64,000 nucleotides of DNA from Dehalococcoidia bacterium (GCA_963665775.2 CAXXTF010000002.1:1-64000); one strand, 5' to 3'; numbered from the stretch's first letter, positions 1 to 64,000 are shown. Notes: generated by a model from the sequence alone, not told the origin. Made by a program: numbers and translations.

Positions 1-156
1 CCCGCATAGGGCCTTAGGGGCCCTGTGCGGCGACTGAAGACCGTCCGCCGGCCTCCCATCTACCCCAAGACCCCAGGCCATCTCCCCTGTAGCTCCCTCA
101 CCCACCCCCTTCCGCTGTCCTCACGCCGTCCATCCGTGTCCTTCGGTGGATTCGGG
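1..156 (+). mobile_element. Right end of an IS1380-family element (rest lies upstream of the window)
   Basis: Identical by eye to 48954-49109, ending in the terminal IR GTCCTTCGGTGGATTCGGG. Confidence 0.93.
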
Positions 157-273
157 TTTAGGATAGACATATGACTTCTGCGGTCGGAAAGGCTTGCCGT
201 CATCTTGCCATAACCTCTCCTATGTGCGAGCGTTCAACCGGATAACGATGCGCGGCTCCACAGCAGAGATCCA

Positions 274-828
274 ATGAGACGAGTCGTAACAACTGCCGTT
301 CTGGCGCCTCTCATAGCAGTCCTGGTGGCAGGCTGCGGTGATAATGATAGCGATGAGCTTTCGCCCAGTCGCGAAGAGGGGACGCCGAGCCGGACCGTGC
401 TGGAGATTGGCCAGCGCGTGGTCGTGCCGGGCTTTCCGGATATCTTGGTCGAGTCGTTCCGGCGTAGCACCGATCCGGCTGATGTTTCCGGCGAGACCAT
501 ATCCTACACGCTGGAGGCAGGCCAGGAGTTTCTCATTGCGAACATCCAGATTGTCAATGACACTGATTCCCCAATGTTCATCGATAGAGTCATCAACTTC
601 AGGCTGCTGAGCCAGGGCGAAGTCGTCACGGATGGTTTGGCGATGCTGGCCGTGCTTGAGGGCGGTCTCGAGGACGCCGAGTTGCCAGCCGGCCGGGAGG
701 CGAGCGGGCTAGTGGTGTGGCTCGCCAGCATCAAGTATGTCGATCTGGCTCTCCTGTACTCGCCAGTCACAACGGACGGAGAGACAACTGACCCGCAGGT
801 CTTCATCGTTAACCTCGAGCAGAACTAA
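274..828 (+). CDS. Lipoprotein, DUF4352-like Ig-fold domain
   Basis: Lipobox LVAG-C; pattern FLIANIQIVNDTD...FRL...ELPAGREASGLVVW typical of DUF4352. Confidence 0.7.
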   Translation: MRRVVTTAVLAPLIAVLVAGCGDNDSDELSPSREEGTPSRTVLEIGQRVVVPGFPDILVESFRRSTDPADVSGETISYTLEAGQEFLIANIQIVNDTDSPMFIDRVINFRLLSQGEVVTDGLAMLAVLEGGLEDAELPAGREASGLVVWLASIKYVDLALLYSPVTTDGETTDPQVFIVNLEQN

Positions 829-963
829 CTGTCGCTAGTCACCCTGTACCTCGACGCCTTGGTCGGCCGGAACTCGCCACACACGCGCTTGGCGCCGCGG
901 CTCTTCCCGATTCAGTCTTGCCGGTGCATCCCTGATCGGGCGCTTACAGTAAACGGTATTCCG

Positions 964-992
964 TTGACGTATTCCCTACGCTGTAGTATCAT
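964..992 (+). promoter_or_regulatory. Sigma70-type promoter of parA, probably giving a leaderless mRNA
   Basis: TTGACG (964-969), 17-bp spacer, TATCAT (987-992); ATG at 1000 with no SD sequence. Confidence 0.75.
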
Positions 993-999
993 TCCGGCC

Positions 1000-1764
1000 A
1001 TGGCGCGGATCGCGATAGCGGTAGTGGCTCACAAGGGTGGAACGGGTAAGACCACCGTCGCGCTCAACCTGGGCGCGGAGCTGGCCGCCGCCGGACAGCG
1101 GGTTCTTCTGGTGGACGTCGATCCGCAGGGCGCTCTCGGGGCGGCTCTCGGACAGCCGACGCCGCAGAAGCCCACACTCTACGAGGCGCTTAGGGATGAG
1201 GTTCCTATCGGCGCTGCCATCAGGCCGACGAGCATGGAGGGGCTGGACCTGGTCGGCGCCGACCTCGACCTGAGCGGCCTGGAGGTCGAGCTACCCCGGC
1301 AGTCCGGCTGGCAGGGAGCCCTTCGTGCCGTATTGGAACCGCTGGACGGATACGATGTCGCTGTGATCGATACGGCCCCCGGCCTGGGCATCCTGCCTTA
1401 CGTCTCCCTCGTGGCCAGCACGGCGGCTCTCGTGGTCACCCCGCCCGAGTTCCTGGCCTACCGCGCCCTGCGGCTGGTCCAGGAGACGGTGGAGCGGGCC
1501 CGACAGGAGGGGCCAGGGCTGCGGCTCCTGGGGATCGTCCCCACCTTCGTCACCCGTCAGACGCGCCACGCACGCGAGGTCCTGGAGGTACTCCAAGAGG
1601 ACTTCCGCGGGCAGGTACTTCCGGAGATCCCCCGTCGCGTCGTCCTTCAGGATGCCGCTCTGGCCGGCCAGCCAGTGCGCGCTTACGCCCCGGCCAGCGC
1701 CGCCGCGGGGGCCTTCGCCATACTAGCCAGGGAGGTGATCACTCGTGCCAACTCGACGTCCTAG
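1000..1764 (+). CDS. parA: ParA/Soj-family Walker A ATPase
   Basis: KGGTGKTT deviant Walker A, LLVDVDPQG, VIDTAPG. Start moved from 859 to the ATG just after the promoter. Confidence 0.93.
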   Translation: MARIAIAVVAHKGGTGKTTVALNLGAELAAAGQRVLLVDVDPQGALGAALGQPTPQKPTLYEALRDEVPIGAAIRPTSMEGLDLVGADLDLSGLEVELPRQSGWQGALRAVLEPLDGYDVAVIDTAPGLGILPYVSLVASTAALVVTPPEFLAYRALRLVQETVERARQEGPGLRLLGIVPTFVTRQTRHAREVLEVLQEDFRGQVLPEIPRRVVLQDAALAGQPVRAYAPASAAAGAFAILAREVITRANSTS

Positions 1765-2011
1765 CCTGCGAGATCATGCGGTACGGCAGCGGCCCCCGGC
1801 GCGGGGGCGGGAGGCGATCTACACGGCCGCTCCTCGTCAACCGTCTACCGTAGACCGTCAACCGTCAGCCGCCGGCTGGGATGAATCCCACCGCCGCGTC
1901 ACCTTCTACTGCCCGCTGGACCTCCTCCAGGCGTTGGAGAGGGAGATGGGCCGCTCCCGTCGCAGCAAGACGGCGGTGATCGTGGACGCCGTCCGGGAGC
2001 ATCTGGGGTAG
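1745..2011 (+). CDS. Small ribbon-helix-helix DNA-binding protein (ParG/CopG-like partner)
   Basis: Overlaps the parA stop, SD GGAGGT; C-terminal RRVTFYCPLDLLQALE...SKTAVIVDAVREHL strand-helix-helix pattern after a disordered N-terminus. Confidence 0.8.
   Translation: MPTRRPSLRDHAVRQRPPARGREAIYTAAPRQPSTVDRQPSAAGWDESHRRVTFYCPLDLLQALEREMGRSRRSKTAVIVDAVREHLG
1834..1868. repeat. Five 7-bp-periodic repeats with GTNNAC core; candidate centromere/operator
   Basis: tcgtcaa ccgtcta ccgtaga ccgtcaa ccgtcag; related phased hexamers gtaaac/gtattc/gttgac at 949-968. Confidence 0.7.
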
Positions 2012-2030
2012 GGCGGGCGCCGTGCGGCCC

Positions 2031-2064
2031 GTCATTCTGAGCCCTTCGCTTCGCTCAGGGTGGC
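2031..2064. repeat. REP-like palindromic unit
   Basis: gtcattctgagc...gctcagggtggc hairpin; the minus strand reads CHPERSEG, a recurrent extragenic palindrome pattern. Confidence 0.55.
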
Positions 2065-2360
2065 AGCTTGCCGGCGGCCCAGAATTTTTCCGGTTCGAAT
2101 TGGTCGGAAATTTGGCCGGAAAGCGATTAACCTTTCTCCCCGTGTGAGCGTTTTGGTAAATCAGAGTCAGTAATAGTGTAGCGCTTTGACGGGGAGAGTG
2201 AGCCTTCAAGCCAGGTCCTCTGAGATTGGCGAGAGGTTGGTGCTCAGGGCTTGACAGGGGAACCATTCACTCCGTAATATCGCCAGCGATAGCCTTAGAG
2301 GAGGGGCCTATTGTTTAGAGCTACCGATATACACGACACAATTCATATCAGGAGGGCAAA

Positions 2361-5300
2361 ATGACAGTTGCAGCCCCCAGATCTGGCCGCGGCAAGCTCA
2401 CGCTTGTCTTAATTGCGTTTGCGGCCTTGGTGGCGGTGGGCTTCGCCTTGGTGAGCGTCTTTCAGGCGCGAGCCGCGAACCATGAACCCGACGTGGGCGA
2501 CCTCGTGTCCGTTCCCGATCCGGACCACTGGAACGTCATTGGGTCGGACCATTATCTGTGCGTGGTGGACGTGGCGGACGCGGACGCGGACGTTACGGTT
2601 GTGCGTGTCAGGATGACGGAGCAGAACGGCGCCAACGCCGCCTGGACCGGTAATGTCACCAAGGACGTAGATATGGTGGGAGATACAAACATTGATGACC
2701 TCTGCGTCAGCATCCGGTCAACCCAGCCGGGTGAGACGGTGCAGGCGACGATCGAGTACTTGGACGATTCCGTCCTTGTGTCGGCCGCCGGCTTCTTTAT
2801 CAAGGAGTGGAGCGAGCTGACGGACTCCGTCATCATTACTGGTGACGGTAGTGGGAGCGCCAAGAATCTTAATAGCATCGGATGGCAGCACGATAACGAT
2901 GTCCAGGACACGGTGCTATCGAGGAGTGTTGGCTCCCACGTGGACCTCCTTGCGATCGCTCACGGCGAGCACCAGACCGAGGGTAGCGACCCGGACCCCG
3001 GCGGCATTCCCGGCTTCGTGGCGGGGCCCGGCGGCCTCGTCCACGTCGACGTGGACCACGCCGCTGTGGATGTCCAGTTGGTTAGTCCCCGAGGCTGCAC
3101 TACCTACGAAGTCTCCAATCAGGGGTTTACGGGCAGGGTAGGCAACCTCGCCCACGGCGGCGTGCTGATCACCCTTTGGAATGACTGCGCCGAGGTCGTG
3201 TCAGTCTGGATCAATGAGACCTACCCCAATCCCGTGGCCTCTGCGGTCGAAGATATCGAGCAGCACATAGTTATCGAGTTCGGAGAGGGCCAGAGCGCCA
3301 AGCAGCCGCAGTTCCGATGGAAGGGCGAGGACATCGTCTTGGCCAAGCAGTGGCCATCCAGTGAGTGCAGTGTAACCCAAGGCGGCGAAGGTTCCCTGCA
3401 CTTCTTCGCCAGCCAATTCGTCCGCCTGCCTAGCTCAACGGCTACCGGCGGCCTGATCACTGGCTTGAACGACGACGTCCAGATGGACCTGGACCTCGGT
3501 CCCCTCGTTATTGACGCGGCGGGACTCATTGACATCCTGCATGTCGTGGAGAACGACAGTCCGCCCAACAACGTGTGGGCGCTGGTCGATCCAGATACCT
3601 GCGTGAGCAAGGCCCTAGCGACCAGTGAAGAGGGTGGCGAGGGCGACTTCGAGGCGATCCTGTACAACTTCTCAGTTGAGCTGTCGATTACTGAGAGTTC
3701 AGTTGAAGCGATAACCGAGATCAACAGGACAGTTGTGGACCAGCACGGCTTCAACGTGCTGTGGCTGCAGCTCGAAGACATCAACCTCCACATCCTTCCT
3801 GGTGATGGTGGTCACACCAACGACTACCAGAGTGACGGTACGGCTGAGGACTTCGACGTCGATTCCGACTACGACGCCGGCGATCCCACCTCGGGCGAGA
3901 CGAGCGATGAGGGGGTGTTGTGGGCTGACCAGCTGCTGCGGGCGAATGTCCGGGGCTGGGTTGTGATGAGCACGAAGTGCAACAACGACCAGCGGGCCGT
4001 GGACCACGACAACAACGATGCCACTGTGGAGATCCTCTACCCGCAGGGCCGGTGCATAATGCCGGATGACTTCGTGGCGGTGTTCGGAGCTCTTCCGCTG
4101 AGCGTTGGTGACGTGCTATACGGCCCAGGCGACGACATCGATTGTGGCACTACTGACGATGACGACGATGAGGATTGCGGTCTCATAGGAGAGCTTGTGG
4201 GCCCCAAGCACACGCTTGATGATCCCCACATATGCCCAGAATCATTCTCATCGGAGGATGATCCTCCTGGCTCCACGGTCTGCCCGAGTGGCGAGATCAA
4301 CATCTACGACATGCTTATGCCGCCGCTGCAGATCCACTGGGATCTGAGCGGAGCGGGGTTCTTCAAGCCAATCTTGAAGCACGAAATCGACCAGTTCAAC
4401 AACGGCGAGAAGCCGTACTACAGTATCCTGGTTCCGGCGGACCCGGAGATCCCGTCATCGGTGAACAACGGTGGGTATCTGTGGGACACCTTCGGGTGGA
4501 TCGGTGATCCAGACGGTGAGTACGACTTCTACCTGCCGCTACCGGGCAGTGACCAGGGCTCGCGGGCGCTCGACCTGATCACCTACTCGGACAACTCTGG
4601 GCAGTCGTTCGTGGTACTGAACCGGGACTACAACCTGGACTACTCCGGTTGCGACACCGATACGCTCAGGGGTTCTCCGGTGTGCGATGTCGGCGACGTG
4701 GTGGGGACAACAAACGCATGGGTAACGGGTGACTACCCGTACTTCCGTGGCAAGAACCCGCCGGTGCAGTCCAACACCATAACCAAGACGGGGATCTGGG
4801 CCGGCTACAAGCGGGTGACCGTTGAGCCGGTGGCCAATGACCCGAACCACACCTACGTAGTGACACACCTGCTTGACCGCGACGGCGAGTGCGACGGCAA
4901 GTGGGACGGGAACGATCCTCTGAACCACTACGTCCATCTGGAGCCAGTCGACTTCGGGATCAGCGGTGACGGCGTCATTATCAATGCCGCCGTTGACGTC
5001 ATCATCTTGGGCATCCCGTTCAGCCGGGCCACGGCCTTGGCGGGCGACGCCGATGACCACGGCGGCGACCTACCGTTCGCGGATGCCGGCGAAGCCGATG
5101 AGTGCCAGGCCTGGATCCTGGTGGAGCACGGCGTGGACGCCGATGTTCAGGTGTCGATACGCTTCCACGAGCCGGAGGGGGTCATAACCAAGTCTGTGCA
5201 GTTCCCCCAGGAGGAGGTCATCTGGGGCGACGTGGACAACGATGGTGACGTCGACGCCGTCGATGGCCTGAAGGTTCTGCAGTTCGTGGCGGGCTTGTCG

Positions 5301-5492
5301 GTAAGCACTGATCCGTCCATCGGCAGCACCATTACGCTGGTGGATGGTTCTGACCTGGAGGAGGTCATCTGGGGCGACGTGGACAATGACGGTGACGTCG
5401 ACGCCGTGGACGCGCTGCAGATTCTGCGGTACGTGGCTGCCGGAACCTCTGATACAGATCCGGCAATCGGCGAGAACGTGACGATACTTTAG
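2361..5492 (+). CDS. Large secreted acidic protein with C-terminal dockerin domain; candidate surface/S-layer protein
   Basis: SD AGGAGG; signal peptide ending ARA-A; Asp/Gly/Val-rich body with scattered Cys; two WGDVDNDGDVDAVD(G/A)L..L..VA Ca-loop-helix repeats. Confidence 0.8.
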   Translation: MTVAAPRSGRGKLTLVLIAFAALVAVGFALVSVFQARAANHEPDVGDLVSVPDPDHWNVIGSDHYLCVVDVADADADVTVVRVRMTEQNGANAAWTGNVTKDVDMVGDTNIDDLCVSIRSTQPGETVQATIEYLDDSVLVSAAGFFIKEWSELTDSVIITGDGSGSAKNLNSIGWQHDNDVQDTVLSRSVGSHVDLLAIAHGEHQTEGSDPDPGGIPGFVAGPGGLVHVDVDHAAVDVQLVSPRGCTTYEVSNQGFTGRVGNLAHGGVLITLWNDCAEVVSVWINETYPNPVASAVEDIEQHIVIEFGEGQSAKQPQFRWKGEDIVLAKQWPSSECSVTQGGEGSLHFFASQFVRLPSSTATGGLITGLNDDVQMDLDLGPLVIDAAGLIDILHVVENDSPPNNVWALVDPDTCVSKALATSEEGGEGDFEAILYNFSVELSITESSVEAITEINRTVVDQHGFNVLWLQLEDINLHILPGDGGHTNDYQSDGTAEDFDVDSDYDAGDPTSGETSDEGVLWADQLLRANVRGWVVMSTKCNNDQRAVDHDNNDATVEILYPQGRCIMPDDFVAVFGALPLSVGDVLYGPGDDIDCGTTDDDDDEDCGLIGELVGPKHTLDDPHICPESFSSEDDPPGSTVCPSGEINIYDMLMPPLQIHWDLSGAGFFKPILKHEIDQFNNGEKPYYSILVPADPEIPSSVNNGGYLWDTFGWIGDPDGEYDFYLPLPGSDQGSRALDLITYSDNSGQSFVVLNRDYNLDYSGCDTDTLRGSPVCDVGDVVGTTNAWVTGDYPYFRGKNPPVQSNTITKTGIWAGYKRVTVEPVANDPNHTYVVTHLLDRDGECDGKWDGNDPLNHYVHLEPVDFGISGDGVIINAAVDVIILGIPFSRATALAGDADDHGGDLPFADAGEADECQAWILVEHGVDADVQVSIRFHEPEGVITKSVQFPQEEVIWGDVDNDGDVDAVDGLKVLQFVAGLSVSTDPSIGSTITLVDGSDLEEVIWGDVDNDGDVDAVDALQILRYVAAGTSDTDPAIGENVTIL
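5211..5410 (+). repeat. Duplicated dockerin segment (147-bp period)
   Basis: gaggaggtcatctggggcgacgtggacaa... at 5211 and 5358. Confidence 0.9.
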
Positions 5493-5520
5493 GCCAGAGC
5501 AAAGAAGAGGAGGATAGAAT

Positions 5521-6237
5521 ATGAACAGTACATTGGTAATCCGAAGGGGGTCCTGGCTAGCGTTGCTAGCCGGGGCCACCCTCCTGGCCCTGGCCGCCTG
5601 GCTGGTGGCGACAGGGTCTGCGCGGGCCGACGTGACTTCGCTGGGGATAGGTTCTGCGACTGTAGCGCCCGGCGATGAAGAAGTTACGCTGAACGTAACC
5701 GCGCAGACGACTGGCTCTGGGATCGGCGCCTACACGGTAGACGTCCTTTACGACGGGGCGCTCGTGACCGCCACGGCGTGCACGTCGGCGGCGGGTGCCT
5801 GCAACACTGAGGCTGCGATCAACACCGTGCGGCTGACCGGTGCTTCCAGCGCCGGTCTGACCGGTGATGTGACCCTTGGTAGCATCACCTTCCAGGTGGG
5901 TACTGGTGAGGGTACAGCTGCACTGGGAGTGACCGTGGTGACGCTGGCCGATCCGGGACAGGTGGACCTTAGCGTGTCGCCGACGGACGGCACCATCACG
6001 ATCGTGGCGCCGACGCCAGAGCCAACAGCATCGCCAGAGCCAACGGCATCGCCAGAGCCAACGGCATCGCCAGAGCCAACGTTAGAGCCGACGGCAACGC
6101 CGGGCGGGCTTCCGCCAACGGGTGGCGCACCGGTGAATGGTGCTGGTTCGTCTGCGTGGCTGCTAGCCAGCGTAATCGGGCTGGGCCTGGCCGCGCTGGG
6201 CACCGGTGCTTGGGCGGTCGCCCGCAGGCAGCGGTAG
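5521..6237 (+). CDS. Single-cohesin cell-surface protein with Pro/Thr linker and LPxTG-type anchor
   Basis: Signal peptide (ARA-D); cohesin-like GSATVAPG..VTLNV...IGAYTVDVLYD...LGSITF..DGTITI; (PEPTAS)n linker; LPPTGG, hydrophobic helix, RRQR tail. Confidence 0.8.
   Translation: MNSTLVIRRGSWLALLAGATLLALAAWLVATGSARADVTSLGIGSATVAPGDEEVTLNVTAQTTGSGIGAYTVDVLYDGALVTATACTSAAGACNTEAAINTVRLTGASSAGLTGDVTLGSITFQVGTGEGTAALGVTVVTLADPGQVDLSVSPTDGTITIVAPTPEPTASPEPTASPEPTASPEPTLEPTATPGGLPPTGGAPVNGAGSSAWLLASVIGLGLAALGTGAWAVARRQR
6016..6081 (+). repeat. 18-bp tandem repeat encoding PEPTAS linker
   Basis: ccagagccaac(a/g)gcatcg x3 plus a partial unit. Confidence 0.92.
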
Positions 6238-6272
6238 AGCGCGACTAGCGCTAGAAGCTAGAGTTTAGCGAA

Positions 6273-6298
6273 AGGGGCCCCGGGTAACCGGGGCCCCT
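6273..6298. terminator. GC-rich hairpin between convergent genes
   Basis: aggggccccgg-gtaa-ccggggcccct, 11-bp stem. Confidence 0.7.
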
Positions 6299-6495
6299 GG
6301 GCATTTTGTCCCGAGCCGTTCCGCGGGCGCTCTGGTATCCGGGCTGCCTTCAAGCATCGAACACCATGGCATCCTGTTGTCGCTCAACTCGTCGTCCTAT
6401 TGCTAAGCCTCTCAGCAATAGCCAGCAGTTCGTACAGAAGGTGAAGCCCGATAAACTGGGTACCACCAAGGATCAAGGCGTGCATCTTCTATCTC

Positions 6496-8859
6496 CTAGG
6501 CCTCCGCCCAAGCGACGATCTCGCGGTCCCGTAGCTCCTCGATCTGCTCCGGCCCATAGCCGATCTCGGCCAGCAGGGCCGGGGTTGAGGCGCCCATGGT
6601 CTGGCAGACTCCTGCCGTGCCGGGCGTCTTCAGTAGGTCAACGTTTTGGCCATGCTGCTGAACGATCCCAACCTCCGGGTACGTGAAGCTGGTGATCGCT
6701 CGGTCGCTGCCACCGTCCCAGGCATCCAAGACGAAATCGGACCATGTCTCGCTGGCAACGACGCAAGGCACATCCTGAGCCTGAAATATCTCCTCCCATT
6801 CGCGGGCCGTGCGCTCTGTGAACAGCGGCCCCAGGAGAGCGACAAGCTCCTCCTTGTGGGCGCTGCGCGATTCGTTCGCCTTGAACCGCTGATCGTCCTT
6901 CCAGGCGTTCCGGTCGGCGGCGTCGCAGAAGTGCGACCATTCCTCCTCCGTCAAGGCCGCCAGAAACACCCAGCCGTCCTTTGCCCGATAGAGGCGGTAC
7001 AGTGGCCCCAAGCCGTACTGACCCTTGTCTGGGACCGGCCGCGGCGGTTTGCCTTCGTAGCGTATGAAGTCATCCGACAGAAGGTAGCCGGCGCCGCATA
7101 GCATCGTCGTCTCAAGGTACTGCCCCTCGCCGGTAAGGTCGCGGGCGCGGAGCCCCAACAGAATCGCCACCGCGGCGCTCAGCAGAGCGCTGTGGTCGGT
7201 GGTCTGTCGCTGTTGCGGTGGGTTGCCCTCGCCGGCCTGGAGGACCTCACCCCCCGCCATCGCCGAGATGAGGGCGTCGAAGGCCGGACGCTGTGCGTCG
7301 GGCCCGCTGGAGCCGAAGGACGCGGCGTAGAGGTACACGAGGGGTGGGTTGATCTTCCGCAAGGTCTCGTAGTCCAGACCCAGCCTCTCAGGCACGCCGG
7401 GCCGGAAATTGTGCAGGAGCACGTCCGCCTTCTCTGCAAGGCGGTAGACAATATCCTTTCCCTCAGCCGATTTAAGATCGACGGCCAAGCGCTCCTTGCC
7501 TCGGTTGACCCGAAAGAAGAGTTCGTTGACGTTACGGCCCATCGGGTCGCCGTCAGGCGGTTCCACCTTGATCACCCTCGCCCCCAGGTCTGCCAGGAGT
7601 CCCGGTCCGCCGGGAGCCGCCGCCCAGGCGGCAAGATCGAGGATGGTGACGCCGTTGAGGGCACCATCGGGCAGGGGACCGTTGGAGGCACCGGACAAAC
7701 GGGCTGGAGCGGACTCCTCCGAAGTGGCGAGCGAAGACAACACCTCCTCCGTGTGCTGACCCAGCAGCGGCGCCGGACCCCTGGCCTGCCAGGTCTGTCC
7801 AGCGAAGGTCACCAGCGGCCCGATCTGCTCCGTTCTCCCCACCTGCGGGTCTTCGATTTCGATGACCTGGCCGTTGTGGCGCACCTGGGGATAGTCCATG
7901 AACTCCTGAGTGGTCATGAAGACGCCATAGGCGGCGTCGTGCTCTTCGAAGAGTTTGATCCACTCCTCCAGGGTCTTCTTCTTGTAGGCAGCGTCGATCA
8001 GGGAGATGAGGTAGTCCCTGTCCTCATCGCTCTTGAAGCGCGGCGCTCCGCCCGTGAAGCGTGAATCTTCGAAGTACTCCGTGATCCCAAGGGCGCGCAT
8101 CATGTTTGGGAATATGCGCGGATCGGCGGAGCTGCCGGACTGGATCCACTTGCCGTCATTGCACTGGGCGATCCGATAGCCGACGCCGACGTTGTGGGGA
8201 TCCCTGCCCTGAGTGTTGCTCAGCCGGCGGGTAAGCTCTGGGGTCTCGGCGCGAATGCCGCCGTACGAGTAGACGAAGTTAGCCTGGACCATGCTCGATT
8301 CGACCTTCTGGCCCAGGCCGAACTTCTCTCTCGCCCGGAGGGCGGACAAGATACCGATCAGGCCCAGGAATGATGCACCGAAGCTGCACTTGAAGATGGC
8401 GTCGTAGTGGGGCTCGTCGCCCCGATAGCCGTTCTGGATCACATGCTGGCCACACCTGGCCGCCACGATCCCCTCGTACGCTTTATAGCCGCGGTACTTG
8501 CCCCGCTGCCCGAACCCGGAGATCGACAGGTACACGAGGCCCGGATTCAGCTTCGAAAGCTCTTCGTAGCCGATGCCCAGCCGCTCGGCGACCCCCGGCC
8601 TGAAGTTCTCGATCACGACGTCGCAGCTGCGGGCCAGCGCCTGCGCCGCCCCACGGCCTTCCTTCGTCTTGAGGTTCAGGACGAGGCCCTTCTTGCCCCG
8701 GTTCCACTGAGGGAAGGCGGGCTTGCCCCGGTAGGACTCGCCGCCGGGCGGCTCCACCTTGATCACGTCCGCGCCATAGTCCGCCAGGACCATGCCGGGA
8801 ATCGCCCCGTAACCCTGACCGACGTCCAGCACCCGGATACCTTCACAGGCCAGCGCCAT
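6496..8859 (-). CDS. Tandem two-domain family III CoA-transferase (CaiB/BaiF)
   Basis: GIRVLD...LADYGADVIKVEPPGG...NRGK...ENFRPG occurs twice (second copy GVTILD...LADLGARVIKVEPPDGD...NRGK...HNFRPG). Confidence 0.93.
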   Translation of the reverse strand: MALACEGIRVLDVGQGYGAIPGMVLADYGADVIKVEPPGGESYRGKPAFPQWNRGKKGLVLNLKTKEGRGAAQALARSCDVVIENFRPGVAERLGIGYEELSKLNPGLVYLSISGFGQRGKYRGYKAYEGIVAARCGQHVIQNGYRGDEPHYDAIFKCSFGASFLGLIGILSALRAREKFGLGQKVESSMVQANFVYSYGGIRAETPELTRRLSNTQGRDPHNVGVGYRIAQCNDGKWIQSGSSADPRIFPNMMRALGITEYFEDSRFTGGAPRFKSDEDRDYLISLIDAAYKKKTLEEWIKLFEEHDAAYGVFMTTQEFMDYPQVRHNGQVIEIEDPQVGRTEQIGPLVTFAGQTWQARGPAPLLGQHTEEVLSSLATSEESAPARLSGASNGPLPDGALNGVTILDLAAWAAAPGGPGLLADLGARVIKVEPPDGDPMGRNVNELFFRVNRGKERLAVDLKSAEGKDIVYRLAEKADVLLHNFRPGVPERLGLDYETLRKINPPLVYLYAASFGSSGPDAQRPAFDALISAMAGGEVLQAGEGNPPQQRQTTDHSALLSAAVAILLGLRARDLTGEGQYLETTMLCGAGYLLSDDFIRYEGKPPRPVPDKGQYGLGPLYRLYRAKDGWVFLAALTEEEWSHFCDAADRNAWKDDQRFKANESRSAHKEELVALLGPLFTERTAREWEEIFQAQDVPCVVASETWSDFVLDAWDGGSDRAITSFTYPEVGIVQQHGQNVDLLKTPGTAGVCQTMGASTPALLAEIGYGPEQIEELRDREIVAWAEA

Positions 8860-8924
8860 GGCTCACCTCCTTAAGAGAAGAGCAGAACAGTGAAACCAGG
8901 CTATTGGACTCGATTCAGGTTGGC

Positions 8925-9002
8925 CTACACGTCGTTCTGGACGATAATCCCCCGCTCCTTGAGATCAGCGATCTTCTCCGGGCTGTAGCCGATCTGCTTC
9001 AT
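8925..9002 (-). pseudogene. C-terminal remnant of a CoA-transferase III
   Basis: Reads MKQIGYSPEKIADLKERGIIVQNDV*, matching the tail EIGYGPEQIEELRDREIV of the adjacent gene. Confidence 0.65.
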
Positions 9003-9180
9003 TTTCTCCGCCTCGTGTCCTCCGACAAGAGATGTCCGAACGCCCGGCTGGCTCCTGTGATACTATCTTAGGACTACGGCCGGACGCCAGTCCTGTGGAG
9101 TGCCGCCGTAAAGCGGATGTTTGGGACGGGAAACGGTGCTAAATTGAACCCAGCACATTGGGACTGAGAAGGAGGCTTCA

Positions 9181-10386
9181 ATGGGTACCCTCACAAGGAA
9201 GGCAGCCATCGTCGGTGTTAACGAACACCCCTTGCGGGTGGCTCCCGGCTACACGGAGCCGCGAATGGAGGCCGAGTGTGCCCGAGCGGCCCTGGAAGAC
9301 GCCGGCCTGACCCTTAAAGACGTGGACGGCTACTTTGGAGTCACCGCTCCGGTAGAGAATATGAGCGCCGTTACGATGTGCGACTATCTGAACATAAACC
9401 CCAAGATCGTTGGCGATACCAATATCGGCGGCTCAACCTTCGTATATAATGTCCTGGAGGCGGCAGCCCTCATCGATGCTGGCCTGATGAACGTGGCGCT
9501 CATCACCTACTCGCAGATCACCTCAAGTAGTCGAGGATTAAGCTGGGCCTACGGCCACGGCAGGCAGATAACTCCTGGCACTCAAGGGGCGAGGAGGATC
9601 CGGCGGGAGCCCTGGTGGACGGGCTCATTCGAGGCGCTCTACGGATCGATCACCACGTCCCGCTACGGGCTGGTGGCCTCCCGCCATATGCATGACTATG
9701 GCACCACCAGTGAGCAGTTGGCTGAGATCGCTGTGGCGACTCGCTACCACGCCTCCCTGAACCCGGAGGCGAAGTACCGCGACCTGATCACAGTGGAGGA
9801 CGTCGTCAACTCCCGGATGATCGCCTCGCCCTTGCACCTGCTGGATTGCTGCATCATCTCCGATGGTGGCGGCGCTGTGGTGGTGGCCAGTCCGGATGTG
9901 GCCAAAGGTTGCAAACATCCCCCGGTATGGCTCCTGGGGGGTGCGATGGCGGTGGAGCACCGCGGCGCCGGCTACCGCGACTATACGAGGATCGCGGCCG
10001 CTAGTTCGGGCCCTCGTGCCTTTGCCGACGCGGGGGTCACCCCCGACGACGTCGATCTCTGCATGTTGTACGATTCCTTCACTATCACTGTCTTGACGAC
10101 CTTGGAGGGGCTCGGGTTCTGCAAGATCGGCGAGGGCGGGCCCTTCGTCAGCAGCAGGAGCTTAAGGCTGGATGGCGATCTGCCTCTCAACACCGATGGT
10201 GGGGGGCTCTCGTCCAACCATCCGGGTGCGCGGGGGATCTTCCTCCTGCTTGAGGCCACGCGGCAACTCCGGGGCAAGGAAGGGGAGCGGCAGGTCAAAG
10301 ACTGTAAGATCGCTGTGTGTCACGGCACCGGTGGAGGTCTGGGCACACAACACAGCGGGGCCACAGTGCTCTTGGCCAAGGATTAG
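9181..10386 (+). CDS. Thiolase-like protein (SCP2/Ltp2 type, no canonical Cys)
   Basis: LHLLDCCIISDGGGAVVV, LYDSFT, LNTDGGGLSSNHPG; TNIGGST at the usual Cys loop. Confidence 0.9.
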   Translation: MGTLTRKAAIVGVNEHPLRVAPGYTEPRMEAECARAALEDAGLTLKDVDGYFGVTAPVENMSAVTMCDYLNINPKIVGDTNIGGSTFVYNVLEAAALIDAGLMNVALITYSQITSSSRGLSWAYGHGRQITPGTQGARRIRREPWWTGSFEALYGSITTSRYGLVASRHMHDYGTTSEQLAEIAVATRYHASLNPEAKYRDLITVEDVVNSRMIASPLHLLDCCIISDGGGAVVVASPDVAKGCKHPPVWLLGGAMAVEHRGAGYRDYTRIAAASSGPRAFADAGVTPDDVDLCMLYDSFTITVLTTLEGLGFCKIGEGGPFVSSRSLRLDGDLPLNTDGGGLSSNHPGARGIFLLLEATRQLRGKEGERQVKDCKIAVCHGTGGGLGTQHSGATVLLAKD

Positions 10387-10595
10387 CTCAGCCCGATCTC
10401 GCTCAAGACGCGGAAGAGCGCTCTAAGGGCCGCCTGTGAGTCCCGCTTCTGCTGACGCGAAACAGCCGCACACTATGACTTCAGTGCCTGCTGCTGCTCC
10501 CCGTCGCAACCGTGCTGGCCACCCGGCGAGTCGTGGTCCCTCCTTTCTAGCCATGAGGGCCGATAGGATATCGACACACCACAGGGCAGCAGCTT

Positions 10596-10625
10596 GAGGA
10601 ACCGCGCGGAGTTTTGGACCCCACA
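10596..10625 (-). repeat. Copy of dispersed ~30-bp TGT-ended repeat (transposon-end-like)
   Basis: Reverse complement TGTGGGGTCCAAAACTCCGCG; preceded on + by cac cac agg gca gca gct tga (HHRAAA*), resembling an rve-integrase C-terminus. Confidence 0.55.
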
Positions 10626-10729
10626 GCCTAACAGAATCGAGGTAAGGTGTTATCAAGGACGCTCAGTAAATGCCGCTTGACACATCTATGGAGAATGCTT
10701 CAGTCTAGTCACCTAATGGATGAGAGCCT

Positions 10730-11119
10730 GTGAGCAAGCTCATAAGTTTCGATATCGATGGCACGCTGGAGGTTGGTGATCCGCCGGGGATGGTCACCAT
10801 TGACATGGTGAGGAGGGCCAAGGACTCAGGGTGGCTGATAGGCAGTTGCTCCGATAACACCATCGCCAGCCAGCGGGCTATGTGGGAGCGCCATGATATA
10901 CTCGTGCACTTCACCGTCCTGAAGCACAAGCTTGTGACGGTGCGGGACCAGTTTGAGGCCGAGGCTTACTTCCATATTGGCGATACCGATATCGATCGCT
11001 TCTTCGCGGTCGGCGCGGGGTTTGAGTTCATTCCCGTCGCCGAAGTCAGCGAGCCCTGGTTGCTGGACCTCATCGACCAGCGCCCGCGGGGTACCGATAC
11101 GCCATCCGTATCTGAATGA
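10730..11119 (+). CDS. Small HAD-superfamily hydrolase
   Basis: ISFDIDGTL motif I and HIGDTDID motif IV. Confidence 0.8.
   Translation: MSKLISFDIDGTLEVGDPPGMVTIDMVRRAKDSGWLIGSCSDNTIASQRAMWERHDILVHFTVLKHKLVTVRDQFEAEAYFHIGDTDIDRFFAVGAGFEFIPVAEVSEPWLLDLIDQRPRGTDTPSVSE
11085..11115 (+). repeat. Copy of dispersed ~30-bp repeat
   Basis: CGCGGGGTACCGATACGCCATCCGTATCTGA; forms the last codons of the HAD gene. Confidence 0.7.
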
Positions 11120-11484
11120 GCCGCGCAGTCAGTCACGTCCTAATCTGGGTCATCAGGTTGAAACGGGAAATCCCGGTTTAGATGTCACAGGCGAAGCTGG
11201 CAGCTTGATGGTAGGGACAAGTTCAAAGAGCTGATCCTTTGTGCGTCGGACGTACACCAAGCGATGAAAGCTCTCGGTAACGCCAGACAGTTCGGAGTCT
11301 CGCCGTCGAAGGGGAGAGCCCCTTGACGATCAGCGTTCTTTGGAATGGCTTTCTACTGAGAGCGAAAACGAATGGCTCGGATTGGCGTGCGGGTGAGGGT
11401 TAGACCGCGACCTGATGGACGGGAGTGAAAGAATGGGCCCGGTAGTCTGGGTGTCGCTGATCCAAACGACTGAGGCTAGCTCTA

Positions 11485-13131
11485 ATGTCCGTGGATAATC
11501 AGGACCAACCGCTGGGCGCGATTCTCAGCAGTGGCCGGAAGCTCTTAGTGCTCTTCTCCCTCGCACTGGTCGCGTTCGCGACAGGGCTGAGCCAATTCAT
11601 TACGACAACGGCGATGCCCCGGGTGCTCGCTGATCTCGGTGGGTTTGACCTTCTGACTTGGGTGTTTACGTCCTACCTGCTGGCCACTACGGTAGCCATC
11701 CCTGTGGTTGGCCGCCCCTCCGACATGTTTGGGCGGAAGCCATTTATCATCGGTGGCCTCATCATCTTCGTAGTTGGTTCTACACTTTCCGGTGCCGCCC
11801 CATCTATGCTTTTTCTTATTGGGGCTCGCACGTTCCAGGGTGTCGGCGCTGGAGTTGTCACAGCGACGGTCTTCGCCGCCATCGCCGAGCTCTATACGCC
11901 CATCGAGCGCGCCAAGTACATCAGCTACGTGTTGGCTCTGCTCACAGTGGCGACGCTCTCAGGCCCCGTAATTGGCGGGTTTATCACTGACAACTTCGGC
12001 TGGCGCTGGGTTTTCTTTCTTAACATCCCGACCAGTATTATCGCGGGGGTGGTGCTAATGATTAATATGCCCCACACAAAAAGGGGTGGCCGGCTGTCCA
12101 GCATCGACTTCGCGGGAGCGGCACTCCTTACCGTCGCGACCGTATGCCTCATGCTTGCCATCATCTGGGGGACTGACGCGTACGGTTGGATCTCCGCTCA
12201 AACGATTGGTCTGTTCGCCGGCGCGGCGGTCTTCAGCCTCGCCTTTTATGTGCAGGAGAGCCGTCACCCCCAGGCTATCTTCCCCACCTACCTCTTCCGC
12301 AACCGGGTCTTTACCCACGCCAATATCATGATTGCTGTCTCGTCCGCGGCCATGTTTGGCGCTATCGTGTACCTGCCTACCTTCTTCCAGGTGTCGCTCG
12401 GTGCCTCCGCGACGGTCTCCGGACTCATCTCGATGCCCCTCGCCCTTGGTACCCTGGCTGCCAGCGTCACTGCCGGGCAGGTTATCGCCCGTACTGGCCG
12501 GTACAAGTACCAGGTCATGGTCGGGACCGGTTTCGCCATCGTCGGTGCTATCCTTATGCAGACCATTGGACTGGGCGATCCTAAGTGGCAGATCGCCGCT
12601 CTCGTGGTTGTCTTCGGCCTCGGCTCCGGCTTGGTCGCCCCCACCATGTCCGTCATTGTCCAGAACTCTCTCCCTGTGCGGTTAACGGGAGTCGCGACCA
12701 GCTCCCGTCAGTTCTTCAGACAAATAGCGATGACCCTCGGCGTAGCTATACTCGGGATCATCTTCACGACCACCTTTGGCTCCGCGTTCTCGGCGAACAC
12801 CTTGGGCCAGGTCCAGGAAGAACTCCCTACCGCTATCTACGAGCGCTTCGAGGATGCCACTATCGCCCTCGACGAGGAGAGGTTTGCTGAGGTGCGTGGT
12901 GAGGTCCTTGCACTCCCCGGCGGTGAGGCTCTCCTGGACCTGACGCTGGACGCTCAGAAGCGTGCGGGGCTCAGCGCCATTCACCGCGTCTTCCTGGTCT
13001 CCATGATTCTCGCCCTTATCCTGCTAGCCCTAGCCATTGCCATGAAGGAGATTCCGCTCCGCCGTACGTTCTCTGAGGAGGAAGAGCAGCCTGAAGAGAT
13101 CAAGGCCGTACCGGAACCGGACACCCGATAG
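11485..13131 (+). CDS. MFS drug:H+ antiporter (DHA2, EmrB/QacA type)
   Basis: About 14 hydrophobic segments; WVFTSYLL, GR.SDMFGRK, GPVIGG..TD..GWRWVFFLNIP, IDFAG. Confidence 0.9.
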   Translation: MSVDNQDQPLGAILSSGRKLLVLFSLALVAFATGLSQFITTTAMPRVLADLGGFDLLTWVFTSYLLATTVAIPVVGRPSDMFGRKPFIIGGLIIFVVGSTLSGAAPSMLFLIGARTFQGVGAGVVTATVFAAIAELYTPIERAKYISYVLALLTVATLSGPVIGGFITDNFGWRWVFFLNIPTSIIAGVVLMINMPHTKRGGRLSSIDFAGAALLTVATVCLMLAIIWGTDAYGWISAQTIGLFAGAAVFSLAFYVQESRHPQAIFPTYLFRNRVFTHANIMIAVSSAAMFGAIVYLPTFFQVSLGASATVSGLISMPLALGTLAASVTAGQVIARTGRYKYQVMVGTGFAIVGAILMQTIGLGDPKWQIAALVVVFGLGSGLVAPTMSVIVQNSLPVRLTGVATSSRQFFRQIAMTLGVAILGIIFTTTFGSAFSANTLGQVQEELPTAIYERFEDATIALDEERFAEVRGEVLALPGGEALLDLTLDAQKRAGLSAIHRVFLVSMILALILLALAIAMKEIPLRRTFSEEEEQPEEIKAVPEPDTR

Positions 13132-13261
13132 CGGGGCTTGCCTAGCGCTAGTGCTGCTGGGCATGCGGCCCTCCCATGAGGCGAGTCCTCTCCCGTCGAG
13201 ACCTCCTTTCGGCGCAGACTGGGCCGTGTAACGAGATAGCCGCCGCTTGAGGGAAGAAACC

Positions 13262-13350
13262 ATGGCGGATCAGACCGCCGACGAGCCCCCCGCACCGATC
13301 CCCGTGCCGCCCGATTTTCCAGTCACCTGGGAGCACCCGGACGACATCCG
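13262..13350 (+). pseudogene. N-terminal remnant, possibly of a PEP-utilising enzyme-like protein
   Basis: SD plus MADQTADEPPAPIPVPPDFPVTWEHPDD, then protein-like character is lost; family recalled, not verified. Confidence 0.4.
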
Positions 13351-13417
13351 GGCGGTGGTCGAGCCGGTGCTGATCCCACGCCTGGCCCCGACTTGCTCCC
13401 GCGAGGCTCAGTATTCT

Positions 13418-14056
13418 TCAGTCGAACCAGAAGATCCACACGTGAAAGGGCGGAACAACCTCACTTAAGACAACCATTATGATGCTGACCAGGGCAAGGA
13501 GCCGGAGCGTCTTGAAGGGAGAGCGCTGCTTCGTCCCAGCGCTTGAACTGTCCGTAGGCAACGCCGCGAAGGTAACGCTAGTTGGGCTCGCGTACTGCCG
13601 GCTGCCGCGCTCGATGTTAGCCTGGCGTACCCGTTCGGCCGCCTTGTCCGACAGTCGTTGCCCTTCCTCAAGAGAAATCGTTAAATCGCAGGATTGACAC
13701 CTGTACCATTCCGCTTTCTCCGGCTTGCCCATGTCGTCGGCCCTATCCCAGTGGGGGACGAGCGTTGTGTGGGTACAGGGCCCCGATGACGTTCCTTCTG
13801 AAGCTGAGCCCATCCCCTCTCCGATGGCCCAGGACCAGAGCTCCCCGATGGGCGGCAGGGGGCTCCAATACCCCTTGAGAACGTCGTTAAGAGAGGAGAG
13901 GTCGCTAATGAGGAGGCCGAGGAGCAGGATGGGCACGAGGAGCACGACGAGCCCGATGAGCCAACCGAACAGGATCACCACTGTTCCCGCAAAAGCCACG
14001 ATGACGCGTACAGCGAACATCAGACTTAGCCAGACGTATCTCAGAACCGCGCTCAT
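13418..14056 (-). CDS. Hypothetical membrane protein with CxH...CxxC putative Zn-binding domain
   Basis: Two N-terminal TM helices, CTHTTLVPHWD...YRCQSC, C-terminal hydrophobic helix. Confidence 0.6.
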   Translation of the reverse strand: MSAVLRYVWLSLMFAVRVIVAFAGTVVILFGWLIGLVVLLVPILLLGLLISDLSSLNDVLKGYWSPLPPIGELWSWAIGEGMGSASEGTSSGPCTHTTLVPHWDRADDMGKPEKAEWYRCQSCDLTISLEEGQRLSDKAAERVRQANIERGSRQYASPTSVTFAALPTDSSSAGTKQRSPFKTLRLLALVSIIMVVLSEVVPPFHVWIFWFD

Positions 14057-14366
14057 TTTCCCATCTTCGTACTTGCTTTGTTGTCTTCACCTCCGATGCT
14101 AGTGGCCCTTCACGTGGCTGCCAGGGTGCATATGCACCCATTTGCGGCTGACAAATGCACTAGTGCAGCGGCTTTCCAATGGGGAGGTAACCGAGGCTAG
14201 TGTCAGGACAGAAGCGTCCCCATTGCGCCTGGAGCGTGCGGGTGTCGATGGCCCGTGCCGCCGCGACGAGGTTGCCGGTCGCGGTTATATCGATGGGCGT
14301 GTCGCTCTCTGATGCTCTCCGAATAGCTTCGTCCAAGCGTCCACCTCACCCTCTCGACGCGCCCTG

Positions 14367-15323
14367 ACGGACCATCCTCTCTATGCGGGAGTTCTTTCGG
14401 TATCGGAAGTCGAGTCCGTCACAAGGTCGAATGACGTGCTCCTCATCGTGGGCTGCAAGGTGTTCGAGGACGTCTTCCCACCGCGGGCCACCTTTACTAG
14501 GAATGGCGCCAAGATTATCCAGATGGACATCGATACCTGGGAGATTGCGAAGAACTTCCCAGTAGATGTCGCCGTGGTGGCGGATATCGCAAGCGGCCTA
14601 AGCGATCTGATTGCAGAGACCAAAGAGCGACTCAACGAGGCCGACTACAAGGCTATCCACGAGAGGGCTCAGAAGGTGCAGGAGTCCAACCAGGTGACGC
14701 GGACGAGCCTGGAAGAGCAATTTAAGCGGGAAGGGAACAACAAACCCATGTCCAGACCCCGGCTGATAAAGGAGCTGGCCGAAGCGTTACCGTCCAATTG
14801 CGCCATCATTAACAGAGGTGGTGGCCGCCTCGGCCCGCCTTTCTTGCGTCTGTCGGAGCCGGACTCCTACTTTGGCATCACCGGTTGTATGGGATGGGGC
14901 ATGGGAGCAGGTCTGGGCGTCCAACTGGCGCTACCTCACAAGAAGGTCGTGGTCCTGGAAGGCGACGGCAACGCGATCATGAGCCTGCCGGCGCTGTGGA
15001 CAGCGCGCAAGTACAATATCCCGATCGTGACTGTGGTAGTCAATAATCGCGCCTACATGGCCTGTAAGTCCCTCCTTCTTTCCTACGACCAGGGCGAATG
15101 TGCGCAAAGAGGAGGGGCTCCTGACGAGGTGCTCGCGGAAATGGACATCGAAAATGTCGATTTTGTGAAGCTCGCCGAGGGGTTCGATGTTCAGGCATGG
15201 CGTGTAGAGCGGCCGGAAGAGGTGGCGCCAACGCTCGAAAAGGCGATTAGCCTTGGCAAGCCTGCCCTCATCGACGCCGTGATCGATTCGGAGGTCCCCG
15301 GTATCGGGCGCTGGGTGCCGTGA
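14367..15323 (+). pseudogene. 5'-truncated ThDP-dependent enzyme (benzoylformate decarboxylase/ALS-like)
   Basis: Frame begins at TDHPLYAG (middle domain) and has the ThDP motif GDGNAIM...VVNN; the N-terminal PYR domain is missing. Confidence 0.8.
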
Positions 15324-15384
15324 GCATTTGACGTAAAGAATGCGGGTACCGTATCATCATTCAAAGGGCCAAAAAGGAGGAGTC

Positions 15385-17187
15385 ATGGACAACAATTACT
15401 GGGCACGATACTGGCGTAACCGTCTGACGCGCCGAACCCTGCTGCGGACCACCGCGGTCGGTGCCGGCGGCCTCGTTACGGCGGCGGTCGTAGGCTGTGG
15501 GGACGACGAAGAGGTGCCGGGGGCGACTACGCCTGCCGCAACGACCCCGGGCGCCACGGCTACCCCCGGCCCAACTGCCACCGAGGCCCCACCGGCGGTC
15601 ACGCGGGGCGGAAGGTACATTACCGGCGGTTCTACTCGGAGCCCCACCACCACGGACCCTCATAAGAAAGGCGGCAGTGCCTACAGGGCCACCGTGAACA
15701 GCCGTCTGTTCACTCGGGAGACTGGCCCAGACTTCGAGTTATGGGGATCGCCGGGCGTGCCAGACGCCGTCGACACGTTCGAGCAGCCCGAGCCCACTGT
15801 CCTCATCGTGAAGCTCAAGCCTAACGTCCTGTTCGGCCATCCCATCAGCCGGGCCATGACCGCCGACGACGTCATCTACTCCTTCAGCCGTTACACCGGT
15901 GGCATCGAGGGGGTTCCCGAATCACCGGAAGGGGGAGCTACCAAGAGGATCTTCAAGTCCTGGACCAAGATAGACGATCTCACCGTCCGCTTCGACTTGA
16001 AGCAGCCCCAGGCCAACCTACTCTACTGGATGTCGGCCAGCTACACCCCCTTCCTGATGCCCGAGAATGCTGACAAGCTGTACGATGTCGATAACGTGGC
16101 GGTAGGGTCCGGCCCCTGGCGTGTCCAGAATTTCACCAATGATGTCACCCTGGTATTAGAGCGGAACCCTGACTGGTTTGGCGGACCGGAAAGGCCTTAC
16201 CTGGACCAGACCGAGAGTCTCGTTTCGGGGGACTACACCTCCAGGTTGACCCAGTTCCTGGGCGGCAACTTTATGAGTCTGGTGAATGTCCCGGGTGGAG
16301 ACCTCAAGCGGCTACAAGATACGATAGAAGGTGTGCAGCTCATCCTCAACCTTGTAGGAGACCCGGTGAACATGAGCGGCCTAACCTTCTCCCCTGAGAG
16401 GATCACCCCGAACGCCCCCTGGCGGGACCCGAGGGTGCGTCAGGCAATCTCGATGGCAATCGACCGGGATGCCATGACCGAGGCCGCCTACGACATCTCG
16501 ATTCTGCAAGCGCGGGGCTTGGACGTCGAGGTCGAGTGGAACGGCTTCATCCCGGTGGCGATGCGGGAGTTCTGGAACGACCCCAAGCGGGTGGGGCCCA
16601 ACAAGATGGATCCGGAGTCGGCCCAGTACTTCGCGTACGATCCGGAAGGGGCCAGGAACCTGCTAAAGGAGGCCGGCTACGAGGGCGGCTTCAGTGGCGG
16701 GCCCTTCTGGTACATCAACATCTTCGGCCCGGGCAGCATCACCATAGCCGAGCTGACCGCCCAGTACCTCGCCCAGGTCGGGATCAACTTCGACCTCAGC
16801 GTCGCCGACTACCGCGGCTACTACGTGCCCTCGATCCGCAACACGGGTGATTACGAGGGGATGGCCTTAGTGCCATTCGGGACGTTCGGGGAGCCAGGTG
16901 AGGTGCTGGTCGGGATGTACGTCCCCGGCGGCAACCGTAACAACGGCCAGATCGATGACCCGGTGCTGACCGCCCAGATCTCAGACATCGAGCAAGATCT
17001 GGACCCGCCGTCCCGGAGACAGAAGATTCTCGACCTCCAGAACGACCTCGCTCTTAAGATGTACTATGTGCCGATGCAGGCAGGGGCGGCGCCGGTGGCC
17101 ACCGCCTACCAGCCATATGTACAGAACGCAGTCACACATATCAGCCGGCAGGCCTATAACAATTCCTACTATTGGCTCGACCTGTAG
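15385..17187 (+). CDS. Family-5 (peptide/nickel) ABC substrate-binding lipoprotein, TAT-exported, orphan
   Basis: SD AGGAGG; LTRRTLL twin-Arg motif, VVG-C lipobox, TADDVIYSF, GSGPW, DPRVRQAISMAIDR. Confidence 0.9.
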   Translation: MDNNYWARYWRNRLTRRTLLRTTAVGAGGLVTAAVVGCGDDEEVPGATTPAATTPGATATPGPTATEAPPAVTRGGRYITGGSTRSPTTTDPHKKGGSAYRATVNSRLFTRETGPDFELWGSPGVPDAVDTFEQPEPTVLIVKLKPNVLFGHPISRAMTADDVIYSFSRYTGGIEGVPESPEGGATKRIFKSWTKIDDLTVRFDLKQPQANLLYWMSASYTPFLMPENADKLYDVDNVAVGSGPWRVQNFTNDVTLVLERNPDWFGGPERPYLDQTESLVSGDYTSRLTQFLGGNFMSLVNVPGGDLKRLQDTIEGVQLILNLVGDPVNMSGLTFSPERITPNAPWRDPRVRQAISMAIDRDAMTEAAYDISILQARGLDVEVEWNGFIPVAMREFWNDPKRVGPNKMDPESAQYFAYDPEGARNLLKEAGYEGGFSGGPFWYINIFGPGSITIAELTAQYLAQVGINFDLSVADYRGYYVPSIRNTGDYEGMALVPFGTFGEPGEVLVGMYVPGGNRNNGQIDDPVLTAQISDIEQDLDPPSRRQKILDLQNDLALKMYYVPMQAGAAPVATAYQPYVQNAVTHISRQAYNNSYYWLDL

Positions 17188-17206
17188 GCGAGAGTAGCGT
17201 AGCAAA

Positions 17207-17258
17207 GGCTGGACTAACGCCATCCATCCGGATACGGATGGATGGCGTTAGTCCAGCC
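17207..17258. terminator. Perfect 24-bp inverted repeat
   Basis: ggctggactaacgccatccatccg-gata-cggatggatggcgttagtccagcc, 20 bp after the SBP stop. Confidence 0.75.
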
Positions 17259-17529
17259 CGATGAGTGGGTTCGAGTCAGGGCAGATCGACGATCTGAAGT
17301 CCAGAAACGCGGTCGCTTGGAAAGAGCAGTAATTATGCCTCACACACGTATGGGACTTCGCTAAATGCTGGTGGCGCCGAGAACTCCATCCTGTGGGAGC
17401 AGTATCCCCTCCTGCCTACCCTCGCCTGCCCTGCGATAGGGTCACCGACCGTTCAAGCTGGGCTGACGGGACGCGCCCTTGTCGCCGTCGGGCCTGCCGG
17501 ATTGCTGTCTAGCGTCACCCTCACCAAGC

Positions 17530-17559
17530 TGAGGGGTGCCAAAACTTCATTCGTTTGTG
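17530..17559 (+). repeat. Degenerate copy of dispersed ~30-bp repeat
   Basis: TGAGGGGTGCCAAAACTTCATTCGTTTGTG. Confidence 0.6.
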
Positions 17560-17760
17560 GCAGAGTTGAAGGCCGGACACTATCTCCCCATCGTCCCCTT
17601 ATCGCATTGCTGCATCCGCCTTTGCGGCGCTGCGAGGGCCACCTCTGGGGCGGCCCACCACCGCTCGAACCCTGCCGATGGCTGCTTTCGGCGCGTCGAG
17701 TCGATTCTCCGTTAGACGCTTAGGCGGTCTCGGCCTCGAAATGGGGGCCAGAGCCCGGAG

Positions 17761-18042
17761 CTACCGTTGCTGGCCGGGGCGGCCGCGGCCGCCCGATCCC
17801 TTCGCCCGTTTTTCCAGGACGATATCCATGATGCGCCCGTTGACGGGCGTCCCGCGCAATCCGTCCATAGCCAGCCGTGCAGAGGCCTCGTCCGCCATCT
17901 CCACGAAGCCGAACTGTTTGGTCCGCCCGCGTCGGTCACTCATAACCTTCGCCGAGACGACTTCACCAAAGCTGGAGAAGGCGGCCTTCAGGTCGGCCTC
18001 CGTCGTTTCGTGCGCCATATTACCCACATACAACGTGTTCAA
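17761..18042 (-). CDS. RRM-domain RNA-binding protein
   Basis: RNP2 LYVGNM and RNP1-like KQFGFVEM, Gly/Arg tail. Confidence 0.92.
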   Translation of the reverse strand: MNTLYVGNMAHETTEADLKAAFSSFGEVVSAKVMSDRRGRTKQFGFVEMADEASARLAMDGLRGTPVNGRIMDIVLEKRAKGSGGRGRPGQQR

Positions 18043-18303
18043 TTAGCATCATCCTTATTTGGTCAGCGCGCTTCTCTCGGTCGGCAACTGCCTCCCCTGC
18101 CATCCGGATTCTCCCTCCTCGTCCGAAGCCAGGCGAGGGCCGCGATGGGCGGGCCCCACGTCGATACGCTGGTCCGGGCAGCGGCGGATTCCGATCGCCA
18201 ATGGCGTTCTGGAAAACCCGCCGAATCGCGGGGGTTGGGCGACCGGAGCGGCCGTGAGCCAGGAACGCCACTGTCCTGAACGCTGTTACCGTCGGCCTAT
18301 AGT

Positions 18304-18345
18304 GACACGGGGCCGCCAAACCTAACAGCATGGCGGCCCCGTGTC
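18304..18345. terminator. 15-bp stem hairpin downstream of the zinc-ribbon gene
   Basis: gacacggggccgcca ... tggcggccccgtgtc. Confidence 0.65.
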
Positions 18346-18363
18346 TCGGTGCCGAAACTCAGC

Positions 18364-18693
18364 CTAGTAGCGTCGTTCGGAGCCGCTGGCCCGGCCGGAA
18401 CTCGGCTGCTTGCTGAAGCAATCGCTGCAGTAGACCGGCCGGTCGCCCCGCGGCAGGAATGGGACCTGCGTATCTACGCCACAGCTGGCGCACACCGCTG
18501 GGTGCATCTCTCTCCGCGCGGAGCTGTAGCCGCCGCCGCCGCCGCCTTGCCCGGCTCGGCGTGATTGCCGGCAGGACGGACAGCGCTTGGGCTCGTTAGT
18601 GTAGCCTTTCTCGGCGTGGTACTGCTGGTCATCGGCGCTGAACACGAACTCCTGACCGCAGTCCTGACAAGTGAGATTTCTGTCGTCGTACAT
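18364..18693 (-). CDS. Zinc-ribbon / CxxC-x17-CxxC domain protein
   Basis: SD GGAGG; CQDCGQEFVF...EPKRCPSC and CASCG...VPF.P...RPVYCSDCF. Confidence 0.9.
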   Translation of the reverse strand: MYDDRNLTCQDCGQEFVFSADDQQYHAEKGYTNEPKRCPSCRQSRRAGQGGGGGGYSSARREMHPAVCASCGVDTQVPFLPRGDRPVYCSDCFSKQPSSGRASGSERRY

Positions 18694-18823
18694 CTGGGTG
18701 GCCTCCTTCCTTTGGTAGTTGGTAAAGGTCTTGGCCACCGAATCCAGGCGAGTCTACCTAACAGACGTTGGCTGGCGACTCAACGTTCACCACCTTGCCT
18801 AGTATAACACGCCCTGGGTAAGT

Positions 18824-19305
18824 TTAGATTGAACGCCTGCCTAACCCTGTCCGGGAGGCCCGCGGTTGGACGGAGTTCTCAGACCCGGAAGTGGGCCGGT
18901 GTGCGCGTACTAATTGACCTGGACGACCGTCCTGTATCCCGTCCATGGTGTCGCCCCAGGCGAAGTTGGAGTGCATAGGCAACCCGCTTTCGGGGCCATT
19001 TAGGTAGCCCCAGCCGGAGAAACCCTCGCCGATCATGCCATAGGCGGTGCGGCCGTCCAGGCGGCGGCTCTGGTAGGGGCCAGTCTGGCCGAAGTCGGAC
19101 AGGCGACAGTAGATGAGTCTGGGGTTGATGCGGTGAAGGGTCTCCCAATCGTGTCCCCACTCCTCCATCACGCCGACGCCGAAGTTCTCGATCACGACGT
19201 CGGAAAGTGCAACCAGCCGGTGAAAGAGATCGCGGCCCCAGCCTCCCGGGACACGAGATCGATGACTCGCACGCCTTCGAAGACTTGCTGCTTTGGTTGC
19301 GTCAT
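18824..19305 (-). pseudogene. Internally deleted, frameshifted CoA-transferase III
   Basis: SD plus MTQPKQQVFEGVRVIDL, jumping to SDVVIENFG...INPRLIYC..SDFGQTGPY; C-terminus absent. Confidence 0.8.
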
Positions 19306-19324
19306 GATCCTGCCTCCTTCGCCG

Positions 19325-19531
19325 TCACGGCCCAACTCTAGACAAGAACGCCACGACCCCTGAGATCGTCGATCCGTTGCTGGCTGTAGCCGATCTCGGC
19401 CAGAATCTCATCGGTCTGCTCGCTCTCATCCGGCGCCGGCCTGGTGGCGACGAACGAGTCGCCAGGTCCGGCCGCCCAACGACCTCACAGAGGTGTCCCC
19501 AGAATTGCTGCTCGATGGCCTGAAGGAGCAT
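19325..19531 (-). pseudogene. Remnant of a second CoA-transferase III (C-terminal part)
   Basis: QAIEQQFWGHLCEVVGRPDLA motif. Confidence 0.65.
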
Positions 19532-19680
19532 GAAGCGGTTTCACGGTGACCTCCTTCTGGGCTACCCCTGATCGTGAGCGGGAAGACGCCAAAGGGTGGC
19601 ATGACTTACCAGTTCCTGATTCCACTCGCGGCGCTGTCTGGACTTTCTGACATCCGAATGCGATCTTGCGCCCTATAGAG

Positions 19681-20874
19681 CTAGTCTTTGGCCAATATCA
19701 CGGTAACCCCGCTGTGTTGTGTGCCCAGACTGCCGCCCGTGCCGTGGCAGAGGACTACCTTGCAGTCCTTCACCTGCCTCTTCCCTTCGTTGCCCCGTAG
19801 CTGACGGGTAGCCTCAATCAGGAGAAAGATGCCGCGGCAGCCGGGATGGTTGGAGGAGAGCCCGCCACCATCGGTGTTGAGGGGCAGCTCCCCATCCAAT
19901 CGCAGCCGTCCACCTTCGACAAACGCCCCGCCTTCGCCGAACTGGCAGAACCCCAACCCCTCCAGCGTGGTCAGAACGGTGATCGTGTAGGAGTCGTAGA
20001 GCATGGCCAGGTCGATGTCGTCATGCGTCACCCCGGCGGCGGCGAAGGCCCGCGGGCCCGAACGGGCGGCCGCTATCCTCCCGTAGTCCCGATAGCCGGC
20101 GCTGCGGTGCTCCACCGCCATGGCCCCACCGAGGAACCACACCGGCGCCTGCTTGCAGCCCCGCGCTACCTCCGGGCTGGCCACCACTATGGCGCCACCG
20201 CCGTCCGAGATCACGCAACAGTCCAGCAGGTGGAGCGGCGAGCAAACCAGGCGGGAGTTGACCACGTCCTCCACCGTGATGGGGCTCTGGTACTTAGCCT
20301 GGGGGTTCATCGAAGCGTGGTCTCGGGTGGCCACCGCGATCTCCGCCAATTGCTCGCTGGTGGTGCCGTACTCGTACATGTGACGCTGCGCGATCAGGGA
20401 GTAGCTGCTCACCCCGACCATTCCGTAGGGCGTATGGAAGGCATCGGTCCACCAGGGTGCCCGCCGGTCTGCTCCAACGGTGTTGCGTGCCCATTCCCTT
20501 GACCCGGTGCCGATGGCGATACCTCTACTGACGGAAAGATGGGAGTAGGTGATGAGCCCCACTTCCATCAAGCCCGCACGGATGAAGGCGGCAGCCTTCA
20601 TCAAGTGCGCCACGAAGGAAGAGCCCCCTACGTTGGTGTCGTCGATGATCCGGGGGTTGATGTTAAGGTAATCGCACATGGTCATGCCGCCTACCATCCC
20701 CACTGGAGAGGCGATCCCAAAGTAACCGTCCACATCCTTAAGGGTCAGGCCGGCGTCTTCCAGGGCGGCCCTGGCGCACTCCGCCTCTACGCGCAACTCC
20801 GTGGACCCAGGAATTACTCTTTGGGGGTGTTCATATGCACCGACGATGGCTGCTTTCCGGGCAAGGGAACCCAT
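19681..20874 (-). CDS. Thiolase-like protein, paralog of 9181-10386
   Basis: Same motifs (LHLLDCCVISDGGG, LYDSYT, LNTDGGGLSSNHPG); collinear end to end. Confidence 0.9.
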   Translation of the reverse strand: MGSLARKAAIVGAYEHPQRVIPGSTELRVEAECARAALEDAGLTLKDVDGYFGIASPVGMVGGMTMCDYLNINPRIIDDTNVGGSSFVAHLMKAAAFIRAGLMEVGLITYSHLSVSRGIAIGTGSREWARNTVGADRRAPWWTDAFHTPYGMVGVSSYSLIAQRHMYEYGTTSEQLAEIAVATRDHASMNPQAKYQSPITVEDVVNSRLVCSPLHLLDCCVISDGGGAIVVASPEVARGCKQAPVWFLGGAMAVEHRSAGYRDYGRIAAARSGPRAFAAAGVTHDDIDLAMLYDSYTITVLTTLEGLGFCQFGEGGAFVEGGRLRLDGELPLNTDGGGLSSNHPGCRGIFLLIEATRQLRGNEGKRQVKDCKVVLCHGTGGSLGTQHSGVTVILAKD

Positions 20875-21062
20875 CGAAACCTCCTTCTTACTGTAGGCTC
20901 GCTGCTCTTGGCTTAGCCAGGCGGCCAGCCCGCTATTTCGGCCTGATTATATACCTTTCCTAGTTCGTTCCTGTAGCCTAACGCTCGCGCTGAGGCCTGG
21001 AGCTTGGGGACGTCCATCATCCGATCTCCTTGGCCACCTCATGGCAAAGCAGCTATCCATTG

Positions 21063-21092
21063 TAGATACGGACGACATTATGGCACCCCACA
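21063..21092 (-). repeat. Copy of dispersed ~30-bp repeat
   Basis: Reverse complement TGTGGGGTGCCATAATGTCGTCCGTATCTA. Confidence 0.75.
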
Positions 21093-21261
21093 CTGTCTCT
21101 TGCCTACCCTACAGCCAGGCCCGACTCTTCTTCACCCCCTCTCTTGTCTCACATGTCCTGATACATCGCACTTGGTAGCGGCGATGCGACGTGATATGAT
21201 AGCCTCACGACTTTAGGCGCTATAGGATTGATCGTCGTTAGCTTTTTGAGGGTGCCGACAA

Positions 21262-21711
21262 ATGACCGAAGAGCAAGTCACTGAGATCTCCGGTTGGAGT
21301 GGTCACCGACGGATGAGCATAGACGAGATCGCGGCGTTGCAGCCTGGGCTAGGAACCATAATGCCTCAGGTCTCCCGACGCTATTGGATACTCTACTACG
21401 CGGCTAAGGCGGGGCACTGGCCGCTAGCCAATTTTCAGTTGAAGGAGATGCGCGAGCTGATGGAGTTCGGCGCGTTCACTCGCCCCAAGTATGTCGAGCA
21501 GCTTGACGAATTTATCGACCAGAAGCTCAGCGTCATTCAGGCATGCATCGAGAGGCAAGACTGGCCCGCGTTTGATGAGGCCTACCGCGACGCCATCACT
21601 GCGTCTAACATGTATCACGAGCTTAACGACAAACCCTTCATTCAGTGGAAGCTCCCCGATCACCCGCCGCCAGACTTTGATTTGACGCCGAAACCGCCGA
21701 CGTCGTCCTGA
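21262..21711 (+). CDS. Hypothetical helical-bundle protein
   Basis: SD GAGG; PGLGTIM...LYYAAKAGHWPLANFQLKE...FDEAY...SNMYH. Confidence 0.7.
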   Translation: MTEEQVTEISGWSGHRRMSIDEIAALQPGLGTIMPQVSRRYWILYYAAKAGHWPLANFQLKEMRELMEFGAFTRPKYVEQLDEFIDQKLSVIQACIERQDWPAFDEAYRDAITASNMYHELNDKPFIQWKLPDHPPPDFDLTPKPPTSS

Positions 21712-22238
21712 TCCTGTTACGGGAAGATAGCTGGCGCCTTTTTACCATAGGTGCCTTCGCGGCAACCTTCTCCTGGCTTCTCTGACAGTTGGCCAACGGG
21801 CTGGCTCGGCGGCGGCCCGTCGCGCTCTCATGGCATCGACCTCTTCTCCCTCCTAGGCTTTACTGCAAGGCGAGGAGAAAAGGCTGGCAGGGCTCATGAA
21901 TCAGGAGGGCGGACCCCAGGCCCACGCCTCCATCCGTCTTGCCCTGGGCCAGGTCAGGCACGAGAAAGCAGGCCTATTCCGCGATGCGCGCGGCCTTGGG
22001 AAGGCTGCCGCCGAGGTGGCGCAGCTCCTGGAGCGATATCGAGGTCTGGGCATCCAAAATTCGGAGGGAGGGTTCTGGCCGCGCGGCTGTAGCTTGTTGC
22101 CGGAGCAGCACGGAGAGATTAACGTAAGAACAGAGCCATTACTTATCGTCGCGTAATAGACCAAATTCCGCTCCTAGTTCGAGGTGAGACGATGGTGTAT
22201 GGCCGTGCAGTGTGGTTCAGCCTCAAGGGGTGTCTGAA

Positions 22239-22808
22239 GTGGGCGTAAGCCGGCCTATCCTGGCGATCCTTGCCGCCGTTTCGCTGGCGGCCGCGCTGCC
22301 CGCCGCAGTCGAAGCGGAGCCCGTACATCGCACTGTCGGGAACTACGCGCTGACCGTCTACTACGCTCGTGACCCCCCATACCTGGCGGATACTAACTCG
22401 CTGATCGTGGAGGTGCTCGATGGCAGGACGGGCACGCCCGTTGCGGGCCTGGAGCGGACCCTGCGGATCCAGGGCTCGGTGACTGTCATCGTGGGGGAGA
22501 TACAGGGCCTCGACATCAATCTCCGCCCCTACGGGGATCGGCTAGGCGTCTACGAGGGGGTCTTTGTTACTCCCGCCATTGGCACGTACATGTTCCGCGT
22601 CTTCGGCACGATCGAAGGGATGCCTGTAGACGAGACGTTCACGACGGGCGATGGAGGCTTGGCTGAGGTCGAGGTGCCCCCGCGCGACTACACTTCACCG
22701 GGAGCTATCTTGGTGCTGGGCGTTCTTGGCGTCTACCTCCTCAGCATCGCGATTGTCGCCGGATGGCAGCTGACCAAGCGAATGCGGTCCACGAGTCCAC
22801 GCCGTTGA
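22239..22808 (+). CDS. Exported, C-terminally membrane-anchored Ig-like protein (start uncertain, 22212 or 22239)
   Basis: Signal peptide (AVEA), beta-rich core GVYEGVFVTPAIGTYMFRVFGTI, C-terminal TM helix and basic tail. Confidence 0.65.
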   Translation: MGVSRPILAILAAVSLAAALPAAVEAEPVHRTVGNYALTVYYARDPPYLADTNSLIVEVLDGRTGTPVAGLERTLRIQGSVTVIVGEIQGLDINLRPYGDRLGVYEGVFVTPAIGTYMFRVFGTIEGMPVDETFTTGDGGLAEVEVPPRDYTSPGAILVLGVLGVYLLSIAIVAGWQLTKRMRSTSPRR

Positions 22809-22825
22809 CCGGGAGTCACAGTGAT

Positions 22826-23260
22826 CTAGGATGGCTCCTCACGGATAACGTCGATTGCCCTGTCGAACGCGCCCCAAACTATGTGCGCGTAGGCCCGGAA
22901 GGCGGTGACCTCGGAATCGTCAGAAGCTAGTCGAGACACGTATGAGAGAAGGCCCCCAAACAAACGGATGAGTTCGCCGTACGCCAACCAACGTTCATCC
23001 GCGTCAATGCCAGACGCTAGGTCTATCCAATCCTTGGCCAGGAGACGCGCAGCGGAGACACACTCTTCGGTTCGTTGGCCATCCGATTCTAGTTGAGCCC
23101 TGTAATAGTCGAGAGCGGCACCCATGAGCAGGGTGGCGTAATCCATGGAGTGGTTGAACAACGGCATGTTCTGTCGCTCAGCACTCACCCAGCCTTGGAT
23201 CTCCTCCTGCTGGGCCCGAATCCATCCGCGGTCTGCGGCGAGCTCCTTAACTAGCACCAC
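22826..23260 (-). CDS. Hypothetical protein
   Basis: 144-aa helical-looking ORF with TATAAT just upstream on the minus strand. Confidence 0.5.
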   Translation of the reverse strand: MVLVKELAADRGWIRAQQEEIQGWVSAERQNMPLFNHSMDYATLLMGAALDYYRAQLESDGQRTEECVSAARLLAKDWIDLASGIDADERWLAYGELIRLFGGLLSYVSRLASDDSEVTAFRAYAHIVWGAFDRAIDVIREEPS

Positions 23261-23517
23261 AATATCATTATAGTGGCCGGGAGGGCGCCCTGGGTAAGCT
23301 GAGGCGGCAGCTCCGCGCTCAGCAGGCAGGTCTTAGACGTGGAGCAGTAGTCGCGCCCACGCGGGAGGGGCCGGCGGCCCTGGTCGATCTCGACCGCTAC
23401 ACGGCGCGCGCCCGATGTCGGTGGAGACAACGGAGTGGGCGGGCGCCACCCCGAGCAATTCGCGCCAGCGAAACCCCAGGCGCTATAGTTGCTTAGGACT
23501 CACTTTGCCTGACGATT

Positions 23518-23871
23518 ATGCTCCGCTCGATCAGCGCAGTCACCCTCGCGACTCACGACATGGCTCGCGCGGTCCGATTCTATCTGTCCCTTGGTTTCTC
23601 ACTCCGTTACGGGGGTGAGGATTCGGAATTCACCAGCTTCGATGTCGGCTCCTCGTACCTTAACCTCATTGGCCAACCTAGGGATCTTCAGTGGTCTTGG
23701 TGGGGCCGCATCATCTTCTATGTCTCCGACGTGGATGCTCTTTATGACCGTGCCGTGACGAAGGGACTGCTGCCCGAATTTTCACCCCGCGACGCTGAGT
23801 GGGGCGAACGGTACTTCCACATCACCGATCCGGACGGACATCAACTCAGTTTCGCGATGCCACTGGCCTAA
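23518..23871 (+). CDS. VOC/glyoxalase-family protein
   Basis: DMARAVRFY..LGF, FYVSDVDALY, PRDAEWGERYFHITDPDGHQL. Confidence 0.92.
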   Translation: MLRSISAVTLATHDMARAVRFYLSLGFSLRYGGEDSEFTSFDVGSSYLNLIGQPRDLQWSWWGRIIFYVSDVDALYDRAVTKGLLPEFSPRDAEWGERYFHITDPDGHQLSFAMPLA

Positions 23872-23996
23872 ACAGCGATTCAGTGGATAGACAGGAACTC
23901 TCGATGAGGCTAACTTAGCTCTGAGGACAGTGGCGTGACCCATTACAATGCTGTGCGCCGGGTCGCCAACGGTAGTCAGAGCGGTTCCTAGATCCG

Positions 23997-24116
23997 ATGA
24001 AGGTTATTGACCTGCGGAGCGACACGGTCACGCTGCCATCGCCCGAGATGCGGGAAGCGATTGCCGGCGCCGATCTGGGGGATGACGTCTTTAGCGATGA
24101 TCCTACGGTGAATCGT
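23997..24116 (+). pseudogene. ltaE: N-terminal remnant of low-specificity L-threonine aldolase
   Basis: [20 protein letters not shown]...[13 protein letters not shown], then similarity ends. Confidence 0.85.
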
Positions 24117-24267
24117 CAATCCTTCGCGTACTGCTGGAAGAACTTCCAGAACGCCGGCGCGTTTTCCCATCCGCACGAGTTGTTCAGCATCCGCCGCAGC
24201 GCTAACGTTCCCCGAAAAGGCTGCCGGTCAGTTACGCGCACCACGGCTCCGCAACGAGGACTCGCCA

Positions 24268-26130
24268 CTACGAGGCGGGTATGCTTGTGGCTTTCCTCCC
24301 CCTCGCCCGTTCAGCGGCGTGCAGGATGATCTTGCGTAGGCGAACGTTACGCGGCGTCACCTCCACGCACTCGTCTTCGCGGATGAACTCCAGCGCCTGC
24401 TCCAGTGAGAGCTGTCGGTGCGGGATGAGCTTCTCCGTCTCGTCGGACGTGGAGGAGCGGATATTCGTCTGCTTCTTCTCCTTACTGGGGTTGACGTCCA
24501 TATCTACGGCCCGGGCGTTCTCCCCGACGATCATCCCCTCGTAGACCTCGATGCCCGGGCCCACGAGCAGCATGCCCCGCTCCTGGAGGTTCAGGAGGGC
24601 GTAGGTCGCCGTCTGGCCGCGACGGTCCGCCACCAAACTGCCCGTCGGACGTGTCCGGAACTCGCCGTGCCAGGGCTCGTACCGCTCGAAAACGTGGTGC
24701 AAGATACCCGTTCCCCTCGTCTCGGTCATGAACTCCGTGTGGAAGCCGACTAGTCCCCTGGCTGGCGCCAGGTACTCCATCCTCACCCGGCCCGTCCCGT
24801 GGTTCACCACTTGCTCCGTCCGGCCCCTTCGCATCGCCAGAAGCTGGGTCGCCACCCCGAAGTACTCCTCCGGGACGTCGATGGCCACCCGTTCGACAGG
24901 CTCGTGTAGGGTCCCCTCAATAACCTTCGTCACCACCTGCGGCTTCCCCACCGTGATCTCGTAGCCCTCCCGTCTCATCGTTTCCACCAGGATCGCCATC
25001 TGGAGCTCGCCACGGCCCTGCACTTCCCAGGTGTCGGGCCTGTCCATGGGCCGGACCCTGATCGACACGTTGCCCACCACCTCGGCGTCCAGGCGGCTCT
25101 TCAGGAGCCGCGCCGTCAGCTTATCACCGTCCTGCCCTGCGAGAGGCGAAGTATTGACGCCGATAGTCATCGACATGCTGGGTTCATCGACTCGAATTAC
25201 GGGGAGGGGCCGCGGGTCCTCCGGATCAGTCAACGTATCGCCTATCGTGACATCGGGAAGGCCAGCGACGGTGATGATCTCTCCCGGCCCGGCTTCCGCC
25301 ACAGCCACGCGCTCAAGGGCCTCTGTCACGTAGAGCTCGGTAATCTTCATCGGCTCAACGCTGCCATCCTCCCGGCACCAGGCGATCACCTGCCCGCGCT
25401 TGATCGTGCCGTGATGGACGCGGCACAGGGCCAGCCGCCCCAGGTATGGCGAGGCGTCCAGGTTGGCGACGAGCGCCTGAACGGGATGGCCTTCGTCGTA
25501 GCGGGGCGCGGGGATGTAGTCGAGGAGCAACCCCAACAGCGGCTGGAGATTGCTCCCCGGCGCCGATGGGTCCAGCGAGGCCTGGCCCTTACGCGCGTCA
25601 CAGTACACGATGGGAAAGTCGATCTGTTCGTCATCGGCATCGAGGTCAAGAAACAGCTCGTACACCTCGTTGACGACTTCAGGGGTGCGCGCGTCCGGCC
25701 GGTCAATCTTATTGATCACAAGGATGATGGGCAGCCTCCGCTCCAGCGCCTTCCTCAACACGAAGCGCGTCTGGGGTAGCGGGCCCTCGCTGGCGTCGAC
25801 CAGCAGCAGGGCGCCGTCGACCATCGTCAGTCCACGCTCCACCTCACCGCCGAAGTCGGCGTGGCCTGGAGTGTCGACTATGTTGATCTTTACTCCCCGG
25901 TACCGGACAGCGGTGTTCTTGGCCAGGATAGTGATCCCCTTCTCCCGCTCCAGGTCCAGCGAGTCGAGGACCCGTTCGACTACATCTTGGTGCGCCTGAA
26001 AAACGCCGGACTGCCAGAGCATAGCGTCCACGAGAGTGGTCTTTCCGTGGTCTACGTGGGCGATGATCGCTATGTTTCGGATGTCATCTCTTTTGCTGGT
26101 TGCTGTCGATCGGCGATGCGGGTAGTTCAT
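24268..26130 (-). CDS. typA: Translational GTPase TypA/BipA
   Basis: [64 protein letters not shown]. Confidence 0.97.
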
Positions 26131-26514
26131 GGGTAGCTACTTCTCCTGACTGAGACAAGCTTACCTCAAAGCCTCGAGTTCTGGCAGAACCTATAGGTTC
26201 GCTCAATAGCAGCTTCGATACGTGCTTCCTCTGATGATGGCCGCTCCCAGCAGGCGCGACAGGTCAAGGCAGACTGGGTGAACGCCACGCCGACGCCGGC
26301 AAACGGCCACAGGACACGCAACTCGCCCATGACCCCATGCTGCGCCAGCTCCCGCCTATCATAAATGTCTGGGCGACACTATGTGTTACTAGCGTCTCCC
26401 GGGTGCTGTTCGCAAGAAGGAGCCCCAACGACATTGGCGCCCGGCGGTATTAAACTGGTAAGGCGCAATACCGCGCTGAGGCAATACTAGCATTCCGGGT
26501 TAAAGGGGACAGCG

Positions 26515-28254
26515 ATGGCAGCCGAACGTAGGTTAAGGGCTACAGTCAATGTGGGCTCCTTCGAAGAGCTTCAGAGGGAAAAGGTTAAAGTAGTGTCAGC
26601 GGAAGGCAGAACCATTGCGGTCTTCCTTGATCAGGGCATGGTATATGCGGTGGACAATCGTTGTCCGCACATGGGGTTTCCCCTCCATAGGGGCACCGTG
26701 AGGGACGGAATTCTCACTTGCCACTGGCATCATGCGAAGTTCGACCTCGCTGGCGGCTGCACCTTCGATCCCTTTGCTGACGACGTGACATCGTTTCGCA
26801 TTGAACTACGAGAAGGGACCGTCTGGCTCGATCCGGAGCCGATCGAGGAACAGCGACTCGCACATTGGTCAAGGAAATTGGACGAGGGTCTAAAGCATGA
26901 CATTAGGTTGGTGCTTGCCAAGAGCGTCATTGGGCTCGAAGAACTTGGAGAGACAAGGGAGACCGTCCGAAAGGCCGCGCTCTTCGGAATCGAGTACCGT
27001 GCCGGAGGATGGAGCACAGGCCTATCGATTCTCACAGCGATGGCCAACGTTCTACCAGCGCTGTCCAAAGAGGATCGTCCATTGGCCCTCTATCACGGCC
27101 TGGTCCATGTGTCCCGATCGACGGCCAATCAGCCCCCGAACTTCGATCTGGAGCCGCTGGAGACAGAGGAAACCCGACCTGAACGGTATGTCGACTGGTT
27201 CAGGCGATTTGTCGAGGTCAGGGCTGAGGCGGCCGCCGAGCGGACCCTCAGAACCGCTATCCGCATAGGGCTATCACCCGGCGCAGTTGCCGACATGGTA
27301 TTCGCGGCTTGTACGGACCACTTATTCCTGGACACAGGGCACTCCCTGGACTTCGCTAACAAGGCGTTCGAGCTCTTGGACCATATCGGTTGGGAGTATG
27401 CGGAAGAGGTGTTGCCCTCGCTCATACCCAACTTAGTGTCAGCGCAGAGGATGGAAGAAACCTCCTCATGGCGCCATCCGGTGGACTTGGCGAGGCTGCT
27501 GGCTGACGTCTACGAAGAGCTGGGCGATGCTGTCGACCATGGTGGTGATCGGCTTAATGACTGGGATGGACACCAGGAGCTCGCACAAACGATCCTCGAC
27601 GGTGAACCGAGAGAGACGCTGACGACCATGCTGGGCCTAGTGAAACAGGGGGTCCCGCTGACAGAGCTTTCTGCAGCAGTTGCCTATGCGGCCGCGCGGC
27701 GGCCTGTGCACTTTAGGGTGTCCAACGAATTCTCGGATTGGGACACCGTCCATCACACTTTTACTTATGCGAACGCAGTGGACCAGGCGATGCGACGGGC
27801 GCCGTCTCCGCTCCTGGCTAGAGGCATATTCGATGGTGCGATGTCGGTCTATTTAGAGAGATTCCTCAACGTCCCCAAGCAGCCGACTCCTATCCCGTCT
27901 GGCCGAATCGTAACCGAGGAGGAGATTCTAGCTAGGTTCGACGGACAAGGCCAAGTAGACGAGACGGCGCAGCTCGTCGCCGATGCGCTGGACGCCGACA
28001 AGCAAGAAGAGGTTGTGCGCACGCTGGGCCACGCACTACTGCGGGAAGACTCCGGATTTCATCAGTTCCAAATCTACGAAGCTGGGCTCAGACAATATCG
28101 CACGTTTGAGGGTAAGCCTGAGGGGAATCACATACTTATAGGAGTCACCAGGTTTTTAACCGCGCACTACCCGACGGTGAGATCAACTGGGCAAACATAT
28201 GACATCGCGGCGCGACTGCACCGCGGTGAAGCGTTGCACGGGGAGGACGAATAA
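26515..28254 (+). CDS. Rieske [2Fe-2S] domain protein with large helical C-terminal region
   Basis: NRCPHMGFPL...TCHWHHAKFDL; His-containing helical segments (GHSLDF, VHHTFTY, GFHQFQ). Confidence 0.85.
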   Translation: MAAERRLRATVNVGSFEELQREKVKVVSAEGRTIAVFLDQGMVYAVDNRCPHMGFPLHRGTVRDGILTCHWHHAKFDLAGGCTFDPFADDVTSFRIELREGTVWLDPEPIEEQRLAHWSRKLDEGLKHDIRLVLAKSVIGLEELGETRETVRKAALFGIEYRAGGWSTGLSILTAMANVLPALSKEDRPLALYHGLVHVSRSTANQPPNFDLEPLETEETRPERYVDWFRRFVEVRAEAAAERTLRTAIRIGLSPGAVADMVFAACTDHLFLDTGHSLDFANKAFELLDHIGWEYAEEVLPSLIPNLVSAQRMEETSSWRHPVDLARLLADVYEELGDAVDHGGDRLNDWDGHQELAQTILDGEPRETLTTMLGLVKQGVPLTELSAAVAYAAARRPVHFRVSNEFSDWDTVHHTFTYANAVDQAMRRAPSPLLARGIFDGAMSVYLERFLNVPKQPTPIPSGRIVTEEEILARFDGQGQVDETAQLVADALDADKQEEVVRTLGHALLREDSGFHQFQIYEAGLRQYRTFEGKPEGNHILIGVTRFLTAHYPTVRSTGQTYDIAARLHRGEALHGEDE

Positions 28255-28267
28255 TACTGGGAGTCGC

Positions 28268-28298
28268 GGTGGGGGCTCAAGATTACATCCGTATCTGA
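28268..28298 (+). repeat. Copy of dispersed ~30-bp repeat
   Basis: GGTGGGGGCTCAAGATTACATCCGTATCTGA. Confidence 0.7.
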
Positions 28299-28570
28299 GT
28301 GGGAGCGTATAATGAATCCGGCAGGGAGCGCGAATCGATGAACCGGGTCGGCCGAATCTTGCGAGATATTGGCAAATTGCACATCGGCCAGCGCGGGTTC
28401 CACCGGTGGCAGAAATGGCGCGATCGGGCGTGGTGCAAGTACTGCGGCAAGGAGACGCCCGGCAGGCGAGGCACCTAGGACAACTCATTTTGGGATCATG
28501 ACCTGGGCGAGACACCAGAGCCAGACTGTGATCAGAAGTTGCTAACCAATGCCGGTGGGAGGTTAGGGCA

Positions 28571-29476
28571 GTGCAAGATCCGAGTGACGAGACTATCCAT
28601 CTGCGGGGCCGTCATCCTGATCGTCGGGGATCGCTCCGCTTCCATTACCGGGACTGGAGGGGAGAAGGACGGTCCCTGCTGCTCCTGCACGGCCTATCCT
28701 CCAACGCCCGCATCTGGGATCTTACGGCGCCTTACTTATCTGGGCGCTACCGAGTCATCGCCCTAGACCAGCGAGGCCACGGCCTTAGCGATAAGCCTGA
28801 CGACGGCTATACCTTTGAGGAAGTCGGCGGCGACCTGGCCGCCTTTATCAGGGCACTGGCCTTGGAGCGTCCCCTAATAGTCGGCCACTCCTGGGGCGGT
28901 AATGTTGCCCTCCAGTTTGCCGCTGACCGCCCAGATCAAGTCTCCGGCCTGGTCCTTGTGGACGGGGGGTTCCTAGAGATCACCGCCATCGAGGGGATGA
29001 CCTGGGAGCGGACGGAGGAAGTGATGGCACCACCGCCCTTAGATGGGATGAAGCTGGAGGATTTCCAGGTGGCCGTGCGCAGCCGTCTCGGCGAAGGCTG
29101 GAGCGAGCAGATTCAGGAGATCGTTCTGGCCAACTTTGAGGTGAGAGCAGACAGAACTATCAGCCCGCACCTGTCCCGGGCCAATCATATGAACATCCTG
29201 CGTTCCACCTGGGAACAGAAGCCTTCGCAGCTGTGGGAGCGGCTACTCTGCCCCACCCTCCTCATACCTGCGGCCAACGATAATCCCAATCCCGACAGCG
29301 CTATGTGGATGGAGGCCAAGCGCAGGACTATTGAGATAGCGCGCGATAAGTCGTCTCTCGTGAATGTCATGTGGATGGAGAACACGATCCACGATGTCCC
29401 ATTGCAGCGACCCGAGGAGCTGGCCGATGCGATTGCCGAGGTGGCCGCCACAATTCCCGAGTCGGCGGGAGGCTAG
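28571..29476 (+). CDS. Alpha/beta hydrolase
   Basis: LLLHG, DQRGHGLS, GHSWGG nucleophile elbow, C-terminal HDV..QRPE. Confidence 0.92.
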   Translation: MQDPSDETIHLRGRHPDRRGSLRFHYRDWRGEGRSLLLLHGLSSNARIWDLTAPYLSGRYRVIALDQRGHGLSDKPDDGYTFEEVGGDLAAFIRALALERPLIVGHSWGGNVALQFAADRPDQVSGLVLVDGGFLEITAIEGMTWERTEEVMAPPPLDGMKLEDFQVAVRSRLGEGWSEQIQEIVLANFEVRADRTISPHLSRANHMNILRSTWEQKPSQLWERLLCPTLLIPAANDNPNPDSAMWMEAKRRTIEIARDKSSLVNVMWMENTIHDVPLQRPEELADAIAEVAATIPESAGG

Positions 29477-29790
29477 CTCCGCTTTAGGGCTCAACTTCCG
29501 ACCGCAGGCCGTTATAGGGTCGTCGTGGCAGGGTTAGGGATCTAATTGTGGAGGGGCAAAATCTCATCCTAGAGCAGTCCCTGCCGTCGCTGGCTCCTGA
29601 TATTATCCTAAGAGCACAGGCGGACGCTAGTCGCGGTCGTTGGCCAGGCCTCCAAGGTGGCCATCGATCGCCGGGCCGTTGTCTTCCGGCGAAGGTTGGC
29701 GTAACATCTGACCACTTGCACTCTTCGCGGAGCGGGAAGGCGCAAGTCGAACGGGCCCCTACCGCTCCCCATCGGTTGGGTGGATCTGGT

Positions 29791-30165
29791 ATGTATGATG
29801 TCGATCGGGATAGGTTCGAGGAGCTCGTGTCCGCCGCGGTCCACGATCTGCCACCTGCGTTTCGCGACCGGATCGCTAACCTCGAGTTTATTGTCGAGGA
29901 CTGGGCCAGGAGCGAAGACTATGGGCAGATGGGCGTTGGGCCGGGGAGCACGCTGCTGGGCGTCTACCGGGGCATCCCTCTGCCCCTACGCCGACGCTAC
30001 AATATGGCGCTTCCCGACACGATCGTCATCTTCCAGCAGCCGATTCAGCGGATTTCTGGTGACGCGGCGGACCTGGCGGATCGGGTGAATCACGTTGTCA
30101 GACACGAAGTGGCTCACTATTTCGGCATCAGCGACGAGCGTCTGAGAGAGATCGATGCGTACTGA
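29791..30165 (+). CDS. Zincin-like minimal metallopeptidase (DUF1025/Zincin_1)
   Basis: LLGVYRGIPL, LPDTIVIFQ.PI, HEVAHYFGISDERL; start reset to MYDVDR. Confidence 0.88.
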   Translation: MYDVDRDRFEELVSAAVHDLPPAFRDRIANLEFIVEDWARSEDYGQMGVGPGSTLLGVYRGIPLPLRRRYNMALPDTIVIFQQPIQRISGDAADLADRVNHVVRHEVAHYFGISDERLREIDAY

Positions 30166-30182
30166 GGGTGACTGGAGGCAAG

Positions 30183-30368
30183 CTAGAAAAAGCGGCCCCC
30201 GCCGCGACGGACGCGAATCTCCGCTATGGCCCTGTCCACGGAGACGCGATCCGCCTGCTTCCGGTGCTCCTGGGCCGCGCGATACTCTTCAAGCTTCTCC
30301 GGGTTCTCCTCAAGGTCAGGCCTGTGCCCGACCATCATTCGGAACAGCCGCACGATCGCTTTGAACAT
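30183..30368 (-). CDS. Small hypothetical protein
   Basis: SD GGAGGG before ATG; 61 aa, amphipathic. Confidence 0.5.
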   Translation of the reverse strand: MFKAIVRLFRMMVGHRPDLEENPEKLEEYRAAQEHRKQADRVSVDRAIAEIRVRRGGGRFF

Positions 30369-30642
30369 GACACCCTCCAGTTCGGCAGGACTCTCCGCTC
30401 AGTATATCACCGGGGTGAAGCCTTTTAGCTGAGATCAGCTGCCGAAGACCCCCGGGTCGGATTATCCGGGCGCAGCCATCATGCTGGGAGATCCTCCTTC
30501 GGCGGCGCCGCTGACGCCCCGGTACCAATTGGCCAGCTCCCGGCTGATCGGTTCTGTCAGAACTCAGGGCTAGGGGGTAAGCTTGTCCCAATGTAGGAGG
30601 GGATACAATGACCGTACACAATTGCGTAAGCGGGAGGCAGTC

Positions 30643-31734
30643 ATGGCGCAGGAGAGCGGGAACGTCAGCGTCCGCATCGACAGTATGCAGGCGTTGGCCG
30701 AGCGCCTGTTGGCGACTTTGGGCGTTCCGGAGGCTGACGCCCGCCTAACGGTCGAGACCCTGATAGAGGCCGACCTGCGCGGGGTGGAATCGCACGGCAT
30801 CGCCCACCTCGCCGCCTTCTATGTCCACCGTCTAAGGCGCAGGCTCATCAACCCAGAGCCGAATATCCAGGTGGTCAGCGACGCCCCGGCGGCCGCCGTG
30901 ATGGACGGCGACCAGGGGCTGGGATTCGTGGTGGCGCATCGGGCCATCGACCTGGCGGTGGAGAAGGCGGCGGCCACGGGCGTCGGGTTCGTGAGCGTGA
31001 AGAGCAGCACCCACTACGGGGCCGGCTTCCACTACGCCCTCAAGGCGGCCAGGCGAGGGCTGATCGGCATCTCCATGACCACCGGCGGCAACGTCGTCGT
31101 CCCGCCCGGCGCCAGGAGGCCCACGTACGGCGCTAACGTGATAAGCGTGGCGGCGCCAACCGGCAAAGGCTTCGAGTACGTGCATGACGGCTCGACCAGC
31201 GTCGTCGCCGCAGGGAAACTGGAGATCGCGGCGCAGCTGGGCAGGCCGATCCCAGAGGGGTGGGCCCTGGACCAGAACGGCGCTCCCACCACCGACCCGA
31301 CAGTGCTGGCCCGGGGCGGCGGGCTGCTCCCCTTGGGCGGCTCGCCGCAGATGGGGGCGTACAAGGGGTTCGCTCTGGGCATCTTTGCCGATGTCATGTC
31401 CGGCGTTCTCTCGGGCTCAGGCGCCAGCCTCACCCTTCCCGGGACGGGCGCCGCCAGCCACCTGTTGGCCGCCCTGCGCATCGACGCCTTCCTGCCGATA
31501 TCCGAGTTTATCCGTCACATGGACGAGATGATCGAGGGCTTGAAGGCCGCAGAGCGTCAGCCCGGTGTGGATGAGATCCTTATCCCCGGCGAGCCGGAGG
31601 CGCGCCTGGAGCGGCAGCGACGAGCGGAAGGCGCCATCCCTCTTCACCCCGCCGTCATCGAAAGCCTAAGGGACGCGGCGGAGAAGCTGAACGGTCCGTT
31701 CGATCTCTCCGGACAGGAGGAGACCCACCACTGA
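30643..31734 (+). CDS. Ldh_2-family oxidoreductase (malate/L-lactate/ureidoglycolate dehydrogenase-like)
   Basis: ADLRGVESHG, SSTHYGA, IPEGWALD..G.PTTDP, LLPLGG...YKG; start at MAQESG after GGGAGG. Confidence 0.92.
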   Translation: MAQESGNVSVRIDSMQALAERLLATLGVPEADARLTVETLIEADLRGVESHGIAHLAAFYVHRLRRRLINPEPNIQVVSDAPAAAVMDGDQGLGFVVAHRAIDLAVEKAAATGVGFVSVKSSTHYGAGFHYALKAARRGLIGISMTTGGNVVVPPGARRPTYGANVISVAAPTGKGFEYVHDGSTSVVAAGKLEIAAQLGRPIPEGWALDQNGAPTTDPTVLARGGGLLPLGGSPQMGAYKGFALGIFADVMSGVLSGSGASLTLPGTGAASHLLAALRIDAFLPISEFIRHMDEMIEGLKAAERQPGVDEILIPGEPEARLERQRRAEGAIPLHPAVIESLRDAAEKLNGPFDLSGQEETHH

Positions 31735-31835
31735 CCCTCCAGGAGCTGGCCGCCTGCGCGCTATTACTACATCGACCGTGTGCAACGCCATCGAGACGTG
31801 GCGGAGGACGTGACGGCTTAGTCGCTTTCGCTCCG

Positions 31836-32682
31836 TTATAGGCGCGTAAGCGCGACCTGACCATCGAGTGGATTGATGTCCCGCAGCACAGCCGCCCCGC
31901 ACTGTGCAGCTCGGGCGCAGGACTCCTCAATCCCCAGTCCACAGGCCAGGTACCACGTAAGTGCGCCGGCGAAGCTATCACCCGCCCCGTAAGCTCCCCT
32001 TAGGCGCCCTGAGACGTGAGAACCGCGGAAGCGTGTCCGTCCCTAGGGCGGTCTCTATTTCGCCGCCTTCTTTGCCCCCGGTCATAACCGATACTTTGGG
32101 AGGCACGGGATAGTCGACGAGGCCATGAGCCTCCCTGGGATCAAGCCTGCTCCCAACGACAACATCGGCCTGGACACCAGAGCGGACTAAGGCGTCGAAC
32201 CGCCGTGACGTAACCACGAGAACCCTTGAAGCCCGTGCGGCCCGGAGGAGTTCTGCATCTTCCCCAGTGAAGTAGATGGCGTCGAAGCCGTCGAGTAGAT
32301 CCCACGGCAAGGGATCCGCGATGATGGGATGAAGGGGCTCCCCCTGGACGAAGATGGTTCGCTTTCCGTCCGGAGTAACAACGACGAGGTCGCGTGTGTG
32401 AGGCCGATCGCGGTAGGCGATATGGACGGTAGCATTGGTCGCATGCACCCGATCGGAGACGAGCTGGCCAGCATCGTCGTTCCCGAGGGCTGTAAACAAG
32501 TGAACCTCAGCCGGACTCCGCGTGAGTTGAAAGAAGGCGAGGCCTCCGCCTCCCCCCGGAATGGTGACCACATCGTCCAGGTGTGCGATTTCACCTGGTG
32601 TTGGGAGACTAGGAGCAGAAGCGATGCTTACGTGCTCGACATGGCCGATAACGGCGATCCGAAGTTGCTCCTTACCACTCAA
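31836..32682 (-). pseudogene. PfkB-family carbohydrate kinase, frameshifted near 32040
   Basis: N-terminal PGGGGG/ALGND; the GAYGAGDSFAGAL signature lies in another frame ending at 31836. Confidence 0.8.
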
Positions 32683-32882
32683 GGCGCAGGGCCTCCTATC
32701 ACATCCGTCGCCCAGACTCGCACTTCGTCCACTCCGGTGGATTTCGGTAGCCAGTCGATGCCCAACTGCTCTGAGAACGCATATTTCTCGCTAGACGCCG
32801 GTTTTTGCAGGGGCTGTGCCACATTGAGTTCCTCTGCCGAGTCCTGTAAGATTGTGTCGATTTTCCAACGAAGGAGGTACCC

Positions 32883-33164
32883 ATGCTCTACGGACTGGGA
32901 ATTCCGAGATGGCTCCGGCTGTATGTGGGCGTATTGGCTGCCGCCCTGCTGATTGTCGCCCTCGTCGCACACGTTATCGGCTCCCTTGTCGTGGCCGCGA
33001 ATGTTAACCCCTTGCTCGGTCTGGCCATGTTGGCTCTGGCATGGCCTGTCGCTGGCATCAGTGCGGTTTCCCTCGCACTGCTGTGGCTCGTCTCTGTCAT
33101 GGGCTTTTGGAAGCTAGGGCGACTATTGCTCTCCATCGCTCGGCCCGCTCATGCCAGTGGCTGA
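32883..33164 (+). CDS. Small membrane protein
   Basis: SD AGGAGG; 93 aa, two or three hydrophobic helices. Confidence 0.6.
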   Translation: MLYGLGIPRWLRLYVGVLAAALLIVALVAHVIGSLVVAANVNPLLGLAMLALAWPVAGISAVSLALLWLVSVMGFWKLGRLLLSIARPAHASG

Positions 33165-33336
33165 TAGTTACCGCCAGCTCGCACCGCCCGCAGGTTAGAT
33201 CCGGCAGAACCACTGAGCGTCGGTTACCGCGCCGGAGGTCGGGCATTCCCTCAGCTGAGCCCTTGGGCGCTGCGTCGATCTGTACGCTGTGGTCCCCGGC
33301 CCAGGCGTGGTGAGGCGAGCTCAATAATACCTATTG

Positions 33337-33543
33337 TTATCTGGGATCCTCTTGAACGGTGCGGATATGTGCCCGCATCCTGCCGAAGAGTTCTGGGCCG
33401 AACCCTTTCTATCCATGCGCAGCGATGGCGTGCTCTGCACACCTATCGACCACTTCTTGGATAGTTCCTCCCCGTGCCGTGAAGTCGCAATCAACACCTA
33501 CGTCTCGACAGCACAGCTCCTTATGTTCCTTGGATTCCTTCAT
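33337..33543 (-). pseudogene. DUF1059-type small metal-binding protein with in-frame TAG (missing from ORF track)
   Basis: SD GAGGAGG; MKESKEHKELCCRDVGVDCDFTARG..QEVV..CAEHAIAAHG*KGFGPELFGRMRAHIRTV; TAG at 33409-33411. Confidence 0.8.
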
Positions 33544-33876
33544 CGCCGCGCCCTCCTCGAGATTGGGCACACACCGGTCGACTATGAACTGGCAGCCGGA
33601 GCGGACATGGCACTATCGTACTACAACCCGAATCACTTACGGTGATGAGGAAGCGGCGAGTCATACCACCGATTCGATTGCGGGCGCGTAGGATGGCAGC
33701 TTAGGACGAGAATCAAGGGGATGGGCCTCCCCTCGCAGCCATCCCCGTACACTCCGACGAAGGCAAAAAGTGTTTGCAGACCCAATGGCGCAGACAAATA
33801 CGCCAGGAGCGAGACTAGACCTGGAGCAAGCCACCAGACAATGTTACGGCGGACCCGTCTGCGCGGTGCTCGGGCG

Positions 33877-33896
33877 TATAATGGTTGCAGGGAGGT
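33877..33896 (+). promoter_or_regulatory. -10 box and SD of the archease-rtcB operon
   Basis: TATAAT at 33877-33882; GGAGGT at 33891-33896. Confidence 0.6.
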
Positions 33897-33901
33897 GTAA
33901 C

Positions 33902-34330
33902 ACGAACTCGCCCCGTCCGCCCTTCGAGGTTCTGGAGCACACGGCCGATGCGGGCATCGTCGCCCACGGAGCGAACCTGGCGGAGCTCTTCGCCAACGCT
34001 GGAGTCGGGATGTTCGCCCTCATGGTGGAGCTGGATACGGTTCAAGAGCGAGAGGAACGGCTGATCCAGGTGGAGGGACAGAACCGGGAGAGCTTGCTCG
34101 TGCATTGGCTTACTGAGCTGCTGTACTACCTGGACGCACAGCAGATGCTCTTCCGCCGCTTCGAGATCGAGGAGTTGACCGAGACGGGTCTGCGGGCCCG
34201 AGGGTTCGGGGACACCATCGACAGAGAACGGCACCAGCTGCACTTCGGGGTGAAGGCGGTAACTCGGCACATGCTGGAGATCGCGCGGGAGAGCGCCGGC
34301 TACCGAGCGACGGTGCTGTTCGACATCTGA
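33902..34330 (+). CDS. Archease (RtcB activator); start uncertain, probably ACG at 33902
   Basis: FEVLEHTADAG, LLVHWLTELLY, VKAVTRH, VLFDI C-terminus. Confidence 0.92.
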   Translation, partial: TNSPRPPFEVLEHTADAGIVAHGANLAELFANAGVGMFALMVELDTVQEREERLIQVEGQNRESLLVHWLTELLYYLDAQQMLFRRFEIEELTETGLRARGFGDTIDRERHQLHFGVKAVTRHMLEIARESAGYRATVLFDI

Positions 34331-34355
34331 CCCGGCTCCCTCAGAGGAGACAGCG

Positions 34356-35819
34356 ATGGTCAAGAGTTGGAAAGCCGTCCTAGAGAGGCTCGACGACTGG
34401 CGGTGGATACTTCCCCAGGAGTATAAGCCAGGGATGCGAGCCCCTGGCATGATCTTCGCCTCGGAGAAGATGCTCAACCTCATCGGGCAGGATCAGGCGA
34501 TTGAACAGGTGGCCAACGTCGCCTTCCTGCCGGGGATCGTGAACTACTCCATGGCGATGCCCGACATCCACTGGGGTTACGGCTTCCCCATCGGCGGCGT
34601 GGCGGCGATGCGGGTCGAGGACGGGGTCATCTCGCCGGGGGGCGTGGGGTTCGATATCAACTGCGGAACCCGGCTCCTTCGCACGAACCTCTCGGAGGAG
34701 GAAGTGCGCCCGCGCCTCAAGGAGCTGGTGGACCAGATCTTCTGCGACATTCCGGCGGGGATCGGCGGTTCCGGACTGGTTCGCGTCTCGCCCAAGGAGA
34801 TCGATGCGGTGCTGACGAAGGGCGCGAGGTGGGCGCTAGAGCAGGGATACGCCTGGCCGGAGGACCTGGCGATGATAGAGGGCGGCGGCGCCCTTCCAGG
34901 AGCTAACCCAGACATGGTGAGCCGGCGGGCCAAGGAGCGGGGCGGCCCCCAGCTGGGCACCCTCGGTTCCGGCAACCACTTCCTGGAGTTGCAGGTCGTC
35001 GACGAACTGTTCGACCCGGAGGCTGCAGCCGTTATGGGGATAACCGGCCCAGGCCAGGTCATCGTCTTCATCCACACCGGCTCGCGCGGGTTAGGTCACC
35101 AGACCTGTCAGGACTACCTGGACGTTATGGAGACGGCGGCGGAGCGCTACGATATCCGCCTACCGGACAAGCAGCTGGCCTGCGCTCCGGTGAAGTCCAG
35201 GGAGGGACAGGATTACCTGAGCGCGATGACGGCAGCGGCCAACTTCGCCTTCTGCAACCGCCAGCTCATCGCGCACTGGATACGGGAAGCGTTCCAACGA
35301 GTGTTCGGCCGGGACGCGCGTGAGGAGCTGGGAATGTTTCTGGTGTATGACGTTGCCCACAACATCGCCAAGATAGAGCGGCACCGGTCGAACGGGCGGG
35401 AGATGACGGTATGCGTTCACCGGAAGGGAGCAACGCGGGCCTTCCCGCCCGGCCACCCGGACCTGCCAGCGGCGTATCAACGCATCGGACAGCCAGTACT
35501 GGTACCTGGGGACATGGGGCGCTATTCGTACATAGCTGTCGGCACCCAGCAGGCGATGGCGGAGACGTGGGGCTCCACCTGTCACGGGGCCGGACGGGTG
35601 CAGAGCCGCCAGGCCGCGAAACGGATGCTGAAGGGGGTGGACGTAGGCCGGCGGCTGGCTGAGCGCGGCATATACGTGCGGGCGCAGAACCGCGGCTTGC
35701 TGGCGGAGGAGGCCAGCGAGGCCTACAAGGATGTGGCCCAGGTAGTGGATGTGCTGCACCAGGCAGGCATCTCCCGGAAGGTGGCGCGAATGCGGCCCAT
35801 AGGGGTGGTGAAGGGATAG
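34356..35819 (+). CDS. rtcB: RtcB RNA ligase (archaeal/eukaryote-like subtype)
   Basis: MPDIHWGYGFPIGG, GFDINCG, GTLGSGNHFLE, HTGSRG, HNIAK, HRKGAT, PGDMG, CHGAGR, EEASEAYK. Confidence 0.97.
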   Translation: MVKSWKAVLERLDDWRWILPQEYKPGMRAPGMIFASEKMLNLIGQDQAIEQVANVAFLPGIVNYSMAMPDIHWGYGFPIGGVAAMRVEDGVISPGGVGFDINCGTRLLRTNLSEEEVRPRLKELVDQIFCDIPAGIGGSGLVRVSPKEIDAVLTKGARWALEQGYAWPEDLAMIEGGGALPGANPDMVSRRAKERGGPQLGTLGSGNHFLELQVVDELFDPEAAAVMGITGPGQVIVFIHTGSRGLGHQTCQDYLDVMETAAERYDIRLPDKQLACAPVKSREGQDYLSAMTAAANFAFCNRQLIAHWIREAFQRVFGRDAREELGMFLVYDVAHNIAKIERHRSNGREMTVCVHRKGATRAFPPGHPDLPAAYQRIGQPVLVPGDMGRYSYIAVGTQQAMAETWGSTCHGAGRVQSRQAAKRMLKGVDVGRRLAERGIYVRAQNRGLLAEEASEAYKDVAQVVDVLHQAGISRKVARMRPIGVVKG

Positions 35820-35855
35820 ACGCCAGGGCACCCCGTGGGCCGTTCATTTTGGCAC

Positions 35856-35886
35856 TGTGGGGTGCCGAAACCCCATCCGTATCTGA
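35856..35886 (+). repeat. Best-preserved copy of dispersed ~30-bp repeat
   Basis: TGTGGGGTGCCGAAACCCCATCCGTATCTGA. Confidence 0.75.
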
Positions 35887-36030
35887 CATCGGGCGACCAA
35901 CATTGGATCTACGTTCTGTACGGGAATAGGGGACCCATTCAGGCCGTAGGTCGGTTGAGCGGGGTGGGGGCTCGCTGGGCTTGACGGCTTCCCGTCCACA
36001 CGCCGCGGCTCCCTGTCAGAGCGCCAAGAT

Positions 36031-37380
36031 TCAGCGGTAGCCAGGGCGTCCCAGGCTCAGGAACAGCCCGGCCGCCACCACGAGAAGTGCCGAAAAGATC
36101 AGGAAGGCCAGCTGGTAGCTACCGGTCGCGTCATGAACGTAGGCCGCGAACAGAGGCCCGAGCACCATGCCACCCATCTGAACAGTCCCCGACAGGCCGC
36201 TGATGGTGCCGAACGCCCGCCGACCAAAGTAGTCCGCCCGTATCGTCGGCAAGACGGCCACCGAGGCGCCAAAGGAGGGACCGTAGATGGCCACGAACAG
36301 TAGCACCATCCATAGCGTCTGGGCGTAAGCGAGAGTAAGGGAGGCCACGGCCAGCATGAGGGTAGAGATCACCACCACCCGCTTGCTTCCGTAACAGTCG
36401 CACAGCCAGCCGCCGCCTAGCCTGCCGATCAGGCTTACCAGGCCGATACTCCCTAGAACACTGGCGGCCAGAGCGCTGGAGTAGCCGAGGTCCTCAATCA
36501 GGGGAATGGCATGAAGCATGACCGAGCCGCTAACCAGCAGGCGCAGTCCGAAGCCAAGACCGATCATCCAGAAGTCACGACTTCTGAGGGCCTCTCGCGC
36601 GGTCATGCCTAATTCGGATTCGGCGTCCGGCCCCGCCGTCCCCGCGACGGCCGAGGCCTCCACGGCCTCGGCCGGGAAGACGGTCGACGCCTCCACCGCG
36701 CCTGGCTCCGGGCTTCCCTGATCCCCCCTCACCTCGCCGTCCGGACGCTGGCCGTAGAATTCAGGCCTCCTCCTCATGACCAGGGCGGTGGGGATACCCA
36801 CTGCCAGCATGCCGACGCCCGAGGCCACGTAAGCGGCCCGCCAGCCGAATTCGTCGATGAACAGGGCCAGTAGGGGAACCCCGGCGGCGCCTAGGGCAGT
36901 TGCCCCCCGCAAGAAACCGAAAGCCGTCCCCCTTCTCTTGATGAACCAGTTGGCCACCGTGGTATCCATTGGGACGGTCAGGCTCAGGCTGCTGCCCACG
37001 CCGACGAGGAGGATGTAGATCAGGTAGAACTCCAGCAACGAGTCGATTCTGGAGAGGAGTACCAGGCCCGTGGACATGATGGTAATGCCGATCAGCATCG
37101 TGAATCGGGGCCCGTACCTGTCGACGATGAAGCCCCCTAGACCGCCTAACAGCCCGCTCTCTAGCGATGACAGGGAGAGAGCCCCTGCCAGCTGGGCCCT
37201 CCCCCATCCAAAATCATCGAGGAGGCGCTTATAGAACAGACCGGCACCATAGGCGCCGGTCATGCCGTAGACGGCCCAGACAGCGCATTCAGCGGCCACG
37301 ATCCACCAGCCGTAGAACATCCTGATCCGTGGCAAGCGTTGCTCCCGCGGCCTGGGACCTCGGTCCTGTGGAAGATCCAA
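36031..37380 (-). CDS. MFS transporter (OFA/monocarboxylate-like)
   Basis: FYGWWIV, GFIVDRYGPR, ANWFIKRRG, DYFGRRAFGTI; 12 TM pattern. Confidence 0.92.
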   Translation of the reverse strand: MDLPQDRGPRPREQRLPRIRMFYGWWIVAAECAVWAVYGMTGAYGAGLFYKRLLDDFGWGRAQLAGALSLSSLESGLLGGLGGFIVDRYGPRFTMLIGITIMSTGLVLLSRIDSLLEFYLIYILLVGVGSSLSLTVPMDTTVANWFIKRRGTAFGFLRGATALGAAGVPLLALFIDEFGWRAAYVASGVGMLAVGIPTALVMRRRPEFYGQRPDGEVRGDQGSPEPGAVEASTVFPAEAVEASAVAGTAGPDAESELGMTAREALRSRDFWMIGLGFGLRLLVSGSVMLHAIPLIEDLGYSSALAASVLGSIGLVSLIGRLGGGWLCDCYGSKRVVVISTLMLAVASLTLAYAQTLWMVLLFVAIYGPSFGASVAVLPTIRADYFGRRAFGTISGLSGTVQMGGMVLGPLFAAYVHDATGSYQLAFLIFSALLVVAAGLFLSLGRPGYR

Positions 37381-37641
37381 AAGCAGCTACCTCAGAGGCC
37401 GCCGTACTCATCCCTTACCTCACCGGGCCTGGCCGACCCTGTCTGCCGGATGAGGTGGCCGTGAACCGCGCGGCCCCGATCCCGTTCAATCCCGCGCTCT
37501 GATCCGGTGGTCGGCGCCGCTTTATCCGCCGTCACGCGCCGCCGCCGAGTCGAGAACCGATCCTTAGACCGTGATTTTGCCCCGCCCTTAGACACCCTGT
37601 CAAACCCGAAGGCGGGCTCGTCGGCGCCCAGCCAACGGGCC

Positions 37642-37830
37642 GGGGGAGCTGCTAGGGGTTAATGGGAACCCAAGACCGGCCAGGAGTGGAACAACGCCGT
37701 CGGCTCTGAGCCTCACCTGGAACCTGAGCCGGCCGGCGTGACAGCGCCGATAATCGGTACGAAGAGCCTGGAGCAGGTGGTCCGGTAGGAGTCTCGAGAT
37801 CCAGGGACGCGTATTACCCCGCATTTCCCG
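37642..37830. ncRNA. Candidate structured non-coding RNA (~190 nt), class unresolved
   Basis: Nested complementarity: tgc..ggggttaat/attaccccgca, accggcca/tggtccggt, acgccgtcggctc/gagccggccggcgt; long intergenic region. Confidence 0.3.
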
Positions 37831-37960
37831 TATCAAATCGGGAGACTGAACCCAAATCGGTGTGCTAGCATGGCAATGGTGTCCGTCGACCTCAGGCACT
37901 GTTGAAGTCTCTGGCGGGAGAGGCGGCTGGTACCGCCGTCCGCCAAGCTTGGAGGATTGA

Positions 37961-40828
37961 CTGAACAGAATTAGCTTTTCTCGTCGTGGGCAGGAGCTTG
38001 GGCCGCCGCCACCCCCCTTCCGTGACGTACTCTCCGGCGACCGTTCCGAGCTTCCTCACTGGCTGCTTCGGTGGCGCTTTTGGATAGCGGCTATCGGCGG
38101 CCTCATCGTACTGTTTATCGTACTCAACTACGCCCGCAGCCTCTACGCCGACTGGCTCTGGTTTGACAGCATAGGTTACCTCTCCGTCTACCGGAAGGTG
38201 CTTGTAATGCGGCTGGCCCTATTCTTCGGGTCGTCCAGCCTCTTCCTGGTGCTCCTTGCTGTCAACCTGGTGCTGGCGCGACGGATCGTCCCGCTGCAGC
38301 CCGTTCTATTATCGGCCCTGCTGCCCGAGGGCGACATCGCTGCCTTGCGACGGCTGGCGACGCTCCTCCTGGTGGCAGGCGCCGTATTGGCGGCATTCCT
38401 GTTCGGTGCGGCGTTCGCCGGCCAATGGGATACCATTCTCCTCTGGCTCAATGCCGAGTCGTTTGGTGTCACTGAAGAAGCCTTCGGTCGTGACGTCTCG
38501 TTCTACGTCTTCACACTGCCGGCGCTGGAGTTCATTCAGAGTTGGGGCCTGGCGGTGGCCGTGGTCATCACCATCTTCACGGCCCTCTCCTATGCCTATA
38601 GCTTTGGCCTGCGGCGGTTTGCTGTCGTGGTGCCGAGGGCGGTCAAGGGGCATCTGTCCCTGCTGCTGGTCGTCATCTTGGGCCTGTTCACCTGGGGCTA
38701 CTGGCTGGACCGGTTTGGCCTGGCTCTGTCGGAAAACGGTGCGGTGCTGGGCGCCACCTTCACCGATCTGCACGCCCGCCTGCCCGCCCTCTATATCCTC
38801 ATGGCGATGGCATTGCTGGCGGCGCTGCTAATCGTCGCCAATACCTTTCGCAAAGGCCTCCTATTGCCAGCCCTGGGACTTGGCGGCTGGCTGCTGGCGG
38901 TGATCGTGGCCGGCAACATATACCCGGCCATCTTGCAACGGACCAACGTCCAGCCCAACGAGTTCGAGAAGGAACAGGTCTATATTCAGCGGAACATGGA
39001 CTTCACTCGCCTCGCCTATGGGCTGGACAACGTCGTCACAAACGAGTTCGCCAGCGAGCCTGTCGTCAGCGCCGAGGCCATCCTCCGCAACGCCGACACT
39101 CTCCAGAACGTGCGGTTGTGGGATCATCGGCCGCTGCGCCAAACCTATAACCAGCTACAGACCTTGCGCCCGCAGTACATCTTCAGTGACGTGGATGTGG
39201 ACCGCTACGTCATCAACGGCGAGTATCGTCAGGTAATGTTGGGGGCGCGTGAGCTCTCACCGACTAGGGTGGCCGCGGAGTCGCCCGGCTGGATCAACGG
39301 GCGACTGAAGTTTACACACGGCTACGGGCTGGCCATGAGCCCGGTCACCGAGTTCAGCGAGGAGGGGCGGCCCACTCTGTTCGTCAAGGACCTGCCAGTA
39401 TCGGGGGAGCTTACGGTATCGAGGCCGCAGATCTACTACGGGGAGAGAACCGGCAACTACGTCATCGTCAACAGCAAAGAGAAGGAGTTTGACTTCGTCA
39501 GCGAGTTCGAAACCACATACACCAGCCACGGCGCCGAAGGGGGCATTCTCCTCGACTCCTTCATTCGCCGCCTGGTCTACGCCTGGGAGTTGGCCGACAT
39601 CAATATCCTGATCAGCGGGCAGATCACGGACGAGAGCCGCCTCCTCATCCGCCGCAACATCCAGGGGCGAATCAACGAGATCGCTCCCTTCCTACGGCTG
39701 GACAGCGACCCCTATCTGGTGGTGTTGGAGCCAACCGCCGACGAGCCGCAAGGGCGCCTGATCTGGATTCAGGACGCCTACACTGTCACTAATCAGTTCC
39801 CGTATTCACAGCGACTGGCCATCGACTTCAACTACATTCGAAACAGCGTGAAGGTGGTGGTCGATGCCTACACGGGCCAGGTCACCTTCTACATCGTTGA
39901 CCCTGACGACCCGATCGTCCGCACCTACGCCAAGATCTTCCCAGACTTGTTTACCCCTGAGGGGGAGATCCCCGATTCAATCCGTGCTCATCTGCGCTAC
40001 CCGGAGGACCTCTTCCGACTGCAGGTTGAAGTCCACCTGACCTATCACATTGAGCGGACGGAAGACCTCTATCAGAAGAACGACCTCTGGGCCGTTCCCA
40101 CCGAGACCTTCATCAGCAACGAGCAAGAAGTATTGCCCTACTACGTCATCATGCGCCTGCCAGGGGAAAGCGAGGCGGAGTTCCTACTGATCCTTCCGGT
40201 CACTCCTGCCGGCCGCCGCAACGCCATTGCCTGGATTGCCGGACGCTCGGACGGTGAGCATCTGGGCGAGCTGGTGGTCTACCAGTTCCAGGCCGGCATC
40301 CAGATCGATGGCCCATCGCAGGTGGAGTCGCGCATCGACCAGGATACTGTCATCTCCCCGCAGTTAACCCTGTTGGGGCAGGAAGGGTCGGAGCTAATCC
40401 GCGGCAACCTGCTGATGATCCCCATCGAGGACTCCATCATGTACATAGAGCCGGTCTATCTCCAAGCCGAGATCAACCCGTTTCCTGAGCTAAAGCGAGT
40501 CATCGTCGTCAACGGTAACCGCATCGTCATGGAGCCGACCCTCGAGCAGGCCTTAGCCAAGGTCATTGATGCGACGCCTGCCGTGCAGCCGGCTCCCACC
40601 GACCCTCCTCCAGCACCTACCACGCCAGAACCTACGCCTACTCCCACGCCTGTGGGAGGAACAGAGGACATCGCCGCCCTGGTACGGGAGGCCCAAGAGG
40701 CGTACGACAGCGCCCAGCAGGCACTGCGCGACGGCGACTTCGCTGGCTACGGTGCCCAGATACAGAGGCTCGAGCAGCTACTGGATCAGCTGGCCGAACT
40801 CACATCGCAGGAGGAGGGTTCCCAATGA
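37961..40828 (+). CDS. UPF0182-family integral membrane protein; 5' end extended 79 codons to a CTG
   Basis: Frame open from CTG 37961 (SD GGAGG at 37951) through LYADWLWFDSIGY; later DVSFYVFTLP, RLWD, DVDRY, FTHGYG, NYIRNSVK, HLRYPEDLF. Confidence 0.92.
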   Translation: MNRISFSRRGQELGPPPPPFRDVLSGDRSELPHWLLRWRFWIAAIGGLIVLFIVLNYARSLYADWLWFDSIGYLSVYRKVLVMRLALFFGSSSLFLVLLAVNLVLARRIVPLQPVLLSALLPEGDIAALRRLATLLLVAGAVLAAFLFGAAFAGQWDTILLWLNAESFGVTEEAFGRDVSFYVFTLPALEFIQSWGLAVAVVITIFTALSYAYSFGLRRFAVVVPRAVKGHLSLLLVVILGLFTWGYWLDRFGLALSENGAVLGATFTDLHARLPALYILMAMALLAALLIVANTFRKGLLLPALGLGGWLLAVIVAGNIYPAILQRTNVQPNEFEKEQVYIQRNMDFTRLAYGLDNVVTNEFASEPVVSAEAILRNADTLQNVRLWDHRPLRQTYNQLQTLRPQYIFSDVDVDRYVINGEYRQVMLGARELSPTRVAAESPGWINGRLKFTHGYGLAMSPVTEFSEEGRPTLFVKDLPVSGELTVSRPQIYYGERTGNYVIVNSKEKEFDFVSEFETTYTSHGAEGGILLDSFIRRLVYAWELADINILISGQITDESRLLIRRNIQGRINEIAPFLRLDSDPYLVVLEPTADEPQGRLIWIQDAYTVTNQFPYSQRLAIDFNYIRNSVKVVVDAYTGQVTFYIVDPDDPIVRTYAKIFPDLFTPEGEIPDSIRAHLRYPEDLFRLQVEVHLTYHIERTEDLYQKNDLWAVPTETFISNEQEVLPYYVIMRLPGESEAEFLLILPVTPAGRRNAIAWIAGRSDGEHLGELVVYQFQAGIQIDGPSQVESRIDQDTVISPQLTLLGQEGSELIRGNLLMIPIEDSIMYIEPVYLQAEINPFPELKRVIVVNGNRIVMEPTLEQALAKVIDATPAVQPAPTDPPPAPTTPEPTPTPTPVGGTEDIAALVREAQEAYDSAQQALRDGDFAGYGAQIQRLEQLLDQLAELTSQEEGSQ

Positions 40829-41025
40829 CCAGCGAGTGGCAGCCACTAGAGGGGCACTACTTTCCGTCCACCGGCCGACGCCTGCCGGTGAGCCCGGTGA
40901 GGGACGGCGGCACCCCCGACCGGGACGACCGGGGCCGCGCATACCTCGACCTGTTCGCCGGTATGGCGGTCAACAGCCTCGGCCACTGCCACCCGACGAT
41001 CGTGGACGAGTTGGTAATGCGATGA
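40825..41025 (+). pseudogene. argD: Degenerate N-terminal remnant of class III aminotransferase (ArgD-like)
   Basis: RLPV..VR..G...D..GRAYLDLFAGMAVNSLGHCHP then stop. Confidence 0.75.
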
Positions 41026-41141
41026 CGGAGCTGGGGCTAATCATACTCATCGGGCTGGTGCTGCTGCTGACCGATACGGACCGTCTGCGCTGGGCAAAGG
41101 AGCAGGTTGACAAGTTCACGGACTGGCTCAAACAGTCCTAG
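41022..41141 (+). CDS. 39-aa single-TM protein
   Basis: MTELGLIILIGLVLLLTDTDRLRWAKEQVDKFTDWLKQS; ATGA overlap with upstream stop; TM plus amphipathic helix. Confidence 0.4.
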   Translation: MTELGLIILIGLVLLLTDTDRLRWAKEQVDKFTDWLKQS

Positions 41142-41226
41142 TTATGCCTATATATCGAGGATAAGGGCCAGCAGCCCGGAAAGCGGGAGCCGATAGAGAG
41201 GTTTCGCGGATGAAGGTAGGCCCACC

Positions 41227-42081
41227 GTGATCAGGTGTATCATGTTTGACCTGGACGGTACCCTCGTGCAGTCCGAGAAGATGAAGGCCCTCTCCTACGC
41301 TATCGCCGTCCAGCGGCTGCGCGGCCTTGCGGAGCCCGACGCCAAGGCTATCGAGGCGTACCGGGAGATCGTGGGGGCATCCCGTGAGGTTGCCTCCCGC
41401 CACGTCATGGAAAGCCTGGGGCTGGAGGAGGAGCTCCGGCCTCTGCTGTCCCGGTACGCCGCTTCCGAGGCCTGGGAGGTGCTGACCGCCGTGCGCGTCG
41501 CGATCTACGACCAGATGGTGGCCGACCCCCAGGTGATCCGGGACAACCAGTGGCCGCACACGGTTGACCTGCTCCAGATGGCCAAGGAGTACTTCTGCTG
41601 CACCGCCCTGGCCACGATGTCCAGCCGAAAGGAGGCGCTCCACGTCCTGCGCTCCCTCGATCTTGAGCGCTCGCTGGATGTTATCGCCACCCGCGAGGAC
41701 GTTCAGCGGCCGAAGCCAGACCCGGAGATATATCTGCTGGCGGCCCGCAAGCTGGAGGTGCAGCCGGAGGAGTGTCTGGTGCTGGAGGACTCCCCTAACG
41801 GCGTGCGGGCAGGGGTCGCGGCCGGCATGAACGTCGTCGCCGTGGCTACGCCGTTCACCATCGCCGCTCTCCACTCCAATCAGGTCCTGGAGCACGCCTG
41901 GGTTGTCCACGACCCGGCCACCCTCCTGGACACGGTCCGCGGCCGGATCGAGGAGCACAACCGGAGCGCCCACGGAGGAGCGGAGGGAATGCAGGACGAG
42001 GGTGCGGCGCGACAGGTGCCGCCCAGTCCGGGCGGTCCGCAGATCGCCGGCCAGCCTCAGGAGAAAGCTGCCCGTGATTAG
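41227..42081 (+). CDS. HAD-family phosphatase
   Basis: MFDLDGTL, KPDPEIY, VLEDSPNGV. Confidence 0.92.
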   Translation: MIRCIMFDLDGTLVQSEKMKALSYAIAVQRLRGLAEPDAKAIEAYREIVGASREVASRHVMESLGLEEELRPLLSRYAASEAWEVLTAVRVAIYDQMVADPQVIRDNQWPHTVDLLQMAKEYFCCTALATMSSRKEALHVLRSLDLERSLDVIATREDVQRPKPDPEIYLLAARKLEVQPEECLVLEDSPNGVRAGVAAGMNVVAVATPFTIAALHSNQVLEHAWVVHDPATLLDTVRGRIEEHNRSAHGGAEGMQDEGAARQVPPSPGGPQIAGQPQEKAARD

Positions 42082-42175
42082 GCTCTTCTACCGCTGGCTG
42101 GCGCAGGGAGACCCCGCGGATATGCGTCGGTGAACGGACTACCCGCCTAGAACCGATGCCCTGTCGCGTCGTATG

Positions 42176-43450
42176 TTAGTCGATGCGGCGCAGACTGGGG
42201 ATCAGAATGGCAACAGTGGTGGCGGTGAGGATGCACAGGCCGCCGAAGACTATGAGGCCAACCTGAGGGCCGACCGCCGCTGCTAGGAAGCCGGCGATCA
42301 CTCCGCCCAGCGTCACAAAACCACGATCCAGGGCGACAATGCTCATAATCCGGCCGTGCATCTCCCTTGACGACGACTCCAGAAGGACGACGTTGTTGAG
42401 GGACATGTAGGAGGTCCCCATGAGCCCTACCACGGCGATCACGGCGTAGGAGAGCGGTATCAGGTTCAACCAAGATACCGTGGAGAAGAGGATGAGGGCA
42501 GCCCCGAACATCGTCACTCCCGCGATCAGAATATAACCTCGTCGCCGGATGCTGGTCATGCTGGCGATCGTCAAGGCCCCCACGAGGGCGCCGGCGCCGG
42601 TAGCCGTCATCAGAAAGGCCATGCCCGAAGCGCCCGTTTCAAATACGTCTCGGGCGAAGAGGGGAATGAAGATCGACGTGTAGGGCAAGCCGAACAGATA
42701 CATGGACGTGGCCAAAGAGATGGCTGCCAGGGCAACGTGGTTCTGCCGGGCGTAGCGCAACCCCTCGGTGAAGCTGGCCCACATGGACTCGCGGACACGG
42801 ACGATTTGGCGTTCGCTGGGCACCCGGATCATGAGCGTCATCAGGACGGTCCATGCGTAGAGGATGCCGTTTAGGAGGTAGACGTTCCCTAGGCCGATCA
42901 CTGCTATCAGTATCCCCGCTCCGGCGGTGCCGACGATACGCATCGTGTTCGTCACCACATTGCTGAGGGCGATGGCGTTAGTGAGATGCTCCTTGTCGAC
43001 AAGACTGGAGATGAGAGCCTGACGCGCTGGCTGGTTGAAGGCCATCGATGTCCCCGTGGTGAACGCCAGCGCGAAGACGTGCCATGGTTGGATTACGCCG
43101 GAGAATATCAGGACGGCGGTAGCGATGTGGGTTGAAGTGGTGACGGAGCGGCAGATGATCAGGATGCGGCGTCGGTCGTAGCGATCGGCTACAACCCCAG
43201 CCAGCAGCCCGAAAAGAAACAGGGGCACCATGCGTGCGGCCAGGACCAGCCCCAACGCTGCCGCCGATCCCGTAAGCTCCAGTATGAGCCACGGTCGTGC
43301 CACCTGCTCCATCCACGTGGATGTCGATGCGCCCAAGGAGCCCAGCCACAGGTAGCGATAGCCGGGAAAGCTAAGGGCACTGAAAGTTCTCACCCGCCAG
43401 GGTACCCCTCGCACAGTGGCAGGTACCCTATCTGTTGGCTCTTGCGACAA
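42176..43450 (-). CDS. MFS transporter (MFS_3/EntS-like)
   Basis: YRYLWLG, GVVADRYDRR, AFNQPARQALI, MHGRIMS; start reset to TTG 43450 after GAGG. Confidence 0.88.
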   Translation of the reverse strand: MSQEPTDRVPATVRGVPWRVRTFSALSFPGYRYLWLGSLGASTSTWMEQVARPWLILELTGSAAALGLVLAARMVPLFLFGLLAGVVADRYDRRRILIICRSVTTSTHIATAVLIFSGVIQPWHVFALAFTTGTSMAFNQPARQALISSLVDKEHLTNAIALSNVVTNTMRIVGTAGAGILIAVIGLGNVYLLNGILYAWTVLMTLMIRVPSERQIVRVRESMWASFTEGLRYARQNHVALAAISLATSMYLFGLPYTSIFIPLFARDVFETGASGMAFLMTATGAGALVGALTIASMTSIRRRGYILIAGVTMFGAALILFSTVSWLNLIPLSYAVIAVVGLMGTSYMSLNNVVLLESSSREMHGRIMSIVALDRGFVTLGGVIAGFLAAAVGPQVGLIVFGGLCILTATTVAILIPSLRRID

Positions 43451-43481
43451 GCTCTGACCTCTATCGTCGCGTTCAGGCTGA

Positions 43482-44234
43482 CTAGAACGACGTGGTCGTG
43501 GACCTAGATGGATCGGGCATGTGGGTGCGCAAGAAAGACCGCACTCGGCCCACAGTTTCTCCAACAACGTCCGGTGTATTCCACTTGTAGATCAGCCCCG
43601 CACTTATAGCGAGTGCGGAGATCTCCTCGGCGACTTGCGTTGGGTGGAAGTTGTCATCGCCGGCGAGAATGAGGAGGGGCGTGGCACAGGACCGGACGAA
43701 GTCTCGGGAGACGCTGAAGACGAACTGGCCGCCAAACATGCGCTCCTCGAACGCCTCCAGCCGCTTCCGGTCTATGTCTGACCTGGCCGCCATCAGCTCT
43801 CTGGCCCAATCGTTGAACATGTTGCGGAAGTCGTCCCGGTTGTTTTCATTAAGCCCGATTGGGTTCTGCAGCACTGCAGAGCTGATGCGGTCCGGCGCCG
43901 CTTGAATCAATGCCAAGCAATACGACGAACCTATGCAGCCTCCCATCACGTGACAGCTGGCGATGCCGAGATGGTCCAACAGCGCTAGGTGGTCCTCCGT
44001 GTAGGTGGCCCAATCATCATTTATTCCTATCGCCGCTGTGGAATGGCCGGCGTTACGCTGGTCCATCGCGATGACGCGGAAATCCTGGGCCAACTCCTTC
44101 GTCGGGTCGAATGGGCTCTGATGCCAGTACGAGATGGCCGAACGCATTCCGCCCGGTGCGAAGAGCAGAACCGGGTACCCCGTGCCGAACTCCTCGTAAT
44201 AGAGCGCTACTCCCGCACGCTCGAAATGCGGCAT
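43482..44234 (-). CDS. Alpha/beta hydrolase (G-G-C-I-G nucleophile elbow)
   Basis: LLFAPGG, MDQRNAGHS, MGGCIG, DDNFHP; start after GAGGAGG. Confidence 0.88.
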   Translation of the reverse strand: MPHFERAGVALYYEEFGTGYPVLLFAPGGMRSAISYWHQSPFDPTKELAQDFRVIAMDQRNAGHSTAAIGINDDWATYTEDHLALLDHLGIASCHVMGGCIGSSYCLALIQAAPDRISSAVLQNPIGLNENNRDDFRNMFNDWARELMAARSDIDRKRLEAFEERMFGGQFVFSVSRDFVRSCATPLLILAGDDNFHPTQVAEEISALAISAGLIYKWNTPDVVGETVGRVRSFLRTHMPDPSRSTTTSF

Positions 44235-44388
44235 GCCCTCCTCCTCGCTCACGACGCTCGGTCTCGGTCGTGACTACCGGCTCCACTCCTTGAGTTATAA
44301 GTGATTTACTTTCGAGGATATAATGCGCCGTTTCCTTTGCCGGTGAAGATAGTATATCTTCCTTCCGCCCGTTGCTGTTTATGACCAC

Positions 44389-44730
44389 CGTGGGCCGCCA
44401 AGACTACAGAGCTGGGCGGTCCGTTTGCCTTCGGGGGACTCCTGTATACCACTGGCCCGGCGGACGTAAATTCAGCGACTTCTTGGCAACCTCGTAAATT
44501 TCCTCAGGGCGTTTGGGCCGTGAAGAAGTCAGCTGCCCAGATGTGCGGAGCGGGCGTTATTCTCCAATACCAAGTCACGCCGAATGCGCACGGCATTGCC
44601 CAATGCGGAGTAGAAGAGAAGGAGATAGGCAATCAAGGTACAGCCTCCCTTCGGAATGGGTACCCTCAGACTGCCTCGAACGGTATCTGCTGGTCAACCA
44701 GCAGATACGGATGAGTTTTGAACCCCCACA
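44389..44730 (-). mobile_element. Deleted remnant of an rve/integrase-core (IS481-like) element
   Basis: End TGTGGGGGTTCAAAACTCATCCGTATCTG (rc 44702-44730), then SD plus MIAYLLLFYSALGNAVRIRRDLVLEN from 44636; facing end-like CGTGGGCCGCCAAGACTACA at 44389. Confidence 0.5.
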
Positions 44731-44854
44731 GGTCGAGAAGAATGATTGTACCTGAGAGCATCGGGCCGTGAATACTGGATGCTGTAAACACACTCAGTAT
44801 AATCACTGTACGGACCTTCTAGATGCTGGCTATCATGCTTTGAAGGAGGCTGCC

Positions 44855-45250
44855 ATGCAGGCGAGCAAAAGCCCTATCAGGTCGCTTCTCCTGGGACTCG
44901 TTTTCTTCCTCGTCACCTGGGGGGGTGCCGCCGCTATCGCTCTGGCGGTCGTTGAGAGCCGGGACGACGGCGCAGACCTCACAGCGCTTGAGGCACGGGT
45001 CGTTGAAGCTGAAGCGAAGCTGGCCCAGATCGACCCGGGCGACATCGACAATCTGACCTCGCGTGTGAATGACGTAGCGGCCGCGCTGGTCCAGATCATT
45101 TCGTTCTGGGCCACTGTGCAGGTCTCCGATCTGGTTGGTGAAGAGGTCGGAACCGACGATCCTCAGGTGCTTGACTGCCAGGCGTACATATTAGGGTTTC
45201 TCGATTCGGACATTGGTGCGGCCGCCTGTGGCTTCGCCGTCACTAACTAG
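44855..45250 (+). CDS. Hypothetical exported/membrane protein with coiled coil
   Basis: SD AGGAGG; N-terminal TM, LEARVVEAEAKL heptads, two Cys. Confidence 0.6.
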   Translation: MQASKSPIRSLLLGLVFFLVTWGGAAAIALAVVESRDDGADLTALEARVVEAEAKLAQIDPGDIDNLTSRVNDVAAALVQIISFWATVQVSDLVGEEVGTDDPQVLDCQAYILGFLDSDIGAAACGFAVTN

Positions 45251-45307
45251 AAGCACCTGCCCGTTCTGCGGCTGACATTTTGCCACCCCCAAATCGATTT
45301 ATGGAGG

Positions 45308-46609
45308 TTATGGCAGGTGATCAATCACGCCGCCCCCTGCGGACGGCCGATACGTGGCGACCTTCTTCCACTCGTAGGAACCGCTCTCCGTGCGGCGCAC
45401 CGCCCAGAACTCAAAGAGGCCGATCTTCCGGTCGCCTGCCTCGTTCAGCTCGGTTGATCCCGTGATGGAGTCGTTCGACTTGGCGGCCTCTACGAATTTC
45501 TGTTTGTAGCGCTCGAGGTCGGCCATGCCCCCCGCTTCAAGATAGGCCGTGACCGCGATGGTGAGCACGTCGTAGGTCGAGAGTGCGAAGGCGTCGGGAT
45601 CGTAGCCTACGGCCGATTTTACCAGGTCAAAGAGCGGTTGCCACTGGCTGTGCTCGTCCGGGTCGAGTCCGAAGATGGGGTTTGGGTAGCCTACGTCCAC
45701 CGCGAACTGCGCTGATTCGCGGTTAGGCACCGCGATTAGGCTCGTGTTCAACGCCATGCCGTCGCTCCCGTACCAGTCGATCCCTCTCAGCACGTCGTTG
45801 GTCGCCGCCTCACTAAAGAGCTGCACTGCCTCATCGAACGCCGCCAGGTAGACGGCGGTTGAAGGGTCGGTGTAGTCAACGAGGCTGGTTTGGATTTGCG
45901 CCGCGACTCCGTCCATCTGGGTGGCGGTCGTTTCGTATTGCAGGCTCGTCAACACCGTGCCGCCGCGCTCCTCGAACTTCTGGGTTACCGAGCTGCATAG
46001 CCCGAGGTTGCCGGCGTCCTTCCGGCAGACCGGCAGGATCGTGCGCACGCCGTCCTCCCACATCAGCATGACCACCGCTTCCCCCTCCAGCCGGTCGTCG
46101 GGCGTGAAGCGGAAGACGTTATCGCCCGCCGTGGCGAGAGAAGAGGCCGTGCTGCCTTGGCTAATGACGATGATGCCGTTAGCATCGGCGTACTCCTTGA
46201 TCTTCGACACTTCAGCGCTGGACTGCGGGCCGACGACGATCCGCACCCCTCTTGCCTTCAGCGACTGGAGTTTAGAGAGCGCGGTATCTGGGTTGAGGCC
46301 CGTATCCTCCACTATAAGCTGCACCCTCTCCGTCCTGCCCTGAGAGGCCAAGCTGTCGTTGGTGTCCTGTACCGCAGTCTCCAGGGTCGCCTGGCTGGCG
46401 CGGCCAAGCGTCTGCCAGGAGCGGCTGAGGTCGAGCAGCGCCCCGACCAGGATCTGGTTCGGGCCGGCCGGGCGCTCATTGCTACTCCCGCACCCGACGA
46501 GAATCATACCTAGGCCGCACGCGGCTATGATGATGAGCGTAGCGAGCGCATTCCGCGTACTCCTTGCCGCTGACTCAGCGGGCCGCCGCGGGTCCTGGTA
46601 TGCGATCAT
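45308..46609 (-). CDS. Branched-chain amino acid-type ABC substrate-binding lipoprotein
   Basis: LVG-C lipobox, GALLDLS, VGPQSSAE, STA.SL...DNVFRFTPDD, WYGSDG. Confidence 0.88.
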   Translation of the reverse strand: MIAYQDPRRPAESAARSTRNALATLIIIAACGLGMILVGCGSSNERPAGPNQILVGALLDLSRSWQTLGRASQATLETAVQDTNDSLASQGRTERVQLIVEDTGLNPDTALSKLQSLKARGVRIVVGPQSSAEVSKIKEYADANGIIVISQGSTASSLATAGDNVFRFTPDDRLEGEAVVMLMWEDGVRTILPVCRKDAGNLGLCSSVTQKFEERGGTVLTSLQYETTATQMDGVAAQIQTSLVDYTDPSTAVYLAAFDEAVQLFSEAATNDVLRGIDWYGSDGMALNTSLIAVPNRESAQFAVDVGYPNPIFGLDPDEHSQWQPLFDLVKSAVGYDPDAFALSTYDVLTIAVTAYLEAGGMADLERYKQKFVEAAKSNDSITGSTELNEAGDRKIGLFEFWAVRRTESGSYEWKKVATYRPSAGGGVIDHLP

Positions 46610-46751
46610 CGATATCCTACCTCCTACAGAATTCTGGCCACCGAGCCCCCAGCCCAAAACCATCGGGAAAGTCCCTAATGGCATCCTCCGGAGCCCAATA
46701 CTGCCGGAGAGAGCCACCACATTTCGCTATGCCCCCGACCGTTCCTGCTAA

Positions 46752-47390
46752 CTACCCCCTAGCAGCGACCACAATCACCTTCACAGCTTCCGGCACGGTC
46801 AATCGGTCCGTATTCACTACCAGATCGTAATGGGTCGGCAGCTCTTGTCGAAGGTTGTACATGCGGCGAAAGTAGTTCTGGCGTTCGCGGTCTGAGTCTT
46901 GGATGGCTTTCTTAGCCTGTCGCTCATCGACATCAGCTATCCCCGTGAGGCGCTCAGCCCTTACCTCGGGTGAGGCTGTAACAAGAGCACGCAGGAGGCC
47001 ACTCATGTTGGCTAGGGCGACGCTTGTGCCATGGGCGAGCAAGACCACCTGGCCCGCCTCCGCCACTTCGCGGATCACTCGTTGGATTAGGCTCTGGTAA
47101 AGGTCCCGCGATTGAGACTGGGTAAATGCGGGAGTCGCCATTAATGAGGCAGCGCCGACGGTAGGCGCGAATTCCCCGCTGGCCGCCATTCCTTCAAGGA
47201 TGCGATCGATCAGTGATTGCGAGTGCTCGACTTGGTCGACGGTCTCGGGAGAGACACCCGCATACGCGGATGCTTTCGTGACGATTTCGTCGTCCACATA
47301 GCCAAAGCCCAACTCCTTGGCAACCAGCTGCCCGATCTCCTCGCCACCGGCAGCGAGACTCCTCGATATGCTGACAACCTTAGATTCCAT
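46752..47390 (-). CDS. Cytidylate kinase-like family protein
   Basis: VSISRSLAAGGEEIG..VAKELG, SDRERQNYF, YDLVVNTD; true start MESKVV, IS1380 inserted 15 bp upstream. Confidence 0.88.
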   Translation of the reverse strand: MESKVVSISRSLAAGGEEIGQLVAKELGFGYVDDEIVTKASAYAGVSPETVDQVEHSQSLIDRILEGMAASGEFAPTVGAASLMATPAFTQSQSRDLYQSLIQRVIREVAEAGQVVLLAHGTSVALANMSGLLRALVTASPEVRAERLTGIADVDERQAKKAIQDSDRERQNYFRRMYNLRQELPTHYDLVVNTDRLTVPEAVKVIVVAARG

Positions 47391-47405
47391 CCTATTCCTC
47401 TTTAC

Positions 47406-49109
47406 CCCGAATCCACCGAAGGACGGCCTTGGGGACAGTCCTTGAAGAAGCCATCGGGTGCTCCTCTGAATCTGGGATAATGGTTTTGGAACAGAAACCA
47501 GCCCGGAAACAAGGAGCACCCAATAGATGCTGCCACAGAACAAACCCGACCGTATCCGCATCCTCTTTGACGACCATCGCCTGGTGGCCAATGCCGGCCT
47601 GCTCCTGCCAGCCACCCTAGCCCGGCACCTGGGCCTGCGGGAACTCGTCGACCATCACCTTGACCTCGGCGGAGCGCCGGGACGGGCGAACACTGGGGAC
47701 AAGATGCTGACGCTGGTCGCTTCCGCGCTGGCAGGCGGCGACTGCATCGACGACGCCGATGCGCTGCGCGCTGGTGGGACGGTCGGTGTTCTAGGCTGCG
47801 TGGTCAAGGCGCCATCCACCCTGGGGACCTTCCTGCGCAGCTTCCGGTGGGGGCATGTCCGTCAACTCGACCGCGTGAGCCGCCAGTTGTTGGCCCGGGC
47901 CTGGGCCGCTGGGGCCGGACCCGGCGACTCGCCCCTGACCATCGACCTGGACTCGACCATCTGCGAGACCTATGGACTGGCCAAGGAGGGAGCGCGCCAC
48001 CACGGCTATACCGGCGCCCGCGGCTATCACCCGCTGCTGGCCATTGCCGCCGGCACCGGCGAGGTGCTGATGTCCCGGCTGCGCGAGGGCCGGGCCAACA
48101 CCGCCCGTGGCGCCGCCCACTTCCTGCGTGAGACGGTGGGGCGGGTGCGCTACGGCGGGGCCAGGGGACAACTCACGGTGCGGGCCGACAGCGGCTTCTA
48201 CGCCCACACTGTCGTTGCCGCCTGCCGGGAAATGGATGTCCGCTTCTCTATCACCATCCGCCAGCGCGCCAGCCTGCGGGACCTGATCGAGGCGATACCA
48301 GAGGAGGACTGGACTCCCATTCCCTACTGGATGGACGGCGCCGCCGATGTCGCCGAGACGACTTACACCCCGTTCCAGACCAAGCCGGACGCCGCGCCGG
48401 TGCGGCTCATTGTCCGGCGGGTGAAGCCGACGCCCGGTTCCCAGCTCGCCCTCTTCGCCAGATACAGCTATCACGCCTTCATCACCGACCGCGATGGGGA
48501 GACGCTGGAACTGGAGGCCGATCATCGCCGCCACGCCGAGGTCGAGAACGCCATACGCGACCTCAAGTACGGCGTCGGGCTGAACCACATGCCGTCGGGG
48601 CGCTTCGCCGCCAACGGCGCCTGGCTGGCGGTCCAGGTGATGGCGCATAACCTGGCCCGCTGGACAGCCCGCATCGGCCTGGGTCAGCAGATCGTGACCA
48701 CCAAGACCCTCAGGCGGCGGGTCTTCGCTCTGGTGGGACGGATCACCCGCTCGGCGCGCCGCCTCACTTTGCATCTCCCCCGGCGCTGGCCTTGGGAAAC
48801 CCAGTTCAGTCGCGCCTTGGCCCGGCTGCAAGCCATTCCATTCCCGGCCTGACGGCCAGCCTGCAACTGACCCAACGTCCCCGCAATCTCGCGCCACCCC
48901 GGTCGCGAGAGTCCCCTGCTGCGTATCCTCTCGCCATCCCGCGCATCGCAACTCCCGCATAGGGCCTTAGGGGCCCTGTGCGGCGACTGAAGACCGTCCG
49001 CCGGCCTCCCATCTACCCCAAGACCCCAGGCCATCTCCCCTGTAGCTCCCTCACCCACCCCCTTCCGCTGTCCTCACGCCGTCCATCCGTGTCCTTCGGT
49101 GGATTCGGG
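47406..49109 (+). mobile_element. IS1380-family insertion sequence, full length
   Basis: Perfect 19-bp terminal IRs CCCGAATCCACCGAAGGAC around one transposase ORF. Confidence 0.95.
47527..48852 (+). CDS. IS1380-family DDE transposase
   Basis: APSTLGTFLR, IDLDST, GYHPL, LREGRAN, RADSGFY, HRRHAEVENAIRDLK. Confidence 0.95.
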   Translation: MLPQNKPDRIRILFDDHRLVANAGLLLPATLARHLGLRELVDHHLDLGGAPGRANTGDKMLTLVASALAGGDCIDDADALRAGGTVGVLGCVVKAPSTLGTFLRSFRWGHVRQLDRVSRQLLARAWAAGAGPGDSPLTIDLDSTICETYGLAKEGARHHGYTGARGYHPLLAIAAGTGEVLMSRLREGRANTARGAAHFLRETVGRVRYGGARGQLTVRADSGFYAHTVVAACREMDVRFSITIRQRASLRDLIEAIPEEDWTPIPYWMDGAADVAETTYTPFQTKPDAAPVRLIVRRVKPTPGSQLALFARYSYHAFITDRDGETLELEADHRRHAEVENAIRDLKYGVGLNHMPSGRFAANGAWLAVQVMAHNLARWTARIGLGQQIVTTKTLRRRVFALVGRITRSARRLTLHLPRRWPWETQFSRALARLQAIPFPA

Positions 49110-49127
49110 CTTAGCTTTAAGGTGGAC

Positions 49128-49883
49128 CTACGGTTCAACCCGCAAGTGGAAAACGAACCTTTTCTCCGTGACCTGTAAGATGACGACACTCTTCACAGGG
49201 TCGCCGGTGTCTCTATATTCAAACGTTCCTGTCACCCCGGCGTAGAGCTGGATAGCCGCCAGACCATCACGAACCGCGTCTGGATCAACTTTACCTTGGC
49301 TCCTAACAGCCTCGAATAGAAGCCCAAACGCGTCATACGTGAGGGCCGCAATGTCATTAGGGTCTCGGCCGTAGGATTCGCGATATTTGGCGACAAACGC
49401 CTGGGACTTCTCGTCAAGTGTATCCGCGGCATAGAGCGCGCTGAAGAATGACCCCTCCACGAGGGTACGATCGGCACTTTCTATGGTGGCCCATGAATCA
49501 CTACCGATGATATGGGCTTTGATACCTATCTCTTGTGCCTGGCGCACCTGCCTGGGCACCTCATAAAAATAATTAGGGAGGAACAGCACCTCGGCTCCAC
49601 TCTCTTTGATTACTGACAGCTGTTCCGCCACGTCTGGTGCGTCAGTGGTGTAAGACTCGAAGGCGACCACTTCCCCACCAAGCTCCTCGAAAGACGACTT
49701 GAAGAACTCAGCCAGGTCCCGGTTATAGTCACTGGCTATGTCAAACAGTACAGCAGCTGTTTGAGCGCCTAGTTCTTCCTGGGCGAAGCGGGCCATGACT
49801 CTTCCCTGGAAGGAGTCAGTGAAGGAAGCCCGGAAGACCCATTTCTTGTTTAACGTAGTGTTGGGATTTGTCGACGCTGGGCT
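49128..49883 (-). pseudogene. LivK/LivJ-type substrate-binding protein, 5' part removed by IS3
   Basis: Similarity begins at SPASTNP..VFRASFTDSFQG exactly at the IS3 boundary. Confidence 0.85.
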
Positions 49884-51156
49884 TGACCTTGCCCCCGAAA
49901 ACGAGTCCAGGCCCAATGTTAGTAATCAGGGGTTCTGGACCAGAGAAAGGGGGTAGAAGGATTGGGCAGGCAGCATCACACGGCAGAGGAGATCATCAAC
50001 AAGTTGAGGGAGGCGGAGGTCGGGCTGGCTAAGGGCCTGGCTGTGCCCGAGGTCTGCAGGAAGCTGGGCGTGGCAGAGCAGACCTACTACCGCTGGCGGA
50101 AGGAGTAGGGCGGCCTGAGGAGGGAGCAGGCCAAGCGGCTGCGGGAGCTGGAGCAGGAGAACCTGCGGCTGAAGAAGCTGGTAGCCGATCTCTCCCTGGA
50201 CAACGCCATCCTGAAGGAGGCGGCGCAGGGAAACTTCTGAGCCCGGCCAAGAGATGACAGGCGGTGGCCTGGGTGCGGAATGCGTTGGGCCACGCGGTCA
50301 TCTCGGGGCGCCGGGCCTGCCAGGCCCTGGGGCAGGAGCGATCGACGCAGCGGCGGTGGGGTTCTCCTCCCGACGATGAAGGGAGGCTGCTGAGGCGGAT
50401 GGTGGAGCTAGCGACCGAGTACGGGCGCTACGGTTACCGACGGGTGACCGCCCTGCTGCGAGAGGAGGGTTTTCGGGTGAACCACAAGCGGGTAGAGCGG
50501 CTCTGGCGGCGGGAAGGCCTGAAGGTGCCGGCGAAGCAGCCGAAGCGGAGGCGGCTATGGCTGACAGACGGCTCCTGCGTTAGGCTCAGGCCGACTGAGC
50601 CCAACCACGTCTGGAGCTACGACTTCGTGTTTACCCGCACCAGCGACGGCCGTCCCCTGCGGCTCTTGACGGTGCTGGACGAGTTCACAGGGGAGTGCCT
50701 GGCTATCCAGGTGGCGAGGCAGATCACCAGTGATGACGTGCTGGCACGCCTGGCCCAGCTCTTCGTCGAGCGCGGGACGCCTCGCTACCTGCGCTCGGAC
50801 AACGGGCCAGAGTTCACGGCACGTGCGCTCCGGACCTGGCTAGAGCGGGTAGGCGTGCAGACTCTGTATATCGAGCCCGGGAGCCCCTGGGAGAACGGCT
50901 ACATCGAGTCGTTCAATGGGAAGCTACGTGATGAACTATTGAATGGGGAGGTGTTCGACACGGTGCTGGAAGCACAGGTCCTCTGCGAGCGGTGGTGACG
51001 GAACTACAACGAGGTGCGCCCGCATAGCGCTCTCGGCTACCGGCCGCCAGCACCGCAAGCGATCGTGCCATGGCCGGGCTCCACCGCGCCATCCCTGGAG
51101 ACTACGGCGATGGCCACACTAACATAGCCTATGGTAGCGTTTAGGGGGGCAGGTCA
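49884..51156 (+). mobile_element. IS3-family element (IS407-like), copy 1, defective
   Basis: TGACC...GGTCA imperfect IRs, 1273 bp; orfA 49962-50240 with TAG at 50106; GGGAAAC slippery site 50228-50234; orfB (WSYDF, SDNGPEF, ENGYIESFNG) with TGA at 50996 before YNEVRPHSALGY. Confidence 0.95.
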
Positions 51157-51157
51157 A

Positions 51158-51208
51158 ATGCAGGAGTTGGTGATCTGGTCCGTGCGGAACGGACTGCTGG
51201 GTGACTAG
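51158..51208 (+). pseudogene. C-terminal remnant of a NarL/LuxR-type regulator
   Basis: MQELVIWSVRNGLLGD* begins directly at the IS3 right end. Confidence 0.5.
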
Positions 51209-51316
51209 CGGCACGGACCGCTTTCAAACAGAATCGTCTCCCCGCGCTCTGCCAGGTCTGGACGTCGGATCGGGCGCTTGGAGCCGTGAGCCGACAGGCT
51301 ACATGGAGGTATTTCT

Positions 51317-52051
51317 ATGGATACCCGCTGGACTATCTTCGCAATTGCCATACTAGTCTTCGCCTGCTTGTCGTGCGGCGGCCCCGAAGCCGTCAGGATG
51401 GGTACCGAAGGGGCGTATCCTCCCTACAACTTTATCGACGACGAGGGAGAAGTCGACGGATTCGAGCGGGAGTTGGGTGACGAGCTGTGCCGCCGGGCCG
51501 ACCTCGAATGCACCTGGGTGACCAACGACTGGGACAGCATCATACCCAACCTGGTGGCTGGGGACTATGACACCATCCTCGCCGGGATGAGCATCACCGA
51601 CGAGCGGGACGAGGTCATCGATTTCACGCAGCCGTATTTCCCTCCCGGCCAGTCAGTCTACCTGGCACTGGCCGGGGCTGGCGGCGATGTGGTAGACGGC
51701 AAGGTGGCTGCCCAGGTGGCTACCGTCCAGGCGGACCACCTGTCGCAGTCAGGCGCGACGCTCCTGGAGTACGAGCTGGCCCCTGAGGTGGTCTCGGCCG
51801 TCTTGAGCGGAGAGGCGGATGCGGCGTTGGTAGACCTGGAGTTCGCCCGGGAGGGTATGGCGGAGCATGAAGGAAAGCTGGCCCTGGTGGGCCCGCGCGT
51901 CGAACTGGATTCCGGAATCGGCGTGGGCGTCAGGGAGGACGATGGCGACTTGAAGGACAAGCTGGACAAGGCCATCGCCGACATGAAGGAGGACGGCTCT
52001 CTGAACGCCCTCATCGAGAAGTGGTTCGGGCCCGAGGCCGAGAAATTCTAG
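51317..52051 (+). CDS. Polar amino-acid ABC substrate-binding lipoprotein (family 3)
   Basis: MGTEGAYPPYNF, WDSIIPNL..GDYD.ILAGMSITDER..IDFTQPY, DGSLNALIEKWF. Confidence 0.93.
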   Translation: MDTRWTIFAIAILVFACLSCGGPEAVRMGTEGAYPPYNFIDDEGEVDGFERELGDELCRRADLECTWVTNDWDSIIPNLVAGDYDTILAGMSITDERDEVIDFTQPYFPPGQSVYLALAGAGGDVVDGKVAAQVATVQADHLSQSGATLLEYELAPEVVSAVLSGEADAALVDLEFAREGMAEHEGKLALVGPRVELDSGIGVGVREDDGDLKDKLDKAIADMKEDGSLNALIEKWFGPEAEKF

Positions 52052-52666
52052 TTCAAGGTCATGCTCCTCCAGACGACCTCTGAAGAGAAGGTCAACCCCT
52101 GACTCAGGCTGGTTGCAACGGCATAGGCACGGGCGACATTGGCCGCCCGCGCTGCCATCCTGTCACAATCATGCGGCAGCAACCCTTGGTGAGTCTCACA
52201 GTCCCAGCCACATCTCAAAGATGGTTCTGTCTACCGTCAAAATAGGCCCACCAGACTTGATAAAATCAAGAACTTTCAGCTTGAAGTTCGAGCTGGCGGT
52301 GTAGGCACCTATTGCTGAGATCGCGTCGCTGTCTCTCGGAATACTCACGCTCCTCACAACTTCCCAGGAGGCAGGAGTGACCCCGGAGCGTGGCGACGCA
52401 CTATCCGATTTCGGTCGTTTTCAGGTAAGATCGGAGTCTCGTTAAGAGCAATGTCCCGATGCAGCACGCAGCAGTGCAAATGCCAAACGGACGCTGGTGC
52501 AGCAAAATGGACTAGGTCCTCGTGATCGAACATCGCAGCCCGGAGTCGATCTCCGGTCGAATCTATGGCAACCTAACGGTCTTCATGCGAAGGGCTACGA
52601 GCGCAACCGGCTGACAGCTAAGCGAGGACGCTCATGAAGTGGCTACCCCCGTAGAGGAATCAACTC

Positions 52667-54154
52667 ATGGTCGACTACCATCAGCACACAGACAGCCTTC
52701 CCGAAGGATGGAATCGTGTGAGCACCATTGGGAAAGGAGGACAAGCCACAGCCGTCCACATCAGGCATGAGGATGGCCGTGATGGAGTCTTCCGGCGGTT
52801 CAAGCGACCGATGTCGGGACTCGACAGGCAACGATTTCACCGGGAGTTGGAAATCCTATCCCAAAAGGTAGTACATCAAGGCGTCGTAACCCTATGGGAT
52901 TGGAGTTCTGCGGAGGAACACCCCTGGTATATCAGCGAATTGGGAGAACCATTCAGACAGTGGTGGGGAAACTGTAAGGAAACGTTGAAAGACGATCCAG
53001 AGGCCATAGTGGACAGAGCAGTCTAAGTGGTTCGACAAATCGCTCTCGCACTAGCGGAGTGCCATGCCAACGGTATAGTCCACCGTGACCTCAAGCCCCA
53101 AAACCTTGTCATGAAAAAGGGAGTACTGGATCCGTGGCCGATTCTCATCGACTTCGGAGTAGCCCACGACGAAAACGCGGAACGCCTGACCGCCACAAAC
53201 GACGCAGTTGGGAATGCCCGCTTCAGTCCCGACATTATGCGCCGCAGATTGGACGACGTGCCACCTTGGCTGGATGTATTTGACCTTAGGCAAATCTTGA
53301 TCTGGATGCTGGATGAGGAAGCACCAAAGGCACACTGGCAGCGTCCGATAGCATGGAACCACGCGGTTTACGATCCAGCAATCCCACAGACCAAAGAGCA
53401 GTCAATCAAGGCGTTTACCGCGTCGTGTTCCTACCAAGTGTCAGGACCCGCCAACGGACAAGAAACGCTGCATCTACTAGACACACTGTTCCCTCCAGAG
53501 GTGCCACTGCAAGGAGTGGGATTTGATGCCAGTGGCATCGTGGAGGCGAAGAGACGCGGCGAAGCAAGAAAGCTGCTGATCGAAGCAGCACTAAACGAAG
53601 AGGTCCAGTCGAGTGCACCGCTGGCTGAAAGAATATACGGGCAACTGCGTGAAACCGCTCTCGGCGTCCTGAAGCAGGTTTCCTTGCATGACCCCACCGC
53701 CCGCCTAGTATTTGACAATGCGTTCCACCACCAGGTAATCGGTGCGGTGGATCTTGTCCAGGTGGGCGTGGGCCCACCCAACAGAAACATTCAACTCCGG
53801 ATCAAGGTCAAGATAGTGCCGCAGAACGAAACGCCCACGTCCAACGAAGGTAATCGTGCCTTTTGGCGAAAACATATCGCCGAGGATGCCATTTGTTTTA
53901 CCTTCGCACTGGAGGGCGGCGTTCCTCAGGCTGGCGACATGAGGTATTACGATTGTCGCTGGATCACCATCCGCCGAGACGGGGCCATGTACATGCACCC
54001 GTTAGAAGGTGACCTCGGAACAAACTATTCCGACAATGATCTCGGTGGGTCGGCGGAAGGTCTTGGCACGATCTGCTCGATGCAAGACGTCCGTGAGTAC
54101 ATGACATCGGTGTTCACGAATCCGTTCTTTTGGGAATTCGTAGCTGCTGCTTGA
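52667..54154 (+). pseudogene. Hanks-type Ser/Thr protein kinase interrupted by in-frame TAA (53024-53026)
   Basis: Both ORFs share one frame: IGKGGQA, RFHRELEIL, then HRDLKPQN and IDFG; visibly more AT-rich than the flanks. Confidence 0.85.
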
Positions 54155-54194
54155 CGAGCTAGATAAAACGTCGCGACGAAGACCGTTACGAAAC

Positions 54195-55467
54195 TGACCT
54201 GCCCCCCTAAACGCTACCACAGGCTATGTTAGTGTGGCCATCGCCGTAGTCTCCAGGGATGGCGCGGTGGAGCCCGGCCATGGCACGATCGCTTGCGGTG
54301 CTGGCGGCCGGTAGCCGAGAGCGCTATGCGGGCGCACCTCGTTGTAGTTCCGTCACCACCGCTCGCAGAGGACCTGTGCTTCCAGCACCGTGTCGAACAC
54401 CTCCCCATTCAATAGTTCATCACGTAGCTTCCCATTGAACGACTCGATGTAGCCGTTCTCCCAGGGGCTCCCGGGCTCGATATACAGAGTCTGCACGCCT
54501 ACCCGCTCTAGCCAGGTCCGGAGCGCCCGTGCCGTGAACTCTGGCCCGTTGTCCGAGCGCAGGTAGCGAGGCGTCCCGCGCTCGACGAAGAGCTGGGCCA
54601 GGCGTGCCAGCACGTCATCACTGGTGATCTGCCTCGCCACCTGGATAGCCAGGCACTCCCCTGTGAACTCGTCCAGCACCGTCAAGAGCCGCAGGGGACG
54701 GCCGTCGCTGGTGCGGGTAAACACGAAGTCGTAGCTCCAGACGTGGTTGGGCTCAGTCGGCCTGAGCCTAACGCAGGAGCCGTCTGTCAGCCATAGCCGC
54801 CTCCGCTTCGGCTGCTTCGCCGGCACCTTCAGGCCTTCCCGCCGCCAGAGCCGCTCTACCCGCTTGTGGTTCACCCGAAAACCCTCCTCTCGCAGCAGGG
54901 CGGTCACCCGTCGGTAACCGTAGCGCCCGTACTCGGTCGCTAGCTCCACCATCCGCCTCAGCAGCCTCCCTTCATCGTCGGGAGGAGAACCCCACCGCCG
55001 CTGCGTCGATCGCTCCTGCCCCAGGGCCTGGCAGGCCCGGCGCCCCGAGATGACCGCGTGGCCCAACGCATTCCGCACCCAGGCCACCGCCTGTCATCTC
55101 TTGGCCGGGCTCAGAAGTTTCCCTGCGCCGCCTCCTTCAGGATGGCGTTGTCCAGGGAGAGATCGGCTACCAGCTTCTTCAGCCGCAGGTTCTCCTGCTC
55201 CAGCTCCCGCAGCCGCTTGGCCTGCTCCCTCCTCAGGCCGCCCTACTCCTTCCGCCAGCGGTAGTAGGTCTGCTCTGCCACGCCCAGCTTCCTGCAGACC
55301 TCGGGCACAGCCAGGCCCTTAGCCAGCCCGACCTCCGCCTCCCTCAACTTGTTGATGATCTCCTCTGCCGTGTGATGCTGCCTGCCCAATCCTTCTACCC
55401 CCTTTCTCTGGTCCAGAACCCCTGATTACTAACATTGGGCCTGGACTCGTTTTCGGGGGCAAGGTCA
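54195..55467 (-). mobile_element. IS3-family element, copy 2 (inverted), defective
   Basis: Reverse complement of 49884-51156, same length and same two stops; differences seen at 54220 and 54527. Confidence 0.95.
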
Positions 55468-55568
55468 CTTGTGAACGCCTCGGTTACCCGCCGAGGCGTT
55501 CGCTTATCCGGACACATTATGCATCCGCACGCCAATGACCGAAAGGAGTAGACTCCTAACCAATTACG

Positions 55569-55800
55569 ATGATTGAAGACGCTAGAGGCAAGAAGAAGGG
55601 GCGCGAAGAGCCAGTCTTCCTGCACCCGCCGGGTTTCGAGGAGGCTGTATCAGACCTCTTGAAGGTTAAGCCAAAACCAAACCCTTTCAGATAAAGAAAA
55701 GGAGCAGTCGCCGCGCCCGATAACGGGAGCGCCACCGCCCCTTCCTGTCCTAAATGTTAGATTAGCTTATCGATATGGGTTTGTCAAGTACACATTCGCC
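55569..55800 (+). mobile_element. Probable right-end remnant of an IS1595-family element
   Basis: Small ORF 55569-55694 (PVFLHPPGFEEAVSDLLKVKP) and terminal GGGTTTGTCAAGTACACATTCGCC resemble IS1595 3' ends as recalled; no transposase present. Confidence 0.5.
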
Positions 55801-56381
55801 TTCAGGAATACAGCCGCGAAGCTGGAATTCCTCTGAGGCGATGCACTGCAAACGGAATTGCAAACGAACGGTTTGCAACTGCCCGTCACCGGGCATCATG
55901 AGCGGCCAACCCCAGGCCAAAGTTCAGATACGAAATGTGGCTGAACAGGATCACCCGACACACTCCATCACGACAATGAAGGGACTCCTTATCCGCTTAT
56001 CGAGAGCAGAGTCCTGCCGCTCAGGTCCAACACCACCGCCACTCCGCCAGCCGCGCCAGGAGTCGCACGCCGAGCCTCGGCTGGACGTGCTCCGTCATGG
56101 GGGGCTCCAATGTCTGGCCTTATCACTAGCTACTTGCTCGCCTGCGGCGGCAGTTGCTCACTGAGTCGTGCCATCTTAGCATGTCACCGAAACGGATAAC
56201 AAGGCCGCCTCTGGTGAGGCAGCGCAAGTTGGTGAAGGGGCGCCGGTGAACGCCACCTTGGTGGTGGCGGTTCACCCTGCGGAAGAGACCGGGAAGTTTG
56301 TGGGCGTTTCCGACCTGGCCTCCCCGGTTGTGCAGGCGTCTTCGTTGAAGTACGATTGGTCGGAAGAGCAAGCTCAAGAAA

Positions 56382-57698
56382 ATGAGTGTCGAGTCGATTC
56401 CCGAAAAGGCAGAGACGTTCTGGACGCTCGACGCTCCTCCGCTTCCTGAATTGCCCACCCTGGACCAAGACTTGGCTGTCGACGTGGCCATCATTGGCGG
56501 CGGGTTCACAGGGCTCGCCTGCGCTGTCTACCTAAAGCGCTTTAACCCTGAGACCAGCGTAGCGGTCCTGGAGGCACAGCGCCTGGGCTCGGGTGCGAGC
56601 TCGCGCAACGCGGGCAGTATTTCGGCCGAGTATGACGGTTGGTCGCAGGCGAGAGGCAGACAGGACACCGCCGGCGCTCGCACGCCTAGTGAATTGGCTC
56701 GTCGATACTTTGACCGGCTGAAGGAGTTCTTGCGTGAGGAAGGGATCGAGTGTGATCTAAGGGCCGGCAGGGCCTTGGTGCTGGCTACGAAACGCCACGC
56801 GAAAGCCCTGCGGCGTCATCTGTCGCGTCTCAAGGAGGCAGGTCTGGGCGGCGCCTGGATAGACGAAGCTCAGTTGCGCGCGGAGCTCGGTACCACCACC
56901 TACGCGGGCGGACTTGCAGACGAGAACTGGTACTTTCTTCACCCGGGCAAGCTCGTCACCGGGCTGGCTGAGTCGGCGCAGCGTGCCGGCGTCGCCCTAT
57001 ATGAGCACAGCCGCGTGACATCCTTAGAGAGAGGACACCCCGTGACCCTCCGGACCACTGGCGGCACGGTTACCGCTGGGCAGGTGGTAATCGCCACCAA
57101 CGCCTACGCTCCTACATTGGTTCCCGTGGCCGCAAAGATGATGCCTATCCATCATGCGGTGCTGGTGTCAAGACCGCTTACCGATGAGGAGATGGCCAGG
57201 GCAGGATTAGAACTGTGGCCTCTGCGGTACGAGACAGGGCGCCCTCCCTACGCCTACTGGCATACGCTCACTGTGACTCCAGACCGAAGGCTGCTTGTGC
57301 GGGACACCTTAGGCTACCGCTGGAACAACTCTTTGCAGTGGCCACATGAGGAGCGCCAATACGAGCGAGTTTGGCAGAAGACGATCCAGCGATATGCGTG
57401 GGCTCAGGATCTGACCATCGAATACCGGTGGCACGGCCTGACGGGCCATACCAGAAACGGGCAAGTTATCTTCGGCAGTTTGAGGCCGCGGGACGGCATC
57501 CATCTGAGTGTTGCCTATAACGGTCACGGCCTTCTTCAGGCTCATTACAACGGCTACCTGATGGCGATGCGTGTCCTGGGAGAGCCGCAGGAGGAAGAGC
57601 AACTCCGGTACGGCCCGGGGAAGCACGGTCGGATCCCCCGCGAACCGTTCCGCAGCCTCATCGTCAGGTCGGCGATCTGGTTGGGGCGACGCCAATGA
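56382..57698 (+). CDS. FAD-dependent oxidoreductase (DAO / PuuB-like)
   Basis: DVAIIGGGFTGL, GASSRNAG, HPGKL..GLA, VIATNAY, YNGHG. Confidence 0.92.
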   Translation: MSVESIPEKAETFWTLDAPPLPELPTLDQDLAVDVAIIGGGFTGLACAVYLKRFNPETSVAVLEAQRLGSGASSRNAGSISAEYDGWSQARGRQDTAGARTPSELARRYFDRLKEFLREEGIECDLRAGRALVLATKRHAKALRRHLSRLKEAGLGGAWIDEAQLRAELGTTTYAGGLADENWYFLHPGKLVTGLAESAQRAGVALYEHSRVTSLERGHPVTLRTTGGTVTAGQVVIATNAYAPTLVPVAAKMMPIHHAVLVSRPLTDEEMARAGLELWPLRYETGRPPYAYWHTLTVTPDRRLLVRDTLGYRWNNSLQWPHEERQYERVWQKTIQRYAWAQDLTIEYRWHGLTGHTRNGQVIFGSLRPRDGIHLSVAYNGHGLLQAHYNGYLMAMRVLGEPQEEEQLRYGPGKHGRIPREPFRSLIVRSAIWLGRRQ

Positions 57699-58133
57699 TG
57701 GGCGTTGGTCGACATCGTGGCAAGCAGTGATGATGTCGTGCGGGCTGAGGTCCGGCCCGCCTTGGGGTGGCGCGTCCTGTCCGTTCTATACCGCACGCCA
57801 GGGCAGCTCAGCTACGGCATGGACCCCGGCTACCGCGTGGCTTCGACTCCGGCCCGCCTAGCGAACGTGAGAGCACGGAGTGTGGCGAACCGTTCCCTAC
57901 TTGTGCCGCGTGGCAGATACAACACCAATGTCGGATTGTGGCCGGAGATTGGCCATCGCAAGCTCCGTAAGTTATAGTTATATGCAAACAATCCAGTGTA
58001 TAATTCGTACATAAGGGTTCTCTGGGATCGATAGCCCCAGAATCCAGAAGAGAGTGAGTAGTATGCTGGCCTAGCCTTCCGGCAGTCTGGGTATAGCGTT
58101 ACCAGCGGCTTCATCCCTAGAAAGGGGAACGAG

Positions 58134-60698
58134 ATGGTCGTGGACAGCAGCACAGCTAAGATCACGCTAACAGAGAAAAAGAGCGACGGTAAGGTCGTTC
58201 CGTCCTTCTGCCATCTGTGCATCTATGGCCAGTGCTCCACACTAGTGCACGTAGTGGACGGCGTGGCGGTGAAGGTGGAGGGTAACCCAGAGGCACCTCA
58301 TAACCAGGGGAGGCTCTGCGCCAGGGGCAACGCCAACCTGATGGAGCTGTACGACCCCTACCGGGTCAAGGTGCCCTTGAAGCGGACCAATCCGGAGAAG
58401 GGGCTCAATGTGGACCCCAAGTTCGTAGAGATCTCCTGGGATGAGGCGCTGGAGATAGTTGCCGAAAAGCTCAGGGCCGTTAAGGAGGAGGACTCCCGGC
58501 AGTTCCACTCCAGCGGAGGAATGGCTGATCGGGGGCTGGCCCGAGGCGAATTTCAAGCGTTTTTCGGTGGCGCCCCGATGCACATGTTCGGCGGGGTCGC
58601 TGCCTGTGGCAGCTCAGAGCATGCCGTATCGGCCTGGGCCCATAACGCGCACGTATCTGGATATGACCCCGACTACGTGGAGCTGCTTGCGCTCCAGGGC
58701 ACCAATGCCGGCTTCGGGACCTGGATTGGAGCCGCCGCTGGGGGTGGCGTGAGTCGGATAGCCGACGCCCGGGTCGAGCGTGGTGCCAGGATCGTTAGTA
58801 TCGATCCCCGCTGCGGCGAGGGGAGCAACAAGGCGAACGAGTGGATCCCCATCCTACCAGGCACGGACCTGGCCTTTAACCTGGCCGTACTACACGTCAT
58901 CCTTCACGAGCTGAACCGGTTCGACGTGGAGTTCATCAAGCTTCACACCAATGGGCCATACCTCATCCAGTCTAACGGCTACTACCTGAAGGATGCGAAC
59001 GACAAGCCGCTGGTATGGGACGCCGCCGCTCAGGTCGCTAGACCCTTCGATGATCCGGAGATCAAGGACTTTGTCCTGGAGGGTACCTACGAGGTAGACG
59101 GGGAGGCCTGCAATCCCGCCTTCTACCTGCTGAAGGAACGGATGCTCCCTTATACCCCGGAGTGGGCCGAGCAGATCAGCACCGTGCCCGCTGCCCAGAT
59201 CAGACGCTTTGCCGCCGATTTCGTGAAAGCGGCGAGGATCGGTACCAGCATCAAGATAGACGGTGTCGAGTTTCCGTTCCGGCCGGCCGCTATGATCGGC
59301 TATCACGGCTCCCAGCGCCACTACAACGGCCCCTTTACCACCATGTCACTGCGCCTAATAAACGCCATGGTTGGCAATTTCGATGTGCCGGGTGGCAACA
59401 AGGGATGGGCTCGCGAACCGCTGATTAATTACGACACCCCCGCTCCCTCGGACGGGATGCTGGAGTTTATCCCGCGATCCGCAATCAAGTTTCCTCCGGA
59501 CCCTGACCTCAAGCAGTTCTACCCGCTGGCCGTAGACACACACATTGTCTGGTTGAACTATATTCAGACAGATCCCGAGATGCAGGAGCGGTTCAAGGTC
59601 CCGTACACCCTAAAGGTGCTCTGTCTGGGGGGTACTAACCCCTTCGCCAATCAGGGCGATCCCCACCAGACTGAGGGGGTCATGAGGGCCATCGACTTCA
59701 TCTTCACGATATCCATTCATATCGACGACCCAGCACTCTTCGCCGATGTGGTACTTCCGGAGGACTGCGCAGCGGAGCGGCTGGAGGCCTGGCAGTATTC
59801 CGCCATGTTCCAGATTGGGGTGGAGATGATGCTGCTGCGGCAACCTGTTGTGCCGCGTCTATACGATACCAAGCACCCCGACGAGATGGCGATGGAACTT
59901 GCCGATAAGCTGGGCATGCTCTATGGGGAGGATGGCTACATCGACTACATGAACAGTATCCTCCCCCAACGTGGAAACCCTGCCCGGCTGGACATCAACA
60001 GAAAGCCAATGCTGGAAGAGCTGGTCGACGTCCGCCTGAGGTCATGGTCTGGCGAGGACAAGGGGCTGGGATGGTTCAGCGAGCATGGACTCCTGGCTAA
60101 CAAACTGCCTGTCGAAAAAGACTACCATTGGGCCCCCCTATCTGGGCGGCGCTTTCCTATCTACTTCGAGCCGGTCAAGGAGTTGGGTGACGTTCTGAAG
60201 AGCCGGGTCAAAGAAGAATACGGGTGGGACTGGGACACCTCGTGGTACGATGCGCTACCTCGCTGGGAGCCCTGCCCTGAGCATCGCGATGAGCTGTGGC
60301 CGCCGGGCTTCGATCTGTACCTGATCAACTACAAGACACCCTACAACACCAATAGCCAGACCGCAGGCAACCCCTGGCTAGCCGAGGTGTACGAGGCTGA
60401 TCCATACTTCCTGCGGGCCTGGATGAACGAGGAGACAGGGAAGAGGATGGGGCTGCGTGATGGCGAAAAGGTATGGATTGAGTCTACGGTCAACAAGGTG
60501 GAGGCACGAGTAAAGCTCAGCGAAACGGTCCATCCTCGGGTGGTTGCGATCGGTGGGGCTCAAGGCAGCCATGCGACCAACCCGTTCGCCAAGAAGGGGA
60601 TCAGCTACGCTAGCTTACTACCGCAACAACCGGAGAATATCAATCCCATGCTCTGTAACCTTGAGTGGTGCACGCGAATAAAGGTCACTAAGTCTTGA
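58134..60698 (+). CDS. Molybdopterin (bis-MGD) oxidoreductase catalytic subunit, DMSO-reductase family
   Basis: CHLCIYGQC...LCARG [4Fe-4S] motif, PLKRTNP, ISWDEAL, PGTDLA, ADVVLPE; no TAT signal. Confidence 0.93.
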   Translation: MVVDSSTAKITLTEKKSDGKVVPSFCHLCIYGQCSTLVHVVDGVAVKVEGNPEAPHNQGRLCARGNANLMELYDPYRVKVPLKRTNPEKGLNVDPKFVEISWDEALEIVAEKLRAVKEEDSRQFHSSGGMADRGLARGEFQAFFGGAPMHMFGGVAACGSSEHAVSAWAHNAHVSGYDPDYVELLALQGTNAGFGTWIGAAAGGGVSRIADARVERGARIVSIDPRCGEGSNKANEWIPILPGTDLAFNLAVLHVILHELNRFDVEFIKLHTNGPYLIQSNGYYLKDANDKPLVWDAAAQVARPFDDPEIKDFVLEGTYEVDGEACNPAFYLLKERMLPYTPEWAEQISTVPAAQIRRFAADFVKAARIGTSIKIDGVEFPFRPAAMIGYHGSQRHYNGPFTTMSLRLINAMVGNFDVPGGNKGWAREPLINYDTPAPSDGMLEFIPRSAIKFPPDPDLKQFYPLAVDTHIVWLNYIQTDPEMQERFKVPYTLKVLCLGGTNPFANQGDPHQTEGVMRAIDFIFTISIHIDDPALFADVVLPEDCAAERLEAWQYSAMFQIGVEMMLLRQPVVPRLYDTKHPDEMAMELADKLGMLYGEDGYIDYMNSILPQRGNPARLDINRKPMLEELVDVRLRSWSGEDKGLGWFSEHGLLANKLPVEKDYHWAPLSGRRFPIYFEPVKELGDVLKSRVKEEYGWDWDTSWYDALPRWEPCPEHRDELWPPGFDLYLINYKTPYNTNSQTAGNPWLAEVYEADPYFLRAWMNEETGKRMGLRDGEKVWIESTVNKVEARVKLSETVHPRVVAIGGAQGSHATNPFAKKGISYASLLPQQPENINPMLCNLEWCTRIKVTKS

Positions 60699-61035
60699 CC
60701 CTCCACCGCCACGTCGATCTCGCCGCGGTGTTCGCCGTATCTCCTCGGCGCTGAGCCCTCTGGGTGGGCTGGCCGAGGTGCTCGGCTTGCTCGATCCCGT
60801 CGCAGGGGTTCGAGGAGACGATCTTCATCCGTATGAGGAAGCGGTAGAAGGCCTGTTACCAGCTTGGCATCCGCTCGTCAAAGAGTACAATATCGTCAGT
60901 CATGCTCACCCCCTGTTCTCAAGTCAGTAAGCATGTTCCCTTTACCGCACACGAAGTCAAGTTAGTGTGGCATCATTAAGGTCAGGGCAATCTCGGGTGT
61001 ACAACAGGGCTTACGCCGCTAGCTAGGAAGGCATC

Positions 61036-61503
61036 ATGGACTTACAGCTTCTTTCGGATCGCGCTGAGATCATCGATCTCATGAACCGCTACGCTCTGAG
61101 CGTAGACCTGCGTGACTGGGCCGGTTACCGCTCATGCTTCGCAGACGAGATCGAGCTTGATATGAGTTCCCCCGGCTGGCCGGATAAGATCAGCGCAGAC
61201 GAGTGGGTTGATCGAATCCGCGCCGGCATCATGGTATTGGACGCTACCCAGCACCAGATGTCCAACCATACGATCAACGTCGACGGTGACCAGGCCGACT
61301 CCATCACCTACGTTCGTGCGACTCACCATCTGCCCAGCGATGAGGGTGACAGCCAGCACACCATTGTCGGGTACTACAACAACAAGCTGATCCGGACGGA
61401 GCAGGGCTGGAAGATCCGCCGGTTCAACCTGACGAATCTCTGGAACGAGGGTAACCTGTACCTCAGAGAGCTAATGGCTCAGGCCCGGAACAGCGTGCGC
61501 TGA
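61036..61503 (+). CDS. NTF2/SnoaL-like protein (SnoaL_4; LinA/BaiE-like)
   Basis: DRAEIIDLMNRYA..VD.RDW, TQHQMSN, GYY...RTEQGWKI. Confidence 0.9.
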   Translation: MDLQLLSDRAEIIDLMNRYALSVDLRDWAGYRSCFADEIELDMSSPGWPDKISADEWVDRIRAGIMVLDATQHQMSNHTINVDGDQADSITYVRATHHLPSDEGDSQHTIVGYYNNKLIRTEQGWKIRRFNLTNLWNEGNLYLRELMAQARNSVR

Positions 61504-61527
61504 GGTACGGCGCGGGCAGGTGACATC

Positions 61528-61773
61528 CTGAAATCGCTGGTAGTCCGGGTAATCGGCGACGGCCATGTAAGGGTCGTGGAGGTAGATTCGGGCCCCGAAG
61601 GCAAGACCGTGGAGGAAATCAGAGATGCCCTGGTCGCCCACCTTGGGCCAATCCTGCGCTCTGCTACCCTTCTGGTGAACGGTCGTATTGCCGCACACCT
61701 GGGAGACGAGAAGATTTCCGAGGGCGAGATCATTGCCTTTCTTCGGCAAGGCGGTATTCCATCCCACCATTGA
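61528..61773 (+). CDS. MoaD/ThiS-like ubiquitin-fold protein (start uncertain)
   Basis: KTVEEI...LLVNG...ISEGEIIAFL..GG; possible CTG start after AGGTGA. Confidence 0.5.
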   Translation: MKSLVVRVIGDGHVRVVEVDSGPEGKTVEEIRDALVAHLGPILRSATLLVNGRIAAHLGDEKISEGEIIAFLRQGGIPSHH

Positions 61774-61925
61774 GCGAGGAGCCGGCGGGCGATCTTCGCC
61801 GTGTTCACGGTAGCCGTAGGGGTTGCCGCGATGGTCGGTCTTCAACTTACTGCGGATGTCCTTGAGAGCACGCTGATCACCAACGTGAGGACTCTTCTCC
61901 GCGGCGACCTCGCGGTGACCAGGAG
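61774..61925 (+). pseudogene. Remnant of FtsX-like ABC permease N-terminus
   Basis: RRAIFAVFTVAVGVAAMVGLQL...NVRTLLRGDLAV then decay. Confidence 0.55.
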
Positions 61926-62042
61926 CTCCGAGTCCAGCTCGTCGTTCGGGCGGGCCAAGGCAGGCTTCCCTGTCCATTTTCACTCACAGCGGATGCCGCA
62001 TATAATGGCACTAACCGTTCAAGGAAGGGAGGTCGCCTACCA

Positions 62043-62309
62043 ATGAGTTGTGGCATCGTTCACGAAGGGAACATCCGCAGCGAAATCCTCATGGAAGAGG
62101 TCCCTTGGAAATCGATGGATGAGGTCCGGGTTGAGAGGTTGGAGCACGATGGCGACACGTACTATGTCATCGCCCTCTACCCGGAGGGTAGAGACGGACC
62201 TAGCCAGGTCCATTCTGTTTGGCGTAGTCTGAACGAGCCGCGGTCGTATATCGCGATGAATAGTCCGCCACTGCCCCCAGCTGGTGGGCACATGCAGCGG
62301 ACTTCGTGA
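62043..62309 (+). CDS. Hypothetical protein
   Basis: SD GGGAGG upstream; plausible globular composition. Confidence 0.4.
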   Translation: MSCGIVHEGNIRSEILMEEVPWKSMDEVRVERLEHDGDTYYVIALYPEGRDGPSQVHSVWRSLNEPRSYIAMNSPPLPPAGGHMQRTS

Positions 62310-62575
62310 TCGCTGGCGACGCTTCGCGCTCACCCAGGCCCACCATTCGCCAGAGGCACAAGCATATCGTGACCGTCGCGAGGCCATTCGCGCCATCTTG
62401 AGGCTTTGGCAAAAGTGTACTCTCTCCCCCAACAGACTCCAGTCAGCCTGGGCGGCTTGAGGGTTGACATAGGAGCATCACATAGTGTGCATGATCAGTC
62501 TTGGCAGCTATTGTAGAATGGGCATGAGCGGAGCCCGCCGGAACATACCAGCAGCCAGGGATCGGAAACCCTATT

Positions 62576-63436
62576 TTGCCCTCGCCAACTGCAATAGAGG
62601 TGAAGCACTTCTTGCAATCCCAGCGTGTTGCCCAGCTGGGGACGGTTGATGAGAATGGCCGGCCTCACGTGGTGCCGATCGTCTTCGTCTATGCCGATGG
62701 ACGATTGTACACACCGATCGACAAGAAGCCCAAGTCGGTCGCCCCCGAAGGCCTTCGGCGGGTGCAGAACATCCTCCACAGCCAGCACGTACAGATTCTG
62801 GTCCACAACTACGACGAGGACTGGAGCCGCCTGGGATATGTGCAGCTTAGAGGGCGTGCCGAGCTGCTAAAGCCCGGATACGAGCACCGGCGCGCACTCA
62901 GGCTCTTGGAACGCAAGTACCCGCAATATTCAGACTTGCCGCTTGAGGGATGCCCAATCATCAAGGTAAGTATTGAGCGTACGCTGACCTGGGGACGGCT
63001 AGAGCGACCGGCAAGTGATGTAGCGGTCGGACCATCTCCCGTGACTGTGGACGGCGTGAAACAGGTGTCCGCCGGTGAACGCGTCGCTTTCCGGGCGAAA
63101 GTCATACGCACCTGGGTCGTGGGCGACACTGTTTCCGCCTTAGTGGGAGATGCCACGGGCCTGACGCGCATCGAGGTGGGTAGCCGGCCGATTGAAGAAG
63201 AGGCCAGTTACAGTTTCTGGAATGGTCTTGTGCGGGAGCACGAAGGTGGCTGGCGCAGCGTGGCCCTCGACTCAGCAAGTCGAGTACGGCTGCTTCGTCG
63301 ACGTGTGCTGGTCGCGGCACCTGCCAACTATATAGAACGGGTGAGTCGCATCCTGATGACGATGGATCGCAAGCGGAGCCAACCTCCCTCGCGAAATCGC
63401 ACGGTGCCTCAGGCTAAGCCAAGGGTAAGGCGCTAG
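62576..63436 (+). CDS. PPOX-class F420-dependent oxidoreductase (Rv0121-like) fused to an OB-fold-like domain
   Basis: RVAQLGTVD..GRPHVVPIVF, IDKKPK, LRRVQNI, YDEDWSRL..VQLRG, KYPQY; C-terminal RAKVIRTW...LVGDATG. Confidence 0.85.
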   Translation: MPSPTAIEVKHFLQSQRVAQLGTVDENGRPHVVPIVFVYADGRLYTPIDKKPKSVAPEGLRRVQNILHSQHVQILVHNYDEDWSRLGYVQLRGRAELLKPGYEHRRALRLLERKYPQYSDLPLEGCPIIKVSIERTLTWGRLERPASDVAVGPSPVTVDGVKQVSAGERVAFRAKVIRTWVVGDTVSALVGDATGLTRIEVGSRPIEEEASYSFWNGLVREHEGGWRSVALDSASRVRLLRRRVLVAAPANYIERVSRILMTMDRKRSQPPSRNRTVPQAKPRVRR

Positions 63437-63445
63437 GGAGCTACA

Positions 63446-64000
63446 ATGCCGAATGGCAACCGTGAAGTAGAGGCCGCCTGGGCCTATCACAACAGCACCA
63501 AGCATTCCTTTGAGAGCGTGCATTCCAGCCACCATTTCTTGGATTGGCAGAACAAGCCCGTGCCGTTCAAGCTCTATCCGGACCTAGAGCCCATACCCCT
63601 CCCGCGTCCGACACAAGTTTCCGATATGCCTGCCTTGGCGGCTTTGAAGGGCGGCACCCGGGAGATCCCGGCTCGGCAAACGTTAAATCGCACGTTCCTA
63701 TCGACTCTTCTTCACTATTCAGCAGGTATTACCAGGCATGTACGTTATCCGCAGGGGGAGCTGGCCTTCCGAGCCGCCTCGTGCACAGGGGCCCTGTACC
63801 ACATAGACCTCTATCTGGTCTGCGGCGATCTCCCTGATCTGCCAGCAGGGGTCTACCAGTTTGGTGTCCATGACCATGCCCTACGTCAGCTACGTCGAGG
63901 CGACTTCCGCGATGAGTTGGATTCCCTGTCGGGCGGCCAATCCGGCGTAGTCCAATCTCCCTTGACCATGATCTGTACCAGTACTTTCTGGCGGAACTCG
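63446..64000 (+). CDS. SagB/ThcOx-family nitroreductase-like dehydrogenase (runs off window)
   Basis: YHNSTKH, LDWQNKPVPFKLY, FRAASCTGALYHIDLY, PAGVY; not in the ORF track because no stop lies in the window. Confidence 0.9.
   Translation, partial: MPNGNREVEAAWAYHNSTKHSFESVHSSHHFLDWQNKPVPFKLYPDLEPIPLPRPTQVSDMPALAALKGGTREIPARQTLNRTFLSTLLHYSAGITRHVRYPQGELAFRAASCTGALYHIDLYLVCGDLPDLPAGVYQFGVHDHALRQLRRGDFRDELDSLSGGQSGVVQSPLTMICTSTFWRNS

Follow-up and report, generated by a model that had tools for sequence, protein, structure and literature searches.

A sortase-type cohesin anchor and a dockerin-ended beta-sandwich protein as a putative surface-display module in an uncultured Dehalococcoidia bacterium

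Introduction

Do two adjacent genes of an uncultured bacterium encode the two halves of a cell-surface connector, and if so, what would it hold and to what would it be attached? The cohesin-dockerin pair is the connector by which cellulosomes hang proteins on the cell wall. The genes in question, ORF A and ORF B, lie in a stretch of 64,000 nucleotides (hereafter the window) from an organism placed by the labels of its relatives in the phylum Chloroflexota, class Dehalococcoidia. We investigated both proteins, the rest of the genome and the related genomes of the order.

Results

ORF A (2361..5492, 1043 aa) and ORF B (5521..6237, 238 aa) were co-oriented on the plus strand with a gap of 28 bp. 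Each was preceded on the same strand by a Shine-Dalgarno-like sequence, AGGAGGG (2350..2356) upstream of the ORF A ATG at 2361 and GAGGAGG (5507..5513) upstream of the ORF B ATG at 5521. A GC-rich hairpin 3' of ORF B (6274..6297, plus strand), composed of GGGGCCCCGG-GTAA-CCGGGGCCCC and followed by GGGCATTTTGT, was a likely terminator judging by its fold energy and by the ends of RNA-library contigs. Its energy was -32.8 kcal/mol (z = -3.81), none of 200 shuffled sequences was as stable, and the 3'-most RNA-library contigs stopped at 6243-6263, before the hairpin; the T-run after it was short (4 T). The A/B junction was spanned by contigs in all four metatranscriptome runs of a single study (for example 2247-6057 in run X4 and 2281-6043 in run X14), which show the presence of the locus, give no expression level or rank and, with DNA carry-over in an RNA library possible, are not proof of a single transcript. 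The observation underlying a preliminary description of this DNA, two closely spaced co-oriented genes with Shine-Dalgarno sites and a closing hairpin, was therefore confirmed from the sequence, and its interpretation as a whole was partly supported.

The C-terminus of ORF A (residues 953-1036, 5217..5468, plus strand) was delimited as a dockerin by its Ca-loop/helix repeats and by fold match. The loop GDVDNDGDVDAVD occurred twice, at residues 956-968 and 1005-1017 (5226-5264 and 5373-5411, plus strand), and both repeats, near-identical as read from the sequence, fitted the D-x-D-x-D-G-x-x-D-x-x-D loop and helix pattern of dockerin (PF00404). Helices were predicted at residues 966-976 and 1015-1027 in the AF2 model, and the spacing of the repeats was 49 residues, a beta-hairpin being predicted between them. 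Whole ORF A scored 21.2 bits against Pfam Dockerin_1, just below the curated cut-off of 22.9, but the second repeat reached 25.1 bits, above the cut-off, in a six-frame scan of the genome. Dockerin_1 was found at E up to 0.001 in 7 of 30 ORF A homologues, 5 of them above the cut-off. Solved dockerins matched the predicted C-terminus with Z 7.1-8.2 and rmsd 1.6-2.9, their chains being covered nearly whole; with VIA-align, residues 950-1041 of the model matched 4dh2_D (Z 8.2, rmsd 2.0, 68 of 70 residues), 3ul4_B (Z 8.1, rmsd 1.6, 62 of 63), 5m2o_B (Z 7.9) and 2ccl_B (Z 7.5). By sequence and predicted fold, the ORF A C-terminus is a true dockerin.

ORF B consisted, in order, of a signal peptide, a beta domain (residues 37-165, 5629..6015, plus strand; bounds from the family profile, AF2 and Foldseek), a Pro/Thr/Glu-rich (PEPTAS)n stalk (residues 164-196, 6010..6108, plus strand) and a sorting signal. 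The model had a block-mean pLDDT of 92-98 across residues 41-170, and low pLDDT and no secondary structure in the stalk. Alone, ORF B scored 22.3 bits against Pfam Cohesin (PF00963; cut-off 24.1), but 24 of its 32 homologues matched this model (E up to 0.01, best 1.2e-11), and its family profile matched 12 PDB cohesin chains (E up to 1), the best being 6kg8_A (9.5e-7). Foldseek gave 77 matches at E <= 1e-3, all cohesins among the matches listed. TM to target was 0.65-0.79 for the top matches, led by 6kge_A (E 1e-9, TM 0.77, rmsd 2.1) and including the non-cellulosomal A. fulgidus cohesin 2xdh (E 8e-9, TM 0.79). Two Cys of the domain were conserved, C87 being nearly invariant and C94 invariant. 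The family profile and predicted fold thus identify ORF B as a true cohesin. Since the single-protein scores of both ORFs were below the curated cut-offs, membership rests on family profiles and folds; on these, the dockerin and cohesin assignments of the preliminary description held.

ORF A was also distinctive in composition. Residues 1-38 (2361..2474, plus strand) read in translation as a signal-peptide-like N-terminus, with a basic n-region, a hydrophobic core and ARA preceding ANHEPD, and residues 12-30 formed a helix in the AF2 model. Asp made up 12.0% of the protein, exceeding 99.7% of the 1444 genome ORFs of at least 300 aa; the pI was 4.05, and there were 16 Cys. The body (residues 39-952, 2475..5216, plus strand) was modelled as an array of nearly nothing but beta-sandwiches and belonged to a Chloroflexota family with 713 library matches. 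The most conserved columns of this family, Y742, D744, N745, G747 (invariant), D839, R840, D841 and G842, fell in a core at residues 560-950 (4038-5210, plus strand). A Pfam scan of ORF A at E up to 1 gave nothing beyond Dockerin_1, NCBIfam, PHROGs and PDB-sequence searches with ORF A or its family profile gave no match, and the domains in 30 homologues were only Dockerin_1, DUF11, DUF7507, TSP_3 and Cohesin. These searches bore out the earlier statement that the cargo has no recognisable glycoside hydrolase or other enzyme domain. In structure comparison residues 46-312 were Ig-like, with domains 4-5 of the S-layer protein SbsC as best match (Z 8.9, rmsd 7.2) and SbsB among the Foldseek matches; filamin, intimin and complement MG domains matched about as well, and Foldseek TM values were 0.1-0.16. 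The beta-sandwich arrays of the ORF A body constitute an uncharacterised family, and a non-enzymatic structural or adhesive role is the most likely one for this cargo.

The tail of ORF B (6109..6234, plus strand) followed the sorting-signal pattern of an LPXTG-type motif, a hydrophobic segment and a basic extreme C-terminus, with LPPTG at residues 197-201, a hydrophobic helix at 213-234 and RRQR at 235-238. Its cleavage is uncertain because an 11-residue spacer parts LPPTG from the hydrophobic stretch. Among 32 homologues P198 was invariant and T200, G201 and G202 were kept in at least 90%; degenerate motifs occurred in some relatives (VPVVGG in G045, AEPDS or AEPGS in P0016 and P0023), and other cohesin ORFs of relatives ended in a basic tail after a transmembrane stretch but lacked the LPXTG motif. 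Pfam Gram_pos_anchor (PF00746) was matched by 1 of the 32 homologues (E 0.0092) and not by ORF B itself. A tail of (L/V)PxTGG, transmembrane segment and basic residues was present on 9 of 20,861 genome ORFs, ORF B and 8 others. The genome also encoded a sortase (C2:1116237-1116680) with a TLITC motif, which scored 69.5 bits against PF04203, exceeded the TIGR01076 cut-off and was closest to class F, at 77 bits against a class F cut-off of 166. Of the 65 genomes of the order, 59 had a sortase. For peptidoglycan genes there were 4 PBP-type transpeptidase matches, 7 Mur-ligase matches in 6 frames and 2 FtsW/RodA matches, including a dcw-like cluster at C2:903-911 kb. The recurring tail and the sortase support the sortase-type anchor first described. 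Its acceptor had been considered open, which was wrong: with a full peptidoglycan gene set in the genome, the problem does not apply here.

The pair did not stand alone. The genome contained 3 cohesins and 19 dockerin ORFs, including a second, paralogous A/B pair at C1:771495-776222 whose diverged ORF A paralogue contains an in-frame stop, so the earlier view of a minimal or isolated system was mistaken. Besides ORF A and its paralogue, the 17 other dockerin ORFs carried cargo domains such as Trypsin_2 with fn3, Peptidase_S8, Peptidase_M23 and GSDH, and no glycoside hydrolase domain was found on any of the 17. The three cohesins were close to each other, that of ORF B being 53% identical to the cohesin of a cohesin-dockerin fusion. 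Dockerins of the Cys-free type were confined to ORF A and its paralogue, each beside one of the only two LPPTG cohesins. In relatives with a near-identical cohesin score, however, the ORF A homologues bear Cys-type dockerins, and the Cys-free versus Cys-type difference is therefore no clear mark of specificity. Given 17 other dockerin ORFs and 3 cohesins, the ORF B cohesin may have other or additional ligands. A search of the genome, which is 91% complete, found no SLH domain.

The pair was syntenic in relatives within the order. In all eight relatives with a dockerin-like tail on the ORF A homologue (G006, G011, G013, G014, G017, G035, G037 and G045), a cohesin-anchor ORF lay directly downstream. 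Members of the body family occurred in only 7 of the 42 genomes belonging to the organism's own family and in 20 of the 65 from the order. In a sister family (f5; 12 loci in 10 genomes) the body had no dockerin and no cohesin nearby, and ended instead in another C-terminal module or directly in a transmembrane tail. This tandem module had 10-42 matches per genome and matched nothing in Pfam or NCBIfam. Gene clusters of the sister family combined genes for the body, a sortase and a protein with LPPTG or APPTG.

Discussion

We propose, with a probability of about 0.7, that ORF A and ORF B form a two-gene surface-display module in which a sortase-anchored cohesin holds a dockerin-ended, likely non-enzymatic array. 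ORF B would be exported and its tail most likely cut by the class-F-like sortase, and the cleaved protein, linked to peptidoglycan, would present its single cohesin on a stalk of flexible Pro/Thr sequence. ORF A would be exported separately, and its two-repeat dockerin would most likely plug into the ORF B cohesin non-covalently and with calcium. The outcome would be a 108-kDa acidic beta-sandwich array held at the cell surface. In this scheme we infer the binding of A to B, the sortase cleavage of ORF B and the function of ORF A.

The content of the genome also suggests a broader role for ORF B, as a general anchoring scaffoldin that mainly holds a subset of the 17 remaining dockerin proteins, such as the peptidases, with ORF A one of several ligands or none. 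The ratio of 19 dockerin ORFs to 3 cohesins, the varied cargoes (Trypsin_2 with fn3, Peptidase_S8, Peptidase_M23, GSDH), the closeness of the three cohesins (53% identity of ORF B to the fusion) and the ambiguous Cys pattern of the dockerins agree with such a role. It is nevertheless doubtful, since cargo and anchor are strictly adjacent in 8 of 8 relatives and in the paralogous pair, and the Cys-free dockerins occur only beside the two LPPTG cohesins. Where ORF B ends up depends on its tail. If sortase left the tail unprocessed, ORF B would stay C-terminally membrane-anchored and ORF A would be shown at the membrane rather than at peptidoglycan, for which the long spacer, the near-absence of Pfam anchor-model matches (1 of 32), the degenerate motifs and the motif-free cohesin tails of relatives speak. 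Conservation of P198, T200, G201 and G202, the same tail on 8 unrelated ORFs, the near-universal sortase of the order (59 of 65) and the clustering of sortase with body gene and LPPTG/APPTG protein in the sister family make this unlikely.

The nature of ORF A was weighed in the same way. The preliminary description saw it as an S-layer lattice subunit hung on the wall via ORF B, which its size, acidity and secretion, the SbsC and SbsB matches, the lack of detected SLH domains and the assembly of the locus from RNA libraries might suggest. These fold matches are of middling strength and unspecific, with filamin, intimin and complement MG domains scoring alike, and RNA contigs do not rank expression. 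Sixteen Cys are atypical for bacterial S-layer proteins. Together with the patchy distribution (7 of 42 and 20 of 65 genomes) and the in-frame stop in the diverged paralogue, this renders an S-layer subunit quite improbable, and that claim was not supported beyond a generic Ig-like similarity. A hidden active domain in the core at residues 560-950, which would make ORF A an enzyme or a binding protein, is very improbable: the core contains the most conserved columns and was barely reached by fold comparison, but neither ORF A, its family profile nor the 30 homologues yielded an enzyme domain, and the model is almost entirely beta-sandwich.

A wider role can be imagined for the body family. It might serve the order as a main coat or adhesive layer of the envelope, held on peptidoglycan by exchangeable plug-and-socket parts, which would be dockerin and cohesin here and, in the sister family, the undescribed tandem C-terminal module with small sortase-anchored beta-domain proteins whose genes, and that of a sortase, adjoin the body gene. 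We offer this as speculation and think it unlikely; if true, the second pair would be a non-homologous counterpart of cohesin and dockerin.

The closest known analogue is ScaE of Ruminococcus flavefaciens with CttA or ScaB. In that organism cttA presumably lies directly upstream of scaE. Two reports (PMC2930009, PMC12484212) describe ScaE as carrying one cohesin and an LPXTG signal and as sortase-linked; its ligands on the wall are the dockerins of ScaB and of CttA, a non-enzymatic protein encoded in the same sca cluster. ORF B resembles ScaE in being small, with one cohesin, a C-terminal LPXTG-type signal and a dockerin-ended partner, predicted to bind, encoded nearby. Unlike the ScaE/CttA system, the present pair belongs to the Chloroflexota, its cargo body is from an unrelated, uncharacterised family, its dockerin has no preceding X-module, and the 17 other dockerin ORFs are without a glycoside hydrolase domain. 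The ORF B cohesin is also closer to type I (6kge, TM 0.77) than to ScaE 2zf9, which ranked 30th (Foldseek E 2e-6, TM 0.51, rmsd 5.4), below many type I cohesins. Assignment of ORF B as a type III ScaE-like cohesin was rejected on this rank, and ScaE is an analogue, not an orthologue.

Both modules found their best fold matches among type I complexes of Clostridia, such as CaCohA2-Doc0917 of C. acetobutylicum (6kgc-6kgf) and the OlpA and OlpC complexes of C. thermocellum (3ul4, 4dh2), at 13-31% sequence identity. The near-identical repeats of ORF A recall dual-binding type I dockerins, whereas their 49-residue distance with a predicted beta-hairpin, and a sortase-type rather than SLH anchor, differ from the Clostridia complexes. 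Cohesin and dockerin modules reportedly occur in organisms lacking cellulosomes as well, and the A. fulgidus cohesin 2xdh was among the best structural matches of ORF B. Unlike those modules, the pair makes up a probable operon that includes a sortase-type anchor and is conserved in the Dehalococcoidia order, and a literature search for such an operon in Dehalococcoidia found no paper. The pair would thus represent a cellulase-free version of the cellulosome connector in an uncultured Dehalococcoidia bacterium.

Gene organization and RNA-library coverage of the cohesin-dockerin pair

ORF A (2361..5492, plus strand), encoding a large acidic protein of 1043 aa with a C-terminal dockerin, and ORF B (5521..6237, plus strand), encoding a cohesin anchor protein of 238 aa, were 28 bp apart in the ORF listing. 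SD-like sites lay ahead of both ATG codons on the same strand, AGGAGGG at 2350-2356 and GAGGAGG at 5507-5513, and a hairpin with an 11-bp stem, GGGGCCCCGG-GTAA-CCGGGGCCCC, was located 3' of ORF B (6274-6297, plus strand). The folding energy of this hairpin was -32.8 kcal/mol (z = -3.81), none of 200 shuffles folded equally well, and the T-run after it consisted of four T only. The two-gene layout of the preliminary description was thereby borne out. A promoter-like site at 2251-2280 was not named a promoter: one site was found versus 1.3 expected by chance, and RNA-library contigs started upstream of it, at 2182-2247.

The stretch was contained in 20 sequencing runs, six of which were RNA libraries. 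Contigs bridged the junction of ORFs A and B in all four metatranscriptome runs examined, which came from one study (X4, 2247-6057; X14, 2281-6043; X6, 2990-6057; X13, 5043-6043), and the last contig pieces stopped at 6263 (X4) and 6243 (X6), just short of the hairpin. This pattern agrees with a single transcription unit that ends at the hairpin, with the reservation that contigs over two genes are no proof of a single transcript and give no level. In the four runs 2182-6263 was covered, and 668-2001 and 6671-8004 were uncovered; since uncovered parts count as no evidence, we make no claim of high expression, and the contigs may come from DNA carried over into the RNA libraries. For two runs labelled sponge metagenome (X19 and X20), the share of words present was only 0.12 and 0.07, and no habitat is claimed.

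Other features were seen in the window. At the contig start (859-2011) lay an ORF of 301 aa, by eye ParA/MinD-like, whose Walker-A motif reads KGGTGKTT and which overlapped an 88-aa ORF. RNA-library contigs were very deep over 22-162 (mean word depth 289-567 in the first bin), and many different loose contig ends started at 156-166, mostly at 160-162, a pattern like that at the border of an element that is repeated or widely shared; no Rfam family and no tRNA was found in 22-162. A 615-aa ORF at 15340-17187, by eye a putative ABC-transporter lipoprotein solute-binding protein (twin-arginine-like leader, Cys after the signal), was also covered by RNA-library contigs, among which indels of 15-18 bases occurred in an Ala/Thr/Pro-rich linker (15526-15537).

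ORF B carries a cohesin and ORF A a dockerin

Families and folds were examined because the single-protein Pfam scores fell under the cut-offs, both for Cohesin on ORF B (22.3 bits, cut-off 24.1) and for Dockerin_1 on ORF A (21.2 bits, cut-off 22.9). A 5.8-billion-protein collection yielded 32 ORF B homologues with a common architecture of signal peptide, domain, Pro/Thr linker, xPxTGG, hydrophobic stretch and basic tail, in which C94, G107, G112, P198 and W231 were invariant. Pfam Cohesin matched 24 of the 32 at E up to 0.01 (best 1.2e-11), and the family profile matched 12 solved cohesin chains at E up to 1 (best 6kg8_A, 9.5e-7). The AF2 model of ORF B had a mean pLDDT of 81, with block means of 92-98 over residues 41-170, and Foldseek returned 77 PDB matches at E <= 1e-3, with cohesins in every match listed, including 6kge_A (E 1e-9, TM 0.77, rmsd 2.1) and the non-cellulosomal Archaeoglobus cohesin 2xdh (E 8e-9). 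Homologue matches, family profile and predicted fold thus agreed with the earlier assignment of this domain as a cohesin.

The C terminus of ORF A contained two identical GDVDNDGDVDAVD loops, at residues 956-968 and 1005-1017. The repeats were 49 residues apart, with a beta-hairpin predicted between them, and the second scored 25.1 bits in a six-frame genome scan, above the Dockerin_1 cut-off. Whole-protein AF2 modelling (pLDDT 78.8, pTM 0.68) gave a structure in which residues 950-1041 aligned nearly end to end with solved dockerins by VIA-align, namely 4dh2_D (Z 8.2, rmsd 2.0, 68/70 residues), 3ul4_B (Z 8.1, rmsd 1.6, 62/63 residues), 5m2o_B (Z 7.9) and 2ccl_B (Z 7.5). The genome-scan score and these fold matches upheld the proposed dockerin. 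Complex prediction with the cohesin (residues 36-166) and the dockerin (residues 950-1043) scored 0.31 and 0.30, the mark being 0.32; it was run without controls and weighs neither way.

The cargo body of ORF A

Of the 1444 ORFs reaching 300 aa in the window's own genome, 99.7% had less Asp than ORF A (12.0%), whose pI was 4.05. Searching 1.84 billion representatives with phmmer gave 713 homologues at E <= 1e-3 and 41 at E <= 1e-30; the names given at source were all 'hypothetical protein', from Dehalococcoidia or Thermoflexaceae MAGs. Among 30 homologues scanned with Pfam, only Dockerin_1 (7), DUF11 (2), TSP_3 (2), DUF7507 (1) and Cohesin (1, the 1892-aa P0047) were found, consistent with the earlier statement that the cargo has no recognisable catalytic motif. 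The family profile (A3) had no match among PDB sequences, NCBIfam had no family for ORF A, its paralogue or a relative, PHROGs had none for ORF A or ORF B, and a protein atlas search with ORF A residues 40-950 or 560-950 gave no usable match. The NCBIfam 'flexitail' model matched none of ORF A, the paralogue, the relative, the Cys-type dockerin proteins of the genome or the C-terminal module of the sister family, the last two being described below.

The ORF A model was predicted to be almost entirely beta. Foldseek with the whole model returned only long arrays of Ig-like or macroglobulin (MG)-type domains, at TM 0.1-0.16, and residues 46-312 resembled Ig-like domains of SbsC, filamin and intimin (Z 7-9, graded middling by VIA-align). 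Residues 46-312 and the dockerin took up the wide match list, which barely informs on residues 560-950, the most conserved part of the family. We read the cargo as a probable non-enzymatic structural or adhesive protein, the fold matches bearing on residues 46-312 and the dockerin. The Asp-rich sequence, together with TSP3 repeats in relatives, suggests that the cargo may bind calcium. The narrower proposal in the preliminary description, that ORF A is an S-layer subunit, found no specific support, and the 16 Cys of the protein and its patchy distribution speak against it.

A sortase-type anchor signal and the cell wall

The C-terminal part of ORF B consisted of a stalk (residues 164-196), LPPTG (197-201), a hydrophobic helix (213-234) and RRQR (235-238). 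All 20,861 stop-to-stop ORFs of the genome that reach 60 aa were searched with a tail pattern. Nine ended in (L/V)PxTGG followed, after a short spacer, by a hydrophobic stretch and a basic tail, and a tenth match was of another kind; by Pfam, the nine included three Spondin_N proteins, one protein with DUF4331 and one Ig-like protein. One clear sortase was encoded at C2:1116237-1116680 (C2, coordinates in the same genome; 69.5 bits, 255 aa, N-terminal membrane helix, TLITC motif). It passed the general sortase model (42.4 vs 39.35) and was nearest class F, at 77 bits, far below the cut-off of 166 of that model. Within the order, 59 of the 65 genomes had a sortase. The tail and the sortase bear out the sortase-type anchor; two points count against a canonical signal, namely that Pfam Gram_pos_anchor touched only one of the 32 ORF B homologues and that eleven residues lie between LPPTG and the hydrophobic stretch.

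The wall-less picture derives from Dehalococcoides, and the wall acceptor had been left open in the preliminary description. In the window's own genome, PBP-type transpeptidase gave four matches, Mur ligase seven in six frames, and FtsW/RodA two, and one cluster at C2:903-911 kb holds several of these, so that this worry does not apply here. No SLH domain was found in the genome, which is 91% complete.

Conservation of the pair and possible exchange of anchors

The ORF A body (residues 1-960) was present in 20 of the 65 genomes of the order, counting the window's own; without it, the body occurred in 7/42 genomes of the same family (f1), 1/6 of family f3 and 11/13 of the sister family f5. In all eight f1 and f3 genomes the homologue ended in a dockerin or dockerin-like tail, and a cohesin ORF with an xPxTGG-type tail lay directly downstream. 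The dockerin-like tails of G035 and G037 were recognised by eye only, being missed by the repeat profile; the G037 gene was in pieces, and the tail motif of the G045 anchor was degenerate. A second copy of the whole pair was located at C1:771495-776222 of the window's own genome (L015, L101), with a large protein 52% identical to ORF A over the last 400 residues and a 224-aa cohesin anchor with an LPPTGG tail. Synteny in relatives thus held, and this conserved pairing is the best evidence for a cognate cohesin-dockerin couple.

The large gene of the second copy aligned with ORF A across one in-frame TAG (C1:772998-773000), which may reflect a pseudogene, an assembly error or read-through. In G017, a frame with a truncated body homologue and a dockerin (L125:4217-6607) opened with a phage-integrase domain (133.8 bits), and a mobile element may have cut the body gene.

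The f5 body homologues were without dockerin, and no cohesin was found in the stretches fetched (12 loci in 10 genomes; G052 was not extended). A conserved tandem module formed their C terminus; in one case a direct transmembrane tail with RRRR took its place. At two loci the body gene was followed by genes for a small secreted LPPTG/APPTG-tailed protein, a paralogue with a plain transmembrane tail, and a sortase (L116:6397-8669 and L119:7212-9343); the small protein resembled ORF B only in the tail (hhalign probability 89%, columns 174-212). The comparison of f5 with f1 and f3 therefore indicated that the ORF A body is combined with different wall-attachment parts in different lineages, which fits a displayed cargo with an exchangeable anchor.

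The f5 tandem module, about 2 x 75 aa (L116:5700-6290 in G057, L119 and other f5 genomes), also ended a CAP-domain protein next to the body homologue. It had 11 matches in G057, 42 in G055, 15 in G051 and 10 in G058, none in the window's own genome and none in Pfam or NCBIfam, and looks like an undescribed surface-attachment tag.

A wider cohesin-dockerin system

ORF B-family cohesins were found in 41 of the 65 genomes of the order and 34 of the 42 of f1, some matches being the sorting tail only. Scanning species-representative genomes with an 8-row alignment (A2) gave 64 loci, 46 from MAGs labelled Dehalococcoidia, Chloroflexota, Chloroflexi or Chloroflexia and 18 Clostridia-labelled, and among them were multi-cohesin ORFs (2 or 4 cohesins) as well as fusions of cohesin and dockerin. 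Eight times (L018, L023, L024 twice, L026, L028 twice, L038) a dockerin-repeat ORF of 851-1484 aa lay directly upstream of a single-cohesin ORF; Pfam Dockerin_1 matched all of these large ORFs except that of L023. Their cargoes were beta-helix, SpaA_4 or nothing beyond the dockerin and were not homologous to ORF A, and single-sequence and profile searches found no ORF A body next to the cohesins of the 46 Chloroflexota loci.

Three cohesins, in ORF B, at C1:775521-776222 and at C1:19977-20693, were encoded in the window's own genome, with no more at E up to 10, together with 19 dockerin ORFs. The ORF A/B pair is therefore not the minimal system it had been taken for. Only ORF A and its paralogue had Cys-free dockerin loops; the other 17 had Cys in the loop, mostly in the pattern D-x-D-C...PCPDIG, and NCBIfam had no family for them. 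Pfam assigned to these 17 Trypsin_2 with fn3, Peptidase_S8, Peptidase_M23, GSDH with a beta-propeller, Excalibur with GmrSD_C, and CarboxypepD_reg, with weak M10 and Abhydrolase_2 matches and some ORFs lacking any match; no glycoside hydrolase was found among them. The ORF A/B pair is thus part of a cellulase-free cohesin-dockerin display system, with binding predicted from the domains.

A second cohesin-dockerin cluster of three ORFs was located at C1:18002-22880 on the minus strand (L016, L128-L130). The first ORF, rich in Pro/Thr, combined a dockerin with a C-terminal membrane tail. The second was a 238-aa adaptor-like fusion of a cohesin to a Cys-type dockerin. In the third, a frame of 623 aa, a dockerin occurred together with a weak match to matrixin (M10).

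Significance and comparison with known systems

Together, our results indicated that ORFs A and B are a real, conserved two-gene cohesin-dockerin pair, a predicted tether with a sortase-type anchor; we infer the binding of ORF A to ORF B, the sortase cleavage and the role of the cargo. The connector of cellulosomes would here be a general means of wall display in one uncultured Dehalococcoidia lineage, for a large acidic protein, peptidases and others, and it is joined with sortase anchoring and peptidoglycan, unlike the wall-less Dehalococcoides-based view. The gene pair brings in a new phylum with a candidate cognate couple that could serve specificity studies and be employed as an orthogonal connector, and it marks an uncharacterised surface-protein family.

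A literature search, with most subscription journals outside its coverage, found no paper on cohesin-dockerin in Dehalococcoidia. The kind of system is already known from non-cellulosomal pairs and ScaE-type anchors; what is added is a phylum for which no printed description was found and an uncharacterised cargo. Non-cellulosomal cohesins and dockerins were reportedly treated by Peer et al. in 2009, and the 2xdh structure is a precedent for such cohesins. The nearest described system to ORF B is ScaE of Ruminococcus flavefaciens, a single cohesin with an LPXTG signal that is sortase-linked to peptidoglycan and binds the dockerins of ScaB and of CttA, a non-enzymatic protein (PMC2930009, PMC12484212). 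ORF B is not an orthologue of ScaE, as 2zf9 ranked 30th by Foldseek with many type I cohesins ahead of it, and is likened to ScaE in its working mode, of which binding and cleavage are predicted here.
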